The notes below the pieces were generated by a model. The model saw only the letters and a program-made list of their open reading frames with translations. It was not told where the DNA came from and made no database searches. DNA of 64,000 bases from an uncultured Thermoplasmata archaeon (GTDB lineage Archaea; Thermoplasmatota; Thermoplasmata; RBG-16-68-12): positions 1-64,000 of the forward strand of contig CAVYJM010000007.1 in the NCBI GenBank assembly GCA_963768855.1, read 5' to 3'. The position numbers were made by a program, and so were the translations under genes. Position 1 is the first letter of the stretch. Each line of letters starts with the position of its first letter. Shown piece by piece: positions 1 through 64,000 of the stretch.

Positions 1-270
1 GTCACGGGGGATACCGGAGTTGACGAGGGCGTCGATCACCTTGTTCATCTGCACGGCATTGTCAGCCTGGGCCTGTTTCACATCGGTGTTCTCGGTCTGG
101 ACCGAGAATGTGACCTGCGCCCGGTCGGGAGTGCCGATCACGGTGCCGGTACCGGTGCTGTGGATGACCTTGTCATTGTCGGTACTGTCGGTTGCCGCAG
201 ATACGGTACCGATTGCTGCCACCATCAGGATGAGGAGGATGGCGATAATACGAACGGGTTTCTGCATCAT
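1..270 (-). CDS. SIMPL/DUF541 (YggE-like) secreted protein, N-terminal part, runs off the window start
   Basis: Manual translation of the minus strand from ATG at 270: MMQKPVRIIAILLILMVAAIGTVSAA...VIHSTGTGTVIGTPDRAQVTFSVQTENTDVKQAQADNAVQMNKVIDAL. Signal peptide plus the SIMPL N-terminal 'G.G.V...PD.A.v.f.V' pattern. Not in the ORF track. Confidence 0.7.
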   Translation of the reverse strand, partial: MMQKPVRIIAILLILMVAAIGTVSAATDSTDNDKVIHSTGTGTVIGTPDRAQVTFSVQTENTDVKQAQADNAVQMNKVIDALVNSGIPRD

Positions 271-542
271 GGTGTTCGCATAACCTTGATCCAAAAAGGG
301 GTTAAAGATTGCTTTAACTGCGAAAATGGTCGCAGTCATGTGATTTTTATGATTATTTCAGCTGATAATGCAGTGATACCGCAGGGTTTGCACTGTATTG
401 TCATAAAACAACAGGGCAGATCGCACAGAATTCCGCGAACCTGCAAGATAGAGGGGTAGGGAAAATTCTGATATATAGACATTACCTGCACCGCTAAGAA
501 GGTAGATTATCCTGCACCACCTATAGTACACGCGACCAGAGC

Positions 543-1795
543 ATGACAGCGACAATCGTAGAGAAGATATTCTCACGGAAATGTGGCAGCGAAGTCCGGG
601 CAGGCGAAGTGGTCATGGCACCCCTTGACGGGGCTATGATCCATGATATTACCGGCCCGCTTGCCATCCAGAAGTTCTACGAGATGGGCGGGAAGAAGGT
701 CTTTGACCCGAAGCGTGTCATTATGCTCTTCGACCACCAGATCCCGGCCGACTCGATCGAGGCGGCAAACAACCATGTCTACATGCGGAAATTCGCCGCA
801 GAGCAGGACATCCACAACTACGACATCAACGAAGGGGTCTGTCACCAGGTGACCATGGAGAAGGGCAGGGCAGCACCGGGCGAGATCGTTGTCGGTGCAG
901 ACTCGCACACCTGTATGTACGGTGCTACCGGGGCATTTGCTACCGGCATCGGGTCTACCGATATGGGTTTTGCATTAAAATTCGGCTCCCTCTACTTTAA
1001 GGTACCGGAGACTATACAGGGCAGAAGTCACGGGCAAATTCCAGAAACGGGTTGGTCCAAAAGACCTGATCCTCTCCATTGCTGCAGATATCGGGGCTGA
1101 CGGGGCAACCTACAAGGCGATCCAGTTCACCGGGAAGACCATTTCGAAGATGGACATGTCCGGACAGGATGACGCTCTGCAACATGGCCATCGAGATGGG
1201 CGGCAAAGCAGGCATCGTTGCACCGGATAAGGTGACCTGGGAGTACATGAAAGGGCGGCGGAAGATGAAGCCGTTCGAGCTGGACAGCGACCCCGACGCG
1301 AAGTTTGCGGAGAAGCGTTCCTACAATGTTTCTGATCTCGAGCCGACCGTAGCCATCCCCCACAACGTGGATACCGGTGTCCCGGTCAGCAAGGTTGCCG
1401 GCACTCACGTGGACCAGGTCTTCATCGGCTCGTGCACGAACGGGCGGTTCGAGGATCTCGAAGAGGTTGCCGAGGTGCTCGGGAAGAAGAAATTCAACCC
1501 GAAGATCCGGGTCATCATCATCCCGGCATCCCGGGACGAGTACCTAAAGACCCTCAAGGCAGGGCTCATCGAGAAGTTCGTCAAGGCCGGGGCACTGGTG
1601 GAGGCGCCGTGCTGCGGGCCGTGCATGGGCGGGGCGTTCGGCCTGATCGCCCCGGGCGAGGTCTCGCTCGCGACATCGAACCGGAACTTCAAGGGCCGGC
1701 AGGGAAGCACTGAGGGCAAAGTCTACCTCTGCTCCCCGGCAACGGCAGCCGCGAGTGCGATCACGGGCGAGATCACCGACCCGCGGGAGGTCTGA
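543..1795 (+). CDS. leuC: 3-isopropylmalate dehydratase/homoaconitase large subunit, interrupted by two apparent +1 indels (~1017, ~1164)
   Basis: Aconitase-family motifs [30 protein letters not shown]. The segment [18 protein letters not shown]...GATYKAIQF lies in a third frame between track ORFs 543-1100 and 1079-1795. Confidence 0.85.
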
Positions 1796-2355
1796 TGATG
1801 GCAGCAAAGAAGATCAGGTACAGGTAAAAAAGATGGTTGTTGACCATACCCCCGCAACAAAGAATATGCGGGTCTGGAAGTTCGGGGATGATATCGATAC
1901 CGATGCCATCATCCCGGGACGGTTCCTCATCATCAACAACCCGGACGAGCTGGCAAAGCATGCCTTTGAAGGCACCCGGGACGAGTTCGCAAAGAAGGTG
2001 AAGGAGGGCGACGTGATTGTCGGTGGCCGGAACTTCGGCTGCGGTTCCTCACGCGAACACGCCCCGCTTGCCCTTATCGGGGCCGGTGTGAAGGTGGTCG
2101 TGGCACAGTCGTTTGCCCGGATCTTCTTCCGGAACTCGATCAATGTCGGTTTACTGCCCGTGGTCTGCCCGGATGCGGACAAGATCGCCGACGGGTCAAA
2201 AGTCACCCTGAATATCAGGGAAGGATACCTTGAAGCCGACGGGAATAAATACCCCATCGAACCGGTACCGGTATTCATGCAGGGCATCATCGATGCCGGT
2301 CGGCCTCGTGGAATATGCAAAGAACGTGAAGGAGATACCAGCATGTACAAGATAG
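1795..2355 (+). CDS. leuD: 3-isopropylmalate dehydratase small subunit, with apparent indels (~1820, ~2300)
   Basis: RVWKFGDDIDTD, NFGCGSSREHAP, FARIFFRN. The C-terminus [17 protein letters not shown] is in a shifted frame and ends at TAG 2353-2355. Start uncertain. Confidence 0.85.
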
Positions 2356-3405
2356 CGTCAATTGGCGGGGACGGGATCGGCCCGGAGATCGTGGCCGAGG
2401 GAAAGAAAGTACTGGAAGCGGCAGCGGAGACCTACAACTTCGATATCCAGTGGACGGACTTCGATATCGGGGCCGACCGGTATATCAATTCGGGCAAACT
2501 TGTCACCGAAGATGAACTGAAGGAACTCGCGAAGTTCAGGGCAATCTACTTCGGGGCCATTGGCGACGAACGGGTGAAACCAGGCATCCTTGAGAAGGGG
2601 ATCCTGCTCGCTCTCCGCTTCCACTTCGACATGTATGTCAACCTCCGGCCGATCAAGCTCCTCAACGGGGTCGAGACCCCGCTGGCGGGGAAAGGCCCCA
2701 AGGACATCGACTTCGTTGTCGTCCGGGAGAACACAGAAGACTTCTATGTCGGGATCGGCTCCCGGTTCAAGAAGCACGAGAAAAAGGAACTCAACGTCAT
2801 CCGGGATATCTACAGCGTGAAGTTTGGTCTCGATGTCGAGAGCGATGCCGAGGAGATCGCGTACCAGATCGGGGTCATCACCCGCGAAGGTTCACGCCGG
2901 GTCCAGACCTATGCCTTCGACCTTGCCATGCAGAGGAAGAAGAAACTCACCTCCGTTGACAAGGCCAATGTCCTATCTGACGTGTACGGGCTCTGGCGCG
3001 ACGTCTTTACCGAGACCGCGAAAGTCCTATCCCGATGTCAAGACGGACTTCAATTTCGTGGACGCAGTCACCATGTGGTTTGTCAAGAACCCCGAATGGT
3101 TCGACGTGGTCGTGACACCCAACATGTTCGGCGACATCATCACTGACCTCGGCGCCATGATCCAGGGAGGGCTCGGCCTGGCCCCGGGTGGCAACATCAA
3201 CCCGAAGGGGACCTCGATGTTCGAGCCCATTCACGGTTCAGCCCCGAAATACAAGGGAATGGGCGTGGCAAACCCCGTTGCCACCATCTGGGCCGGTTCG
3301 CTCCTGCTCGACCACCTTGGGGAGCACAAGGCAGCAGCGGCAATTGTCACTGCTATTGAAAAGAGCATCAAAGACGGTGTAGTCACCAAGGACCTGGGTG
3401 GCTCT
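2343..3405 (+). CDS. leuB: 3-isopropylmalate (isocitrate/isopropylmalate family) dehydrogenase, frameshift ~3027, 3' end cut by a junction
   Basis: [61 protein letters not shown]; the sequence then switches abruptly into another gene. Confidence 0.85.
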
Positions 3406-3880
3406 GCACCCGTACACGAAAGCGCTCCTGTCCGCAATCCCCGTGCCCGACCCTACGAAGCGCGCGCGGAAGGAGCTGCCCAAGGGGGAGGTGCCCGACG
3501 CCGTCTACCCGCCCGCGGGCTGCCGCTTCCACCCGCGGTGCTCCGCCGCGCTCCCGACCTGCGGCTGGGAGGGGCGGGACCTGCTGGACTTCTTGGAGCA
3601 GCGCTGGCTCGCTCCCGACGTCGCGACGCGAGAGGCCGCCCTCGGACCCGTCGAGGTCTGGTCCGCGGAAGGGCTCGAGGCGTGGAGGCTGGTGAAGGAT
3701 TCCGGGGAGCAGGCCCAGGCGCTCCTGACCGCGGCGCTGGCGGATGCCATGCCCGCGATGCACGGCGCCGTCGAGTCCGTCTCCATGCAGGGTGGTGAGC
3801 TGCGAGTCCGCTTCCGGCCCCCGGCGGAGCTTGCCCCCAAGCAGGTCGAGGGCCGCAGGGTGGAATGCCTCCTCTACTGA
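3404..3880 (+). CDS. C-terminal fragment of an oligopeptide/dipeptide ABC transporter ATP-binding protein (oligo_HPY domain), 5' part missing
   Basis: [17 protein letters not shown] ... [10 protein letters not shown]...C ... VECLLY. No Walker motifs are present because the gene begins at the junction. Confidence 0.8.
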
Positions 3881-3911
3881 GCGAGAAGGCTTAAGTCCTG
3901 CGGGGATTTGA

Positions 3912-4850
3912 GTGCCGGCCATGGAAGACCTCGGTCGGTTCGCGGCATCCTTCCCCCAGTTCTGCGACCGCGCCGCGGTCCGGGTCCCGGGCTCTGGGGT
4001 GCTCCCGTCCCTGGAGGGCGCGCGCCCGTTCGAGATGAGTGCGGAGAACCTCTCCCGCTTCCGAATCGAGGAGCCGAAGGATTCCGAGGCCTTGCCCGCG
4101 ATGCTGAAGCTCGGACCTGAGGCCGTCGCGTTCTACGTCTCCTTCCGGCTCGACTCGGACCGCTGGGGCATCTATCTCCGGGGCCGTGGCGTCAAGGCGC
4201 TCCAGGAAGAGTACCACCGGATCCTGTGGCGGGACCTCGGGAAGTACGCAGATCGCGACGTGAGCGACATCGCCGAGCGCGTCGAGTACAGCCTCGTGCT
4301 GGACTACCTGCTCACCCATGCGAAGTTCCACCATCTCGTGGACCGCACCGCCGCGGCCTGGGAGCAGGAGGCCGGTTCCCCCCGCTACGCACCCTATCAG
4401 GCGAAATGGTATGGCCCGCCTGCCAAGCCCATCGCGCAGCATCCCGAGGACATCGGGAACCTGGAGGAGGCCCTCGCGAACCTCGACGCGTTCCGGACGT
4501 ACGTCAACCCCACCTACGGGGAAGGCGTCGCCGCGGTCGTGGACGGCCGGCTCGATCCGCGCAACGTGGACGAGTGGAAGGCCTTCTTCGTCGGCGGGCG
4601 CTTCGCCGTGGAGATGGCGAACGTGTTCTCGCGGCAGCCCGCGGGCTGGAAGGACTTCTCCCGGTTCCTGAACCGCAAGACCGCCGTGGGCTCGACGAAC
4701 TACGTTCGGATCCAGTACTCCTACAGCCCCGATCTCCTGGAGCGCGGGCAGAAGGAGCTCGCGAAGCGGCTTGCGGGGAACGCGACGCCGCCCGTTGAGA
4801 ACCCTTTCAAGGATGCGAACGTCGAGACGCCGCCGGTGTACCTGTTCTGA
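3912..4850 (+). CDS. Hypothetical protein with a zincin-like, degenerate HExxH region
   Basis: 312-aa ORF with typical GC-rich codon usage; upstream CTTAAG box at ~3890; contains THAKFHHLVD followed by EEALAN. Confidence 0.65.
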   Translation: MPAMEDLGRFAASFPQFCDRAAVRVPGSGVLPSLEGARPFEMSAENLSRFRIEEPKDSEALPAMLKLGPEAVAFYVSFRLDSDRWGIYLRGRGVKALQEEYHRILWRDLGKYADRDVSDIAERVEYSLVLDYLLTHAKFHHLVDRTAAAWEQEAGSPRYAPYQAKWYGPPAKPIAQHPEDIGNLEEALANLDAFRTYVNPTYGEGVAAVVDGRLDPRNVDEWKAFFVGGRFAVEMANVFSRQPAGWKDFSRFLNRKTAVGSTNYVRIQYSYSPDLLERGQKELAKRLAGNATPPVENPFKDANVETPPVYLF

Positions 4851-5011
4851 GCGGCCCGCCGTTCCCCTCGGCGTGTCGGCAATCTCGGGACGTCTCCTGC
4901 GTCTGCATATGGGTGGGCGAACGCGTTTCATGGGACGGCGTCTGGCAGCTTCTGCGACCATCGGTCGAATGCCGGGCCTAGCCTTTTATCGCACGCCTCC
5001 ATTCGACCGCC

Positions 5012-5962
5012 GTGGACGCGGGCGGGAAACCGGAGCCCCGGTGGCTCCTCCAGGCGTCCATGGTTGTCCTCGTCCTGTTCTGGGGCCTCGCGTTCGTCGC
5101 GATCAAGGCCGCCGACGAGCACATGTCCTGGGTCACCCTCACGTTCCTGCGCTTCGTCTTCGCGGACGTCCTCTTCCTGGGCTACCTCGCGGTCCGTAAG
5201 GGCGAGCGAGTCCTCCCGCGGCGTGAGGACTGGCTTCCCCTCCTCGCCCTGGGATTCGTCGGGTTCACCGGCTACCACCTTTTCCTGAACCTCGGGGAAT
5301 CGAACGCGGACGTCACCGCGGGGACTGCGGCGCTCATCATCGCCTCGGACCCGGCATTCATCGCCCTCCTGGCGGTCCCCGTCCTCCGGGAGAAGCTCAC
5401 GGCCATCCGGGGCCTCGGGATCGTGATCGCCTTCGGCGGGCTCGCGGTCATGATTCTCTTCGCGAGCTCGACGAGCCAGCTCCGCTTCGCCTTCTCGACG
5501 GGAGCGCTCGAGGTGGTCCCCTCGGTCGTCTTCACGGCGTTCTACCTGGTGCTCGGGAAGAACTACCTCGCCCGCTACCGCCCGTTCGTCTTCGTGGCGT
5601 ACACGATCATGCTCGGGACCCTACTGACCCTGCCCATCGTGATTGCGGTCTGGCCCACTTTCGTCGGCGACCTCCTCAACCTGACGTGGTCCGGACTCCT
5701 CCCGGTGCTCTTCCTCTCCGTCTGCCCGACGTTCATCGGCTACAGCCTCTGGTTCCGGGCCGTCGAGCGGATGCCCGCGGCGGCGGCCGGCGCCTGGCTT
5801 TACCTCAGCACGCTCACCGCGGTCGTCGGGGGGATCCTCCTGCTGGGAGAGTCCGTGACCGAGGCGATGATCCTCGGGGGCGCGATGGTCATCGGCGGGG
5901 TGGCCGTCGCCCAGCGACTCGGGCGGAACCGAGCCGCCACGGAGAAGCCGTCGGGCGCCTGA
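5012..5962 (+). CDS. EamA/DMT family transporter
   Basis: About 10 hydrophobic segments; EamA patterns FWGLAFVAIK, LTFLRF, LREKLT, LLLGE. Confidence 0.85.
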   Translation: MDAGGKPEPRWLLQASMVVLVLFWGLAFVAIKAADEHMSWVTLTFLRFVFADVLFLGYLAVRKGERVLPRREDWLPLLALGFVGFTGYHLFLNLGESNADVTAGTAALIIASDPAFIALLAVPVLREKLTAIRGLGIVIAFGGLAVMILFASSTSQLRFAFSTGALEVVPSVVFTAFYLVLGKNYLARYRPFVFVAYTIMLGTLLTLPIVIAVWPTFVGDLLNLTWSGLLPVLFLSVCPTFIGYSLWFRAVERMPAAAAGAWLYLSTLTAVVGGILLLGESVTEAMILGGAMVIGGVAVAQRLGRNRAATEKPSGA

Positions 5963-6007
5963 AGGCAAGCGCTTTCATACCTGCGCCGCAGTCGCCCGGA
6001 ACTGGAC

Positions 6008-6853
6008 ATGTGGGCGACACGGCGGGCCACGATGGAGGACGTCCCGGGGCTTCGGGAACTCTGTACCCTCTCCGTGGGGGCCGACGATTACGTCCTCGGT
6101 TTCTTGGAGCCTTTCATCCGCAAGTCCGTGACCTTCGTCGCCGTCGACGGGGGACGGATCGTGGGGATGATGGTCTACGACGACACACCGGACGGGGCCG
6201 TATGGCTCCATGCGGCCCGGACCCACCCGGAACACCGGCGTCGAGGCGTGGCGGCCGCGCTGAACCGCGCGTGCGAAGAGCTCGCCCGTGCCCGGGGACG
6301 CAGCTGCCTCCGGCTGTGGGCAGCTGCGAGCAATACGGCGAGCGTTGCGGCGTCCGCGAGATACGGATTCGAAGAGCGTGCACGCTTCACTCGGATGCGC
6401 ATCTCCGCGGCCCATCCGGCGCAGGAAATGCCTCTCGAGCCGCTCGATCCGGCCGAGGCCTGGACCGCGACCAAGGAGTCCCCGCTCCTGCGCCGAACCG
6501 CGGGCTACGTCTTCCACGACTTCTACTTCCTCCCCCTGAGTCAAGTGAACACGGCGCTCCTCGCCCGCCGGGGCGCGATGTGGCGCTTCGGAGGCAACGG
6601 GGTCGCCCTCTCGGGGGATTTCGAGGAGGCCGGGGGAAAGGACCTGCAGGTCCAATTGCTGTTCGGGGACGCGGCCGAGATTCTTCGGGCGGCTCCCGCG
6701 ATCGGACGTGCCCGTGGCGCAGAACGGGTGGAGTCCTTCCTTCCCCACGATGCCGCGATCCTCGCATCCGCGCGCCGCGCGGGCTACGACTTCATGGAAT
6801 GGGGCCAGGAGGCCGTGCTTTTCGAGAAGCCAGTTCCGGCGACGAGCGAGTAG
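6008..6853 (+). CDS. GNAT family N-acetyltransferase
   Basis: Acetyl-CoA motif THPEHRRRGVA and NTASVAASARYGF. Confidence 0.8.
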   Translation: MWATRRATMEDVPGLRELCTLSVGADDYVLGFLEPFIRKSVTFVAVDGGRIVGMMVYDDTPDGAVWLHAARTHPEHRRRGVAAALNRACEELARARGRSCLRLWAAASNTASVAASARYGFEERARFTRMRISAAHPAQEMPLEPLDPAEAWTATKESPLLRRTAGYVFHDFYFLPLSQVNTALLARRGAMWRFGGNGVALSGDFEEAGGKDLQVQLLFGDAAEILRAAPAIGRARGAERVESFLPHDAAILASARRAGYDFMEWGQEAVLFEKPVPATSE

Positions 6854-8195
6854 CCTGGTGGGCCGCCTGCGGTCCTGCCGGAGGCGGGCGGTCGACACGG
6901 AGGTTTCCCGAACCGTTCGGGCCAGGGGCTGCGCCCCGCGGGACTCGAGTCGGTCCAGCGGCGGGGACGTCCGAGCTGACGGGCGCCCGCCCGGCCCACA
7001 CGAGCAGCCCCGCGCACACGAACGCGGAGAAGAGCACCGCGGTCGGCAGGAGGGAGAGCATCACGCTCGCCTCCGCCTCGGGGATGACCGCCGTCTGGGT
7101 CGCGAGCAGGATGAGGATGACATCCGTCAGTCCGCGGCCCATGGAGGCCAGAAGCGCTCGCCTCTCCCGTTTCGGAAAGTGCAGGGCCGCGCCGATCCCG
7201 AGCGACGTCGGTGCGCGGCCCACGACGAACGCCACCGTGAGCAGGGCGCCGAATCCAATCGTCGAGACCCCTCCCCACTCGGAGAGGAGTAGGAGCCCGA
7301 GGTAGAGGAAGAAGAACGTCCGCAGGGCGAAGGTGACCTCGGACTGAAAGCTCCTCAGGTGCTCCACGGGACGCGTGAACTCACCGACGAACTCGTCGAT
7401 GTGTTCCGAGATCGTCGCAGGGCGGTGGTAGCCGAGGACCAGCCCGAAGAGGAACACGGCCACTGCGCCGTTTTGGAACAGGAACAGCTGCGCGATCGCA
7501 TACACGATGACCGCGACGGCAAGGCTCGCGATGAACAGGAACTCCTTACCGCGGAGTCTCCGGCTGACGGCGCGCCAGCCCAAGGCGACGCCGACGGCGA
7601 CCACGGCCGCAAGGGCCGTCTGCAGGCCGTACGCGAGGAGGCTGACCTGGGAACCTGCGCCGGCCCACTCCAGGATGAAGAGGATGCCCATGACCGCGAA
7701 GACGTTCGTGATCACGCCCTCGAGGATGACGCCCGCCTCCGCACGCTCGCTGAGCCGCATACGCGGCGCGAAGCTCAGGGCGATCGAGGCGCTCGGGTTC
7801 GCCATCGCGACCGCGAGGATGAGGGACGCCACCTCCGACAGCCCGAGCACGCGGGTGGCGAACAGCCAGATCAGGAAGAACGTCAGCAGGAACGCCCCGA
7901 CGACGTGCACCATCAGAGGCCCGATCGCCCGCCCCACCTGACGGATCTTCAGCGAGAGCCCGCCCTCGAACAGGATGAAGGCGATCGTCAGCTGGAGGAA
8001 GAGGGGCAGGACCAGCTTGAGGGAGCTCAGGAGGTCCGGTCCGAAGGGTGCGACCGGGACTTCGTAGAGGACCGCGCCCAGCACGATGAGCACGAGGAAG
8101 TCCGGGATGTGATACCGCTGGAAGACGAGGTAGGCGCCGAACCCGACCAGGAGGATCGTGCCTCCGATCAGGAGGGAGATGGAGGGATCGGCCAT
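6792..8195 (-). CDS. Cation:proton antiporter (CPA/NhaP-like)
   Basis: About 12 TM helices; ILFEGGLSL, ILEGVITN, MGRGLT motifs. Confidence 0.8.
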   Translation of the reverse strand: MADPSISLLIGGTILLVGFGAYLVFQRYHIPDFLVLIVLGAVLYEVPVAPFGPDLLSSLKLVLPLFLQLTIAFILFEGGLSLKIRQVGRAIGPLMVHVVGAFLLTFFLIWLFATRVLGLSEVASLILAVAMANPSASIALSFAPRMRLSERAEAGVILEGVITNVFAVMGILFILEWAGAGSQVSLLAYGLQTALAAVVAVGVALGWRAVSRRLRGKEFLFIASLAVAVIVYAIAQLFLFQNGAVAVFLFGLVLGYHRPATISEHIDEFVGEFTRPVEHLRSFQSEVTFALRTFFFLYLGLLLLSEWGGVSTIGFGALLTVAFVVGRAPTSLGIGAALHFPKRERRALLASMGRGLTDVILILLATQTAVIPEAEASVMLSLLPTAVLFSAFVCAGLLVWAGRAPVSSDVPAAGPTRVPRGAAPGPNGSGNLRVDRPPPAGPQAAHQATRSSPELASRKARPPGPIP

Positions 8196-8233
8196 CGCTT
8201 CCTCGCGGCTCTATGCGGTCGTCAGACGTGAAG

Positions 8234-11119
8234 CTATCGGATGCGCTCGAGCTGGAAGGAGCCGATGATGATGGCCTTGTTCGTGAACTTGTAGGGAACC
8301 CAGTCGCGCGTCTGGACCTCGCTCAGGCCCGCGACGTGCATCTGGGTCTTCTGCTTCTCCTGGCGGAAGTGGATCGCGCCGTCGACCGTGTGCTCGAGGG
8401 CCTCGATCGTTTGGTCCGTGTGCATGCCCCGCTCCAGGGCGAACAGGCTCACGACCTTGGTCTGCCGCAGGCGGTTCACGAGGCGCTGGAAGAAGTTGAG
8501 GGCGTCCCGCTCGTCCGTCTGGGTCAGGCTCGAGCTCAGGGTCATGAACGCCAAGCGGAAGTACGGATATTTCCCCTTGAACTCCTCGTCGAGCTGGCTG
8601 ATGATCGAGAAGATCGAGTCGAAGTCGGTCGGTCCGTTCACGCGCCAGATGTTCTTCTCCTTGACCGTCTTGCCGTTCGCCGCGGGCGCGGTGCAGTCGA
8701 TCCAGCGCACGAGCCCGAGCTGATCGTACTCGACGAAGGTGGGCAGGATCGGGGCCATGTCCTTCGCGACGTCGATCGGCAGCTTCGTCGTCGTGACGAT
8801 GATGGCGGGGACGCTCTTCTTGAGCCCCTCCGCGATGAAGTTCAGGATCGCGACCTCCTTGCCCACGAACGCGGGCCCGATCACGAGAAGGTTTGAGTTG
8901 AACGGGATGCCTCCGTACAGCAGGTCGTCGAGGCGCGGGGTGCCCGTCTTCACCTTCTCGGCCTTCTTCTCCACGCTGACGGCAGCCTCGGCCTCCGCCT
9001 CCGTGGTCGGTGCGGTCAGATGGGCCTTGAGGGCCCCTTCCCGCATCTCGAACTCTTTGTCCTTCTGGTACATGCGGCGCTTGAACTCCTCTTCGCGCTC
9101 GCGAAGCCTCCGCTCCCATTCCTCGAGTTGACCTTCGCGGTCCATGTCCCGCATGCCCGGCGTCGCGGCGGCCGCCCGCGCCTCTTTCGTGCGGTTCTCG
9201 AGCTCCATTTCCTTCAGGCTCAGCTCGGACTCCTTCTCCTCCATCTCCTTGGCCTTCTCGAGGTGCCGGCGGTTTTCCTCGTTGAGGCGCTTGATCTCTG
9301 CCTGGAGGTTCGTCTGCATCTCCGCAAGCTTCCTCTCGCGCCCCTCGAGCGCCTCGCTCTTCTGGCGCATCTCGTCTTGGCTCGAGCCCGCGGCGGCCTC
9401 CTTCAGTTTGGTCTCCTTGAACAGCTCCGCGTACTTCTTCGTCTTCTCCTGGAGCTCTCCCTGGGCCTCCTGAATCGAGGCGGCCATGCGCTCAACCTCG
9501 GAGCTGCGCTCCTTCAGGTCCGACTCCTTGTCGGAGATGGACTTCTCCCGGGACACGAGTTCGCGCTCGCGATCCTCCGAGATCTTGCGCTGGGCCTGGA
9601 ACTGCTTCTCGATGCGTGTGGCGTTCTCGTAGCGCTCCCGCAGCTGATTCTCGAGGCTCCGGAGTTCGACGTCCTTGGCGCCGATCTCCTTCTCCTTCGC
9701 CAGGATCTTGGACTCCCAGTCCTTGAGCTCGCGGATCCGGGTGGTCTCCGTCGTGCTGTGCGTCGCCTCGAGCTGCTCGGACTTGAGCTTGAGCTCGGAC
9801 TCCTTGAGCTCGAGGTCCTTGGCCTGCTTCAGCAGGGCCGTGCGCTTCGAGTCGAGGGCTTTCTCGGACTCTTGGAGGCGCGAATCGCGGTCCTCCGCGG
9901 CCCTCGCCTTCTGGTCGAGCGTCCGCGACTGCGAGGAGACCTCGATTTCCTTGCGTTTGATCTCCTGCTCTCGAGATGAGAAGGTCGCCTCGCGGGCCGT
10001 GACCTCTGCCTTCAGCTTCTCCGTCTCTTGCTTCGCGCCCGCGACGTCGGACTCGCGCAGGCGGAGCTCCTCGACCTTCGCCTCGATCTCCGCACGGGCC
10101 GAGGCCACCTTCCGATCCAGCTCGCGCAGGTCTTTCGAGGCCTTCTCGCTCGCGACCTCGCGCTGGGTCACGTCGGCCAGTTTCGTCTTCACCTCGGACG
10201 CCTGCTCGTCCAGTTCCTGCTGGAGCGCCTCCGTGTGCGCCTCCCGTCCGCGGATGGACCGCTCGCGGTAGTCGAGCGCCTCCCGCTTCTTCTGGAGTTC
10301 CTGCTGCAGCAGAGCGACCTTCGTGTTGTCCGCCTTCAGGATCTCTCGCTGGTACACGCTCGTCGACGAGGCGATGATGTGGAGCAGGGCGCCGGAGAAC
10401 TCGGTCGTCAGGGCGCCGGCGAAGAAGACGACGATGGGGAGGATCTGCCCCAGGGACGCGGTCGAGCCGGGGGTGGGGGCGATGGGCACGTTGCCGAGGA
10501 CGAGAAGCAGGATGGAGAACGGGAGGACCAGGGCCAGGACGATGCTGCCGGCTTTTCGCATTCCGACGCCTTCCCAGGTCATCGCCATCGAGATGATCGT
10601 CAGCGGGACGCCCAGGACGGACAGCGGGTAGACCCACGGGAGGATCGACGCGGGCACGATCCGCCAGTTGACCAGGAAGATGAACGCCGCGACGATGAAG
10701 AACAGGACCATGCCGAGGGTGCTCGTGATGAAGTGCCGTGACAGGTACTGGCGGCGGTACGGCTCCCGCTTGAGCCGGACGGCGTCCACGGACGCGAAGG
10801 CGCCGGCTGCCGCAGGGATGAGCCAGAGGGTGAACTCGGGATAGCCTCCGGGGAGGGTAGGGAAGGTCGGGCTGAGGATCATCGCCACGAGCAGGAGGGC
10901 GTTTACGAGGAAGGCGACCGCCGCCACGATGCCGTAGCCGTGGGCATGACGGCCGAAGGTGAGCTGCAGGAGACCTTGCTGCGCGGCGAGCGCTGCCTGG
11001 CTGGGCGTGGAGGGCTTCTGGGTGCGGGGGTGCTCGTAGGTGGGCCGGAAGTTCGGCGCAGGGCGCGCCGGCCTGGGCCTCGAAGGCGGCCGAGCCGTCG
11101 ATTTCTTGGACTTGGCCAT
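8234..11119 (-). CDS. Membrane-anchored long coiled-coil protein with a C-terminal KaiC/RAD55-like RecA-fold domain
   Basis: N-terminal TM bundle, several hundred residues of E/K/R/L-rich heptads, then KTGTPRLDDLLYGG...GPAFVGKE...ERGMHT...VDGAIHF. Confidence 0.8.
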   Translation of the reverse strand: MAKSKKSTARPPSRPRPARPAPNFRPTYEHPRTQKPSTPSQAALAAQQGLLQLTFGRHAHGYGIVAAVAFLVNALLLVAMILSPTFPTLPGGYPEFTLWLIPAAAGAFASVDAVRLKREPYRRQYLSRHFITSTLGMVLFFIVAAFIFLVNWRIVPASILPWVYPLSVLGVPLTIISMAMTWEGVGMRKAGSIVLALVLPFSILLLVLGNVPIAPTPGSTASLGQILPIVVFFAGALTTEFSGALLHIIASSTSVYQREILKADNTKVALLQQELQKKREALDYRERSIRGREAHTEALQQELDEQASEVKTKLADVTQREVASEKASKDLRELDRKVASARAEIEAKVEELRLRESDVAGAKQETEKLKAEVTAREATFSSREQEIKRKEIEVSSQSRTLDQKARAAEDRDSRLQESEKALDSKRTALLKQAKDLELKESELKLKSEQLEATHSTTETTRIRELKDWESKILAKEKEIGAKDVELRSLENQLRERYENATRIEKQFQAQRKISEDRERELVSREKSISDKESDLKERSSEVERMAASIQEAQGELQEKTKKYAELFKETKLKEAAAGSSQDEMRQKSEALEGRERKLAEMQTNLQAEIKRLNEENRRHLEKAKEMEEKESELSLKEMELENRTKEARAAAATPGMRDMDREGQLEEWERRLREREEEFKRRMYQKDKEFEMREGALKAHLTAPTTEAEAEAAVSVEKKAEKVKTGTPRLDDLLYGGIPFNSNLLVIGPAFVGKEVAILNFIAEGLKKSVPAIIVTTTKLPIDVAKDMAPILPTFVEYDQLGLVRWIDCTAPAANGKTVKEKNIWRVNGPTDFDSIFSIISQLDEEFKGKYPYFRLAFMTLSSSLTQTDERDALNFFQRLVNRLRQTKVVSLFALERGMHTDQTIEALEHTVDGAIHFRQEKQKTQMHVAGLSEVQTRDWVPYKFTNKAIIIGSFQLERIR

Positions 11120-11304
11120 GAACCTACCTCGTCGTCACTCCCGTCGGCGAGTTCGGCCGACGAACCCGGGACACCCTATTTAAGTTGCGCGGACCAGATA
11201 TCTTATCCGATATTCTCGCGGTTGAGAGCATCCGCGGGCTATGTCTTTTTCGAGGCCCGCGCGAAAGCCGTGACATTAAATCGTTCGGACGCTTCGAGTC
11301 TTCG

Positions 11305-11766
11305 GTGATCGCAACGGTATCGGTCGGGGACAAGGCGCCGGATTTCAAGTTGCTCGCGGATGACGGACGCACCCTTTCGCTCAAGGATTTCCGGGGCAAG
11401 AAGGTCGTCCTGTACTTCTATCCGAAGGATGACACCCCGGGCTGCACAACTGAGGCGTGCAGCTTCCGGGACAACTTGGCGCGCGTGACGACGAAAGGGG
11501 CGGTCGTCCTAGGCGTGAGCCGAGACGACCATGCGAGCCACGGGAAGTTCCGTGACAAGTACCAGCTGAACTTCCCCCTGCTGAGCGACGATGCGGGGAC
11601 GGTGACCGAGGCGTACGGCGTCTGGAAGAAGAAGAAGCTGTACGGCCGCGAGTTCACGGGGATCGAACGGACGACCTTCCTCATCGACGAGCAAGGGAAG
11701 GTCGCCAAGGTCTGGCCCAAGGTCAAGGTGAACGGCCACACGGACGAGGTCCTCGCCGCCCTGTAG
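11305..11766 (+). CDS. bcp: Thioredoxin-dependent peroxiredoxin (BCP/PrxQ)
   Basis: VGDKAPDF, LYFYPKDDTPGCTTEAC, ERTTFLID. Start placed at GTG 11305; the track ORF starts further upstream. Confidence 0.9.
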   Translation: MIATVSVGDKAPDFKLLADDGRTLSLKDFRGKKVVLYFYPKDDTPGCTTEACSFRDNLARVTTKGAVVLGVSRDDHASHGKFRDKYQLNFPLLSDDAGTVTEAYGVWKKKKLYGREFTGIERTTFLIDEQGKVAKVWPKVKVNGHTDEVLAAL

Positions 11767-11780
11767 CGGCGCAAGGTTCA

Positions 11781-12170
11781 TTGCCACCGGACCCATCGCC
11801 GCGGTGGAGCGCCATGATTCCGCCGAACGCGATGCCCCCGAAGACCTTGGTCATCCGCTACCCGGGGGCGGAAGCCAAGCTGCGCCAGCAGTACGTGTAC
11901 CAGACGTATCTCACGACCCGCGAGCGCGAAGAGATGAACCTGGTGCCGGGGAACCGCCTCGTGATCCGCTTCGGCGAAGAGGTCGTCGGAGAGGGCCAAG
12001 CCATCCTCGTGGAGAAGACGTCCCTCGAGAAGCTGAGCGGCTACGACGCGATCAGCGCCGGATACGAGTCCGCCGATGCCCAGCGCAAACACCTGCTCGA
12101 GACGGTCCTGAAAGGCGTGCGGAAGGCGGACCAGGCCGAGTTCATCAAGGTCCTGTACCGGTGGCTGTGA
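11781..12170 (+). CDS. ASCH/PUA-like domain protein
   Basis: Pattern T.R...L..G..l......G....VE...LE.L...DA...GY.S resembles ASCH domains. Start uncertain (11781, 11814 or 11831). Confidence 0.5.
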   Translation: MPPDPSPRWSAMIPPNAMPPKTLVIRYPGAEAKLRQQYVYQTYLTTREREEMNLVPGNRLVIRFGEEVVGEGQAILVEKTSLEKLSGYDAISAGYESADAQRKHLLETVLKGVRKADQAEFIKVLYRWL

Positions 12171-12174
12171 GCGC

Positions 12175-12966
12175 CTAGACCTTGCTCCTGAGGGTAGGCT
12201 TCCAGGACCCGGTGCCGTCGGGCAGTTCTGTGCGGACGAAGTCCTGATAGATGTAAGGGTAGTCCCGCTTACAGATCTGGGCCACCTGGTCAAAGACCAT
12301 ACGTATTTCGACCTCCGCCGCAGCATCGGTCCGCATTTCTATGACCCATCGCAGGGTTCGATGATTCGCGGTCCAGATGATATTGGTGGCCAGTCCGTCT
12401 GGCAGGATTCTGCGCATCGCCGAAGTCAGGCGCTTCTTCTTGTCCATCGGCAAGGTGTCCCAAGGAATGGTCTGGTCCAACTCTTGGTATTGCTTTTCCG
12501 AGGCTTCGACTGACTTCTTCATCAAGAGTTTTTGTTCATCCGTTAGCTCGTCGGGCAGCCAAAACCTCAGCTCGCGGATTCGAACGTAGCGAAGTGATTC
12601 CTGGCTGATTCCCACGCCAACCCGATGTCTCACAAGTTCGTGTGTCGCAACTCGCGAGATGTTGAGTATCGCGAAGCTGACCGCGGCGTGTTCCGTGACG
12701 CTCCCGTCCCCTTTCCGCAAGAGGTTTTCAAAGTACTCGCGTGAGTCTCGGCGAATTCGGGTCACATTCGGATTCAGGCCAACCTCGAAGGATTGGTAAC
12801 ACATCCGCCCAGCAAGTTCCATCAGGGTCTCGCCGTTCGGAGGCAGCTTGCCGAACCTTTCGACCCCCTCCTTCGAAACGCCGAGCGTTTTCAGCATCTG
12901 CCGGATGCCTTCCGGATCTGCTCGGGTCTCGCCGATCTTGATCACGACAGGCATGGTAGGTTTCAT
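12175..12966 (-). CDS. thyX: FAD-dependent thymidylate synthase ThyX
   Basis: Signature RHRVGVGISQESLR, plus AGRMCY, SVTEH, EIR. ATG at 12966 overlaps the upstream stop (ATGA). Visibly lower GC than the flanks. Confidence 0.9.
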   Translation of the reverse strand: MKPTMPVVIKIGETRADPEGIRQMLKTLGVSKEGVERFGKLPPNGETLMELAGRMCYQSFEVGLNPNVTRIRRDSREYFENLLRKGDGSVTEHAAVSFAILNISRVATHELVRHRVGVGISQESLRYVRIRELRFWLPDELTDEQKLLMKKSVEASEKQYQELDQTIPWDTLPMDKKKRLTSAMRRILPDGLATNIIWTANHRTLRWVIEMRTDAAAEVEIRMVFDQVAQICKRDYPYIYQDFVRTELPDGTGSWKPTLRSKV

Positions 12967-13676
12967 CCGATCCTCCACTTCAGCTTACGTTCGAAGTAGC
13001 GTATGCCCCGGTCTGCCTCACTGACTTTGACCACCAAGTGAGGCCGCAGACGCCTCAGGAAGAGATACACCTGAAATTGGGAGTCGAAGTTCCAATGGTA
13101 CTGCGGCTTCACGCGGCAGACTCGGTCGCCGAATCGTTTGTGCTCCCCATAAAGGTATGGACCGGCCACGGTGCCGCCGACCATTTCCTGAAGCGCGACC
13201 GCCAGCGACTTCGTCGTCGTGGTCACGCTCACCGTGACTCACGGAGGGGCAAGAATCGATCCTTCCCCGTCGATGATGCCAGCGACGTATCCGAGTATCG
13301 TGGGGTCAGTAAGGCCTGTGAACTCCCTTCCCGTTCTTGGGAGCGATTGCCTCCTCCTGAATTCCGGAGACCATCGTTTCGAAAAGAGGCCCAGTTCCTC
13401 GGCGCGGTGCCGGACGGACCCGGTGGTCCGCCCTAGTTCCTTCGCTAGCTCCTTTGATCGAATGGATCCGTACAGCTCCAAGAGGATTCCGTCTTCCTCA
13501 GGTAGCCATGCCCTCGCGGAGGCCTTGAACGTGGGGCGGGTCGCACCGATTTTGTGGGAGATTGCGTGAACGGAGCATACCGACCTACCGAGACGCAGGG
13601 AAATGAGCGCGGTTGGCACTCTTCTGTAATTCCGACGGAGATAGTCGAGTTCCTCGGCGGACCAACGCTTTCCCAT
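12963..13676 (-). pseudogene. LAGLIDADG homing-endonuclease-like gene with N-terminal Myb/SANT-like repeats, split by an in-frame TGA at 13241-13239
   Basis: LGYVAGIIDGEGSI motif; two repeats (W..EE..L...Y.....LA..LGR...SV); track ORFs 13239-13676 and 12963-13232 are in the same frame (...GCC CCT CCG TGA GTC ACG GTG AGC...). Confidence 0.8.
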
Positions 13677-13829
13677 GGTGAACGACCAGCGAGAGGGTGT
13701 GCGCTCCGACGCGCTTCCCGTCTGACTTGGGCAACGAAATGCTGTGGTTTAGGCTGACCCAGGGAGGTGTGCGAATGTGGTGAAGGGCGCCTCGACGAGG
13801 CCTTCGGCCGCTCCGGTCTACTGGCCGTG

Positions 13830-14183
13830 TCAGCGGACTTCGTACTGAGTGACCTCGGGCGGCTGCGTCGTCAGCCGAAGGAGCGAGAAGAAATCACCAC
13901 CGCGGGCCGGATCCGAACGGAGTCGCCCCTCATAGGTCCGAAGGCTTGTCTCATCCTCGAAAAGGCCGATCAGGACGAACTCGGTCGAGGGGTGTTGGCC
14001 TTGGGCGAGCCAGGCCTCGGTACATCCGTCTGCGGCGCGGAGCGATGCCGACTGGGCCTTCAGGAGTTCGAACCCCTCCGTCTCGTTGCCCTCCTTGAAC
14101 CGGTAACGGCTGAAGCGAAGGAACACGCCGGCCGCAATGCAGCCACCCGGGGATAGACCTTTTCGCGGGTCGGATTTCGTCAA
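13830..14183 (-). CDS. Antibiotic biosynthesis monooxygenase (ABM)-like ferredoxin-fold protein
   Basis: Pattern F.F..G...EG......S...GC....L.......FV....FED...L..Y. True start probably later than 14183. Confidence 0.55.
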   Translation of the reverse strand: MTKSDPRKGLSPGGCIAAGVFLRFSRYRFKEGNETEGFELLKAQSASLRAADGCTEAWLAQGQHPSTEFVLIGLFEDETSLRTYEGRLRSDPARGGDFFSLLRLTTQPPEVTQYEVR

Positions 14184-14215
14184 CTTTATGTCCCGCCCGC
14201 ACGCTCGGAACCGCG

Positions 14216-14437
14216 ATGTTCAGCCGCAAGAACGTCGGCGGCGTGCCCGAGAAGTGCCCCAAGTGCGGCGCCGAGAAGGTCTACTTCGTTCAGCACGCGC
14301 ACGGGAACTACCCGATCCTCGATTACCTCTGCCCCAACTGCGACCTCGGCGGGGAGCAGGGTGTCCCCGACTGGTACAGCTCCCCCGACGGGAAGGACTC
14401 GTCCTCCGGGACCAAGACCGAATCCAAGAAGGAGTGA
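14216..14437 (+). CDS. Small zinc-ribbon protein
   Basis: CPKC...CPNC in 73 aa. Confidence 0.65.
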   Translation: MFSRKNVGGVPEKCPKCGAEKVYFVQHAHGNYPILDYLCPNCDLGGEQGVPDWYSSPDGKDSSSGTKTESKKE

Positions 14438-14455
14438 CGGTCCGGAGGAGCCGCC

Positions 14456-14686
14456 ATGGGGGAGGTCGTGATCCGCGCGTACCGGGTGAGCGGCTACGTA
14501 ATTGGACCCTGCACGAAGTGCGCGAAGGAGTCCCGCGGCCTCGTCATGTTCGAGGACTACGGCCTCGGCTGGGAATGCCTCGAGTGCGGGGAGATCGGAC
14601 GCGCGGACCGCGTCGAGTGGATCGAAGGCGCCGACTCGAATGCGCAGGAACTCGGAGAACTGGGCGAGAAGCAGGATCCTTCATAG
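14456..14686 (+). CDS. Small zinc-ribbon protein
   Basis: CTKC...CLEC in 76 aa; GGAGGAG Shine-Dalgarno upstream. Confidence 0.65.
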   Translation: MGEVVIRAYRVSGYVIGPCTKCAKESRGLVMFEDYGLGWECLECGEIGRADRVEWIEGADSNAQELGELGEKQDPS

Positions 14687-15280
14687 GATGCCGCACAGCA
14701 GACAGATCCCCTGCCCGTGGCAGGCTTCGCACGTCGTCTGCATCCCGAGGATCCTCCGGGAGCCGCGGCCCCGGCAGCGCAGGCAAAACCCTGAGTCGCT
14801 GCATCGCTTGCAGGGGACCTCGATCTTCCGGATCGTGTAGAGGACCTGTCGGTTCGCCGGGTTCGCGTCCGTGATGGCGTGGAGGATCCCAAGGGCCTCG
14901 GGCCGTCCTTTCGCGCGGTCGCGACGGAACACGAGGGACGCCTTCATCATGAGCGCCTTCTCATTCCGGGGGTCCACGGCGAGCACCTCTTCGATCGCCC
15001 GCGTTGCCTCGTCGAAGGCGTTCGAGACCTCGGGCGAATCTTCGAAATCGGTGTCGACCGGGATTTCGCGGCGCGCGATGTCCTCGCGGCGCATCTCCCG
15101 CGCATGGGCGGACAGGCGGATCGCCCGGGCGAGGTGGAGGGCCATGTACAACTCCCGCACCCGGGCGTCCTCCGGATGCTCGCGGTAGGCACGATCCACG
15201 AGGGCGCGCGCCTCGTCGGGGTGGCTCGCTTCGAGGGCCGCCTGGGCCTCTGCAATCACGTCTTCCGGCGCGGACACCAC
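14681..15280 (-). CDS. TPR-like helical protein with a C-terminal DnaJ-type CxxCxGxG zinc finger
   Basis: TPR-like helices (EVLAVDPRNEKALMMKA) followed by CKRC..GFCLRCRGRG...CEACHGQGICLLCG. Confidence 0.7.
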   Translation of the reverse strand: MVSAPEDVIAEAQAALEASHPDEARALVDRAYREHPEDARVRELYMALHLARAIRLSAHAREMRREDIARREIPVDTDFEDSPEVSNAFDEATRAIEEVLAVDPRNEKALMMKASLVFRRDRAKGRPEALGILHAITDANPANRQVLYTIRKIEVPCKRCSDSGFCLRCRGRGSRRILGMQTTCEACHGQGICLLCGIL

Positions 15281-15303
15281 GGGGAGACAAGGGTGCCTTC
15301 GAT

Positions 15304-16005
15304 TTAAGGGTGGCTTCCAAGGCCACGAAGGATCCGCGCGACGACGGGAACGAGCCGCGCGTACGGCGTCTCCCGGTATCGGCCGAGGCTACGGAGCGCG
15401 TCCACGAAGAGGACGCAGGCAAGGCCGGCCGACGACACACTCGCGGTCGCCATGATCCGCTTCGCGTCCGTGGACGCCCGCCGGTCCCAGAGCGCGTTCA
15501 GGTCGAACGCCTGATTCGTGGCGCGCCGGAACTCGCCCGCGCGGAGGACCCCGCGCTGCTCGAGGGCATCGGCGAGCTTCGACGTGAATTCAGCAAAGTC
15601 GGTTTGTCCCGTCTCGAAGCTCTCCATGAGGTTCGCACGATTGGCCGTCGAGGCCAGGTGGACACACAGGGAGACCGCGAGCTCGCTCGAGGCCTTCGCG
15701 GCGTCCCTCGGCTTCCGCCGGACCCGGTCCGCGGCGAACGAGAGCTGGGAGACCGCTTGGAGGAACGTGAACAGGTCCGCCCCGTGGGTCCCCTTCCGGA
15801 AGTGCCGGGTCATCGGACGCACGGAGCGTTGGACTGCGCCGCGAGTCCCGAGGTGCCGGTCGAGGGCGCGGGCCCCGCGCAGGAGCCGGGCGAGGAGCTC
15901 CTCCTCCTTCGGCCTCGCTCCGCCCCAGAGATACTCGTGCAGCTCCGAGATCGCGGCTCGCGTCTTCTGCTCGGCGACCGCGTAGGAAGCCATGGCTCCC
16001 CGCAA
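15304..16005 (-). CDS. Hypothetical all-helical protein
   Basis: 233-aa ORF with host-like codon usage; no motif recognised. Confidence 0.6.
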   Translation of the reverse strand: MRGAMASYAVAEQKTRAAISELHEYLWGGARPKEEELLARLLRGARALDRHLGTRGAVQRSVRPMTRHFRKGTHGADLFTFLQAVSQLSFAADRVRRKPRDAAKASSELAVSLCVHLASTANRANLMESFETGQTDFAEFTSKLADALEQRGVLRAGEFRRATNQAFDLNALWDRRASTDAKRIMATASVSSAGLACVLFVDALRSLGRYRETPYARLVPVVARILRGLGSHP

Positions 16006-16070
16006 TTCCTCCCGGCCGATAAGGGTACCGGGAGCGAACCTTCATCCGGTCCGACCGGCTCGGGCGGGCG

Positions 16071-16520
16071 ATGCGGGGCGCGGACGCGTTCGAGGGGGCC
16101 GCCTTCCTCGGCCTCTCGAAGCGATCGAAGCGCGACCCCTACCGGCTCGGACTGTTCGCCGCCTACCTCGATCCCGAGGAACGCCCGCTCGTCTTCCTCG
16201 CCATCCAGGGCGGGACTCTGGTCGTCACGGACCGCCGAGTGCTGGAATTCCGTGCACATCTCGAGGTCCACGGCGCCTGGAACGTGAAGGAGTTCCAGGG
16301 GTATGAGATCCGCCGCAACCTCGACCGTGCCGCGATTCTGGGAACCGACCACCGAGTTGCGCCCGCCGCGGCAGGTCCCGCGGGCATGCTCGAAGACTCG
16401 GTGCTCCTGCGGCTCGTGGACCGGACGGAGACGGTCATCGTCTCCCGCGGCCCGGAGACCACGCTCTCCGACGAGGACTTCGAGATTCTCCGGTCGGCGC
16501 TCGCCGGTCAGGCGAAGTAG
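16071..16520 (+). CDS. Hypothetical protein (possible PH-like fold)
   Basis: 149-aa ORF; 'GTLVVTDRRVLEF' resembles bacterial PH-like domains. Confidence 0.5.
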   Translation: MRGADAFEGAAFLGLSKRSKRDPYRLGLFAAYLDPEERPLVFLAIQGGTLVVTDRRVLEFRAHLEVHGAWNVKEFQGYEIRRNLDRAAILGTDHRVAPAAAGPAGMLEDSVLLRLVDRTETVIVSRGPETTLSDEDFEILRSALAGQAK

Positions 16521-17782
16521 GCTGCGCCACTGTCCAGATGCCGGAGGAGTTCCTGCGCGGGTGCGTAATCCGGGTTCACGCGCAGGGCGGCGAGTAGGCT
16601 CTTCCGCGCCTTCTCGGGCATGCGTTTGTGGAGGTAGACCCTCGCGAGGTTCGTGTGCGCATAGAAGTAGCAGCAGTACCGGGAGGCGATGATGGCCTTC
16701 TCCAGCCACGGGATCGCCTCGTCGAGCCGTCCGAGCTCGATGAGGTACGCCCCGATGTCGTTGTAGGGGTTGCCGAACGAGACGTCGAGCTCGATCGCGC
16801 GGCGGCACTCCGCGATCGCCTCATCGTACCGCCCCATGTAGCTATACGTCCATCCGAGGAACGTGTGCGCCTCGGCGCTCGGGAAGAGGCGGAGGGAACG
16901 CTCGTACGCGTCCGCAGCGCGATCCAGGTCGCCCGCGCTCTGGAGGATATACGCGGCCTGGAACGCCTGGCGGGCCGCCCACCTCGTCAGGCTCGCCGGC
17001 GCGGACACCTGGGTCTCGTCGAGCGGTCCGCCCGAGAACGTCTCGTCGGCCACGTCGCGGAAGTGCTGGTCGTAGTGGCCCGTGATGCGTCCTTCCCATG
17101 CGTGGGCGAGGAGATCTTCGACGGCGAACAGGCGACCGAAGTCGACGGCCCCCATCCGCACCGACTCTCGCGGACCCGCCGCGATCCGGGCGGGCGCCTC
17201 GTTGAACGTCATCTGGAGCGTCTCCCCGCTGCGGCGGACGACCTTGACGAACGCGAGGTCGTGCAGCCCGCGACCGCGGGCGATCAGGGTCCCGGGGTCG
17301 GCGAGCAGCGGCGTGAGTTCCGTGATCGGCGGTCCATGGGGGTCCGTCACCAAGATCCGGTCGTAGGTCTCGGAGAGAGGCTGGGCCACCACGCGGATGC
17401 TGCCGAGCCCCGCCTCGAGCAGACGCGCCGAGGTGATTTGCCGCAAGGCGTCGTCAGGCTCCGCGACCGTGACGTTGGCGGGAGATGCGATGGATGCCAG
17501 AAGCGCCGCGGGGAACCCGCCTCGCGCGCCCGCGAGGAGCACGCGGAGATCCGGCCCCAGCTCGAGCAGACCCAGGGCCGCAGACAGGCATCGGGCCGAG
17601 GGCATCGTCCGGCCGCCCGCCTTGTCGAGGACCGGGAGGGGCATGTCCGCATAGGCCAGCGAGGCCAAGCCCGGCGGAAGGAACGGCTCCTGGGGCACGG
17701 AACGGAAGGCCTTCTCGATCTGGGAATCCCGCAGGAGGCCCAGACTCCTCAGGGTCGCCACCAGGTCGTCGCGGGTCCACAT
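16508..17782 (-). CDS. Protein-L-isoaspartate O-methyltransferase-like domain fused to C-terminal TPR repeats
   Basis: N-terminus IEKAFRSVPQEPF...AYADMPLP resembles PCMT; C-terminus has TPRs (AHTFLGWTYSYMGRYDEAIAEC, NPYNDIGAYLIELGRLDEA). Confidence 0.75.
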   Translation of the reverse strand: MWTRDDLVATLRSLGLLRDSQIEKAFRSVPQEPFLPPGLASLAYADMPLPVLDKAGGRTMPSARCLSAALGLLELGPDLRVLLAGARGGFPAALLASIASPANVTVAEPDDALRQITSARLLEAGLGSIRVVAQPLSETYDRILVTDPHGPPITELTPLLADPGTLIARGRGLHDLAFVKVVRRSGETLQMTFNEAPARIAAGPRESVRMGAVDFGRLFAVEDLLAHAWEGRITGHYDQHFRDVADETFSGGPLDETQVSAPASLTRWAARQAFQAAYILQSAGDLDRAADAYERSLRLFPSAEAHTFLGWTYSYMGRYDEAIAECRRAIELDVSFGNPYNDIGAYLIELGRLDEAIPWLEKAIIASRYCCYFYAHTNLARVYLHKRMPEKARKSLLAALRVNPDYAPAQELLRHLDSGAAYFA

Positions 17783-17843
17783 CGGCCAGGTCGCTCCAGG
17801 CGTGTGTAGTCGGCGGTCGGCCTAAAAGGTTTCAGGGATCGCG

Positions 17844-18791
17844 CTACAGGCCGAAGTCGCGGGCGTAGAGGTGGCGCGCCTCGTCGACGTCCGCGGGGGA
17901 CAGCGACGGGACGTCCGAGGCGCCCAGGTTCTCCTCGGTCTGCGCGACGGTCTTCGCGCCGGGAATCGCGACGGACACCTCCGGGAAGGCCAGCACGAAG
18001 CGGAGGGCGGCCTGCGCCGGGGTGCGACCCTCCTTCGCGAGGAACGACAGGCGTTCGGCCACTGCGACCCTTCCCGCCACCATGCCGGGCGGCCAGTAGG
18101 ACCGGATGTCGCCCGCAGGGAACCGCGCGCTCGGTGGGATTTTGCCCGCGAGGAATCCGTTCCCGAGGGGTTCCCTCGCGATGAGGCCGACATGCGCCTC
18201 CCGTGCCTGCGCGAAGAGCTCGTCGATCCACTCTTGCCTGAAGAGGTTGAACGGGATCTGAAGGGTTTCGGGTTTCCCGGCTTCGAGACAGAGGAACCCT
18301 TCCGCGGGCTCGTGGATCGAGACCCCGTAGTGGTCGATCTTGTGCTCCGCCTTCAGGTTTTCCAGGGCCTCGTACGTGGCCGGGTCGCCCATCATCTCGG
18401 CCGGCGGGTTGTGGAGCTGGTACAAGTCGACGTGGTCCGTCCTGAGCCGCCTCAGGGAGCGATCGAGGGCGAAGGCAATGTAAGCGGGATCGAAGTTCAG
18501 GCGCACGCCGCCATGGTAGAAGTCGCCGCCCACTTTCGTGGCCAGGATCACATCCTCCCGGCGTCCTTCGAGTGCCTCGCCGAGGATCTTCTCGCTGTGT
18601 CCCCAGCCGTAGACATCTGCAGTGTCGAAGAAGGTGCAACCGAGGTCCGCCGCGCGTCGCACCGCCGCCACGGAGATCGCATCCTCCGTCGGGCCGTACG
18701 AGTTCCCGTGCGCATTCCCGCCGATCGCCCACGCCCCGAACCCGATTTCGGACACCTTTAGACCGGTCCGGCCCAGCGCGCGTTGCTGCAT
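17844..18791 (-). CDS. Aldo/keto reductase
   Basis: LGRTGLKVSEIGFGAW, FFDTADVYG, ATKVG, SLRRLRTDHVDLYQLH, IPGAKT. Start set at ATG 18791. Confidence 0.9.
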   Translation of the reverse strand: MQQRALGRTGLKVSEIGFGAWAIGGNAHGNSYGPTEDAISVAAVRRAADLGCTFFDTADVYGWGHSEKILGEALEGRREDVILATKVGGDFYHGGVRLNFDPAYIAFALDRSLRRLRTDHVDLYQLHNPPAEMMGDPATYEALENLKAEHKIDHYGVSIHEPAEGFLCLEAGKPETLQIPFNLFRQEWIDELFAQAREAHVGLIAREPLGNGFLAGKIPPSARFPAGDIRSYWPPGMVAGRVAVAERLSFLAKEGRTPAQAALRFVLAFPEVSVAIPGAKTVAQTEENLGASDVPSLSPADVDEARHLYARDFGL

Positions 18792-18944
18792 CTCCGCGCC
18801 GAACGCCCCCGTTCCCCAAAGCCTTTGCCCGTGCCGAGCCTCAGGGAGTCCGCCGTCTCCCTGGGACGAAATCGGGACTGACAATCGCGTCGAAGGGTTC
18901 AAGTATCGAGAATCCCGCGGCACGGGCTCACTGGAGTAAACGAT

Positions 18945-20402
18945 ATGCGTGCACTAACCCTCCTCGTCGTTGCCCTGCTGGCCGTGAGCACCTTCGCGCT
19001 CCTCGCGATGGCGCCCCCGGCCCGAGCGGCGACGACGTACCTCAACGGGAGCTTGACGGAGAGCTCGGGTTCCACGACCGCCTTCGGCGGCGGGGACTAC
19101 CGGTTCATCGAGTTCGGGTCCGACGCGGCCTTCGGCGTCGTCTGGGGCAACGCGACCCACGCGAACAACATCTACGTGGTCGCGATCAAGTCTCGCTACC
19201 TCGGCGTCGGCCAGGTCTACTACGGCTCGAACGGGACCCTAATCGCCGCGAACCAGCCCGTGAAGGTCTACACCATCTACGCGGCCCAGCTGCAGAACAT
19301 CACGGAGTACCGAGACAACACGAACGACGGGGTTGCGAACTACACCCGTACCTACAACGCGACGACGGGGACGTGGTCCAACTATGCGTTCACGGGAGAC
19401 GTCGGGTACAAGTTCGTCAACCTGAGCACGAACTGGGTCGCCAGCCCGGTCACGCCCGCGAACGGCCCGACCTCCCGCACCTGGACCTTCAGCCTCAACG
19501 CGACAAACCTGGCGTACTACAACATCACGAACCGGAAGAAGCTGCCCGGGACCCCGCCCATCGTCAACTACACGTTCCATCTGAACGCCTCCCTCGTGCA
19601 GGACACGAACGTCAGCATCCCCCAGTGGAACGTGACCGTTTCGCGGGTCTTGGGCCATGATGTCGTGAGCTCCGTCGTGAAGATTCAGGACCTCGTCCTC
19701 GCGAGCATCAAGACCGTCCACTACTCGCTCAAGTGGGACCAGTTCATCTCGGGCTGGACCTACGACAACCGAAACAACAACGCGCCACAGCGGGGGCTCC
19801 TCCTGGAGGTCGGCAGCATCGTGGTCAATTACGCGCCGACAGGGGTCGTCGAGGGCTGGAGACTCCTCGCACATCAGCTCGGTGACGATGGCCAGGCGAC
19901 GTACACCACGGCCTCCGGCAACGAGACGGCCGACAACACGACGGGCAGCCTCAGCGCGCCTGGCGTCTTCAAGAGTCCGAACCTGGACTTCGGGGGCGCA
20001 TGGACCCGGATCGCTCGATTCCTCTGGACGTCAAACGCCACCGTGGACGGTTTGAACAGCACGGTCCTCGGGCAGGTCGAGGGCGGATGGGGCTTCTTCT
20101 ACCTCGGTCCCGCGGGCCCCTACTACGGTTTCGTGCTCCTGGTGGGCCTGAACTACCAGGGCGGGGCCACGATCGTGCATGATCCGACGGTCAGTGCAGA
20201 CGCTTCGGCGGAGCTGACCTTCCAGTCGACTCCCGCGCCTCCGGGGACGACGTCCCCCGCGAACTTCGGCGCGGTCATCGTCGGCATCGTGCTCGTCGTC
20301 GTGCTCGTCCTCGTGGCCTACGCGATGATCGTGCGCGGCCGCAAGAAGCAGGAGCCGCCGGTCGAGCCTCCGACCCAGCCTCCCGCGCCGCCGCAGCCTT
20401 GA
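18945..20402 (+). CDS. Secreted, C-terminally anchored surface (glyco)protein; paralog of 47670-49028
   Basis: Signal peptide, many N-x-S/T sequons, IVHDP motif, C-terminal TM helix with a Pro-rich tail. Confidence 0.75.
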   Translation: MRALTLLVVALLAVSTFALLAMAPPARAATTYLNGSLTESSGSTTAFGGGDYRFIEFGSDAAFGVVWGNATHANNIYVVAIKSRYLGVGQVYYGSNGTLIAANQPVKVYTIYAAQLQNITEYRDNTNDGVANYTRTYNATTGTWSNYAFTGDVGYKFVNLSTNWVASPVTPANGPTSRTWTFSLNATNLAYYNITNRKKLPGTPPIVNYTFHLNASLVQDTNVSIPQWNVTVSRVLGHDVVSSVVKIQDLVLASIKTVHYSLKWDQFISGWTYDNRNNNAPQRGLLLEVGSIVVNYAPTGVVEGWRLLAHQLGDDGQATYTTASGNETADNTTGSLSAPGVFKSPNLDFGGAWTRIARFLWTSNATVDGLNSTVLGQVEGGWGFFYLGPAGPYYGFVLLVGLNYQGGATIVHDPTVSADASAELTFQSTPAPPGTTSPANFGAVIVGIVLVVVLVLVAYAMIVRGRKKQEPPVEPPTQPPAPPQP

Positions 20403-20429
20403 GACACCACGGAGGCGGCTCTGTGTCGC

Positions 20430-20460
20430 CTCCCTCCTTCCTCTTTTCCTCTCGCCTTCG
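20430..20460 (+). terminator. Pyrimidine-rich archaeal-type terminator after the surface-protein gene
   Basis: tccctccttcctcttttcctctcgccttc follows a short gacac...gtgtc hairpin just after the stop codon. Confidence 0.4.
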
Positions 20461-20653
20461 TTGTCGAGCCCACTTGTGCATTCTGCAAATGTTAAGGCAT
20501 CTGATTTTGGGCGACCCTGAATGAAGCGATCCTCCTGGAAGGGGACATGCTGCGCCTGTAAAACGTCCTGGGCGCGACTCGCGGTGCCGCGACCGGAATC
20601 GGGCGCGCGGTGGAACCGGCAACCCTTTTCCGCGCGTCCTCCCTCCGGGTCCC

Positions 20654-21781
20654 ATGGATTGGACCGCCTGGAGAGATGAGTTCCCGATCTTCCGAACCAA
20701 GCGGTACCTGAACACGTGCTCCCTCGGCCCCCTCTCGAGGCGGGTCCGCGCGGCCCACGAGGCGTTCCTCGGCGAATGGGAGGACCACGGGGCGACCGCC
20801 TGGTACTCGATCTGGATGTCGGCCCTGGACCGCCTCCGCGAGGGATTCGCGAAGTTGATCGGTGCGGACAAGGAGGAGGTCGCGCTCGCTCCGAGCGTCT
20901 CCGTCGCCCTTTCGTCGGTCGCGAGCTGCCTCGACTATTCCGCGCGGCCCAAGGTGGTCTACTCCGAGCTGGACTTCCCCACGGTGGCCTATCAATGGGC
21001 CGTGAAGCCGCACGTCGAACGCGTCGTCATCCCCTCCCGCGACGGGATCACCGTGCCGCCGGAGGCGTACGAGGCCGCGGTGGACGAGGGGGCCGCCGCC
21101 GTCGTGACCTCCCACGTGTTCTACACGAGCGGCGCGATCCAGGACATCCACCGCATCGCGAACGCCGCACATCGCAACGGAGCCCTCGCGGTGATCGACG
21201 CATACCAGGCGACCGGTCAGCTCCCGACCGATGTCCATGCATCCGGCGTCGACGTCCTGATCTCCGGAGGACTGAAATGGCTCCTGGGAGGCACGGGCAT
21301 CGCCCTCGCGTACGTGAGGCGGGAGGCGATCCCGCGGCTCCGCCCGACGATCACGGGCTGGTTCGGCAACCGGCGACAGTTCGAGTTCGACCCGCGGACC
21401 TTCGACTTCTGGGAGGACGCGCGCCGCTTCGAGCTCGGCACGACGGCGAACGCCGCGGTGTACGCGTGCTCCGCGGGAATCGGCCTCGTGGAGGAGATCG
21501 GGGTCGGTGCGATCCGCACGCGGACGACCGAGGTCGTGAACGATCTCGTCGAGCGGCTCCACGACGCGCGTTTCGAGATCCGGTCCCCGGAGGATCCTGC
21601 TGCACGCGTAGGGATTATCATGGTGCCGGTGCACGATCCGCCCCATGCGGTCCATGCCCTCGCGGAACGGGGCATCCTGGTGGATTACCGCCACGACCGC
21701 GTCCGCGCGTCGCCCTACTTCTACAACACGCCGGAGGACAACGCCGCGTTCGTCGACACACTGCGTGTCGTGCGGGGATGA
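20654..21781 (+). CDS. PLP-dependent aminotransferase class V (kynureninase/cysteine desulfurase-like)
   Basis: YLNTCSLGP, IDAYQATG, SGGLKWLLG (PLP lysine), RASPYFYN. Confidence 0.85.
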   Translation: MDWTAWRDEFPIFRTKRYLNTCSLGPLSRRVRAAHEAFLGEWEDHGATAWYSIWMSALDRLREGFAKLIGADKEEVALAPSVSVALSSVASCLDYSARPKVVYSELDFPTVAYQWAVKPHVERVVIPSRDGITVPPEAYEAAVDEGAAAVVTSHVFYTSGAIQDIHRIANAAHRNGALAVIDAYQATGQLPTDVHASGVDVLISGGLKWLLGGTGIALAYVRREAIPRLRPTITGWFGNRRQFEFDPRTFDFWEDARRFELGTTANAAVYACSAGIGLVEEIGVGAIRTRTTEVVNDLVERLHDARFEIRSPEDPAARVGIIMVPVHDPPHAVHALAERGILVDYRHDRVRASPYFYNTPEDNAAFVDTLRVVRG

Positions 21782-21785
21782 GGCG

Positions 21786-22325
21786 TCAGGCCCGGAACTC
21801 CTTCTTCGCCAAGATGACGAGGACGAAGCCCGCCAGGCCCATGAACGAGGCCTCGAGCACGAATCCTCCCGTGAGGGTCGCGAAGATCGCACACACCATG
21901 GTGAGCCGCCAGTTCATCCGCTGGATGGCCATGATGCCGCCGAGGAGGGCCGCGGCCTGCGCCCAGATCACAATGAACCCGCAAATCTGATTCGTGATGT
22001 ACGTGGCGCTGTCGTTCGTCAGGTTCGCGTAGTCGGAGGGCGACAAGGGGACCACGGCGAGTTGCATCAGGGATGCGATGCCGAAGATCCCGGCGAGGAT
22101 CAGGAGGATGCCCGCGTACAGGCCGAGCTTTCCGGGTGCCGCTTGGCGCGGCGGCGCGGGACCCGCCGGGTAGGTGGGCTTCTGGAAGTCCTCCGGACGC
22201 GTGACCCAGGCCGCCGGGCGCGATTCGGCCGGCGGCGGCGTCTGGGCCTCCCCCGGCTTCAGGAATTCGAGCGGCGGCGGTTCCTGACGCTTCTTGTCCG
22301 GCCCGCCGGACTCGCCATCGGCCAT
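21786..22325 (-). CDS. Hypothetical membrane protein
   Basis: Pro-rich N-terminus followed by about 4 TM helices. Confidence 0.65.
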   Translation of the reverse strand: MADGESGGPDKKRQEPPPLEFLKPGEAQTPPPAESRPAAWVTRPEDFQKPTYPAGPAPPRQAAPGKLGLYAGILLILAGIFGIASLMQLAVVPLSPSDYANLTNDSATYITNQICGFIVIWAQAAALLGGIMAIQRMNWRLTMVCAIFATLTGGFVLEASFMGLAGFVLVILAKKEFRA

Positions 22326-22357
22326 GGGGTAACTCCGTCGATGCAAAAACCCCCCAC

Positions 22358-22936
22358 CTACTTAACGGTGCTGGGGGCGGCTGACGCCTTGAGGCGTTCC
22401 GCGTAGTGCTTGCGGAACTTCCGGACCTTCGGGCCGACCACGGCGAGGCAGTATCCGGCGTACGGGTTCTTGCGGTAGTAGTCCTGGTGGTACTCTTCAG
22501 CCCGGTAGAAGTTGGTGAACGGGGTGACCTCCGTGACGATCGGGTCGTCCCAGACCTTCTCGGAGCGAATCTCGGAGAGGACGCGTCCCACGGCCGCCTC
22601 CTGCTCCGAACCGTGCGTGAAGACTGCGGACCGGTACTGAATCCCGACGTCGCCCCCCTGGCGATTGAGCGTCGTGGGGTTGTGGACCGTGAAGAAGATG
22701 CGCAGGAGGTCCTCGTAGGAGATGACGCTCGGGTCGAAGGTGATCTGCACGGCTTCCGCGTGACCGGTCGTGTCGGAGCAGACGAGCTCGTAGCTCGGGT
22801 TCGCGACGTGGCCGCCCGCGTAGCCGACCTCGGTCCTCTCGACGCCCCTCAGTTCGCTGAAGACGGGTTGCAGGCACCAGAAGCAGCCGCCGGCGAGTGT
22901 GGCGACCTCCGTGTGACCCGCGGGGTCCGGCGACAT
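22358..22936 (-). CDS. msrA: Peptide-methionine (S)-S-oxide reductase MsrA
   Basis: GGCFWC, GYAGG, TGHAEAV, QYRSAVF, AEEYHQDY. Confidence 0.95.
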   Translation of the reverse strand: MSPDPAGHTEVATLAGGCFWCLQPVFSELRGVERTEVGYAGGHVANPSYELVCSDTTGHAEAVQITFDPSVISYEDLLRIFFTVHNPTTLNRQGGDVGIQYRSAVFTHGSEQEAAVGRVLSEIRSEKVWDDPIVTEVTPFTNFYRAEEYHQDYYRKNPYAGYCLAVVGPKVRKFRKHYAERLKASAAPSTVK

Positions 22937-23090
22937 GATCGTCCCAGTGAAGCCCGTCCCGGTTAAGCCTTTCCCGCAATCCGGCGGCGCAGGCCCATCC
23001 ATCGGAGCAATCCTTAGTCGTGGAGCGGGTCCCCGAGTGCGTCGTCCGCTCCTTCTTGCGGGGGCCAGCGTCTCCCTTGATATAGCGTCG

Positions 23091-23138
23091 TTCCGTTCGC
23101 CTCCTCGCTCCGGAATCGCGGGGGAGGCGGAACAGGAA
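23091..23138 (+). promoter_or_regulatory. Long 5'-UTR hairpin upstream of the LysA-like gene
   Basis: ttccgttcgcctcctcgc-[9 nt]-gcgggggaggcggaacaggaa pairs over ~18 bp with bulges; ends 1 nt before ATG 23140; TATA-like gatatag at ~23079. Confidence 0.45.
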
Positions 23139-23139
23139 C

Positions 23140-24558
23140 ATGGGCGCGGTGCGACGTTTGGACGATTGCCTGTCCGTCCGGGAGGGACGGCTCTTCATCG
23201 AGGAATGCGACGCCGCCGAGCTGGCGAAGCGGTTCGGGACGCCCTGCTACGCGGTCTCGGAAGACCAGCTGCGTCGGAACGTGCGGCGATTCCAGCGCGC
23301 GTTCTCGGATCGGTGGCCGGAGGGCCCCGTGCACGTCCTGCCCTCGATCAAGGCGAACTTCACGCTCGCCCTCCTGCGGATCCTCGCCCAGGAGGGGACG
23401 GGCTTCGACACGTTCGGACCGAGCGAGCTGCACGCGGCGCTCGAATCGGGCGGGGACCCCGCCCTGATCTCGGTGAACGGCTCGAGCAAGGACCGTCGGA
23501 TCCTCGAGGCCGCGGTGCGCGCAGGAGCCCGTGTCACCCTGGACAGTGCCGCAGAGGCGGACCGGGTGCGGGAGGTCGCGAGGGACCTCGGGGTTCGCGC
23601 GAAGGTGCGTTTCCGCCTCCGCCCGCGGTATGAGGGTCTCGACCATCCGTCCGACTTCTACGAGGACGAGACGTCGGTGCGGGTCGCCGCCCAGCAGTAC
23701 AAGCCTGGAATCCCCGCGGCTGACTTGATGAAGCTGGGCCGAAAGATGCTGTCGGCCCCCGAGGTCGACGTCACGGGCGTCATGGCCCACCTCGGCCGCC
23801 ACAGCACGGACCTGGACGTCTGGCGCGGGATGGTCCGCAGCTTCGTCGACATGATCGTCGAGGTGTCGGCGGCGTGGGGCGGCTGGCAGCCGCGTGAGAT
23901 CGACCTTGGCGGGGGCTACGCGACGCGCCGCGACCCGACCGGCCGGACGACGGCGCGCGGCCAGCGCCGGTCCCTCGAGGATCTGGCCCCGTCCATCGAA
24001 GAGTACGCGGACGCGCTGACCGGGACGCTGCGCGCCGAGCTCACGCGGCATGGACTGACCGCGGAGGGGAAGATCCTCGAGGTCGAGCCGGGCCGGAGCC
24101 TCTTCGCCGATGCGGGGATCCATCTGACCACGGTGCGGAATCTGAAGTCCCAGGAGGAGCCGATGCCCTGGCGGTGGGTCGAGACGGACACGACGGAGAT
24201 GTTCCTCCTCGATGGGCTCGTGGAACACAACCGGTGGACTCCGATCGTGGTGGACAACGCGGCCGCGCCGAGCACGCAGATCGCGGATGTGGTCGGGATC
24301 TCGTGCGGATTCGACGTCATCGTCCACCAGGCCTCCCTGCCGCTCGTCGCGCCGGGTGACGTGATCGCGTTCCTGGACACGGGTGCGTACCAGGAGGCGT
24401 GCTCGAACAACTTCAACGGGCTTCCGCGCCCGGCGACCGTCCTCGTGTCCGGTTCCGAGGCCGAGGTGGTCAAGCGCGGGGAGACCGTGGAGGACGTGTT
24501 CCGCCGGGATACCGTCCCGGCCCGGCTCAGGGCTGCCGCTCCGGAGGCCGCGCCATGA
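23140..24558 (+). CDS. Diaminopimelate/ornithine decarboxylase family (LysA-like) PLP enzyme
   Basis: FGTPCY, SIKAN (PLP lysine), HLG, IDLGGG, EPGRSL, C-terminal GISC, GAYQ, NFNG. Confidence 0.85.
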   Translation: MGAVRRLDDCLSVREGRLFIEECDAAELAKRFGTPCYAVSEDQLRRNVRRFQRAFSDRWPEGPVHVLPSIKANFTLALLRILAQEGTGFDTFGPSELHAALESGGDPALISVNGSSKDRRILEAAVRAGARVTLDSAAEADRVREVARDLGVRAKVRFRLRPRYEGLDHPSDFYEDETSVRVAAQQYKPGIPAADLMKLGRKMLSAPEVDVTGVMAHLGRHSTDLDVWRGMVRSFVDMIVEVSAAWGGWQPREIDLGGGYATRRDPTGRTTARGQRRSLEDLAPSIEEYADALTGTLRAELTRHGLTAEGKILEVEPGRSLFADAGIHLTTVRNLKSQEEPMPWRWVETDTTEMFLLDGLVEHNRWTPIVVDNAAAPSTQIADVVGISCGFDVIVHQASLPLVAPGDVIAFLDTGAYQEACSNNFNGLPRPATVLVSGSEAEVVKRGETVEDVFRRDTVPARLRAAAPEAAP

Positions 24559-25022
24559 GGGTCCTCGGCCTCGACCACGTCTCCGTCAGTGTGGCACACC
24601 TCGAGCGCTCCCTCGCTTTCTACCACGAGCTGCTCGGCATCCCCGTCCTGGGCACCGGGACCGAGGAGAGCCCGTCCGTCACGTCCGTCGTTGGTGCGGG
24701 GCCCGCGCGATTCCGCTATGCGGACCTCGACCTCGGGTCCGGGCAGATCCTCGAGATCCTCCAGTATTTCACCCCGAAGGGGACACCGCGTCACTCGGAC
24801 GTGTACGATCCCGGCAGCGGGCACCTGGCCGTGCGAGTCGACGACCTCGGACGTGCCCTCGAAAGCCTGGCCAAGGCGGGCGTCCACCCGCGATCCGAAC
24901 CCGTCAAGCTGGAGGAACCTGCGTGGTGGGCCGAAGCGCGCGTCGTGTATGTGACCGATCCGGACGGGATTACGATCGAGCTGGTGGAGCGACCCGGGCG
25001 GACCGCCAGTGCACGCCGCTGA
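24555..25022 (+). CDS. VOC/glyoxalase family protein
   Basis: LDHVSVSV, HLAVRVDD, DPDGITIELVE; ATGA overlap with the LysA-like gene. Confidence 0.85.
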   Translation: MRVLGLDHVSVSVAHLERSLAFYHELLGIPVLGTGTEESPSVTSVVGAGPARFRYADLDLGSGQILEILQYFTPKGTPRHSDVYDPGSGHLAVRVDDLGRALESLAKAGVHPRSEPVKLEEPAWWAEARVVYVTDPDGITIELVERPGRTASARR

Positions 25023-25050
25023 CCCGCTGCCGCCGGTTTCGCCTCGCGCC

Positions 25051-25602
25051 TTAGGCCGATTGGAAGTCCGCAGTGGCGACGAGGCTGCCGTCAGACCAGA
25101 GCAACAAGAACGTGTAGGCCCCAACGGGTAGGGAGCCCCGGGTCGAGCCGATGGCGAACGAGTCTCCGACGCCGAGCCTCCCGTCGGAGTCGTGGTCGGA
25201 CCAGCGGACCGTGAAGTTCGTGGGGTATGCGGAGGTGTTCAGGATGCTTGCCGTCCCGTTGTTGACGGACGGCATCGGCGCGGAGAGCCCGTACGAGCCG
25301 TTGAACATCAGGTTCACCCTGAATGACGAGACGCTGCTCGTGGTCGTGTATCTCCCTTCGGTTAACGATGCGATAGGAATTTCCTCACCGGATGGGATAG
25401 CGACAGGAGTCCCGAACGTGACGAAGGGTTTGCACGAGTCGCATGGAGGGCTCGTGGGCGGTCCGGCGACCGAGAGGGCGTAGGAGATTCCTCCGATGGC
25501 CGCTGCGAGGACCAGGACGGCCATCACGAGGACGAGGGCGGCTCCACTCGACGGGGATCGCGGTGGGTGCGCTCCGGGTGGTCCGATCGAGACCGGTTCC
25601 AA
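25051..25602 (-). CDS. Membrane-anchored secreted protein, pilin-like C-terminal beta domain possible
   Basis: One N-terminal TM helix; D.DSDGRLGVGDSF.I motif near the C-terminus. Confidence 0.55.
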   Translation of the reverse strand: MEPVSIGPPGAHPPRSPSSGAALVLVMAVLVLAAAIGGISYALSVAGPPTSPPCDSCKPFVTFGTPVAIPSGEEIPIASLTEGRYTTTSSVSSFRVNLMFNGSYGLSAPMPSVNNGTASILNTSAYPTNFTVRWSDHDSDGRLGVGDSFAIGSTRGSLPVGAYTFLLLWSDGSLVATADFQSA

Positions 25603-25698
25603 GATCTCCCTCCGGAACGGAGACGGAAGCCTATGGATTGAGTACTTTCGGTAGGGCTCGGATGGTCGTACCGCTGGCGTCCGCGAGCTCGAATGACT

Positions 25699-26259
25699 TC
25701 AGCCGAGGTCCTTCCGCATCCGAATCTCCCGGGCGCCCGCGCCGATGGCCCGGGTCCACGCGTTTTCCTCCTCATGGGTGACCCGGTACCCCAGCGACTG
25801 CCACCACCCCAACGACTTCCAGGGCACGCCCGCGGTGTTCCGGCTCGTGCCGAGGGTCACCGCACGCTTGCCACGCTTGCGGGCGCTCTCTTCAATGAAC
25901 CCCACGAGCTGGCTCCCCAAACCGTGGCCCTGGTGCTCACGGGCCACGTCGATGTTCACCAGCTCGAGCTCCTCGCCGCGGTCCTCGAGCGTGACGCAAG
26001 CGACCACACGGCCTCCGAGCTCGGCCACGATCACCTCCTCCCCCCGGACGAGATTGGGATCCCACCACGCATCGGAGAGCCGTGCAACGTCCGTGAAGGT
26101 CTGCTCAGAACGCGGCGTGCCGAAGCCGAGGACCTCTTCGTCCGTTACGGCTGAGTTGGAAACGTGGACGACCGAGGGGATGTCCTCCCGCGTGGCCGGG
26201 CGAATACGAAGACGGTTGTGATCCGCGGACGTAAGCCCGGGATCCCGCCTATCGCCCAT
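25699..26259 (-). CDS. GNAT family N-acetyltransferase
   Basis: IRPAT.ED, IDVAREHQGHGLGSQL, WQSLGY. Confidence 0.8.
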   Translation of the reverse strand: MGDRRDPGLTSADHNRLRIRPATREDIPSVVHVSNSAVTDEEVLGFGTPRSEQTFTDVARLSDAWWDPNLVRGEEVIVAELGGRVVACVTLEDRGEELELVNIDVAREHQGHGLGSQLVGFIEESARKRGKRAVTLGTSRNTAGVPWKSLGWWQSLGYRVTHEEENAWTRAIGAGAREIRMRKDLG

Positions 26260-26680
26260 CGCTCTTCCGCTTCTTCGGGTTCCGTGCAGCAGTCGCCCGT
26301 TTCCGCTTCCGACTCCGCGTGGCGTTCTCTGCCACGCGCGCTTTCACGATGCGGGAGACCAGGTCAGCGGCGAGGGGTCGGTCGGGGGTGAAGTGGATGG
26401 TCCCCTTCCCCGCCTCGAACGGTTTCAATTCGGTGGAGAACCGACGGCGACTCTGGGCGCTCCCCACGAAGAAGCTACAGTGGTCCTTGAATGCGGCATA
26501 GTGCACGAGCATCCCGTTTTGCCGAAAGGCCGGCATTTGATAGCTGATGACCTCATCCGCGTCGGGGGCGGCTGCCTTGATGGTCTTCCGTAGCTCCTGC
26601 AACCCAGTCCGAAACTTGGGCGGGATGCGTGCCAGGTACTCGTCGACCGTCTTCGGGGCGGGGGCCCGTTGGGGCGCCAT
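26249..26680 (-). CDS. DUF1801 (YdhG-like) iron-chaperone family protein
   Basis: TVDEYL, LRKTIKAAAPDADEVISYQMPAF, KGTIHF. Confidence 0.85.
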   Translation of the reverse strand: MAPQRAPAPKTVDEYLARIPPKFRTGLQELRKTIKAAAPDADEVISYQMPAFRQNGMLVHYAAFKDHCSFFVGSAQSRRRFSTELKPFEAGKGTIHFTPDRPLAADLVSRIVKARVAENATRSRKRKRATAARNPKKRKSDGR

Positions 26681-26821
26681 GACGAAGGAACCGGTGCGGG
26701 TTGCCTTAAGGGTTCGGCTTCGCCCGCACGATGGCCCTTTTGTCGCCGGTCAGGGTGAACGGACACGCACCTCTGCGTAGCAGGAATCGGAGGGTGGAGT
26801 GCGGACTCGAAAGCCAAGCCA

Positions 26822-26884
26822 GTGACCTAGGGAACGGGCCCTCGCACCCCCTTCCGTTCGGATTACGTTGACGCAGCCCCGTTG
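26822..26884. repeat. Degenerate, internally deleted second copy of the att junction at 27306-27405
   Basis: gtgacctagggaacgggcc[c/g]tcgcac at 26822-26847 vs 27306-27331 (26 bp, 1 mismatch), then ccccttc[c/t]gttcgg and ta[c/t]gtt..ac...gccccgtt matching ~27370-27405. Confidence 0.75.
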
Positions 26885-26917
26885 ACTGCCCACGCCCGCC
26901 CGCGAGGGGCGGGCACG

Positions 26918-27241
26918 TTACCCTTTCGGCGCTTGCGTATCAGACGACGGGTGCCCGCACGCGGCACAGGCCGACTGACCCCTGTACACGTCACCGCCGC
27001 ACTCGGGGCAAGCGTATAGGAACGGTAGGGCTGGCCGCGTTCCTTGGGAAGCGGTCCCGGCCGCAGTATCCCCGGCGAGCGCCAAGACGGCAATTCCGAT
27101 TAGGACGATCGCGAACATGAGTGCCAGGCCGCCGAAGAAGAACACGCCCACAACCGCCACGAAAATCCCTGCTATCGCGAACCCGACAGCTGCACCGCCC
27201 GCACCGGCCATGCTCCGGCACCACCGGCCCGCGAAATGCAT
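26918..27241 (-). CDS. Small membrane protein with a C-terminal zinc ribbon
   Basis: Two TM helices then CPEC...CAAC; lies between the two repeat copies. Confidence 0.65.
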   Translation of the reverse strand: MHFAGRWCRSMAGAGGAAVGFAIAGIFVAVVGVFFFGGLALMFAIVLIGIAVLALAGDTAAGTASQGTRPALPFLYACPECGGDVYRGQSACAACGHPSSDTQAPKG

Positions 27242-27347
27242 CTTCGAGCTTGAAGATGTTCTTGGTCCCGCTTCGCGACGGAGGACGGCTTCAGACCCCG
27301 AGATCGTGACCTAGGGAACGGGCCGTCGCACGACTGTCATTCGATCG

Positions 27348-27382
27348 AGGGCCAGGTGACCGCCGTACGCCCCCTTCTGTTC
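27348..27382. repeat. att site at the distal end of the element: displaced copy of the rnpB 3' end
   Basis: agggccaggtGaccgccGtacgcccccttctgttc matches 32748-32782 at 33/35 positions. Confidence 0.9.
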
Positions 27383-27416
27383 GGCGTATGTTACTCTGCC
27401 CCGTTCCCCAAGCCAT

Positions 27417-27442
27417 GAGGACCCCGCGGCCGCGGGGTCCTC
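27417..27442. repeat. Perfect 26-bp palindrome upstream of rep
   Basis: gaggaccccgcggccgcggggtcctc equals its own reverse complement. Confidence 0.9.
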
Positions 27443-27479
27443 CCCTTACCTGGGGGCCGGGCCGTGAAGGTCCCATCGC

Positions 27480-28619
27480 ATGGGCCTCCGCTCTCTTCGT
27501 CGCCCACGCGAATCCCGAGCTGGAAGTCGTCGTCGCCGGGAGCCCGGGGAGATCTCCGACTTCCTCAATGCCCACGGAGAGGTCCGCCTCGAGAATGTCC
27601 GGGCCTTCGGGTTCGACGTAGGGAAGGACCGCGCGGTCCTCGAGGACCTGTACCTGGCGTGGGTCGACGATGACGACTACCTCGTGATGAAGGTCCTGAA
27701 GGACGAAGGCGGGGCCGTCGAATCCCTCATGCGTGTCTACAAGGCCCGGAAGCGCGGTAACGACGTCGACGTCGCCGCGCAGCCAAACGCCTCCACGGCG
27801 TGGAGTACGCCTGGAGCCTTCGGTGGCTCGGCAAAGCACGCTTGCGGGCAGCTCGTCTATCTCACAGGAACCGTTGCGACGGGAGATCTGGAGGCGTGGG
27901 AGTCTGGGATGCCGTCCCGCTGGAGTGGTCCCGATACCTCGCGCGCATCCGCGGGCGGTTCGGCCGCGTTCTGGTCCTCCGATCCTGGGAATCGACGGGC
28001 AATGGATACGCGCATGTCCACGCACTCCTGGCGTTCCTCGATTACGTCTTTGCGGATCTCTGGCTCTCCATTAACCGAAGACCGGCGAGACCCGCTGGCG
28101 GGTATCGAACGAGATCGGGCCGTCCTCCGCGATTGGCCCCTCGGGTTTGTCGACGTCCAGGCCGTCGTGGGGGAGAACGCAGTGCGCGGGCGGATCGCGG
28201 ACGTCCTCAATTACGTCGTGAAAGGCGTCCTCGAGGCCCGCGGCGGAAAGGAGATCTGGAACCGCGCCGCCCTCTGGTTCATGGGCAAGCGGTCCTGGGG
28301 GATTACGAAGGAGCTCCGGGCACGTACCCTGCTGTACGACTCGATAGAACGGGGCGACGAACGGACTCCTAGCATAACCCAAAAAGCGCCGTGGGTCCGC
28401 GTGGTCTTCCTGGGCATGGTCAAACGGTTTTCGACGGAGCTCCAGGCCTCGGACTGGTTCAAGGTCTACGAGGACCCGCCCGAATGGGTAGGCGCGATCT
28501 GGGTTCCGAAGCGTAGTCAGGCTGAGACCAGCGGGCGGTCTCGGGCTCGGGGAGGTGTTCGCGCATGGAAACGCTTGATGGATCCACGGAGGGCTGCCCA
28601 GATTGCGGAAAGCCGTTGA
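27480..28619 (+). pseudogene. HUH-superfamily rolling-circle replication initiator (Rep), frameshifted
   Basis: Motif-1-like LVYLTGTV and motif-3-like NYVVK lie in the 27480 frame; motif 2 ESTGNGYAHVHALL lies in the 27800 frame. Also KRGNDV and W..GFVDV. Confidence 0.75.
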
Positions 28620-29014
28620 CGATCATCCTGAGCCCGGTCCTCAAGGAGCAGGGTTGGGGTTGCGGGGCGTGCAGCTTCCGCACGATCTGGTCCCGCATCC
28701 TCCGCGGAAGGACGATCACGCCCCCTGGTGTGGCATTGCAACGTCTGCGGGTGGGATCAGTACGACGCGGGCACGACGCTTCGCCATGCCATCAACGTTC
28801 ACCGGGTCGCCGACTGGGACGCCGCGATGAAGCTCGGGCGATACGTCGACGTCGTTTGCCCTGCGTGCAAAGGCGAGGGTCGCGCGCCGCGGAGATCTGC
28901 CGTCGGTGCCTCGGCCGCGGCTTCATCGATCGCTCGAGCGGGAGGTGGTTAGTTGAGACTCCAGGACGCTCTAACTCTTCGCCATGTTCTCGAGGGTGCG
29001 CTTCGCAGCCCTGA
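28565..29014 (+). CDS. Zinc-ribbon microprotein (3' extent uncertain)
   Basis: CPDC...CGAC in the first ~40 aa; the rest overlaps another ORF and may be spurious. Confidence 0.4.
   Translation: METLDGSTEGCPDCGKPLTIILSPVLKEQGWGCGACSFRTIWSRILRGRTITPPGVALQRLRVGSVRRGHDASPCHQRSPGRRLGRRDEARAIRRRRLPCVQRRGSRAAEICRRCLGRGFIDRSSGRWLVETPGRSNSSPCSRGCASQP
28728..28952 (+). CDS. Zinc-finger microprotein
   Basis: CNVC...H...H (C2H2-like) and CPAC. Confidence 0.5.
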   Translation: MWHCNVCGWDQYDAGTTLRHAINVHRVADWDAAMKLGRYVDVVCPACKGEGRAPRRSAVGASAAASSIARAGGG

Positions 29015-29212
29015 GCGAATCGGGCAGCCGACGTCTTGCGAGCTTGAGGGCGTGCCCTTTCAAGACCGAATTGCGAATGGTAATGAGGCCGCACTCTGGA
29101 AGCACAGGAGGCCCGCTTCGATGAATCTCTTTTGACCTTCAGGCGATGCCCCGCGCACGTAAACCCGACGCGCAACCATGTGACATTGTGGACAACGGAT
29201 CTTCTTGCGCAT
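28971..29212 (-). pseudogene. Zinc-ribbon microprotein, apparent 2-nt frameshift
   Basis: Manual: MRKKIRCPQCHMVARRVYVRG...GLLC then a shift to PECGLITIRNSVLK...AKS*. Span is 242 nt (80 codons + 2). Confidence 0.4.
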
Positions 29213-29253
29213 GACTCCAGAACGATGCCTGGTATAGTATACTTTACCATGAC

Positions 29254-29841
29254 GTGGGGGTGGGGCGGTTGAGGGGTTACAAGCGTGAGTACTACCGGAA
29301 CCCTCCGGACTACTGCCTCGATTGCAGACGTCCTCTCCGGTCCTTCGACTCGCAGACGTTCCACCTCTGCGGCATGTGCTCGCGGATCAGGCGATTGAGC
29401 TCGCGCGATCGCGGACGGCTTCGAGGCTCCGGAGCCATGGGACGGGTGGGGCACATGAAGTTCTCCGTCCTCGGAATCTCGGTTGACATCACCCGGGCGG
29501 ACATCGCGGGCGTCGTCCTCCTGGGCGGCGCGTTCCTTCTCGCGGTCCTTGTCCTCGGAAGGCGGAAGCATGACCGCGGCCGACAAGCGGGGCGAGGCGA
29601 TCGCGCGCACGAACCGGAGGCGCGAGCGGCGCAACCGGAGACTCGCACGCCGCGCCGATCGGATCGCGCGTCGACGTGCGCAGCGGGAGGCGAGAGGTTG
29701 AGCCGACGCCGCCCGCATCGTGGTCGACATCGCCGCCCTCGAGCGCGGAAGCCCGGGCGTCCTCATGCCCGGAAGCCGGTCAACCCGCACGATCGCTTCC
29801 GCCGGAACCGGCCAAGGGTACGGTTCAATCGGAGGCGGTGA
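29254..29841 (+). CDS. Hypothetical ORF: Zn-finger N-terminus (CLDC...CGMC) plus a single-TM segment; possibly several merged micro-ORFs
   Basis: Track ORF; internal MKFSVLG...GVVLLGGAFLLAVLVLGRRK is a clear TM helix. Confidence 0.4.
   Translation: MGVGRLRGYKREYYRNPPDYCLDCRRPLRSFDSQTFHLCGMCSRIRRLSSRDRGRLRGSGAMGRVGHMKFSVLGISVDITRADIAGVVLLGGAFLLAVLVLGRRKHDRGRQAGRGDRAHEPEARAAQPETRTPRRSDRASTCAAGGERLSRRRPHRGRHRRPRARKPGRPHARKPVNPHDRFRRNRPRVRFNRRR
29570..29701 (+). CDS. Arg-rich basic microprotein (43 aa)
   Basis: MTAADKRGEAIARTNRRRERRNRRLARRADRIARRRAQREARG. Confidence 0.35.
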   Translation: MTAADKRGEAIARTNRRRERRNRRLARRADRIARRRAQREARG

Positions 29842-29847
29842 TAACCT

Positions 29848-30135
29848 ATGACGCTCGACAAGACCGACCCGCCGACGGATGAGGATTGGATCATGTTCCT
29901 CTTGACGCACCCGAGGTTCCTCGATAAGCCGCTCTCGCAAGCGCAGATCGCCGAAGGGCTCGGCGTATCACGGCACACAGTCAACCTGAAGATCGGGCGG
30001 GTGAAGCACTGCCTCGCCCAGGCTCTCGCAGGCGCGGCCCTCCTCATGAAGCAGGACCCGAAGGGTCATGGTCTCTCCGAGAGAGAGGATGAAGTCGTCG
30101 AGGACGACGAGGACACCGACCTCAATCTCCCCTGA
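29848..30135 (+). CDS. Helix-turn-helix DNA-binding protein
   Basis: LSQAQIAEGLGVSRHTVNLKIGR HTH; acidic tail. Confidence 0.75.
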   Translation: MTLDKTDPPTDEDWIMFLLTHPRFLDKPLSQAQIAEGLGVSRHTVNLKIGRVKHCLAQALAGAALLMKQDPKGHGLSEREDEVVEDDEDTDLNLP

Positions 30136-30661
30136 AGGAATCGCCCTGGTATCCCATTTGCGTGTAAGCCATGGATTAGCATGTCTGACGAGGCGGAGAG
30201 TAGGATAATAGGGTCACTTTGCCTCATGCCCGCGATGCGTGGGAGCTTCCCGCACCCGCATCCCTAACGCTCCGGCCGCCCGCGGCTCTGTCCTCTTAGG
30301 GCGCGGCGAATTGATGGGGCCCTGACTAACCTAGCTCAAACACTAGGCTTAACACTTAACAGTTCTTTTTCTTGTGGGCGAAATCCCCCCTTCCTAATCA
30401 CTCAAGCGCTAAAGGCCGGTTAGCAGTTAGCAGAACCCCAGACCCGCGGTGCCACCGAGGAGCGTAAGCGTCAAGCGCTCGCTCACGCTGTCCGGTGGCA
30501 CACGGGAGAGGGAAGGCCGGCGCGTCGGTTCCCAAATCAGCGCCCCGACCTTCCCCCCGAAATCACGACGACAGCTTCAAGCGCCCCGGTGCCCTTCGCC
30601 CTCCCGGGAACCGACGCGGAAGGGCGCTCGCCTTTTCGACGTCCTCTCAGGAGATCGGAGA

Positions 30662-30901
30662 ATGTCTGAAGCGGCAGTCGTCGGCATGGGTGCGCAGGCG
30701 GAAGACCAGCCCGACAAGATGGGAACGGGCAAGCGCCAGGTCTGGGCGATCGTGCTCATGGTGCCGGGCCCAGACCTGAAGCTCGGCCTCGAGGTGGGCG
30801 GGAAGATCCGCGCGCTCCTGGTCAAGGAATACCCGGAGCTGAGCGACCGGCTCGTGGGCGAGATCTACAACCCCCGGAATGGAACCGGCGCTGACTTCTG
30901 A
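30662..30901 (+). CDS. Hypothetical microprotein of the element
   Basis: 79 aa from ATG 30662 with an upstream GGAG. Confidence 0.5.
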   Translation: MSEAAVVGMGAQAEDQPDKMGTGKRQVWAIVLMVPGPDLKLGLEVGGKIRALLVKEYPELSDRLVGEIYNPRNGTGADF

Positions 30902-30913
30902 CCGGGGCGGTCC

Positions 30914-31096
30914 ATGGCGAACCGCGTCCGGTGGGTCGATCGGAAGACCGGGGAAGCGGAGACCTACACGGTCTACTACCCTGGAGAGGACTCGATGCCT
31001 AGAGTGGCCGCGGCCCTCCAGGCGCTCGCGGGCCCTGCCCCCGGCCATCCTCTCGGCTTCCGATGGGAGCTCCGGCCTCGAGAACCGCGTCGATAG
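30914..31096 (+). CDS. Hypothetical microprotein of the element
   Basis: 60-aa ORF starting 12 nt after the previous stop. Confidence 0.45.
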   Translation: MANRVRWVDRKTGEAETYTVYYPGEDSMPRVAAALQALAGPAPGHPLGFRWELRPREPRR

Positions 31097-31176
31097 CCCA
31101 GGATTCCCCCCGGACTAACTGGCCCCCGGGGGCCAGTTAGTCTCAGGCCGGCGTTGGTGCTCCGCCGGCCCTTTTT

Positions 31177-31551
31177 CTCCATAGAACAACCCCTCTCCAT
31201 TAACCTCAAATGCCTCGGTGTCTATCTCCATCTTGGTCCTCCCGCAGCATGTAGAGCAGGGAACGGTTGGACCGGGCCGCGGGGCCTGTCCTTGCCCGAT
31301 AAACCCCGCGGCCTTTGGAATCTCTCCATAGGGTTTAGGGTCTAGGCCACCCTGCCGAAACCCCCCCGACGTTCCCATGGAGAAAGCGGGGGAGTAGGGG
31401 TACCGTGCTACTGACCCCCCTCGATTCTCTCCATAGGCGTGTCAAACGAGTTTCCCCTCCCCATGCAGGGGTCAAAAACCGCGATTTCCAACATGGAGAA
31501 ACCGACCGAAAACATGGAGTAGCCTCCATGTGGCGGGCAAATTCCCTCCAT
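31177..31551. repeat. Cluster of about 10 CTCCAT/ATGGAG hexamers upstream of the integrase
   Basis: CTCCAT at 31177, 31195, 31226, 31324, 31429, 31524, 31546; ATGGAG at 31377, 31493, 31514; several extend to TCTCCATAG. Confidence 0.65.
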
Positions 31552-31779
31552 AGAAGGTAATATCCATGAGAACTCTATCTCCCCTGTCCGGCAAGGACAA
31601 ATGGTTTCTAAGCCCCAAATCCATGTCGGCGTCGCTCGCGTCCAAGGGGAACGAACGCGAGTAGTTGGCCGACATGACCCACGATCGCGGCTTCGCGTCG
31701 CGTGCAACCCTACGTGGGGCGGGGCAGAACGACAGGGATTCTCGCTAGGATCCTCAAGCCGAACGGGAGGGAATCCCGG

Positions 31780-32622
31780 ATGAACTTCAAGTCGTTCGTC
31801 CGGGCGAAGGCCAGGACCGCCCTGGCGGATTCGACCCTCGAGCTGTACGAACGTGACGTCCGGGGAATCCTCGGATGGCTCGGCGCACGTCCTCTCACGG
31901 TCGAGACCGCGCAGGACGTCGAAGCCTGGTTCGCTTCGAGGACCAAGAAGCCCAATACCCTCCAGCGGTGGATTACCTCTCTGAACTGGCTCCTTCGCTG
32001 GAAGGGCGTGGACTACCAGGCCCGCCGGCCTCGGAAGGAACTCAACCTGAACCCGCGGACGATCTCCGACGAGGAGTACGACCAGGCCATCGCGCGGCTC
32101 CGGGACCCGATGGAACGTCTCGCGGTCCTGATTTCGCATGAGACCGGGTGGTCTCCCTCCGACGTCGTGCAGATCCGGCGGGCGGACATCGACCTGTCCG
32201 GCGACCAGGCGGTCATCCGACGCTTCCGCCAGAAGACGAAGGCGATCGGAACGCCACTTCTCGGGAAGGATCTCACGGATGAGCTGCGGGCGTACCTCGC
32301 GGCGAACCCGGAGCTCGACTTCATCTTCCCGGGAGACAAGCGGGACGGACTCCCGCACCGGAACCGGACCTGGGTGAATGCGGTCCTCAAGCGCACGGGG
32401 GCCGCGTTCAGCCCGCGAGCCTTCCGGTCCAACCTGGCGACCAAGTGGCCCGGAGACAACATCGAGGGCCTGATGCGCCAGGGAATGTGGAAGGACCCGC
32501 GGACGATCTTCCAGAACTACCGCGGCAACAGCCTGCCGCGCCAAGCATCCTCCCTCGAGGCGGCGATGGGCCGCCTGGGGAAGGACCCGAAATCGACCGA
32601 AGATGTGCCTGGCTACGGGTGA
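31780..32622 (+). CDS. Tyrosine recombinase/integrase (XerC/D-like fold), atypical active-site residues
   Basis: SAM-like N-terminal domain (STLELYERDVRGILGW, PNTLQRWITSL); box I ETGWSPSDV; FIFPG; SPRAFRSNLAT; MWKD...IFQNY. GGGAGG Shine-Dalgarno before ATG 31780. Confidence 0.85.
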   Translation: MNFKSFVRAKARTALADSTLELYERDVRGILGWLGARPLTVETAQDVEAWFASRTKKPNTLQRWITSLNWLLRWKGVDYQARRPRKELNLNPRTISDEEYDQAIARLRDPMERLAVLISHETGWSPSDVVQIRRADIDLSGDQAVIRRFRQKTKAIGTPLLGKDLTDELRAYLAANPELDFIFPGDKRDGLPHRNRTWVNAVLKRTGAAFSPRAFRSNLATKWPGDNIEGLMRQGMWKDPRTIFQNYRGNSLPRQASSLEAAMGRLGKDPKSTEDVPGYG

Positions 32623-32747
32623 TTCACATATCCGGTCCTTCTGTTAGTTCATGGAGAGATTTCGTATACAATGTGTACGCGGTCTCTCAGGGGGTCCGCA
32701 CATACGCCCGGCCGGGATGTGCGGTCCCTCCGGTGGGTCCTGACAGA

Positions 32748-32782
32748 AGGGCCAGGTCACCGCCATACGCCCCCTTCTGTTC
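32748..32782. repeat. att site overlapping the 3' end of rnpB
   Basis: agggccaggtCaccgccAtacgcccccttctgttc, 33/35 identical to 27348-27382. Confidence 0.9.
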
Positions 32783-33039
32783 TGACGGCATTGGACTAAG
32801 CGTCCTACCTGGCGCAAAGCGCCTTTTTGGACTTGCTCCGGTGGGGTGTCGCCGTCTCACCAGGTCCCGCACCAACGTCTTCGCCAGCGCGATTCATCCT
32901 CGGTGCGGGCTGTGTCGTTTCTGCGCCCTTGCCGGCCCTCTCAGGCCCCCCGCTTGCACGGGGCCACCTCTCGTAAGGAGGGGGGACGTTCCTCAGCTGC
33001 CCTTGCGGGCTACCGTCGGCCGTCCGCGGTCTCCTGGCC
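32750..33039 (-). ncRNA. rnpB: RNase P RNA (archaeal)
   Basis: Minus strand: P1 GGCCAGG..ACCGC / GCGGU..CCUGGCC; CR-I GAGGAACGUCCCCCC; AGAAACGAC; ACCCCACCGGAGCAAG; CR-V AACAGAAGGGGGCGUA. P4 pairing is compensatory relative to the familiar GAAAGUCC/GGCUUA consensus. TATA-like CATATAG ~25 nt upstream. Confidence 0.9.
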
Positions 33040-33129
33040 GACGCGCCCATCGGGGCAGGGCTATATGGAGTTTGTCTCCTTGCGTTCCGCGGGCGCGAGG
33101 TTTATGCCGGAGTCCGGCTAGAATAGACC

Positions 33130-33486
33130 ATGTCGACCCCCAAGACGTTCCACCCCGAGGGCCTGCGCCGCGAGCACGAGAGCAAGGGCAAGGCATACAT
33201 GGAGTTCCTCCGGGAGCCCGCGATGAGCGCGGGCCTTTACATCCTCCCCACGTCCAGTGAGGATCCTCAGTCGCCGCACACGGAGGACGAGGTCTACGTC
33301 GTCCTGAACGGGCGCGGCAGCATCCAGCTGCCCGGGGAGGATCGGCCCGTCGTGAAAGGCTCGATGGCCTACGTCCCGGCGCACACGGAGCACCGTTTCC
33401 ACTCGATCGAGGAGCCGCTCGAGGTCCTCGTCCTGTTCTCTCCCGCGGAGGGCAGCCACTCGGGGGCCGCGGGCGCCGAAGCCTAA
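33130..33486 (+). CDS. Cupin domain protein
   Basis: PHTEDEVYVVLNGRG...YVPAHTEHRF. Confidence 0.85.
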   Translation: MSTPKTFHPEGLRREHESKGKAYMEFLREPAMSAGLYILPTSSEDPQSPHTEDEVYVVLNGRGSIQLPGEDRPVVKGSMAYVPAHTEHRFHSIEEPLEVLVLFSPAEGSHSGAAGAEA

Positions 33487-33516
33487 GCCTTTATCCCCGC
33501 GAGCCATCGCGGCGGC

Positions 33517-34728
33517 GTGGCCGGAGATCGCCGCGTCCTCCTGGTGAACAGCGTCTACCACCTCACGAACGACGGCGCGGTGCAGGTCCTCTCCGGGCAG
33601 ATCGCGATCCTGACCGGCGTCTTCGCGTTCGGGCCGTTCGAGACAGGCATCCTGGCCGGGACCTCCCTCCTCGTGAACGCGATCGTCCAGGTCCTCACCG
33701 GCGTGATGAGCGACCGCCGCGATCCGTCCCGGTTCCTGCCGTTCGGCATCCTGATCGTCGGCGTAGCGAGCTTCCTCGTGGCGGCGGCCACCTCGTTTTG
33801 GGCGCTCCTCCTCTTCGTGTCCCTCCTCCGCGTCGGCGCGAGCTTCTACCACCCGGTCGGCATGTCGTGGATCGGCCGCGAGTTCGCGCCCGAGGAGCTC
33901 GACCGGTCCATGGGCTTCCAGTCCGGCTTCGGCGACGCGGGCGAGGTGCTCGGGACCGCGACGGGAGCGATCGTCGGCATCGCCTGGGGATGGCAGTGGG
34001 GCTTCGCGATCTGGGGCGTGACCAATCTCGCCGCGGTCGCGTTCGGCCTCATCCTCGTGCGGGGCCATCCGTCCCCGCCCGTGTCCCGCTCCCCGATCCA
34101 GTGGCGGGACCTCTGGCGCTCGATGTGGGACGTGAGGTTCTGGCTCCTCCCGCTCGCAATCGGGAGCGTGAGCTACAACGTGATCGCTTTGTTCGGGCCG
34201 CAGCTCCTGCACGAGGTCTACGGCGTCAACGCCGGAGTCGCGGGGCTCGTGGTGGCCGTCTGGCTCGGAATCGGGACGGTCATCGCTCTCTCGTTCGGCC
34301 GCCTGAGCCGCCGCTTCGGGCGCTTCGGATTGACCGTGTTCGCGTACGCGGCCGTAGGGTTCGCTTGCCTGGGGGCCGCCACCTTGGGCAACGAGTGGCT
34401 CATCTTGGCGGTGCTCTGGACCCTGGGCGCAGGAATCTTCCTGACCTACCCCGCGCTGTTCGCGTTCGCCTCCCAGGCGAGCCACCGCCAACTCCAGGGA
34501 GCCGCCTTCGGCCTCGTGTTCTTCTTCCAGCTCCTTGGCGGGGCGATCGGCTCATTCGTCGCAGGCGCCCTGTCGAATGTCTTCTCCTCGAGTCCGCTGC
34601 TGACCTACACCGCGCCGTTCTGGTTCGCCTCGGTCGTCTCCCTGGCCACGGCCGTGTACCTGATCGTCCTCCGCAAGCGGGCGACTCCGGCTGACGCTCC
34701 GAGACCCCCGACCTCCCCTGCACCATAG
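33517..34728 (+). CDS. MFS transporter
   Basis: 12 TM helices; GVMSDRRD and GRLSRRFGR loop motifs. Confidence 0.85.
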   Translation: MAGDRRVLLVNSVYHLTNDGAVQVLSGQIAILTGVFAFGPFETGILAGTSLLVNAIVQVLTGVMSDRRDPSRFLPFGILIVGVASFLVAAATSFWALLLFVSLLRVGASFYHPVGMSWIGREFAPEELDRSMGFQSGFGDAGEVLGTATGAIVGIAWGWQWGFAIWGVTNLAAVAFGLILVRGHPSPPVSRSPIQWRDLWRSMWDVRFWLLPLAIGSVSYNVIALFGPQLLHEVYGVNAGVAGLVVAVWLGIGTVIALSFGRLSRRFGRFGLTVFAYAAVGFACLGAATLGNEWLILAVLWTLGAGIFLTYPALFAFASQASHRQLQGAAFGLVFFFQLLGGAIGSFVAGALSNVFSSSPLLTYTAPFWFASVVSLATAVYLIVLRKRATPADAPRPPTSPAP

Positions 34729-34732
34729 GGGC

Positions 34733-35146
34733 CTAAGGCAGGATCGGCGCGGGCTTCGCCCAGAACTGGGCCAGGATACCGAGCGCGATCCCTGCGATCG
34801 CGGGAAGCACCGCGAGCAGATACGAAAAATCCTCGCTCACCAGGTTCCTCGCGAGGAACAGGATGAGCGTGATGAGTCCCGCGCCGGACCCGAGGACGAT
34901 CAGGATGCGACCCGTCCGCACCCGGTCCATCGAGATGAAGTACGCGCCGAAGAGGACCGCGACGCCGCCAAGCGCTGCGATGCCGCCGAAGACCCGTGAC
35001 AGGAGGAGGAGGGCGGGCTGCGGGCCGAACCAGCTCTCGAGGAGCTCGAAGAAGTGGTCGACCCCGGCGAGCCCGGAGTACCCGACGACCAGCAGGAGGA
35101 CCCCGCCGGCCACGGCCAGGATCGCGGCCTGGGTGTTGACCTTCAT
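34733..35146 (-). CDS. Hypothetical membrane protein (4 TM)
   Basis: 137-aa hydrophobic ORF directly downstream of tyrS. Confidence 0.65.
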   Translation of the reverse strand: MKVNTQAAILAVAGGVLLLVVGYSGLAGVDHFFELLESWFGPQPALLLLSRVFGGIAALGGVAVLFGAYFISMDRVRTGRILIVLGSGAGLITLILFLARNLVSEDFSYLLAVLPAIAGIALGILAQFWAKPAPILP

Positions 35147-35149
35147 CGG

Positions 35150-36199
35150 TCACCGCTTCGCGACGAGGGCCTGCATCGCCTTGAGGTTCGCCGGGTGGGC
35201 TTCGAAGTACCGATGCACGGGCGCGAGCTCTGCGTTCAGGGCGGCCGCGACGCCGGCCTTCAGGTCCTTGGGGTGCAGCTCGCCCTTGGCGTACACCCCG
35301 GAAAGCTCCGCGCACGACCTGAAGGTGACGTCCCCGCCGAACTTCGCCTCGCGGGAGATCGTTAACGAGCCTCGCCGCGGGAACAGGATGAGCTTCGCGA
35401 TCCCGAGTACGGGGTTGTCCTCCGTGTCCTTCGGCGGGCAGAAGGCCTTCCCGATCTTCCGCTCGACCTCCGCGGGCGCGTCGTTGATCAGGATGCTCGC
35501 GTCGGGCTTCGACTTGGACATCTTGCCCTCGACGGGGTCCATCCGGCCTCCGCCCTCCAGACCCGGGAGGAGCGGCGTGTGCAGAGCCACGACCTGCTTC
35601 CAGCCGAGCCGCGGCGCGACGTCCCGGTAGAGCATGTGCGCGTGCCGCTGGTCCATGCCGCCGTACGCGAGGTCGAGGTCCATCCAGGAGATGTCCGCGA
35701 CCTGCATGGCGGGATAGATGAGCTTCGAGGCGTCGAGGTCCGCCTCTTCCTCCTTGCGGCCCATGATCGTGAGCGCACGCCGGATCCGCGCGACGGTCGA
35801 GACCTTGGAGACGGAGATGACCTTCTGCCAGTACTCCGGGTGCTTCACGAACTCGTTCGCATAGAGGAACTCGACCGTGTCCGGGACGCCGAGCGCCCGG
35901 AAGCCGTCCCGGAAGTACTCGGCGCAGACCTGGATCGCCTCCAGGCTCCCGCCGAACTTGTCGTTGATGTACGCGTGCCAGTCCGCGAGGAAGATGATCG
36001 CGTGGAACCCCGCCTCCACGAGATCCGCGATCTTCTGGCCGACGATGAACCCCGTGCCGATGTGCATGAGTCCGGAGGGTTCGAGCCCGACGTACGCGCG
36101 CGGCGTGCCGCCCTTCTCCAGGAGCGCCCGCGCCTCCTCGCGTGTGACGACCTCCTCGGTCCCGCGGAGCACGAGGCCCAGCCGGTCCTCCGTCGTCAT
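35150..36199 (-). CDS. tyrS: Tyrosine--tRNA ligase (archaeal type)
   Basis: YVGLEPSGLMHIG, ADWHA, YPAMQVAD, GGMDQR, KMSKS. Confidence 0.95.
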   Translation of the reverse strand: MTTEDRLGLVLRGTEEVVTREEARALLEKGGTPRAYVGLEPSGLMHIGTGFIVGQKIADLVEAGFHAIIFLADWHAYINDKFGGSLEAIQVCAEYFRDGFRALGVPDTVEFLYANEFVKHPEYWQKVISVSKVSTVARIRRALTIMGRKEEEADLDASKLIYPAMQVADISWMDLDLAYGGMDQRHAHMLYRDVAPRLGWKQVVALHTPLLPGLEGGGRMDPVEGKMSKSKPDASILINDAPAEVERKIGKAFCPPKDTEDNPVLGIAKLILFPRRGSLTISREAKFGGDVTFRSCAELSGVYAKGELHPKDLKAGVAAALNAELAPVHRYFEAHPANLKAMQALVAKR

Positions 36200-36234
36200 C
36201 GGGCCACGGAACCGGCGTGGGCGGGATAAACCTT

Positions 36235-36621
36235 TCAGCCCTGCCGCTTGCGCTGGGCCTTGTCCTTGAGGTTCCGGGCGGCGCGCTCCGTCGCATCCGC
36301 GACTTTCTCGACCGCCGGGCTGACGGCCTTGACGGTCTTGTCCGCGGCGTCCTTCGTCACCTGGAAGGCCTTGTCCGCCGCGGGCTTGAGCGCGCGGGTC
36401 GTGTCTTCGAACGCGGGGCGGATTGCCTTGACCGCCCTGTCAACGGTCGGTTCGACCGCCTTGGCGGCGCGGTCGAGCGCCCGGCCCGCCGTGTCGACGA
36501 CGTCCTTCGTGACGCGGGTCACGGTCTTCACGACATGGTCCACCGGGTCCACGACCGCAGCGCACTGGGTGCAGTAGGTGGCATTGGCCGGGAGCGCGGA
36601 TCCGCACTGGGGACAGTACAT
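36235..36621 (-). CDS. Zinc-ribbon protein with an amphipathic helical-repeat C-terminus
   Basis: CPQC...CTQC followed by A/V/K/D-rich ~11-mer-like repeats. Confidence 0.7.
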   Translation of the reverse strand: MYCPQCGSALPANATYCTQCAAVVDPVDHVVKTVTRVTKDVVDTAGRALDRAAKAVEPTVDRAVKAIRPAFEDTTRALKPAADKAFQVTKDAADKTVKAVSPAVEKVADATERAARNLKDKAQRKRQG

Positions 36622-36700
36622 CGGGTTCACCAGGTCTCCCTATGCCTTCCGCCTCTAATCCCTTTCCCTCGCCGGTGTCAAGAGACCGACATCCTCGCCC

Positions 36701-37120
36701 TCATTTGAGCGCTTCGCGGGCGGTCGCGAACTTGTTCGCATGCGCGTACTCCGCCTTCGTCAGGACGTCGAAGTACTTCGCAATCTCCTCGAATCCTTCC
36801 TCCCGCGCCACCTTCGCGAAGGAAGGGTACATCGTCGTGTACTCGTACGTCTCGCCGACAACGGAGGAGTTCAGCATCTCCCGCACGCTCGCGACGCTCT
36901 CGCCCGTGACCGGATCGCCCATCTCCTTCATCGAGTCGAAGTGGTGGAACGCGTGGGCCGTCTCGCCTTCCGCGATGCCCTTGAACAGGGCCGCCACTTC
37001 CGGGTAACCCTCCTCGTCCGCCTTGCGCGAGAAGTAGAGGTAGCGGCGGTTTGCCTGCGCCTCGCCGGCGAATGCGGTCTTGAGGTTCTCCAGCGTCTTG
37101 GTTTCCTTCAAACTGGCCAT
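36701..37120 (-). CDS. rbr: Rubrerythrin family protein (no rubredoxin domain)
   Basis: TLENLKTAFAGEAQANRRY, EETAHA, GETYEYTTMYP, AEYAHA. Confidence 0.9.
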   Translation of the reverse strand: MASLKETKTLENLKTAFAGEAQANRRYLYFSRKADEEGYPEVAALFKGIAEGETAHAFHHFDSMKEMGDPVTGESVASVREMLNSSVVGETYEYTTMYPSFAKVAREEGFEEIAKYFDVLTKAEYAHANKFATAREALK

Positions 37121-37244
37121 GTCATCGGACTCCTTGGTCGGATCGCTGTTGGATGCGGTCACGCATCCCCGCTCCCCTTCCGGGCCGCCTCCTAAAGGAG
37201 ATGACGCAAGTAGAGTACGTAGTTGGGCCCGAGGAAGCCGGAAG

Positions 37245-38291
37245 TCAGGGCGACGTCGGTGCCCGCGGGCGTCGCTTCACGCGGGCTTCCAGGACGGCAT
37301 GGACGATGCCCGGGGCGTACGACTTGAGGATCCGCGAGTGGACGGACTCGACGTCGTACCAGTGGCGCCGGGCGCCTTCCGTCAGGTGAGCGATGGGCGT
37401 CTTGGGGAACTGCTCTCTCGGGCAGAGCTCATGGTACACGACGAGCCCGGCACCCCGGAGGGAATCGAATGCGACGTCGAGGTACTCCGATGCGGAGAAA
37501 TGACCCATGATCACGACGTCCGCGATCCCGCGGGGCGCTGTGCTCCGGCAGTCGCCGAAGAGGGGCACCACGTTCGAGGCCCGGTTGATTCGCAGGTTCT
37601 CAAGCAGGTAGTGGTAGGCAACCGGGCTCAGCTCGCACGCGTAGACCGCGGCGGGCCGGGCATGCACCGCGATCGGGAGCGTGAAGTAGCCGATCCCCGC
37701 GAACAGGTCGACGACCACCGCTCCATCGCGGATCTTGGACGGGATCGACGTCCGCTCGGGAAGGTTGCCCGAGGAGAACATGATCTTCGCGACGTCGAAC
37801 GCGTACTGGACGCCGCCTTCGACGTGCACAACTTCCATTCCCCGGCCCCAGAGGACGCGGACCTCCGGCGTGCGGAGGACGCCATGGATCCCGGAGCGGT
37901 CCTCGACCACCGTGCGGGCGTCCAGGACCTCGGCGAATGCGGCCCCGATCGCCGCATCGTACCGCTGGGCCGCCTCGGAGAGCCGCACGACGACCAAGTC
38001 CCCGAGCCGCTCCCATTTCGTGGGCGCCACCTCCGGGGGCACGCCGTACCGGTGGAGGCGCTCACGGAGCTCCGCGCGGGGGTCCCGGGCGGATGGCCGG
38101 GGGATCGGATTCGTGTACTCCTCCATGCGAGCGGAATAGGGAGCGAGCGGGATGCTCGGCTCGGCGGTGACCGGGATCACGACCTCGGTTCCGCGTTTCA
38201 CGATCCGGACCGAGCGGTCGACGATCCCGAGGTGATGGAGCTCCCGGCGCAGGTCCTCCGCTCGGAAAGCGGGGACGACCACGGACCGCAT
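37245..38291 (-). CDS. taw2: tRNA(Phe) wyosine-pathway SAM-dependent transferase, Taw2/TYW2 (Trm5-like) family
   Basis: KWERLGD, MFSSGNLPER, VVVDLFAGIGYFTL, ELSP.AY..L..N...N. Start set at ATG 38291. Confidence 0.75.
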   Translation of the reverse strand: MRSVVVPAFRAEDLRRELHHLGIVDRSVRIVKRGTEVVIPVTAEPSIPLAPYSARMEEYTNPIPRPSARDPRAELRERLHRYGVPPEVAPTKWERLGDLVVVRLSEAAQRYDAAIGAAFAEVLDARTVVEDRSGIHGVLRTPEVRVLWGRGMEVVHVEGGVQYAFDVAKIMFSSGNLPERTSIPSKIRDGAVVVDLFAGIGYFTLPIAVHARPAAVYACELSPVAYHYLLENLRINRASNVVPLFGDCRSTAPRGIADVVIMGHFSASEYLDVAFDSLRGAGLVVYHELCPREQFPKTPIAHLTEGARRHWYDVESVHSRILKSYAPGIVHAVLEARVKRRPRAPTSP

Positions 38292-38381
38292 CCCGTGAAC
38301 GAACGGTCGCGAGACTATCTCTCTTTCCTTCCGGCTCGAGTCTCGATATCTATATGAGGCTCCTTCCGCTTCGCGCGACTC

Positions 38382-39269
38382 ATGCGGGCGCCCGCCACGG
38401 CCGCCGCCCTTCTCCTTGTCTTCGTCCTCCTTTCGGCCACGGCGCGGGCCGGCGTCGCGCCCACGGCGATCGGAAGTCCGCCCAAGGCCGCCGCGGAGGA
38501 TTTCGGCGCGGTGGGCCGGGTCAACCACCTGATCAACGTGACCTCGACGCCCCAGCTTGAGCCCGGCCAGAGCGGCGACTTCGTGTTCAACTTCACCTCG
38601 ACGTACCCCGCCGGCATGACGATGTTCAACGTCTCGCTCAACATCGGCATCTACCGGTACGCGACGATCGAGTCCTCGGTCCCCGTCGACGCGAACTGGT
38701 CCTATCCGTATCCGCGCATCGCCCAGACGGGCACGCGGGAGTGGCCGTGGACGAACGCTTCCGTGGCTCCGGGGAGCGCCCGGCAGCTCTCCTTCACGAT
38801 CGTGACCTCCGCGGACTCGAACCTCATGCCCTCCGGATCGGTCTTCTCCCAGGCGAGCTACTTCCTTCGAATGGGGCTCACGTTCGACGGCAATGTCAGC
38901 GGCAACTTGACTCACTTCCGGATGGCTTCGCTCGGCTTCTTCAGCGCGGCGACTTGGGCCCTCGCGACGAACGAGAGTTCGATCACCCCCTGCAATCCGC
39001 CCTGGTGCCGGGGGAACCTGAACCTGACGATCCTGAACGTCGACGGCGTCCTCCCGGACATATCCTTCGGCGTGAAGCAGCCGATCCCGCAGTGGCCGTT
39101 CTACCTCCTGATCGCCCTGGCCGTCGTCTTCGTCGTCCTCGCGTTCCTCTTCTGGGTCGAGGAGAACCCGGGGACGTACCCGCGCGTGGAGACCTGGTGG
39201 GCGCGTCAGCGGGGGCGAATCGCCCGGGTGCGCCCGAGGCGGCGGCGAAAGGAGAAAGGGAGTCCCTAG
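38382..39269 (+). CDS. Secreted, C-terminally anchored hypothetical protein
   Basis: Signal peptide, beta-rich body with N-glycosylation sequons, C-terminal TM helix and basic tail. Confidence 0.7.
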   Translation: MRAPATAAALLLVFVLLSATARAGVAPTAIGSPPKAAAEDFGAVGRVNHLINVTSTPQLEPGQSGDFVFNFTSTYPAGMTMFNVSLNIGIYRYATIESSVPVDANWSYPYPRIAQTGTREWPWTNASVAPGSARQLSFTIVTSADSNLMPSGSVFSQASYFLRMGLTFDGNVSGNLTHFRMASLGFFSAATWALATNESSITPCNPPWCRGNLNLTILNVDGVLPDISFGVKQPIPQWPFYLLIALAVVFVVLAFLFWVEENPGTYPRVETWWARQRGRIARVRPRRRRKEKGSP

Positions 39270-39347
39270 CCGTTTCCGCCCGCGGTGGCTCCGGGAGACG
39301 GGTTGCGGGTCGAAAGGTTTTTAGCCGCCTCCCCTTTGGCACGGTCC

Positions 39348-39548
39348 GTGACGGAGGTCGAATTCCCCCACCGGGTCGCGTTCCTGTTCTACCTCGCCCT
39401 GTTCATGGCCGGGGTCATCTTCTACCTCGTTTGGGGATTCCTCTATGGGGCGTGGAACCTCTTCGCGGCGGACTGGATCGGGGCGTACGCGGTGACCGTG
39501 ATCCTCGTCGGCTTCGGGCTCGTCGGGATGCTTCTCTACAAGGATTGA
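39348..39548 (+). CDS. Small two-TM membrane protein
   Basis: 66 aa from GTG 39348. Confidence 0.6.
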   Translation: MTEVEFPHRVAFLFYLALFMAGVIFYLVWGFLYGAWNLFAADWIGAYAVTVILVGFGLVGMLLYKD

Positions 39549-39585
39549 GGGATTCCGCCAGCAGGTCTTTGCCGCCTAACGGGAG

Positions 39586-39735
39586 ATGGCCTCCCGAAAC
39601 GAGGGATGCAGTGGAGTCCGGCCACCGGGCTCCGGTGCCCGGCATCACAGAGGGTACGAGATCGATCTCCACGAGGACGGCATGGCCCGGTGCCGTGCGT
39701 GCGGCCGCGTGTCCGCGCCGCGAAGCCCGCGCTGA
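39586..39735 (+). CDS. Putative 49-aa Cys/His microprotein (not in the track)
   Basis: GGGAG-ATG; MASRNEGC...RHHRGYEIDLHEDGMARCRACGRVSAPRSPR*. Confidence 0.35.
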   Translation: MASRNEGCSGVRPPGSGARHHRGYEIDLHEDGMARCRACGRVSAPRSPR

Positions 39736-39815
39736 TCGTCGTAGGGTATCGGCTGAGCGTGGCGTGAACCGCGGCAGGGGTGATCGCCCACGCGGATTGT
39801 AGGAGCCGGCCAGCG

Positions 39816-41210
39816 TCAGTACGCCTTCGCGGCATAGACGAATTGTAGGGTGGGCTTGCCGCAGATGGCGCATGCGCCGTTGAACTCCTCCGGGTAGAAC
39901 GGAGTCCCGAGGACGTTCATCCCCGTCCGGTCCGAAATCGCCTTCCCGCACTCTTCGGTCCCGCACCACCCCACGCGGTTGATCCCGTCCTTCGCATCCT
40001 CGAGCTTCGTGATCGTGAACGTGTTCTCCCGGAGGGACTTCTCCGCGCGGTCCCACATATCGATCTGCATGAGTTCGAGCACGGAGCGCAAGCGGTCCGG
40101 CAGGCCCTCCCGCGGCAGCTCCCGCTTCTGACCGGTGTCCCGGCGGACGACGGTCACGGCCTGCTTCGCGATGTCGCGCGGGCCGAGCTCCACGCGGACC
40201 GGAACGCCGCGGGCTTCCCAGTAGTAGTACTTGTCGCCCGGCCGGACATCCCGGTCGTCGAGCTTCACGCGCATCCGCTCGCGCAGTTCCATGAAGAGCC
40301 GCTGCGCCTCGAGGAGGATCTCCTCCTGACGTCCCTTCTCCAGGATCGGCACGACGACCGCTTGGACGGGGGCGACCGCGGGAGGCAGGACGATCCCTTT
40401 CTCGTCCCCATGGATTGACAGGATCGCGCCCAGGATCCGCTCGCTCATGCCGTCCGTCGTTTGGTGGACGTACGTGTGCTCGCCTTTCTCCGTCTCGTAG
40501 GTGACGTCGTAGACCTTTGCGAAGTTGTCGCGGTACTGATGGAACGTCGCGACCTGTAGCGCGCGGCCGGAGGGCAGGAGCGTGTCCGCGCCAAGGCTGT
40601 AGTGCGCGCCGGGGAACTTGTCCCAGTCGGGACGCCGCGAGACCAGGTAGGGCAGCGCGAGCAGCCGCATGAGGCGCTCGTTGATCTGGAGGTCCTCGCG
40701 GATCTGCTGCTCCGCGTCCTCGAACGTCGCGTGGGCCGTGTGGGACTCGAAGAAGTGGATTTCCCGCACGCGCACGAACGACCGCGTCATCTTCGTCTCA
40801 TAGCGGAAGACCGGCACGATCTGGTAGACCTTGAGCGGAAGGTCTGCATGGCTCCTCACCCAGATCTTGAACATGGGGTACATCGCGGTCTCGGACGTCG
40901 GGCGGAGGACGAGGCGCACGTCGAGTTCGTTCACGCCACCGTGGGTGACCCAGAAGACCTCGCCCTCGAAGCCCTTGACGTGCTCGGCCTCCTTCTGGAA
41001 CTCCGTCTCGGGGATCAGGACCGGGAAGTTGACCTCGCCGTGTCCCGTGGCGTCGAACTCCTCGCGCATCGCGTGGTCGATGAGCTTCATGATCGACCAA
41101 CCGTAGGGCCGCCAGACGTTCATGCCCTTGATCGGGTAGCGCTTGTCGCTGAGCTCGGCCTTCTCGATGATCTCGTTGTACCAGTCGGAGAATTCCTCTT
41201 CCTTTCGCAT
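39816..41210 (-). CDS. proS: Proline--tRNA ligase (archaeal/eukaryal type)
   Basis: FSDWYNE, LRPTSET, FRYETK, EIHFFE, C-terminal AKAY. Start at ATG 41210. Confidence 0.95.
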   Translation of the reverse strand: MRKEEEFSDWYNEIIEKAELSDKRYPIKGMNVWRPYGWSIMKLIDHAMREEFDATGHGEVNFPVLIPETEFQKEAEHVKGFEGEVFWVTHGGVNELDVRLVLRPTSETAMYPMFKIWVRSHADLPLKVYQIVPVFRYETKMTRSFVRVREIHFFESHTAHATFEDAEQQIREDLQINERLMRLLALPYLVSRRPDWDKFPGAHYSLGADTLLPSGRALQVATFHQYRDNFAKVYDVTYETEKGEHTYVHQTTDGMSERILGAILSIHGDEKGIVLPPAVAPVQAVVVPILEKGRQEEILLEAQRLFMELRERMRVKLDDRDVRPGDKYYYWEARGVPVRVELGPRDIAKQAVTVVRRDTGQKRELPREGLPDRLRSVLELMQIDMWDRAEKSLRENTFTITKLEDAKDGINRVGWCGTEECGKAISDRTGMNVLGTPFYPEEFNGACAICGKPTLQFVYAAKAY

Positions 41211-41295
41211 GGGACGCACGGCGAAGGAGAGGGTCGGATAATACTTTTCCGGTGAAGGCACCGCGGGACACAAGCACCCGAGCTCTCGGTCATTC

Positions 41296-42855
41296 TCAAG
41301 GCGAACGGGTGAACGGGTGCCCGCAGTAGAAGCAGCTCGTGTCGCTCTCCTGGACCGTGGTGTGGCACTGAGGACACACCTTCGTGCCCGCGGCGGACGG
41401 TCTCTCGGCCGCGCCTGCGCTCGGCGCGGCGGCGGGAGGCGACGTGGTCGGAGGCGGCGGGCGCTGCGGGGTTTGCGGAGCTTCGGCCTTCCTGTGGGCT
41501 CGGCGGTAGGCCCAGAGGACAAAGACCGCGATTACGATGATGACCAGGATCGCCACGTAGGCCGAGTACGGCGTCGCCGGGGTCACGTTGAATGCTCGGG
41601 TCGCGTTCCCGTGGGCGCCGAACGGATCGACCGCCTCTACGGTGACGGTGGACCCGGGAGCATCGAGATCGGGGACGGTCCAGTCCACGGACGTCGCGCC
41701 GGTCGTGCCTCCAAGGAGTGAGACCGTGTTGCCTCGGACCGTGACGTTGACCCAGACCTTCAGGTAGGTGTTGACGAACACGTCATCCGTCATCGTCCAT
41801 CGAATCGAGAAGACCTGGCCGCCTTGGACGTTCTGGCCCGCGGTCGGCGCGGTGATCGTGACGACCGGGGGCGTCGCGGAGGGGAGGCCCGGCTCCGTCG
41901 CCAGCTGGAAGTCGGAGGGCGAGTTCGTGTCCGCGCACGAAGAGGACCGCTCGAGAATCTGCCCCGGGCCCGGCGCGGGCGCGCTGCCCAGGGCCGTGGA
42001 TCCGGGCTGCCAGTCGAGCGTCCCGCCAACCGTGGCGTTGAACTCGACGCGATCCACGACGATGTCGCCGCCGCTCGCGGAGGCCGCGGCGCCGCCCGGG
42101 TTGCGGTAGACGAGCTTGAGAGCGTCGCCGGTGGGCACGAGGCCGAACGCGGACGTGAGGTTCTCCTGGAGGATGGTGTCCGCAGAGACGGCGCCCGCGA
42201 GACTGAGGTTCGCACCGTAGTACGTCCCCGGCGCGTCGCGCTGGAGCAGGTAGTCGCTCAGAGAGACGGAACTGGAAGTCGGATTGCACAGGAACACGTA
42301 TGCGCTCCCGCCGCGGGCCGGCTGCGTCACAATCCCCTGGATCTTGAGCGGCTGCGGGGTCGTCGCGGGGGTGCCGAGGTGGAGATCCTGCGTGACCGTG
42401 AGGTCGGGATACCATGCGGAGGTTTCTTGGAACACGTCAACGGAGGTCGTGAAGTTGGAGGCGGCGTACATGAACCGCTCGCCCACGTTCGCGCCGTACT
42501 TCGTGGGGGATGGTTCGGGCGTCGTGGAGTTGATGAGCAGATTGCCCGCCGTCTGGACGGCGAAGGCGCCTGCGGCATTCGAGACGGTCGTGGGCTTCGA
42601 GTAGAAGACGCCGTCCACGAGCGTCGTGATGGGCGTCCCGGTCGGGAGAGGGGATCCGGACCGGTCGAAGGCGGTTCCCTGCGTCGTCATGGGAAGCGGC
42701 GGAGGCGCCTGCACGACGAGGACCCAGGATAGCGAGGCCACCATCATCGCGAGAAGGAGGAGCAGGATTCGCCCAGGCGTCCCGATCGCGGCACGACGCG
42801 GGCTCCGCGCGGTGGCCAATAGCCGCGCGAGCCACCGCCCGTTACTTATACCCAT
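41296..42855 (-). CDS. Secreted multidomain surface protein (lamin-tail-like and Ig-like domains, TM helix, cytoplasmic zinc ribbon)
   Basis: Signal/anchor; YVFLCNPTSSSVSLSDY (LTD-like); ITAPTAGQ..GG..F.I.W (Ig-like); TM helix; CPQC...CFYC. Start uncertain. Confidence 0.65.
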   Translation of the reverse strand: MGISNGRWLARLLATARSPRRAAIGTPGRILLLLLAMMVASLSWVLVVQAPPPLPMTTQGTAFDRSGSPLPTGTPITTLVDGVFYSKPTTVSNAAGAFAVQTAGNLLINSTTPEPSPTKYGANVGERFMYAASNFTTSVDVFQETSAWYPDLTVTQDLHLGTPATTPQPLKIQGIVTQPARGGSAYVFLCNPTSSSVSLSDYLLQRDAPGTYYGANLSLAGAVSADTILQENLTSAFGLVPTGDALKLVYRNPGGAAASASGGDIVVDRVEFNATVGGTLDWQPGSTALGSAPAPGPGQILERSSSCADTNSPSDFQLATEPGLPSATPPVVTITAPTAGQNVQGGQVFSIRWTMTDDVFVNTYLKVWVNVTVRGNTVSLLGGTTGATSVDWTVPDLDAPGSTVTVEAVDPFGAHGNATRAFNVTPATPYSAYVAILVIIVIAVFVLWAYRRAHRKAEAPQTPQRPPPPTTSPPAAAPSAGAAERPSAAGTKVCPQCHTTVQESDTSCFYCGHPFTRSP

Positions 42856-42964
42856 CGCCAAGATGGACCGGATGTCGAGACCGGCATGGGAAGTCTCGCA
42901 GGCGCTTCGCCTCCGAGAAAAGCTATAAGGGTTCCGCGCCATCGGCGGCCTCCCAAGGCGTCCC

Positions 42965-43864
42965 ATGGTCGAGATCGTCGAGTGCGTGCCGAATTTCTCC
43001 GAAGGACGACGCAAGGACGTCGTGGACGCAATCGCGGGGGCGATCTCTGCGGTCCCGGGCATTCGGCTCCTGGATCAAGAGATGGACGCGAGCCACAATC
43101 GATGCGTGATCACGTTCATCGGGGATCGCGCGAGTGTGGCGGAGGGGGCGATGGCGGGTGCCCGGCAGGCCGTCGCGCTCATCGACATGAATTCCCATCA
43201 CGGCGAGCATCCCCGCATGGGTGCGCTCGACGTGCTCCCGTTTGTCCCCGTTGCGGGCGTGACCCTCGACGAGTGCGTGCAGATTGCCCGGACGGTCGGC
43301 AAGCGGCTCGGCGAGGAGCTCGGCATCCCTGTCTTCTTGTACGAGGCCGCCGCGACGCGGCCGGACCGCAAGGACCTACCCACCGTCAGGCGCGGCGAGT
43401 ACGAGGGGCTGAAGGCGGAGATCGAGACGAACCCGGACCGCAAGCCCGATTTCGGCCCCGCGAAAATGCACCCCACCGCGGGCGCGACGGCGGTCGGCGC
43501 CCGGCCGATCCTGGTGGCCTGGAACGTGAACCTGGCGACGAAGGACGTGCGGGTCGCGAAGCGCATCGCGAAGGCCATCCGCGAGAGCGACGGGGGCCTC
43601 CCGGCCGTCCGGGCGAAGGGGTTCGAGCTCGCCGACCGCGGCCTCGTCCAGGTGTCGATGAACTTGCTCGACTACCACAAGACCTCCCCGCTTCGCGTGT
43701 TCGAGGAGATTCAGCGACTGGCGGCCGCCGAGGGCGTGACGATCGCCGAGAGCGAGGTGGTGGGGCTGACCCCGCTCGAACCGCTTCTCGAGGCCGCGAG
43801 CGCACACTTCAAACTCGCCAACTTCCACCGCGGTCAGATCCTGGAGGCGAGATTGTGGGAGTGA
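42965..43864 (+). CDS. ftcD: Glutamate formiminotransferase
   Basis: IVECVPNFSEGR, HNRCVITF, HPRMGALDV, VQVSMNL. Confidence 0.92.
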   Translation: MVEIVECVPNFSEGRRKDVVDAIAGAISAVPGIRLLDQEMDASHNRCVITFIGDRASVAEGAMAGARQAVALIDMNSHHGEHPRMGALDVLPFVPVAGVTLDECVQIARTVGKRLGEELGIPVFLYEAAATRPDRKDLPTVRRGEYEGLKAEIETNPDRKPDFGPAKMHPTAGATAVGARPILVAWNVNLATKDVRVAKRIAKAIRESDGGLPAVRAKGFELADRGLVQVSMNLLDYHKTSPLRVFEEIQRLAAAEGVTIAESEVVGLTPLEPLLEAASAHFKLANFHRGQILEARLWE

Positions 43865-44481
43865 AGGACGAAACCCTCGGGCAGTTCCTCTCCTCGCTCG
43901 CGGCCGCGACTCCGACCCCGGGAGGCGGAAGCGTCTCCGCACTCGTCGGTGCGCTCGGAGCTGCGCTCGCCCGCATGGTCGCGGGGCTCGCCCGGGACAA
44001 GAAGGGCTACGAGGCGGTTCAGAGCGACCTCGTCCAGATCGAATCGAAGGGGTCCGTGATTCAAGAGCGGCTCACCCAGCTTGTCGAAGACGATTCCAGG
44101 GCGTACGAGGCCGTCGTCGCAGCCATGCGCCTTCCGAAGGGGACGGACCCGGAGAAGGCGCTGCGCGTCGAGGCGATGCAGGCCGCATACCAGGAGGCGA
44201 CCCGCGTGCCGCTCGAGACGATGGAGGCTTGCTCGGAGGTCCTCGAACTCGCGGTCCTCGCACTGGAGAAGGGGAACCGGGGTGCGACGACGGATGCCGC
44301 CGTGGCGATCCTCCTCGCGGAGGCGGGCCTTCGGGGCGCTAGCCTGAACGCCCGCGTCAATCTCGCCTCGATTCGCGATGAGACCTTCCGGACCGCGTCG
44401 GAAGCGAAGATGGACCGCATCCTGAGCCTTGCGGACGAGGTCGGGCACCGCGGCATCGCCCTGGCCGAAGGCCGTCTCTGA
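43861..44481 (+). CDS. Formiminotetrahydrofolate cyclodeaminase
   Basis: TPTPGGGSVSAL, D...AY, ATRVPL, A.LNARVNL; GTGA overlap with ftcD. Confidence 0.88.
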   Translation: MKDETLGQFLSSLAAATPTPGGGSVSALVGALGAALARMVAGLARDKKGYEAVQSDLVQIESKGSVIQERLTQLVEDDSRAYEAVVAAMRLPKGTDPEKALRVEAMQAAYQEATRVPLETMEACSEVLELAVLALEKGNRGATTDAAVAILLAEAGLRGASLNARVNLASIRDETFRTASEAKMDRILSLADEVGHRGIALAEGRL

Positions 44482-44544
44482 CTCGGCGCGTTCACGTCAC
44501 CCCGGAAAAGTCTTTACGCGCGAGAGCGCCTCTCTACCGACGCC

Positions 44545-46185
44545 ATGGAGCGCATCAAGGCGGCCCGAGGCCCGAAGCTGCGGTGCAAGGGCTGGAGGCA
44601 GGAAGCGATCCTGCGCATGCTCGAGAACAACCTCGAGAACGCGGAGAAGCCGGACGACCTGATCATCTACGGCGGAACGGGCAAGGCGGCCCGGAACTGG
44701 GAGGCCTTCCGGCAGATCGTCGAAGCACTGAAGAGCCTCGCGGACGATGAGACGCTGCTCGTGCAGAGCGGAAAGGCGGTGGCGATCTTCAAGACGACGA
44801 AGGACTCGCCGCGGGTCCTGACCGCCAACGCGCACCTCGTCCCGAAGTGGTCGAACTGGGAGACGTTCCGCGAGCTCGAGAAGCTCGGGCTCACGATGTA
44901 CGGCCAGATGACCGCGGGCGGCTGGTCCTACATCGGCTCGCAGGGCATCGTGCAGGGCACGTACGAGACCTTCGCGGCGTGCGCGCGGCAGAACTTCCAA
45001 GGCTCGCTCGCGGGCCGGCTCGTCCTGACGGGCGGAATGGGCGGCATGGGCGGCGCGCAGCCGCTCGCCATCAAGATGAACGAGGGAGTGTGCCTCGACG
45101 TCGAGGTCGACGAGGCGCGCATCCGTCGCCGGGTCGACAACAAGTACTGCGACCTCGTCGTCCGGGACCTGGACGAGGCTCTCGAGGTCGCGAAGGACGC
45201 CGTCCGGGAGAAGAAGGCGCTCTCGATCGGCCTCGTCGGCAACTGCGCGGAGGTCCACCCCGAGCTCGTGCGGCGCAAAGTCCGTCTGGACGTGGTCACG
45301 GACCAGACGTCCGCGCACGACCCCCTCGGAGGGTACATCCCTCGCGGGCTCTCGGTGAATGAGGCCGCCGACCTGAGGAAGGCCGATCCGGACGAGTACG
45401 TGCGGCGCTCGAAGGAATCGATCGCGATCCACTGCCGCGCGATGCTCGACATGCTCCACGCGGGCAGCATCGTCTTCGACTACGGGAACAACATCCGTGG
45501 CCAGGCCAAGGAGGCGGGCGTCGAGAACGCGTTCGAGTTCAAGGGGTTCGTGCCCCTGTACATCCGCCCGATGTTCTGCGAGGGCCGCGGTCCGTTCCGG
45601 TGGGTCGCCGTCAGCGGCGACCCAGAGGACATCCTCAAGACGGACCAGGTCGTCCTCGAGGAGTTCCCGAAGGACGCGACCCTGCGGCGATGGATCCAAC
45701 TCGCGGAGGAGTTCCTCCCCTGGGAGGGCCTCCCCGCCCGGGTTTGCTGGCTCGGCTACGGCGAGCGGGCGCGCTTCGGAACGCGCATCAACCGCATGGT
45801 CGGGGCGCACGAGCTCTCCGGTCCGATCGTGATCACACGGGACCATCTGGACGCCGGGTCGGTCGCCTCGCCCTACCGGGAGACAGAAGGGATGCGGGAC
45901 GGGTCCGACGCAATCGCAGACTGGCCCCTGCTCAACGCCCTCGTGAACACGGCGGCGGGAGCCGACCTGGTTGCGGTGCACAACGGGGGCGGCGTCGGGA
46001 TCGGATACTCGACCCACGCCGGCGCCCTCGTGGTCTGTGACGGGACCGCGGAGGCCGAGAAGCGCATTGCGCGCGTCCTCACGACGGACCCGGGCACGGG
46101 CGTCGTGCGCCATGCCGACGCGGGCTATGAGGACGCGATCCGGTTCGCGAAGGAACACGAGATCCGGATGCCCTCCCTCGAGTGA
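44545..46185 (+). CDS. hutU: Urocanate hydratase
   Basis: [51 protein letters not shown]. Confidence 0.97.
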
Positions 46186-46189
46186 TCCG

Positions 46190-46591
46190 GTGTCCGCGGT
46201 CCAGCGTCGTCCGTTCGTGACTGTGGACGGCCTCATTCCCATCGAGGCGAAGCTCGTGGCGGTCGTTCGCCGCAACCCGCCGTTCCAGGGGATGCCTGCC
46301 CTCCCGGGCGGCTTCGTCGAGCTCGGCGAGACGACGGAGCAGGGTGTGCTCCGCGAGGTCCGCGAGGAGACCGGGCTGGAGACGCGCGTCTTACGCTTGG
46401 TCGGCGTGTACTCCGATCCGTCGCGGGATCCTCGGGGTCACACCGTGACCGCGGCGTACGCCCTCGAGCCCACCGGAGGCGTGCTGAAGGCGGCGAGCGA
46501 CGCGAAGGAGATCGCGCTCTTGGATCCCGACCGACTGCCTCCGATGGCGTTCGACCATGCGCGCATTGTCGCAGACTGGCGTCGCGGCTAG
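46190..46591 (+). CDS. NUDIX hydrolase
   Basis: Nudix box GGFVELGETTEQGVLREVREETGL; DPSRDPRGH. Confidence 0.88.
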   Translation: MSAVQRRPFVTVDGLIPIEAKLVAVVRRNPPFQGMPALPGGFVELGETTEQGVLREVREETGLETRVLRLVGVYSDPSRDPRGHTVTAAYALEPTGGVLKAASDAKEIALLDPDRLPPMAFDHARIVADWRRG

Positions 46592-47160
46592 AGATCCCCG
46601 CTCGGCCTGGACCAGGCCTTCTTGGCGGTGCCGGGAAGCCAGCCGAGTAGGACAAGGACGAAGCCCGTCGCAACGAAGAGTCCGATTCCTGCCGCGGTCG
46701 GGGCAGGATACGGTGGCATCGCCGCAAGCCACACCTCCACCACGGCGCGCGCCAGGAACGCCGCGATCCCGGCTAGGATGCCCGCCCGCGATCCGGCCTC
46801 GACGCTCACCCAGAGGACCCACGCAACGAGGACGATGAGGAACGGAATGGCGAGGATGTTGGGGATCGGGAATTCCTGGGTGATCTGCAGGATCGGAGAA
46901 CTCGGGATGGCGAGTATGAAGGCAATCGTTGCGAAGGCGAGCTTGAAGGCCGTTCCGAAGCCGTAGACCTGGCGGTACTCGCGTCCGATTAGGTTCGGCG
47001 GGCCCGCATCGCGAAGGGCCTTGACTGCATCTCCACCATTTCCTGCCACAGCCTCGGACAGGTGGCTCTGCAGCTCCCTCAAGATGTCCTCGCGAACCGC
47101 GGGCGCCATTCCGAACATCGATCGACGGACTTGCGCCAGGTACGAGTTCACTTCGCTCAT
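46588..47160 (-). CDS. Membrane protein with an N-terminal HAAS-like domain (PadR partner)
   Basis: YL..V...M......REDILREL.SHL.E...G.P..IGREY followed by 4 TM helices. Confidence 0.7.
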   Translation of the reverse strand: MSEVNSYLAQVRRSMFGMAPAVREDILRELQSHLSEAVAGNGGDAVKALRDAGPPNLIGREYRQVYGFGTAFKLAFATIAFILAIPSSPILQITQEFPIPNILAIPFLIVLVAWVLWVSVEAGSRAGILAGIAAFLARAVVEVWLAAMPPYPAPTAAGIGLFVATGFVLVLLGWLPGTAKKAWSRPSGDL

Positions 47161-47513
47161 CGAATTCCCTCCAGCACCTTCTCAGCGCCGGCCGTCATCT
47201 GCCGCCAGATCGCGAGGGCCTCCGAGAGGGCGGTGCGGCCGCGGTCCGTCAGGTGGTAGTACTTCCGCGGGATTCCCCCCTCGCCCGTCGCGGGATCCTT
47301 CCAGTGGCTCTCGACGAACCCCCGTTCCTCGAGCCGCCGGAGCGCAGGATAGAGCGTCCCTTCCTTGAGGTCGAAGAAGCCGTTCGACGTCTCGCGGAGT
47401 TCGTGGAGGATCTGGAAGCCGTATTTCTCTTCCTTCGAGAGGAGCGCGAGGAGGCACAGCTGGATCGACCCGCGCTTCAGTTCCGCGGTCCACTCGGGGG
47501 AGATCTCGGCCAT
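47157..47513 (-). CDS. PadR family transcriptional regulator
   Basis: ELKRG, YGFQI, EGTLYPALRRLE, RKYYHLTDRG. Confidence 0.92.
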   Translation of the reverse strand: MAEISPEWTAELKRGSIQLCLLALLSKEEKYGFQILHELRETSNGFFDLKEGTLYPALRRLEERGFVESHWKDPATGEGGIPRKYYHLTDRGRTALSEALAIWRQMTAGAEKVLEGIR

Positions 47514-47669
47514 GGGATGCGCCTCGTATCCGGGGTTCGGTATTTCGCCTTTCGGGACGACGCGACAAGCGGGGCCACCGGACCGACATGAAGCGTCACC
47601 TCGTGTGCAAAGTAGGAGGGCACGGGTGTGCGCTCCGGAAAAGGAGAAAAAGAGGGGGAGGGGCGGCGC

Positions 47670-49028
47670 TCAGTTCTTCGGGCGCCGCGCCCTGCTCCGG
47701 AGATACAGGGCGGGGATGATGGCGACCCCTACGACCGCGACCTGTATCAGCAAGATGCCGAGTGGGGTGAGGTTGAATCCGGCCGACACGTTCGGCGCGA
47801 ACGACTCCACGCTCATGGACGGATCGTGGACGATCGTCGAGCCCGCGGGATAGATGAACGCCCCGTGGACCATGAAGCCGAAGAAGGCGCTCTCCCCGTT
47901 GCTCGTGACGATCCGGCTGCCTCCCTGCACCTGGAACAGCATCGTCTCCGGTTGCCCGTCCACACTGACGTCCGAGGTCCAGCGGAACTCCCCGACGCGG
48001 GTGAATGGGTCGTCGAAGGTGATCTTGTCCATCGTGTACAGGTGGGGCACGGAGGGCGCGTCCGCCGCCGTCTCGTTGTCCAGGAGCGTCGCGTTGGCCT
48101 CGTCCTCTGCCCGCTCTTGCGCGTAGGCCTGGTGGATGAAGTCGACCGTGCGGTCCGGGAAGAAGTTCCCGAAGACCAGGTACGTCTCGAGGGCGAGCTT
48201 GTCGGTCGGGCTCGTGAAGTCCCAGCCGTCGATCACGTGGTCGTACTTCGCCCCCATCTGGACCGCCGCGCCGGAGACCGTGCGGTTGCCCTCGGAGGAG
48301 ACGTTCGTGATCTCCCGCGGCGTCGTGTCCGTCACGGTCACGCGGTACCAGGGCACCTGGCCCGTCTTGTTGACCGTGTCCACGGTCAGGTGGAACGTGA
48401 ACGCCACTAGGTTCAGCATGCTGTCGCCCGTCCCGTTCGCGAGGGGCAGGAGCGGGTTGATCCAGGTGTACGCGAGATCCTGAGCCTCGATCGTGAAATT
48501 CACGTAGAACGTGCCCCCAACGAGCTCGTAGCTCTCGTTCGTCATCGCCCACGCGCCCGTCCGCAGGTTCAGCGCCTTCACCGGGACGTTCACGGTGGTG
48601 AGCGTCGGGAAGGTGTCGTTCCCGAAGAGCCCGAATCCTGCCGTGGCGTTCAGCGTCTTGAACTCGATGAATCGGTCAAGGCTCTGCGCCAGGACCGTGC
48701 GCACCGGGATGCCTCGGGTGGCGAGGGCCTGGCCCTGCTGGTTCACGACGTCCGCGCCGCCGAGGTACCGCGTGTACTCGGCGAAGATCACGACGCGGTT
48801 CGGGTTCGACGGGGTGCCGTACAGGACTCCGAAGTTCGCGTCTCCCGCGGTCACGCCGACCCAGTCGCCGCCGCCCAACCGGGCCGTCGGCGTCGGGCCG
48901 ACGAACACGGGCGCGGTGCTCCGGGCTAGGGAGGCGGGGGTGTTCGAGCTGGCGGACGCCGTGGTCGCGATCGCGAGCGGCACGGCAAGCATGGCCAGCG
49001 CAATCAGGGTGGCTGCGATTCCTCGCAT
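47670..49028 (-). CDS. Secreted, C-terminally anchored surface (glyco)protein; paralog of 18945-20402
   Basis: AGGAGG Shine-Dalgarno before ATG 49028; GGGDW..GDANFGV.YG, KYDH.IDGW, IVHDP, C-terminal TM helix; pyrimidine-rich tract after the stop. Confidence 0.75.
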   Translation of the reverse strand: MRGIAATLIALAMLAVPLAIATTASASSNTPASLARSTAPVFVGPTPTARLGGGDWVGVTAGDANFGVLYGTPSNPNRVVIFAEYTRYLGGADVVNQQGQALATRGIPVRTVLAQSLDRFIEFKTLNATAGFGLFGNDTFPTLTTVNVPVKALNLRTGAWAMTNESYELVGGTFYVNFTIEAQDLAYTWINPLLPLANGTGDSMLNLVAFTFHLTVDTVNKTGQVPWYRVTVTDTTPREITNVSSEGNRTVSGAAVQMGAKYDHVIDGWDFTSPTDKLALETYLVFGNFFPDRTVDFIHQAYAQERAEDEANATLLDNETAADAPSVPHLYTMDKITFDDPFTRVGEFRWTSDVSVDGQPETMLFQVQGGSRIVTSNGESAFFGFMVHGAFIYPAGSTIVHDPSMSVESFAPNVSAGFNLTPLGILLIQVAVVGVAIIPALYLRSRARRPKN

Positions 49029-49159
49029 GGTGTTCCTCCTTGGTGCGGGGTCTGTCCCCGCTATATACATAGCGTCACTATGTATTGTGCCATACTTAAA
49101 CCCACCGGGAAGATTCGCGCGGCGAAGGACTAATACCCGCGCACGGATGCACGAATTCG

Positions 49160-49525
49160 GTGCCCCGAACCGTCCTCCTCGACGCGAACGCCCTCCTGAT
49201 GCCCTTCCAGTTCCGGATCAACCTCGAGACGGAGCTCCGCCGCCTCCTGGGCGAGGTCGACCTTGCGGTTCCCACCCCGGTCCTCGAGGAGCTGCGGATG
49301 CTCGCGACCCACGACCGGGACGCGAAGGCGGCCGGGCGGCTCGCGGCGAAGTACCGCACCGTGGAGGGCCGCGGATCCGCGGACGATGCGCTCCTCGAGC
49401 TCGCGCTCTCTCTGCACGCCGTCGTCGTGACGAACGACCAGCCGCTCCTCGACCGGTTGGAGAGGGAGGGCGTGCCCCGCGCGCATCTGCGCTCGCGGAG
49501 CCACCTCGTGCTCGAGGGGTTGTGA
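49160..49525 (+). CDS. PIN domain protein (Fcf1/Utp24-like archaeal family)
   Basis: VLLDANALL, VLEEL, ADD, VVTND. Confidence 0.85.
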   Translation: MPRTVLLDANALLMPFQFRINLETELRRLLGEVDLAVPTPVLEELRMLATHDRDAKAAGRLAAKYRTVEGRGSADDALLELALSLHAVVVTNDQPLLDRLEREGVPRAHLRSRSHLVLEGL

Positions 49526-49571
49526 GCCCTCAGGGAAAAGGCATAAACGCGGCGCGGCGCTCCCCCGCGCG

Positions 49572-50228
49572 GTGAAACCCTACCACGTCGAGACGCTCAA
49601 GGGGATCGCGCTCCTGGGCGGCACGAAGGAATACGTGAACCTGTCGTCGCGGGAGCTCGGCAAGCTCATCGGCGTGAGCCAGCAGTCCGCGTCGCAACGG
49701 ATCCTCGAGCTGATCCGCGAAGGCCTCGTCACCCGCGACCTGGCGACCCGGCGGCAGCGGATCAAGCTCACGGGAAAGGGCATGGACCTCTTGCGCAAGG
49801 AGTACGCGGACTACCAGCGGATCTTCGAGATCAAGGAGACCGTCACGCTCTCCGGAACCGTCGCGAGCGGCCTCGGCGAGGGCGCGTTCTACATGCGGCA
49901 GAAGGGCTACAAGGACCAGTTCCGCAAGAAACTCTGGTTCGAGCCGTTCGAGGGCACCCTGAACCTCAAGGTGCCCAGCTCGGACCTGGCGAAGGTGGAG
50001 GTCCTGCGGGACAGCCCGGGCATCGAGATCAGCGGGTTCGAGTCCGGGGGCCGCACGTTCGGCGGCGCGAAGTGCTTCCTCGCGGCCCTGGGCCACCTCG
50101 ACTGCGCGATTATCCTGCCGATCCGGTCGCACTACTCCGAGGTCCTCGAGGTGATCTCGAAGCACTACCTCCGCGGCTCCCTCGGCCTGAAAGACGGCGA
50201 CAGCGTCGAGCTGATCGTGCAACTCTAG
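49572..50228 (+). CDS. ribK: CTP-dependent riboflavin kinase with an N-terminal wHTH
   Basis: SQQSASQR HTH; GTVASGLGEGAFY, FEGTLN, RSHY.E..EVIS...LR..L.L.DGD.V. Confidence 0.92.
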   Translation: MKPYHVETLKGIALLGGTKEYVNLSSRELGKLIGVSQQSASQRILELIREGLVTRDLATRRQRIKLTGKGMDLLRKEYADYQRIFEIKETVTLSGTVASGLGEGAFYMRQKGYKDQFRKKLWFEPFEGTLNLKVPSSDLAKVEVLRDSPGIEISGFESGGRTFGGAKCFLAALGHLDCAIILPIRSHYSEVLEVISKHYLRGSLGLKDGDSVELIVQL

Positions 50229-50295
50229 GCGGACCCCACGACCCGGCGCTTCCATCGCATTTATGCCTTCCCCGGTCCCTTGACCAGGCGGAAAC

Positions 50296-51189
50296 ATGGA
50301 GGGACGCTCCCAGGTTCTCGTCGTCGTGGCCGTGGCAGTGGCCATCATTCTGGCCGCCGTGGCGTTCGTGCTCGTCCCGAAACCGCCCTCGACCGCGTCG
50401 CCCCCTGCGGGCCTCGGGATCGCCCGCCTCTCCGTCCTCACGGATCACTCGAACTACCTCTCCGGACAGGCGGTCAACGTCACCGTGCGGGTCGACAACG
50501 TGGGTGACGCTCCGCTGCGACTCAACTTCAGCGGCACCTGCCAGGCCGCATACGAGATTCTGAATGCCAGCGGAGGGCTCGTCTACGACCCCCATCCCGG
50601 GTTGGACTGCAGATCCACGGACACGAATCTGACCCTGCTCCCGGATGGCTTCAAGGAATACCCGTTCACCTGGGACCAGTCTACGGACCGCGGCTTGGTC
50701 GCGCTGGCCCCTTACCGCGTCCAAGGCAGGCTTCTGACGGTAAGTCCTCTTCCCGCCCTCACGGCCGAGGCCGACTTCGTGATCGAGTTCGGCACGACCC
50801 TCGAGTTCACTGCGAGCCTGGATTCGCTGCTCTACCATCCCGGCGACGTCGCGAACGTCACGGTGACCCTGACGAACACGGGTCAGGCTCCCGCCGTGAT
50901 GCACTTCAGGAACCCCTGCTACGATCAGTTCGTGGTCTCGACGGAGGGCCTCGGCACGGTGTTCACCTCCGCGAAGAACACGGGTTGCATCCAAGTCATC
51001 GCCGAAATCGTGCTCCATCCGGGTGAGTCGGTCAAGCATGTGTTCCGCTGGGACCTCGAGACGGACGCCGGCACTCCGCTTGCTTCCGGTCGATCGTACG
51101 AAGTCACCCCGGGATTCGTGTGGGGTGCGCTCCTCTATCAGCGTTTCGTCACGAGCACTCAGACGGCCTTCTTCTTCCTTGGATCGTAA
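50296..51189 (+). CDS. Membrane-anchored protein with two Ig-like (BsuPI-like) domains
   Basis: N-terminal TM helix; two repeats of Y..G..V.VT....N.G.....L.F...C. Confidence 0.7.
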   Translation: MEGRSQVLVVVAVAVAIILAAVAFVLVPKPPSTASPPAGLGIARLSVLTDHSNYLSGQAVNVTVRVDNVGDAPLRLNFSGTCQAAYEILNASGGLVYDPHPGLDCRSTDTNLTLLPDGFKEYPFTWDQSTDRGLVALAPYRVQGRLLTVSPLPALTAEADFVIEFGTTLEFTASLDSLLYHPGDVANVTVTLTNTGQAPAVMHFRNPCYDQFVVSTEGLGTVFTSAKNTGCIQVIAEIVLHPGESVKHVFRWDLETDAGTPLASGRSYEVTPGFVWGALLYQRFVTSTQTAFFFLGS

Positions 51190-51223
51190 TCCCGGACGCC
51201 GCGGGTGGCCAATTGCAACGCGC

Positions 51224-52060
51224 TCAGAACCGCTTCTCCACGTACTGCAGGACGCTCTCGAAGGCGGCCTTCCCGTCCCCGTATACCGGATCGCCGTCCG
51301 GCGTCCGGGTCCAGTCCGGGTGGAGGTGGCGGAAGAAACATCGCTCCGGGTGCGGCTGGACTCCAAAGACATTCCCTTCGCGGTTGCAGAGCGCCGCGAT
51401 GTTGAACGTCGTCCCGCTCGGGTTCCACGGGTAGCCCGCGTATGTCCCTTGGTCATCGACGAACCGGAAGACGATCTGGTCGTTGTCGATGAGCTCCTTG
51501 AGGAGCTTCTTCTTCCGATCCCGCGGGAGGAGGAATTTGCCCTCGGCGTGCGAGCTGATGTAGGTCACGACCTGTCCGTGCTTCAGGTTGCGCGTGAACA
51601 CGCAGGTGCCGCTGTTCTCGTGCTTCAACAGGCTCGGCCTGCACTCGTAGTGGCTGGAGTCGTTCGTGGCGAGGACCGCCTCGGGCTCGGCCGTCATGAC
51701 GCCTCCGAGAGCGGGGAGCAGGCCCGCCTCGACGAGCACCTGGAAGCCGTTGCAGACGCCGAAGACGGGTTTCCCCGCCTTCACGAAGTCGACGAGCGGT
51801 TTGGAGAGACGGGAGCGCATGCGCGCGGCGAAGATTGTGCCTGCCCGGACGTAGTCCCCGGCGGCGAACCCTCCCGGAATCATCAGGATATCGTAGTCCT
51901 CGAGGTCCCGGCGCAGCTCTGCGGGCGTGTCCCCGGTGAGTTGCTTGAGGTGGACCTTCTCGGCCTGCGCCCCGAGCAGGCGAAAGTAGTCCGCGGACTC
52001 CTGCTCGCAGTTCGTGCCCTCGATGTAGACGACGCCGACTCGGATCGAGGACCGCTTCAC
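51224..52060 (-). CDS. purQ: Phosphoribosylformylglycinamidine synthase, glutaminase subunit
   Basis: GTNCEQE, PGGFAAGD, GVCNGFQ, SHAEG, QPHPER; GTG 52060 overlaps the purL stop. Confidence 0.95.
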   Translation of the reverse strand: MKRSSIRVGVVYIEGTNCEQESADYFRLLGAQAEKVHLKQLTGDTPAELRRDLEDYDILMIPGGFAAGDYVRAGTIFAARMRSRLSKPLVDFVKAGKPVFGVCNGFQVLVEAGLLPALGGVMTAEPEAVLATNDSSHYECRPSLLKHENSGTCVFTRNLKHGQVVTYISSHAEGKFLLPRDRKKKLLKELIDNDQIVFRFVDDQGTYAGYPWNPSGTTFNIAALCNREGNVFGVQPHPERCFFRHLHPDWTRTPDGDPVYGDGKAAFESVLQYVEKRF

Positions 52061-54426
52061 GAGACCACCACCTGCCTCGGGATCGCCTCGGACCAGGCCT
52101 TGCGCATCGCCGCGACCGGAATCGTAACCTGCTTCTTCGAGTTGCGGAACCGGAGGGAGCGCCCCCCGGTCCGACCCACGAAGGTCAGCGGCACCCCCTC
52201 GAGGAGATGCTGGAACGCGTCCTCCTTGCCCTGGACGACCTCGACGAGCCATCGGCCGTTCGATTCGGAAAAGAGCTGCACGTCCCACCGCGCCGGATCC
52301 ATGGCCGCGGTGTCCAGCGCGGCGCCGAGGTCTCCCCCGAGGCACATCTCCGCCGCCGCGACGGCTAGGCCGCCGTGACTCAGGTCGTGGCACGCGGCGA
52401 CGGTCCGCTGGTCGATGGCCTTCAGGAGATGGTCCAGGGAGGCACGCAGGCCGTGCGCGTCCGTCGCGGGCACCGTGCCGCCCACCCGGCTCCGGGCGCG
52501 GAAGTACTCGGAGCCGCCGAACTCGTTGTCCGTGCGACCGATCAGGAAGAGGGCGTCCCCCTCCCTCTTCAGGTCCGAGGTGACGCACTTCCGGAGATCC
52601 TCGACGATGCCAACACCCAGGATCACCGGAGTCGGTGGGGACGGTCCGAGCGCGGACTCGTTGTACAAGGAGACGTTCCCCGAGGGGATGGGGACCCCGA
52701 GCGCCTTCGCCGTCTCCCCGATCCCGCGCACCGCCTCGCGGAAATACCACAGGCGGTCGGGCTTCTCCGGATTCCCGAAGTTCAGGCAGTTCGTGAAGGA
52801 GTGGGGCCGCGCGCCGACCGCCGCGAGATTCCGGCACACCTCGTCGACCGCCGTGGCTCCGCCGCGGTACGGATCGATGATCGTGAAGTTCGAGGTCGAG
52901 GAAATCGCGATCGCCAGAGCTCTCCACGATTCCGGGAGCGGCCGGATCACGGACGCGTCCCCGTGGCTCGCGCGCCCGATCACTCCCTGCATGGGCTTGA
53001 GGACCGTCGACGCGCGCACCTCGTGGTCGTACTGCCGGATCACGTACTCCTTCGAAGCGACGTTCGGGGAGGAGAGGAGCTTGAGGATCATGGAGCGGTA
53101 GTCGCGGGGCTCCGACGGCAGCCGGGTGTCCTGACGGGGCAAGTCCTCCGGAGGCGCGTAGGGCCTGCGGTACTCGGGGCCGCCCGTGTAGAATTCGATG
53201 TCGAGGTCGAGCACGAGCTCGCCGTGGTACCGGACGCGGGTGTGCTTCTGCGAGATCACATGGCCGATGACAGTCGCCGGGACGTCGTAGAGGTCGAAGA
53301 TCTGCAGGACCGCATCCACGTTGCGCGGGGCGACCGCGAGCATCATGCGCTCCTGGCTCTCGGACACCCAGATCTCCCAGGGGTCCAGGGCCTGCTCCTT
53401 GAGCGGGACCTTCTCGAGATCCACCTCGGCGCCGAAGCCACCGGCGAGGGCGAGCTCCCCGACGACACAGGAAAGGCCGCCGCCGCCCAGGTCCTTGAGC
53501 CCGTCGAGCAGCCCGCGCTGCGCTGCCTCGACGCATGCGTGGATGAGCGGTTCCTTCAAGATCGGATCGCCCAGCTGCACGGCCCCGCCCTCCCACTCGT
53601 GCACCGCCTTCTCCGTGAGGTCGATGCTCGCGAAGGTGACGCCGTGGATCCCGTCCCGCCCGGTGCGGCCGCCGCAGAGGATGAAGACGTCCTCGAGGGA
53701 CTTCACCCGGTTCTTGACGATCTGGGACTTCTTCCCGAAGCCCACGCATGCGACGTTGACGACGATGTTGCCGACGTATCCCTCGTCGAACACGATGCAT
53801 CCCGCGACCGTGGGGATCCCGACACGGTTGCCGTAGTCGCGGATCCCCGCGACGACGCCGCCGAACAGGTACTTCGGATGCTTGATCCCGGGCGGGAGCT
53901 TGTCCATGGGGAAGTCGAGGGGACCGAAGTGGAGCGGGTCCGCGAGGGCGATCGGCTGCGCGCCCATCGCGAGCACGTCCCGCAGGATGCCGCCGATCCC
54001 GGTGTTCGCGCCGCCATACGGTTCGATCGCGGAGGGATGGTTGTGGCTCTCGATGCGGAGGGCGTACGCATGGTCCGCGTCGAACTCGACGACGCCCGCG
54101 TCGCCCCGGTCCAGGATGTACGGCGCCTGGACCGGGAAGATGAACTCCCGGAGGAAGACCTTGGAGGACTTGTAGCAGCAGTGCTCGGACCATGCCTGGC
54201 CCAAGGCCTGCAGCTCGACGTCCGTCGGCTCGCGCCCCTCCTTGCGGAAATACTCCCGGACCGTCCGCATCTCCTCGACGCTGAGGGCCAGCCCCATCTG
54301 GTCGCTGACCTGCGTGAGCTCCTCGTCGGCCGCGTCGCGCAGAAGAACGTCGTGCAACGGGAACGGGAGGTCCCTCGCGCGGAATCGCCCCGCCACCTTG
54401 TCGCCCCGAGAATGGCAAGGGCACAC
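52057..54426 (-). CDS. purL: Phosphoribosylformylglycinamidine synthase, synthetase subunit
   Basis: WSEHCCYKSS, ESHNHPS, GGILRD, SESQERM, SGNVSLYNE, HDLSHGG. Confidence 0.95.
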   Translation of the reverse strand: MCPCHSRGDKVAGRFRARDLPFPLHDVLLRDAADEELTQVSDQMGLALSVEEMRTVREYFRKEGREPTDVELQALGQAWSEHCCYKSSKVFLREFIFPVQAPYILDRGDAGVVEFDADHAYALRIESHNHPSAIEPYGGANTGIGGILRDVLAMGAQPIALADPLHFGPLDFPMDKLPPGIKHPKYLFGGVVAGIRDYGNRVGIPTVAGCIVFDEGYVGNIVVNVACVGFGKKSQIVKNRVKSLEDVFILCGGRTGRDGIHGVTFASIDLTEKAVHEWEGGAVQLGDPILKEPLIHACVEAAQRGLLDGLKDLGGGGLSCVVGELALAGGFGAEVDLEKVPLKEQALDPWEIWVSESQERMMLAVAPRNVDAVLQIFDLYDVPATVIGHVISQKHTRVRYHGELVLDLDIEFYTGGPEYRRPYAPPEDLPRQDTRLPSEPRDYRSMILKLLSSPNVASKEYVIRQYDHEVRASTVLKPMQGVIGRASHGDASVIRPLPESWRALAIAISSTSNFTIIDPYRGGATAVDEVCRNLAAVGARPHSFTNCLNFGNPEKPDRLWYFREAVRGIGETAKALGVPIPSGNVSLYNESALGPSPPTPVILGVGIVEDLRKCVTSDLKREGDALFLIGRTDNEFGGSEYFRARSRVGGTVPATDAHGLRASLDHLLKAIDQRTVAACHDLSHGGLAVAAAEMCLGGDLGAALDTAAMDPARWDVQLFSESNGRWLVEVVQGKEDAFQHLLEGVPLTFVGRTGGRSLRFRNSKKQVTIPVAAMRKAWSEAIPRQVVVS

Positions 54427-54571
54427 GGTACATTAGGCTTCGCGTCGAAGGGAAAGGACTCGCGTGATCCGGAGACGGGGAAATCGACTTAGCGACGCAG
54501 CGCCTTCGCGTGCGGAGTCACGACCGTTCGGTGGTGACGCGGGGCACGAACCCGCCGCGGGGAGGGAGCCC

Positions 54572-54868
54572 ATGGTCTCACAGCTGCGGATGTACAAAGC
54601 GAAGGATGGTGAGCTCGAGGCATTCATCCGGGAGTGGCGGGCGCAGGTCCTTCCGCTCCGTCGCAGGTTCGGGTTCCGGGTCGAAGGGGCCTGGGCCATC
54701 CGGGAGCGGAACGAGTTCATCTGGATCATCGCCTACGACGGACCGGAGGACTTCGAGACGCGCGACGCCGAGTACTACGCGTCCCCCGAGCGGAAGGCCC
54801 TCACTCCGGATCCGGCGAGGCATCTCGCCCACATCGACACGCGTCTCATGACGTCGGTCCTGTCGTGA
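54572..54868 (+). CDS. NIPSNAP family protein
   Basis: QLRMY.AK.G.LE.F...W......R...GF...G.W. Confidence 0.75.
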   Translation: MVSQLRMYKAKDGELEAFIREWRAQVLPLRRRFGFRVEGAWAIRERNEFIWIIAYDGPEDFETRDAEYYASPERKALTPDPARHLAHIDTRLMTSVLS

Positions 54869-54968
54869 CCGGCTCGGTTCGCTGGGCGTCCGGGCATTGT
54901 TTAAATAGCGCGGGGCGCCTTTTCCGCGGTCGGACGGGGCCGCTTGGCCGTCGTCCGAGGGGAGCTGG

Positions 54969-55988
54969 ATGGGGAAGGAAGACCGCGACCAGTGGATCGT
55001 GAAGTGCCCCAAGTGCGGGCGGATCGACGGGTCGTGCCGCCACGTGTCCCGTGAAGACGTGCGACGCATCCTGCGGCTGCTCAAGGCGGGCATCGAGGTC
55101 TTCCCCGCCGAAGACGACGAGCCGGAGATCCCGGAGCCCCACGTCCACGAGCCCACGCACCTCGCCCATGTGGTCAAGCCCCGCTTCGCCTGGTCCGACC
55201 TCGTCCTAGCCGCGGGGACGCAGGAGGCCCTCGAGGACGCCCTGACAGAACTCCGGCACAAGACCCTCATGTACAAGGGCTGGGGCCTTCGCAAGGTCGT
55301 GAAGAAGACGAAAGGGCTCTCCCTCCTGTTCGCAGGCCCGCCCGGGACGGGGAAGACGATGGCCGCGGAGGCCCTCGCGCACGAGCTCGGCCGTCCCCTG
55401 CACATCGTGAACTACGCGCAGATGGAGAACATGTGGGTCGGCGAGACGGAGAAGAACATCGAGCGCGTGTTCGCCAAGGCGGTCGAGGACAACGCGGTCC
55501 TCTTCTTCGACGAGGCCGACGCGGTCTTCTTCCGGCGCGGGTACATGACGGCCCCGTGGATGAATCGGGACGTGAACGTCCTACTCAGCCACATCGAGAA
55601 CTTCCCCGGAGTCGTAGTCCTGGCCACGAACCTGGCCCGCACGCTCGACAAGGCGCTCGACCGGCGCATCGACATCGCCGTCGAGTTCCCGATCCCGGAT
55701 GCGGCGATGAGGCGGGACCTGTATCGCCGCTGCGTGCCGGAACGGGCGCCGCTCGCGAAGGACGTGAACTTCACGGTCCTGGCCCAGCGGTATCCGCTGA
55801 GCGGCGGCTCGATCCTGAACGTCGTGCGGCAGGCGATGCGGAGCGCCCTCAAGCGGGGCAAGAGGCACCGCATCACCCAGGATGACTTCCTGCGCGCCGC
55901 CGAACGGGAGACGAAGAAATCGACGCTCCTCTCGCAGGACCATCTCCAGCCGAGCCTGCGGCAGGAGCGGATCCGCGGGTACGCGTGA
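54969..55988 (+). CDS. AAA+ ATPase (SpoVK/CDC48-like single module) with a Cys/His N-terminal domain
   Basis: GPPGTGKT, LFFDEAD, LATN, ALDRR; N-terminal CPKC..C.H. Confidence 0.88.
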   Translation: MGKEDRDQWIVKCPKCGRIDGSCRHVSREDVRRILRLLKAGIEVFPAEDDEPEIPEPHVHEPTHLAHVVKPRFAWSDLVLAAGTQEALEDALTELRHKTLMYKGWGLRKVVKKTKGLSLLFAGPPGTGKTMAAEALAHELGRPLHIVNYAQMENMWVGETEKNIERVFAKAVEDNAVLFFDEADAVFFRRGYMTAPWMNRDVNVLLSHIENFPGVVVLATNLARTLDKALDRRIDIAVEFPIPDAAMRRDLYRRCVPERAPLAKDVNFTVLAQRYPLSGGSILNVVRQAMRSALKRGKRHRITQDDFLRAAERETKKSTLLSQDHLQPSLRQERIRGYA

Positions 55989-55997
55989 AGCCGCCCC

Positions 55998-56300
55998 TCA
56001 GGGGCGCTTTTTCGACGGTTTCGAAGCTCGCGCGGCCGGACCTGCGCCGCCCGCTGCATCCTCCACGGCGATCGTGTAGCTATGCACGACAGGGTTCGCG
56101 AGAAGGCGGCGGCACATCTCCTCCGCGGCGACCTGCGCCTTGGGGCCGCTCGATGCCTCGAGGTCGATCAGGAAGAGCTTCGCGCTGTGGACACCGCGGA
56201 TTCCCTTGAATCCGAGCAGGTTCAGGGCCTTCGCCACGTTGTCCCCCTCGGGGTCGGTGACGCCCTTCTTCAGATGCACTTCGATCCGCACGCGCATCAT
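55998..56300 (-). CDS. purS: Phosphoribosylformylglycinamidine synthase subunit PurS
   Basis: V.LK.GV.DPEG, LLANPVV. Confidence 0.92.
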   Translation of the reverse strand: MMRVRIEVHLKKGVTDPEGDNVAKALNLLGFKGIRGVHSAKLFLIDLEASSGPKAQVAAEEMCRRLLANPVVHSYTIAVEDAAGGAGPAARASKPSKKRP

Positions 56301-56434
56301 GAGCCTCCGACGGGGGATGGTCCGCCCCTTCTTAGGCCTTTCCCGCGCACCTCCCGGTGGGCTCCGCACGGCAGCGGGGAATCGCGCCGAAAACGTTTTA
56401 TGGTCGCACCGTGGCATCGCCCTCGGAGAGCCTT

Positions 56435-56950
56435 ATGTTCCAGCCCACCGACGGACACCAGGGCGAGCAGACCCTCATGACCATGAAGCCGACGCGGTAC
56501 ATCGCGTTCCACTACTACGTCCTGTTCGTCCTCTCCCTGATCCTCGCACCCCTCGTGTACTTCCATCCATGGTACTTCGACCTCATCCCGCGCGCGACGT
56601 TCGGGCCGGTCAACACGGACCTCCTCCTCGTGGCTCTCCTTCTGATCCTCGCTCTGTACTCTCTCGTCCGCGCCGAGCTCAAACGCGCGACGACGTTCTA
56701 TGTGATCACGGACAACAAGATCATCCGCAAGGATGGGATCCTGAGCAAGAACACCCAGATGGTCCCTTACACCCAGCTCGAACGGGTCGACTTGAACCAG
56801 ACGATCGGGCAGCGGATTCTCCACATCGGGACCGTGGTCGTGGACACCGGGGACGACGTGCTCCGAATCGACCAGATCTCCCACCCGGAGAAGGTGCAAC
56901 AGCTCCTGAGCGCCCGCCTGGGCCGGCGCGCGTACGTCATGCAGCGCTGA
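56435..56950 (+). CDS. Membrane protein with a bacterial PH (bPH_2) domain
   Basis: Two TM helices; YVITDNKIIRKDGILSK, QTIGQRILHIGTV. Confidence 0.8.
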   Translation: MFQPTDGHQGEQTLMTMKPTRYIAFHYYVLFVLSLILAPLVYFHPWYFDLIPRATFGPVNTDLLLVALLLILALYSLVRAELKRATTFYVITDNKIIRKDGILSKNTQMVPYTQLERVDLNQTIGQRILHIGTVVVDTGDDVLRIDQISHPEKVQQLLSARLGRRAYVMQR

Positions 56951-57027
56951 GCCGGACGGGCCCGCCGCGGGAGCTTTAGAAAGGGAAAAATAAGGACCCG
57001 CGGATACGCGGGCCCGGAGACACGGGC

Positions 57028-57270
57028 ATGAAGCTGTTCGCGACCGAGCTCACGGGGAAGACGGTCATGACCGAGGACGGCCAGATCCTGGGGGTCCTCG
57101 CGGACTTCATCATGGACACGAAGACGGGCAAGATCGCATCGATGCTCGTGAGGCCTGCGGAGAACATCGAGCCGCGGCTGTTCAAGACGGACGCGGAGGG
57201 CCGCCTCATCCTGTCCTTCAAGACGATGAAGGCCGTGAAGGACGTCGTCGTGACGCAGCTCGCCGAGTAG
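57028..57270 (+). CDS. PRC-barrel domain protein
   Basis: TELTGKTVMTEDGQILG.L.D...D..TG, AVKDVVV. Confidence 0.85.
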   Translation: MKLFATELTGKTVMTEDGQILGVLADFIMDTKTGKIASMLVRPAENIEPRLFKTDAEGRLILSFKTMKAVKDVVVTQLAE

Positions 57271-57291
57271 GCGATCTGCAGGCCCGTGCCG

Positions 57292-57942
57292 CTACGGCCC
57301 TGTCAGGATCGGGAATGCAGCGATGATCCCGTTGAACACGAACTGCACGGCCACCGCCGCGATCAGGATGCCCATGATTCTCGAGAAGGCGTAGATTCCC
57401 ATACGCCCGACTCGCCGGAAGATCCGATCTGCGTTGGAGAGGAAGAGCCACCCGATGGTCATCGTCACCATGATTGCTGCAACGACGACGAGAACCTGGA
57501 AAGGGTCAAACGGCGTGTATGCGCCGGTCATCAGCACGATGACCGTCGTGATCGCGCCAGGTCCCGCGAACATGGGGATACCGAGGGGCACCACGCCGAC
57601 CATCTCCTTCTGGAGGGCTTCCTCTCGGTCTTGCTGGGTCAGCTGTGTTCGCGGGCGCTCCCCCTGCATCATCGACAGCCCGATTCGAAAAAGCAGAATC
57701 CCGCCGGCAACCTCGAACGCAGGCACCGTTGTCCCGAAGAAGGTGAAGATCAGCTTCCCCACGAGTGCGAAGACGATCAGCGTCCCGGTCGCCGCGAGGA
57801 CCGCCTTCTGGATCACGCGTTTCTTGAGTTCCGGCGTATAGTCCTGCGTCAGGATAACGAAGAAGGTCGTAGCGCCGAGCGGGTTCACGATCGCGAAGAT
57901 CGCGGCGAAGCTGGTGGTGATGAAGATGACGTCGACGGCCAT
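57292..57942 (-). CDS. MarC family membrane protein
   Basis: IVNPLG, AGGILLF, PLGIPMFAGPGAIT, RIMGILIAAVAVQ. Confidence 0.9.
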   Translation of the reverse strand: MAVDVIFITTSFAAIFAIVNPLGATTFFVILTQDYTPELKKRVIQKAVLAATGTLIVFALVGKLIFTFFGTTVPAFEVAGGILLFRIGLSMMQGERPRTQLTQQDREEALQKEMVGVVPLGIPMFAGPGAITTVIVLMTGAYTPFDPFQVLVVVAAIMVTMTIGWLFLSNADRIFRRVGRMGIYAFSRIMGILIAAVAVQFVFNGIIAAFPILTGP

Positions 57943-57973
57943 GGGGCGGGGGCACCCAGCACGTGACGTGCTA

Positions 57974-58732
57974 TTAGAACGTGTCGAGGACCTTGCGCGC
58001 GAAGGTGAGATAGCCCGTGTGGCCAAGGGCCGCGAAGGAGGGACGTACGCCGACTTCGCGCACCTCCATCTCGCGCTCGATCAGTTCCAGGGTGATCACG
58101 TCGATGAACGGCCGCTTGCGCAGCGCGGCGACCGTCTCCTTGACCTGCTCCATGTTGGGAGAGAAGGCCGCCAAGTGGCCGCAGGGCCGCAGGGCGTCCC
58201 ACGCCCCGGGTATCGCGGCCCACGGATCCGGGATGTCCAGGAAGACCGCATCCTGATCCCGCTCGCGGATGCCCGTCCGCACATCGCCCTCCCGGAACTC
58301 AACGACATCCGCGAGACCCGCACGATGTACGTTCCTCTGGGCCACCGCGAGGGCCTCCGGGCGGAGATCGTACGACGCGACCGACCCGGTCGGACCGACC
58401 GCGCAGGCGAGGGCGAGGGTGAGAGACCCGCTGCCGCTGCCGCCCTCCACGACATGCCCGCCGGGGCGGATATCCGCACGGAGGAGGAGCGACGCGATGT
58501 CCTTGGGCCCGATCGTCTGGGCCTCCCTTTGGAGGTTTGACAGCATGTCCATGGTCGACGCTTGGAGTACCAGGAACGGACGTCCCGCGAGCTCCACCCG
58601 ACGGCCCTCCTTTCCGCGCAGGCGCGCCAAGTCGATCACGCCAAGCCCATCCACCCGGACCGGACCTTCCGCCACCGGGAGCCAGAACCGGCGACCTTTT
58701 TCATCGAGCAAGACGACGGGCGCACCGGTCAT
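57974..58732 (-). CDS. trmI: tRNA (adenine-N1)-methyltransferase
   Basis: AQTIGPKD, EGGSGSGSLT, FLDIPDPW, VRP...GHTGYL. Confidence 0.92.
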   Translation of the reverse strand: MTGAPVVLLDEKGRRFWLPVAEGPVRVDGLGVIDLARLRGKEGRRVELAGRPFLVLQASTMDMLSNLQREAQTIGPKDIASLLLRADIRPGGHVVEGGSGSGSLTLALACAVGPTGSVASYDLRPEALAVAQRNVHRAGLADVVEFREGDVRTGIRERDQDAVFLDIPDPWAAIPGAWDALRPCGHLAAFSPNMEQVKETVAALRKRPFIDVITLELIEREMEVREVGVRPSFAALGHTGYLTFARKVLDTF

Positions 58733-58827
58733 CGGGCGGCCGAGCGGCGCGAGCCCCTATGTGCTTTTCGCTCCCTTCGATTCGTTGCGGAAAGCGTTAT
58801 CCCGCCAAGGCGGTTATCCCGCCGCAC

Positions 58828-59946
58828 ATGGCGGTGCGAGGGGGCACGGCAACGGCTGAACCGAGCCGGCGTCCGCGTCTCTCCCGGCGGACCTTGCGCA
58901 TCCTGTTCCCATTCCTCCTCGTCGGCGTGCTCGTCATCATCTCGGGCCTCCTGTTCGGCGCGGCCGGCCTGAACAGCGCCATCCAGGGTGTGGTGGATGC
59001 GAGCATCCTCATCCCCGGGGCCATCGGCCTGTCCCTCCTCTACGGGATCCGCAAGTTCGCGAACTTCGCGCACGGGGAACTCATGACCCTCGGCGGCTAC
59101 ACCGCCTTCCTCCTGAACGTCCAGATGGGCCTGGCGCTCTTCTGGGGTTTTTTCGTCGCGCCGATCGCCCTCGCCGTCGTCGGGATCCTCCTGGAACTGC
59201 TCATCTTCTCGAAGCTGGAGGGACGGGGGAGCATCCCGCCCCTGGTCGCTTCGATCGGCCTGTCCCTTTTCCTGCAAAGCCTCGTCTCCGTGATCTGGGG
59301 CACGAACATCAACTCATACCGCTACGAGATCCCGCAGAACTGGGTCGGAATCGGCGGCCTCACCCTGAACCCCCTCAAAGGGGCGTTGACGATCGCGCTG
59401 GCGGCCATCTTCATGGTCCTGGTCCACGCCCTCCTGACCTGGACCACGCTGGGGAAGGCGATGCGGGCGACCGCGGACAACATGGACCTCGCCCGGACCA
59501 CCGGGATCCGCACGCGCCAGGTCATCCTGTGGACGTGGGTGATGAGCGCCGCGCTGGCGGGCGTGGGCGGGATCCTGATCGGGATTGCACGGGATGTCCG
59601 CCCCACGATGGGGTTCGACCTGCTGCTGCTCATCTTCGCATCCGTGATCCTGGGGGGCATTGGCTCGGCCTACGGTGCGATGCTCGGAGGTCTGGTGATC
59701 GGCCTCGCCACGGACATGTCGATTCCCTACCTGCAGTGGCTCGGGGCGCATGCGGGCGTCGTGAACGCTACGGCCTACAGCCCCGCGATCGCCTTCATCA
59801 TCATGGTCATCGTCCTCCTCGTCCGGCCGGAGGGCATCCTCGGAGTCCGGAGGGAGCGTGGGGGGACTGGGGCCGTCCGATGGCTCCTCTCCCGACTGAG
59901 GCGGCGGCCAGGCACCGAGCCGCCGGTGAGCCCGGAGGCGGAGTAG
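58828..59946 (+). CDS. livH: Branched-chain amino acid ABC transporter permease
   Basis: NFAHGE, T.LG..MRA.A.N..LA...GI, ILGGIGS. Confidence 0.88.
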   Translation: MAVRGGTATAEPSRRPRLSRRTLRILFPFLLVGVLVIISGLLFGAAGLNSAIQGVVDASILIPGAIGLSLLYGIRKFANFAHGELMTLGGYTAFLLNVQMGLALFWGFFVAPIALAVVGILLELLIFSKLEGRGSIPPLVASIGLSLFLQSLVSVIWGTNINSYRYEIPQNWVGIGGLTLNPLKGALTIALAAIFMVLVHALLTWTTLGKAMRATADNMDLARTTGIRTRQVILWTWVMSAALAGVGGILIGIARDVRPTMGFDLLLLIFASVILGGIGSAYGAMLGGLVIGLATDMSIPYLQWLGAHAGVVNATAYSPAIAFIIMVIVLLVRPEGILGVRRERGGTGAVRWLLSRLRRRPGTEPPVSPEAE

Positions 59947-59947
59947 C

Positions 59948-61165
59948 GTGGCCATCGCGGACATCAGCGGCTTCCCGATCGAGTTCGCCTTCTTCATGAC
60001 CTTCGCATGCGTCTACGCCCTCCTCGCGATGGGACTGAACGTCCAGTGGGGCCAGACGGGGCTCTTCAACGCAGGGATCGCGGCCTTCTATGCGATCGGG
60101 GCCTACGTGACCGCGATCCTGATCACCGCACCCGCACCCTCGATCGCGGGCATCTACCCGGGCCACCTCGGCGGGTTCTCCCAAAACTGGCTCGTCGCGC
60201 TACCCGTCTCCGCGCTCCTCTCCGGCGCAATCGGGTTCCTCATCGCGATCCCGACCCTGCGCCTCCGTACGGACTACCTGGCCATCGCAACCCTCGGACT
60301 CGGCGAAGTTATCCGGCTGATCCTCCTCAACGACGCTCCCCTGACCGGCGGGACCATCGGGATCTTCTTTATTCCCAAGATGTTCGCGAACTTCAAGTTC
60401 ATCCCGCAGGGGTGGCAGCAGATCCTCATCGCGGTCGTCGCGGTCGTGATCGTCGTGGTCACGCTGCTCATCCTGGAGTACCTCGGCCGGAGCCCGTGGG
60501 CCCGCGTCCTCAAGTCCATCCGCGAGGACGAGGACGCCGCGGAGGTCCTGGGAAAGGACACCTTCGGCTTCAAGCTGCAATCCTTCGTGCTCGGCTGCAT
60601 GGTCATGGGAGCGGCCGGCTCCGTGTTCACGGTCTTCCTGATCTACATCGAGCCCGCCCAGACGTTCGCACCCATCGTCACCTTCACGGTCTGGGCGATG
60701 CTCCTGCTCGGGGGCAGCGGGAACTACAAGGGCGCGATCCTCGGCGCCTTCCTCTTCTATTTCATCGACTGGGAGACGATGCGAATCCAGATCGGGCTGA
60801 GCGGGACCACCGGCATCCCGTCCGTCACGCCCCTCCTCTCCCAGTCCGCCGCGCTGGCCGTCACGATCCTCCCGTTCGTCCTCCTGAACGCCGTCCTGAT
60901 CCTGGGATCGGTCTATTGGCCGCGGCTGCGAAAGCGGGGCGGTCTGAATCGAAAGCGCGTCATCAGCCTGACCCTCTGGGCGATTGGCGAGGGCATCCTC
61001 GCGTGGACCCTCTACTACTCGTTCCTCCACCCGAACTATCTCTCGGACAACATCGTCTACTTCCGGGTCATGCTCGTCGGCCTGATCCTCATCCTGATCG
61101 TCGTGTACCGCCCCCAGGGCCTGATCCCCGAGAAGCTCCTCACGGTGCGGAGGCGATCCACGTGA
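59948..61165 (+). CDS. livM: Branched-chain amino acid ABC transporter permease
   Basis: G.TGL.N.G.AAF, LRLRTDYLAIATLG, SIREDE.AA, GG.GN. Confidence 0.88.
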   Translation: MAIADISGFPIEFAFFMTFACVYALLAMGLNVQWGQTGLFNAGIAAFYAIGAYVTAILITAPAPSIAGIYPGHLGGFSQNWLVALPVSALLSGAIGFLIAIPTLRLRTDYLAIATLGLGEVIRLILLNDAPLTGGTIGIFFIPKMFANFKFIPQGWQQILIAVVAVVIVVVTLLILEYLGRSPWARVLKSIREDEDAAEVLGKDTFGFKLQSFVLGCMVMGAAGSVFTVFLIYIEPAQTFAPIVTFTVWAMLLLGGSGNYKGAILGAFLFYFIDWETMRIQIGLSGTTGIPSVTPLLSQSAALAVTILPFVLLNAVLILGSVYWPRLRKRGGLNRKRVISLTLWAIGEGILAWTLYYSFLHPNYLSDNIVYFRVMLVGLILILIVVYRPQGLIPEKLLTVRRRST

Positions 61166-61932
61166 CCGGCCCGGCTGCGTCCCTGCTGCGCGTCAACGAC
61201 GTGCGGAAGTCGTTCGGCGGTCTCCAGGCCGTCGACGGGTGCACGCTGGACGTCCGGCGGGGGACGATTACCGGGCTGATCGGCCCCAACGGGGCGGGGA
61301 AGAGCACACTGTTCAACCTCATCGTCGGGCTCTATGCGCCGGATTCCGGGGAGATTTGGCTCGGGGACGATCGGATTGACGGCCTGCCCCCTCACCTGGT
61401 CGTCCGACGCGGACTTGTGAAGACCTGGCAGGTCCCCCGGGAGTTCAAGAATCTCCCCGTGCTCGACAACGTCATCCTGGCGGCCGGGGACAATCCCGGA
61501 GAGCGACTCTCCCAGCTGGTCTTCAGGCCGCTCCACGCATGGGGGCGGGAGGCGGACCTCGAGGAGGCCGCCCGGAAAATCCTCGCCACGGTCGGGCTCC
61601 AGAAGCTTGCGGAGATGCCGGCCAAGAACCTTTCCGGCGGCCAGAAGAAGCTCCTCGAGCTCGCGCGCGCCCTGATGACGAATCCAGACCTCATCCTCCT
61701 CGACGAGCCGATGGCCGGGGTGAATCCGGTGCTCGCCGTGCAGCTCATGGACCTGATCGGCCGGCTCCGGGCCGAAGGCCACACCTTCTTCCTGGTCGAG
61801 CACGACATGGAGACGGTCATGTCCCGTTGCGACTGGATCATCGTCATGCACGAGGGGCGCAAGATCGCGGAAGGGGTCCCCAAGGCGGTCCAGGCGAACC
61901 CGCTCGTCCTCGAGTCCTACCTCGGTGGGTGA
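61162..61932 (+). CDS. livG: Branched-chain amino acid ABC transporter ATP-binding protein
   Basis: GPNGAGKST, LSGGQ, LLDEP.AG, VEHDM. Confidence 0.92.
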   Translation: MTGPAASLLRVNDVRKSFGGLQAVDGCTLDVRRGTITGLIGPNGAGKSTLFNLIVGLYAPDSGEIWLGDDRIDGLPPHLVVRRGLVKTWQVPREFKNLPVLDNVILAAGDNPGERLSQLVFRPLHAWGREADLEEAARKILATVGLQKLAEMPAKNLSGGQKKLLELARALMTNPDLILLDEPMAGVNPVLAVQLMDLIGRLRAEGHTFFLVEHDMETVMSRCDWIIVMHEGRKIAEGVPKAVQANPLVLESYLGG

Positions 61933-61934
61933 GC

Positions 61935-62711
61935 ATGGCGCTCCTGGAGGCGAACGGAATCACGTCGGGCTACGGGGAGATGGAGATCCTCCATGGGGTC
62001 AGCATGCGGCTGAACGAGGGGGAGATCGTCGCGGTCCTCGGCCCGAACGGTGCGGGGAAGAGCACGCTCATCAAGACGGTCTTCGGGCTCCTGAAGCCCA
62101 CCTCGGGCAAGGTGGTCTTCGCAGGTCAGGACGTGACCGGCTTTGCGCCGGAGAGAATCGTCGTCCTAGGCCTCTCATACGTACCTCAAGTGAACAATGT
62201 GTTCCCGTCCCTCACGGTCCGCGAGAACCTCGAGATGGGCGGGATCGTCCTGAGGCGCTCGGCCTTGGCCCGGATCCTTCCGGGTCTGGGCGGATCCCGA
62301 TCCCCCGCGTCGGATCTGGAGGGAGGCCGCGACCTGGACGAACGGATCGCTGAGATCCTCGAGCTCTTCCCCGGACTCCAGGACCGCATGAAGGACCGGG
62401 TCGGCACCCTCAGCGGTGGCCAGCAGCACATGGTCGCGTTCGCGAAGAGCCTGGTCCTGAAGCCGCAGGTCCTCCTGATCGACGAGCCCTCCGCGGGGCT
62501 CGCCCCGAATCTCGTGACGATGATCTTCGACAAGATCCGGGAGATCCGTGAGCACGGTACGAGCATCGTCCTCGTCGAGCAGCGTGCGCGTCGTGCCCTG
62601 CAACTCGCGGATCGAGGATATATCCTCGACATGGGGAAAAACAAATATGAAGACCGAGGAGAGGCGTTGCTCCGGAACCCGGATATCGGACGCCTCTACC
62701 TCGGTGGTTGA
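61935..62711 (+). CDS. livF: Branched-chain amino acid ABC transporter ATP-binding protein
   Basis: GPNGAGKST, LSGGQQ, LIDEPSAGLAP, VEQ. Confidence 0.92.
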   Translation: MALLEANGITSGYGEMEILHGVSMRLNEGEIVAVLGPNGAGKSTLIKTVFGLLKPTSGKVVFAGQDVTGFAPERIVVLGLSYVPQVNNVFPSLTVRENLEMGGIVLRRSALARILPGLGGSRSPASDLEGGRDLDERIAEILELFPGLQDRMKDRVGTLSGGQQHMVAFAKSLVLKPQVLLIDEPSAGLAPNLVTMIFDKIREIREHGTSIVLVEQRARRALQLADRGYILDMGKNKYEDRGEALLRNPDIGRLYLGG

Positions 62712-62727
62712 CCCTCCTGCCGCCCTC

Positions 62728-63999
62728 TCACGAGGTCCACGCGATGACCTGGGCCTCCGCGAAGAACTTGACCTGGACAATCTTGTTGCTCGTGTTCATG
62801 CCCCAGATCTCGTAGGAGCTCGTCGGATCCCCGAACTGGTTCCAGTTCAACGAGCCCGATGCGCCCTCGTAGTTGATCGCGCCCGACACGGCCTTGGCCG
62901 CCGTGAAGTTGCCCGGTCCCGGGTAGACCTTCGTTCCCGTGCCCGCGGACGTCCCCGAGATGGGAATCATCTGGGCCTTGATGGAAGGTCCGTCGACGGC
63001 TTTCGCCTTCATCGCGGCGAGGGCAATCATGTAGGCCGCATCGTACCCCTCGCTTGCGAACAGGCCCGGCTTGTGGCCGTACGTCGCGTTGAACTTGTTC
63101 GCGAAGTCATCGTAGAGGGCGCCCGTCGGAGATGTGGGGGCGCTCCCCTGGATCGCGCTGACGGGGACCGAGTTCGTCACGAGGCTGTCGATGAAGGACT
63201 GCGCCTGCAAGCCCTCCGAGAACAGCCAGTTCGTCGGCCACGAGGCGTGGTTCGCATACCAGTCCTTCATGAGCTGGAGGCCCGTGTCCGGATAGGCGAT
63301 GAAGTAGATCCCGTCGGGGTTGCCGCTCGAGAACGCGGTCTGCAGGTACGTCGAGTAGCTCGCCAGGGCCTGCGGCACGATCACCTTCTCCAGGACATGG
63401 CCGCCGAGGGTCGTGAACGAGTTCTGGAAGACGGAGGCGAGGCCGTTGCCGTATGGGTTGTCGATCGCGATGATCGACACGTTCTTCCAGGTCCGGTTGT
63501 CCCAGGCATAGTGCGCCGCCACGACGCCCTGGAGGGCGTCCGAGGGGACGGTCCGGAAGTACCAGCCGCCCGTCAGGGTGAGGTTCGAGAACAGCGGCGA
63601 CGTCGACGCGGGAGAGACCTCCACGACCTGGTTCTGGGCGCAGACACTGATCACGGATGCGGAGACCCCCGAGGCCAGCGAGCCGATAATCGCGGTCACG
63701 TGATTCTGCTGGATGAGCGTGGTGGCCACGGCCGCCCCGGTTGCAGGCGTGGTGGCGTCGTCCCCGCTGAAGAGCTGGACATCCGTTCCATTCACGCCGC
63801 CCTGGGCGTTAATCTCGCCGACCGCCATCTGGATCGCCTTGAGGATGTCGGGTCCATAGGCTGCTAGACCGCCGGTCTGCGATAAGACGGCTCCAATCCG
63901 TAGTGGCGTGGGTGCCGATGTCGCGGGTGGATTGAACACCCCAGCGAGCACGGCAGCCGCGAGCACCACGACGACGATCACGATCACTGCGACGATGGC
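62728..63999 (-). CDS. ABC transporter substrate-binding protein (LivK/LivJ-like), N-terminus beyond the window end
   Basis: IGAVLSQTG, EINAQGG.NG, FRTVPSD, YDA, GASG...W...GD. Confidence 0.88.
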   Translation of the reverse strand, partial: AIVAVIVIVVVVLAAAVLAGVFNPPATSAPTPLRIGAVLSQTGGLAAYGPDILKAIQMAVGEINAQGGVNGTDVQLFSGDDATTPATGAAVATTLIQQNHVTAIIGSLASGVSASVISVCAQNQVVEVSPASTSPLFSNLTLTGGWYFRTVPSDALQGVVAAHYAWDNRTWKNVSIIAIDNPYGNGLASVFQNSFTTLGGHVLEKVIVPQALASYSTYLQTAFSSGNPDGIYFIAYPDTGLQLMKDWYANHASWPTNWLFSEGLQAQSFIDSLVTNSVPVSAIQGSAPTSPTGALYDDFANKFNATYGHKPGLFASEGYDAAYMIALAAMKAKAVDGPSIKAQMIPISGTSAGTGTKVYPGPGNFTAAKAVSGAINYEGASGSLNWNQFGDPTSSYEIWGMNTSNKIVQVKFFAEAQVIAWTS

Positions 64000-64000
64000 C

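Follow-up and report, generated by a model that had tools for sequence, protein, structure and literature searches.

The integration of mobile elements into tRNA and tmRNA genes is textbook knowledge. Tyrosine-integrase elements in the 3′ ends of such genes were reportedly described by Reiter in 1989 and by Williams in 2002. The bacterial element pSAM2, an AICE, integrates in a tRNA-Pro gene and carries an FtsK-like transfer gene. The Islander/TIGER class includes islands, plasmids, and proviruses that are found in the 3′ ends of tRNA and tmRNA genes (PMC4383910). For archaeal tyrosine recombinases, a 2021 review gives only tRNA genes, protein genes, and intergenic sites as targets (PMC8371274). 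A structural RNA gene of another kind is used by phiEf11 of Enterococcus faecalis, whose attachment site lies in ffs, the gene for the 4.5S/SRP RNA (PMC12540744).

In the window analysed here, a stretch of 64,000 nucleotides from an uncultured Thermoplasmata archaeon, a small integrative plasmid has very probably been inserted in the 3′ end of rnpB, the RNase P RNA gene, by means of a tyrosine integrase. This is a new target for a known integration mechanism, and a literature search found no rnpB attachment site. The original prediction had proposed a family of rnpB-targeting integrated plasmids in Thermoplasmata-like archaea. Such a family is supported by the rnpB gene itself, by an empty site in a relative, and by the neighbours of the integrase genes, and the host group had been named correctly. 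The features of the locus are collected in Table 1.

Table 1. Features of the integrated element and its surroundings (window positions), with related loci
Feature	Position	Strand	Remarks
Older remnant behind attR	26796-27347		
attR, distal repeat copy	27348-27382		Original 3′ end of host rnpB, displaced
Left arm of former attP	27383-27463		
HUH rolling-circle Rep gene	27464-28578	+	374 aa in intact copy on L085; three frames in window
Multi-zinc-ribbon protein	28565-28956	+	131 aa on L085, six CxxC pairs; frameshifted in window by missing bases
Three small ORFs as read on L085	29254-29701	+	68-aa zinc ribbon, 45-aa membrane peptide, 43-aa arginine-rich peptide; none placed in a family
HTH DNA-binding protein	29848-30135	+	95 aa; Sigma70_r4 and HTH matches, all under cut-offs
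Two small ORFs	30662-31096	+	79 aa and 60 aa
Tyrosine integrase	31702-32622	+	306 aa from GTG; converges on rnpB 3′ end
Right arm of former attP	32623-32747		Between int stop codon and core
attL, rnpB-proximal copy of 35-nt repeat	32748-32782		CR-V/P4 3′ strand, P1 3′ strand, and 6 nt beyond gene
rnpB (RNase P RNA gene)	32754-33035	-	Intact after integration; Infernal RF00373
Related loci with both att copies (bp)			L045 4791, L065 3985, L077 8461, L078 4369, L081 4786, L082 5007, L096 11657
Related loci with int adjoining rnpB			L062-64, L075/76, L079, L083, L084

The RNase P RNA gene and its att repeats

The Infernal search for rnpB returned an archaeal RNase P RNA of full length (RF00373, 182.4 bits versus a gathering score of 84, model positions 1-288). 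Because the gene is placed there, the right copy of the direct repeat can be read as its 3′ end, as had been claimed: the copy consists of the final 29 nt of rnpB (CR-V and the 3′ strand of P1) and 6 nt past the gene end. The repeats themselves were found exactly as predicted, with 33 of 35 positions identical and a start-to-start spacing of 5400. According to a binomial estimate with the composition of the 64-kb window (per-base match probability of ~0.28, ~2e9 position pairs), a 33/35 match is expected by chance ~2e-7 times anywhere in the window. ARAGORN found no tRNA genes in the window.

The two copies differ in how they fit the RNA. The attR sequence equals the 3′ end seen in nearly all rnpB genes of the genus, and it would give a Watson-Crick P1 by restoring the G5-C and G11-C pairs. 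The copy now in the gene produces a G5.G mismatch and a G11.U pair in P1, which are flagged in the cmscan alignment. Since P1 pairing and genus-typical sequence sort in this way, the distal copy is the displaced host end and the proximal copy is derived from the element. When the gene is set beside the rnpB 3′ ends of the genus, its last ~18 nt are assigned to the element. Mismatches sort in the same manner in six other elements, from which the crossover can be mapped to the stretch between positions 9 and 17 within the 35-mer. The resulting chimeric RNase P RNA is presumably fully functional.

The integration can be pictured as follows. The attP of the element, an imitation of the rnpB 3′ end of ~31-35 nt between conserved arms, would have recombined with the 3′ end of the host gene through the tyrosine integrase, with strand exchange inside GGGGGCGTA, in the 3′ part of CR-V. 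After insertion, rnpB keeps its own promoter and body and has its final ~18 nucleotides from the element, and its original end is displaced by 5.4 kb and marks the far border. The predicted circle measures 5,400 bp, because 5,365 bp lie between the repeats and one repeat copy is added. When free of the chromosome, the element would presumably rely on its HUH Rep for rolling-circle replication.

Both arms of the former attP carry recognisable motifs, and arm motifs are conserved among the attL and attP sites of the family. The right arm contains a CATGGAGAGA motif, an imperfect hairpin, and a core-like GGCGTATG repeat. In the left arm, a conserved TGGGGAACG motif lies on the minus strand ~20 nt from the core, and a perfect palindrome of 22 nt (at ~27420-27441) is located directly upstream of rep. 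In the older remnant behind attR, the native sequence downstream of rnpB (27280-27331) occurs once more (26796-26847), and beside it lie a decayed att piece of 12 nt and a left-arm-like region that contains a hairpin (26848 to ~26930). A 107-aa membrane/zinc-ribbon ORF (26918-27241, minus strand) is also found there.

Genes of the element

The predicted gene content stood with respect to the tyrosine recombinase, the HUH Rep, the HTH protein, and the small ORFs. The 379-aa ORF that had been read as Rep is a frame artefact, and the true Rep has 374 aa. Its gene, whose course through three frames can be followed in the GC frame plot, looks frameshifted because the assembly lacks 10 bases inside it, mostly C. 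Across 27472-29568, 18 bases are missing from the assembly; they are present in short-read contigs and in L085, and an intact Rep results. L085 is a separate contig of 5309 nt, 98.8% identical to the element and not closed, which covers it from within one att up to 85 nt before the other. Because the window sequence has many indel errors, the small ORFs were read in detail from this contig. Apart from Rep and the integrase, the largest ORF of the corrected copy has 131 aa. Variant contigs of one sediment metagenome, which are far more abundant, share the HTH region at high identity.

The Rep motifs TxT (I), HxH (II), and YxxK (III) occur in canonical order. T136, T138, H186, H188, and Y253 are invariant among 19 homologs and K256 is nearly so, and the same residues are encoded in the window in shifted frames. 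Against PF23343 (REP_ORF2-G2P, cut-off 27.8), the homologs P0060 and P0062 score 29.0 and 31.2 bits, and P0058, which is the closest homolog, reaches no more than 16.1 bits. The fold matches SIRV1 ORF119 (2x3g; Z 9.5, rmsd 3.6 Å, 113/116 residues aligned). Further top matches in VIA-align are 9pqf (Z 8.0), 6h8o (Z 7.7), and Helitron 7lcc (Z 7.5), and the top rows in Foldseek are also Reps. The assignment as an HUH Rep is supported in this way by intact homologs, through Pfam and motifs, and by the fold. The Rep is probably active, and the family to which it belongs suggests that the element replicates by rolling circle.

The integrase has a database form of 280 aa that starts at ATG 31780. It matches the PHROG_1 integrase with E = 2e-21. 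Its PF00589 score of 23.9 bits is under the gathering threshold of 27.1, and relatives in G051, G005, G019, and G050 reach 42-57 bits. The AlphaFold model (pLDDT 89.6) is matched by Foldseek with a probability of 1.00 to IntI 2a3v, XerA 5hxy, Cre, and lambda Int, in alignments of ~300 columns. It shows two domains, a SAM-like core-binding domain and a catalytic domain, as in tyrosine recombinases. In the alignment, the catalytic K, RxxR, W, and Y are invariant throughout the family, and the first catalytic Arg (Arg I) is replaced by Ser in the window protein. This protein falls in a subclade marked by GWSPSD in box I and RQKT ahead of the catalytic Lys, and Ser takes the place of Arg I throughout that subclade.

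Relatives, circular forms, and alternative readings

A close relative, G009, whose rnpB is 98% identical, is without the element and collinear on both sides. Directly after the 3′ end of its rnpB comes a homolog of the sequence beside attR (27331-27280 in the window), as predicted for an empty site. Among the 37 other genomes of the genus, integrase homologs occur in G005, G019, G050, and G051. Each of the four genes is found immediately past the 3′ end of rnpB, in convergent orientation, and none of the other PF00589 matches in the genus is on an rnpB contig. In a database of 5.8 billion proteins, the family counts ~56 integrases, of which a subset was inspected; every member inspected adjoins rnpB or has an rnpB-like att. 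The expectation that the homologs sit at rnpB and not at tRNA genes holds for both sets. A search of 401 genomes of the class showed the family to be confined to one Thermoplasmata order. Seven further loci have both repeats, 4.0-11.7 kb in size (Table 1), and in relatives the integrase/att module is combined with different replication modules (MCM, D5-like).

Two members of the family exist as free circles with attP. One is represented by 4929-nt contigs from four runs (L066-L069), which are circularly permuted and each have a 30-nt terminal overlap, and the other by L080, with 4955 nt and a 30-nt overlap. Each of these contigs contains one attP, in which an rnpB-like core stands between the left and right arms, and lacks the rnpB body. 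The predicted attP form is carried here by circular molecules, which goes further than the earlier prediction. For the window's own element, neither a circle junction nor an empty site was found in any read or contig; only low-depth contigs were available, and this result has little weight either way. This copy has probably kept the ability to excise.

It is scarcely credible that the repeat arose by chance or through misassembly, with ordinary chromosomal genes in between. The assembly is indeed error-prone, with many single-base deletions, but the chance expectation is minute, the architecture recurs in independent assemblies from JGI, ENA, NCBI, and Logan, the relative G009 has the empty site, and the independent contig L085 reproduces the element. 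A small provirus in place of a plasmid, for instance a pleolipovirus-like membrane virus with a rolling-circle Rep, is very improbable. Some archaeal pleolipoviruses use HUH Reps, and such a Rep together with several tiny membrane or zinc-ribbon proteins would suit a virus of this kind; nevertheless, neither Pfam nor PHROGs gave a capsid, spike, or packaging-ATPase family, the remaining ORFs are as small as described above, and 5.4 kb is below the 7-16 kb of known pleolipovirus genomes.

The element could also have the same origin and be a fixed fossil, locked in the chromosome by an integrase crippled through the loss of Arg I and by a broken Rep. The interrupted Rep frame of the window fits this idea, and so does box I of the integrase, which reads GWSPSD versus G[LMF]RPSD in relatives and is confirmed by an identical short-read contig. 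We nevertheless consider such a fossil unlikely. The Rep frameshifts are assembly errors, as stated above. In the subclade, ~20 proteins that share 48-100% identity with the one in the window have conserved the Ser (as GW[SN]P), and this residue covaries with an Arg at position -2 from the catalytic Lys (RQKT versus TQKT). Members of the GWSP subclade occur in elements with near-identical att pairs (L077 with 34/35, L078, and L065) and on an unintegrated 26-kb contig with attP (L074), and the att pair of the window is still 33/35 identical. Judged from these sequences, Ser in place of Arg I appears to be a conserved trait of the subclade and not a sign of decay.

Beyond the integrated plasmid itself, a broader reading can be put forward tentatively. 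The family may be a clade of archaeal integrases specialised on rnpB, about half of which are without Arg I and perhaps use a relocated Arg beside the Lys. The 3′ strand of P1 and the downstream hairpin come from the element, which might in this way change, and possibly govern, how the host's RNase P RNA matures or how stable it is.

Significance and comparison with known systems

As a rule, mobile elements dock in those stable RNA genes that are most conserved. With an integrase family tied to rnpB, this rule is extended to a single-copy essential ribozyme in archaea. rnpB is a new anchor gene for island-finding software, and integration at this gene explains why many Thermoplasmata assemblies break directly after it. 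The compact int/att modules (~1.2 kb) are on offer for a lineage without genetic tools. The natural series of integrases with Ser for Arg I provides material for enzymology, and the chimeric P1, with G.G and G.U for two G-C pairs, offers a testable example of ribozyme editing by a mobile element.

The Rep shares motif order and fold with HUH Reps such as SIRV1 ORF119, the Reps of CRESS-DNA viruses, and pMV158 RepB (PF23343, PF01446 Rep_1). It differs from them by an N-terminal extension of ~110 aa, a C-terminal domain of ~80 aa without a matching family, and only marginal sequence similarity in Pfam. The combination of a tyrosine integrase with a rolling-circle Rep in a small element resembles pSAM2-type AICEs, and one Rep homolog has a weak RepSA match (E = 0.0097). 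Unlike pSAM2, the element is without an FtsK-like gene, as Pfam gave no match to an FtsK/SpoIIIE-like translocase and the ORFs other than Rep and the integrase are too small to be one.

The att lies 126 nt beyond the int stop codon. As with the non-partitioning integrases of the pNOB8 type, it is outside the int ORF, which is whole after integration, whereas in the SSV type the att is inside the ORF and the gene is split. The window integrase differs from the pNOB8 type as a separate small sequence family with one subclade that is without the canonical Arg I. With phiEf11, the element has in common a non-tRNA structural RNA gene as attB and an identity block shared by attP and attB; phiEf11 is a bacterial tailed phage in ffs, whereas here small plasmids of an archaeal host use rnpB. 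The closest likeness in architecture is to tDNA/Islander elements: int adjoins att, attP copies the 3′ end of an RNA gene that is regenerated, a displaced fragment lies at the far border, and relatives have tandem remnants and empty sites. In contrast to these elements, the crossover is in the CR-V/P4 strand and not in a tRNA stem-loop, and the target is neither a tRNA nor a tmRNA gene but the single-copy gene of an essential ribozyme, the RNase P RNA (RF00373).

The RNase P RNA gene as attachment site

The archaeal RNase P RNA gene (rnpB) is the sole Rfam match in the 64-kb window (Infernal), and ARAGORN found no tRNA genes in the window. The original prediction had placed the right-hand copy of a 35-nt repeat pair at the 3' end of rnpB, and both the gene and this placement were borne out: the match to the archaeal model is full-length, and the repeat coordinates fall on it. 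The right copy consists of the last 29 nt of rnpB and 6 nt past the gene, and it spans the conserved region CR-V and the 3' strand of helix P1. The two copies were located with a repeat finder; they are identical at 33/35 positions and lie 5400 bp apart, for which our own estimate of the chance expectation, given the size and composition of the window, is about 2e-7.

The two mismatches tell the copies apart by origin. As aligned by cmscan, P1 of the present gene contains a G.G clash (position 5) and a G.U pair (position 11). The distal copy carries C at both partner positions, so that two G-C pairs would form, and almost every other genome of the genus ends its rnpB with the distal-type sequence. 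Because both P1 pairing and the genus-typical sequence favour the distal copy, this is the host's original end in a displaced position, and the element supplied the end that the gene has now. Such a sorting of the mismatches is what insertion by the integrase would predict. Variants are sorted likewise in six other elements of the family, with element-type bases at attR positions 1-8 and attL positions 18-25, which together confine strand exchange to positions 9-17 of the repeat, GGGGGCGTA, inside CR-V.

Features of the element and its attachment site in the window
Feature	Coordinates	Strand	Basis or remark
Putative older remnant with a second copy of native rnpB-downstream sequence	26796-27347		copy 75% identical; behind attR
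attR (distal repeat copy)	27348-27382		
379-aa ORF	27480-28619	plus	no family match
Tyrosine integrase	31702-32622	plus	PHROG_1, E = 2e-21; converges on rnpB
attL (rnpB-proximal repeat copy)	32748-32782		
rnpB, archaeal RNase P RNA	32754-33035	minus	Infernal RF00373, 182.4 bits, model positions 1-288, complete
131-aa multi-zinc-ribbon protein		plus	read on L085
Three peptides of 43-68 aa		plus	read on L085
95-aa HTH protein		plus	read on L085
79-aa and 60-aa ORFs		plus	read on L085

Relatives, the empty site and free circles

The source genome is a 2.87-Mb MAG of 24 contigs. An empty site, which the original prediction had expected in related genomes, is present in the relative G009: its rnpB is 98% identical to that of the window, the element is absent, the flanks are collinear on both sides, and rnpB is followed immediately by a homolog of window 27331-27280. 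Of the 37 further genomes of the genus, four encode an integrase homolog (39-46% identity). Each of these four genes follows directly on the rnpB 3' end and converges on it as in the window, and none of the other tyrosine recombinase matches of the genus is on an rnpB contig. One of these genomes, G051, holds a complete element, in which a 34-nt repeat pair 4791 bp apart surrounds the integrase and a 670-aa MCM-family helicase, with no Rep. Many genus assemblies stop 0.3-3 kb past rnpB, as would be expected if the spot is variable. Another variable segment lies a few kilobases from the rnpB site: the genes on either side of window 22940-25700 are syntenic in G009, and nothing there corresponds to the stretch between them.

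The association extends beyond the genus. Among 5.8 billion proteins, the integrase profile gave 56 matches, and genomic contexts were fetched for twelve clusters and scanned with Rfam at the gathering threshold. In every one of them, the integrase stop codon has within about 250 nt either the 3' end of an rnpB or an att that resembles it, which upholds the expectation that homologs of the integrase neighbour rnpB. The family was present in 9/401 genomes sampled from the class, in one order and four families; a search for related loci in genome contigs returned only three loci, all already known. Complete integrated elements with both att copies measure 3985, 4369, 4786, 5007 and 8461 bp. In the 8461-bp relative (L077, 1485-6382), genes for an N6/N4 methyltransferase, a SIR2-like protein (SIR2_2) and an AAA ATPase (AAA_21/AAA_15) form a defence-like cargo beside an integrase and att module as in the window. 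G027 belongs to a different family of the order; its element measures 11,657 bp, with the integrase at the far end and co-oriented with rnpB. The member on the contigs L070 (984-1059, 3749-4278) and L071 has a distal integrase co-oriented with the att; a tRNA gene lies inside this element, and DUF7557/ParE-toxin genes lie beyond the att.

Two members of the family are free circles. One is a 4929-nt contig found in four runs (L066-69), circularly permuted in a different way in each and always with ends that overlap by 30 nt; the other, a 4955-nt contig (L080), has a terminal overlap of the same kind. Both have one site only, at which a left arm as at attR (TGGGGAACGA ... ATAATCC) and a right arm as at attL (TTCTGTCGT ... 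CATGGAGAGA) enclose 31-35 nt of the rnpB end; the rnpB body is absent from both. This single site corresponds, by its arms and core, to the predicted attP that the integration model requires. A 26-kb contig that encodes D5-like and ParB proteins has an attP of the same type. The right arms in the window (32699-32712) and at the attL or attP of L045, L065, L066, L074, L075, L077, L080 and L081 contain, about 45-50 nt away from the core, a core-like repeat, GGCGTA[CT]G; its T variant, which the element's core also has, occurs in the window and in L074. The arm repeat hints at a second, putative integrase-binding site.

For the window's own copy, no circle-junction or empty-site joints were found over 25500-34500 in the Logan contigs of runs X1-X3; these are 2-5x contigs, and the result is hence no evidence against excision. 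L085, a separate 5309-nt ENA contig, matches window 27372-32663 at 98.8% identity; one of its ends lies inside an att, and its other end stops 85 nt before the second att. Such ends would fit a graph branch at the att, short of proof. Variant contigs of the HTH-gene region (window 29714-31218, run X1) have a word depth of 17-178 against 2-3 in the host flanks, which is not read as copy number.

Integrase active site and replication protein

The integrase scores 23.9 bits against PF00589, under the cut-off. Its AlphaFold model (pLDDT 89.6) matched IntI, XerA, Cre and lambda Int, each at probability 1.00. It has Ser at the Arg I position (GWSPSD), as confirmed by an identical short-read contig, and this change could be taken to mean that the enzyme is dead. 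That reading was rejected as the main one, since the change is a conserved trait of a subclade: GW[SN]P is common to about 20 family members, 48-100% identical to the window integrase. All of them read RQKT at the catalytic Lys, with Arg two residues ahead of it; Thr is the residue there in the canonical subclade. As the Ser is common to the subclade, whose members occur in elements with near-perfect att pairs and one of which lies on the 26-kb contig, itself unintegrated, it is predicted to mark a conserved variant of the active site and is no private defect. In alignment A5 (window 32146-32160 and 32218-32229), the subclades G[LMF]RP/TQKT and GW[SN]P/RQKT show perfect covariation between loss of Arg I and gain of Arg at -2 of the Lys. 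This suggests a relocated active-site arginine.

Decay of the element was also weighed for its replication gene. The coding frame switches twice inside the 379-aa ORF according to GC by codon position, and Logan contigs from a sediment metagenome have extra C residues at 27774, 28521, 28523, 28688, 28701, 28886, 28932 and 29095. L085 has 18 additional bases across 27472-29568, C for the most part, and encodes an intact Rep of 374 aa (P0058), which aligned to residues 20-352 at 80% identity in an exhaustive HMMER search (76% in multiple alignment A3). These extra bases and the intact protein indicate that the window's frameshifts are assembly errors, not decay. The 18 single bases are missing within 2.1 kb, and short-read contigs agree with L085 where they cover the stretch. 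Missing single bases, mostly C, probably affect the whole contig, and ORF calls elsewhere in the window may be broken similarly.

Neither Pfam nor PHROGs had a match for the pieces of Rep or the small ORFs in the window. WVDDDD and sGxGxHxH-like strings had raised an archaeo-eukaryotic primase-polymerase as a candidate, which is out in view of the homologs and the fold. TxT, HxH and YxxK motifs are invariant in the intact Rep and its homologs; two homologs pass the Pfam REP_ORF2-G2P threshold, and others match Rep_1 and RepSA weakly. The core of the Rep model (residues 113-293) superposes on HUH Reps, with SIRV1 ORF119 at Z 9.5 and vientovirus, nanovirus, circovirus, Helitron and RepB proteins at Z 6.6-8.0. 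No virion or transfer genes were found among the genes of the element. By tblastn, the window's cargo proteins had no match in any other fetched element, so that only the integrase and att module is common to them.

Possible older events and comparison with known systems

Possible traces of older events lie at the site and elsewhere. Adjacent to the second copy of rnpB-downstream sequence behind attR are a decayed att piece of 12 nt, a hairpin-bearing stretch similar to the left arm, and an ORF for a 107-aa membrane/zinc-ribbon protein. Together they resemble the remains of an earlier element, with an attP that would have reached into the downstream sequence (tandem accretion). In the genome G000 (contig 6, 875029-875114; L007 1501-1586), an 86-nt solo copy, 88% identical, covers the left arm, the hairpin and, of the att core, its final 16 nt. 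It begins exactly at the inferred crossover side, has no integrase, tRNA or rnpB nearby and may be a relic of secondary-site insertion. At about position 628 of L091 (G313:C169), some 800 nt past the att, a degenerate stretch resembles the last ~55 nt of rnpB, including part of the body; this may be a longer displaced fragment of an older event.

A 2021 review of archaeal tyrosine recombinases (PMC8371274) lists tRNA genes, protein genes and intergenic regions as sites, and a 2025 paper (PMC12540744) presents a phage att site in the non-coding RNA gene ffs as novel. In full-text literature searches, whose coverage leaves out most subscription journals and leaves absence unproven, rnpB was not found as an att site and appeared only as a marker or reference gene. 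The mechanism is like that of integrative elements that target tRNA or tmRNA genes, whereas the target differs. The novelty is rnpB as the target, and the mechanism itself is known.
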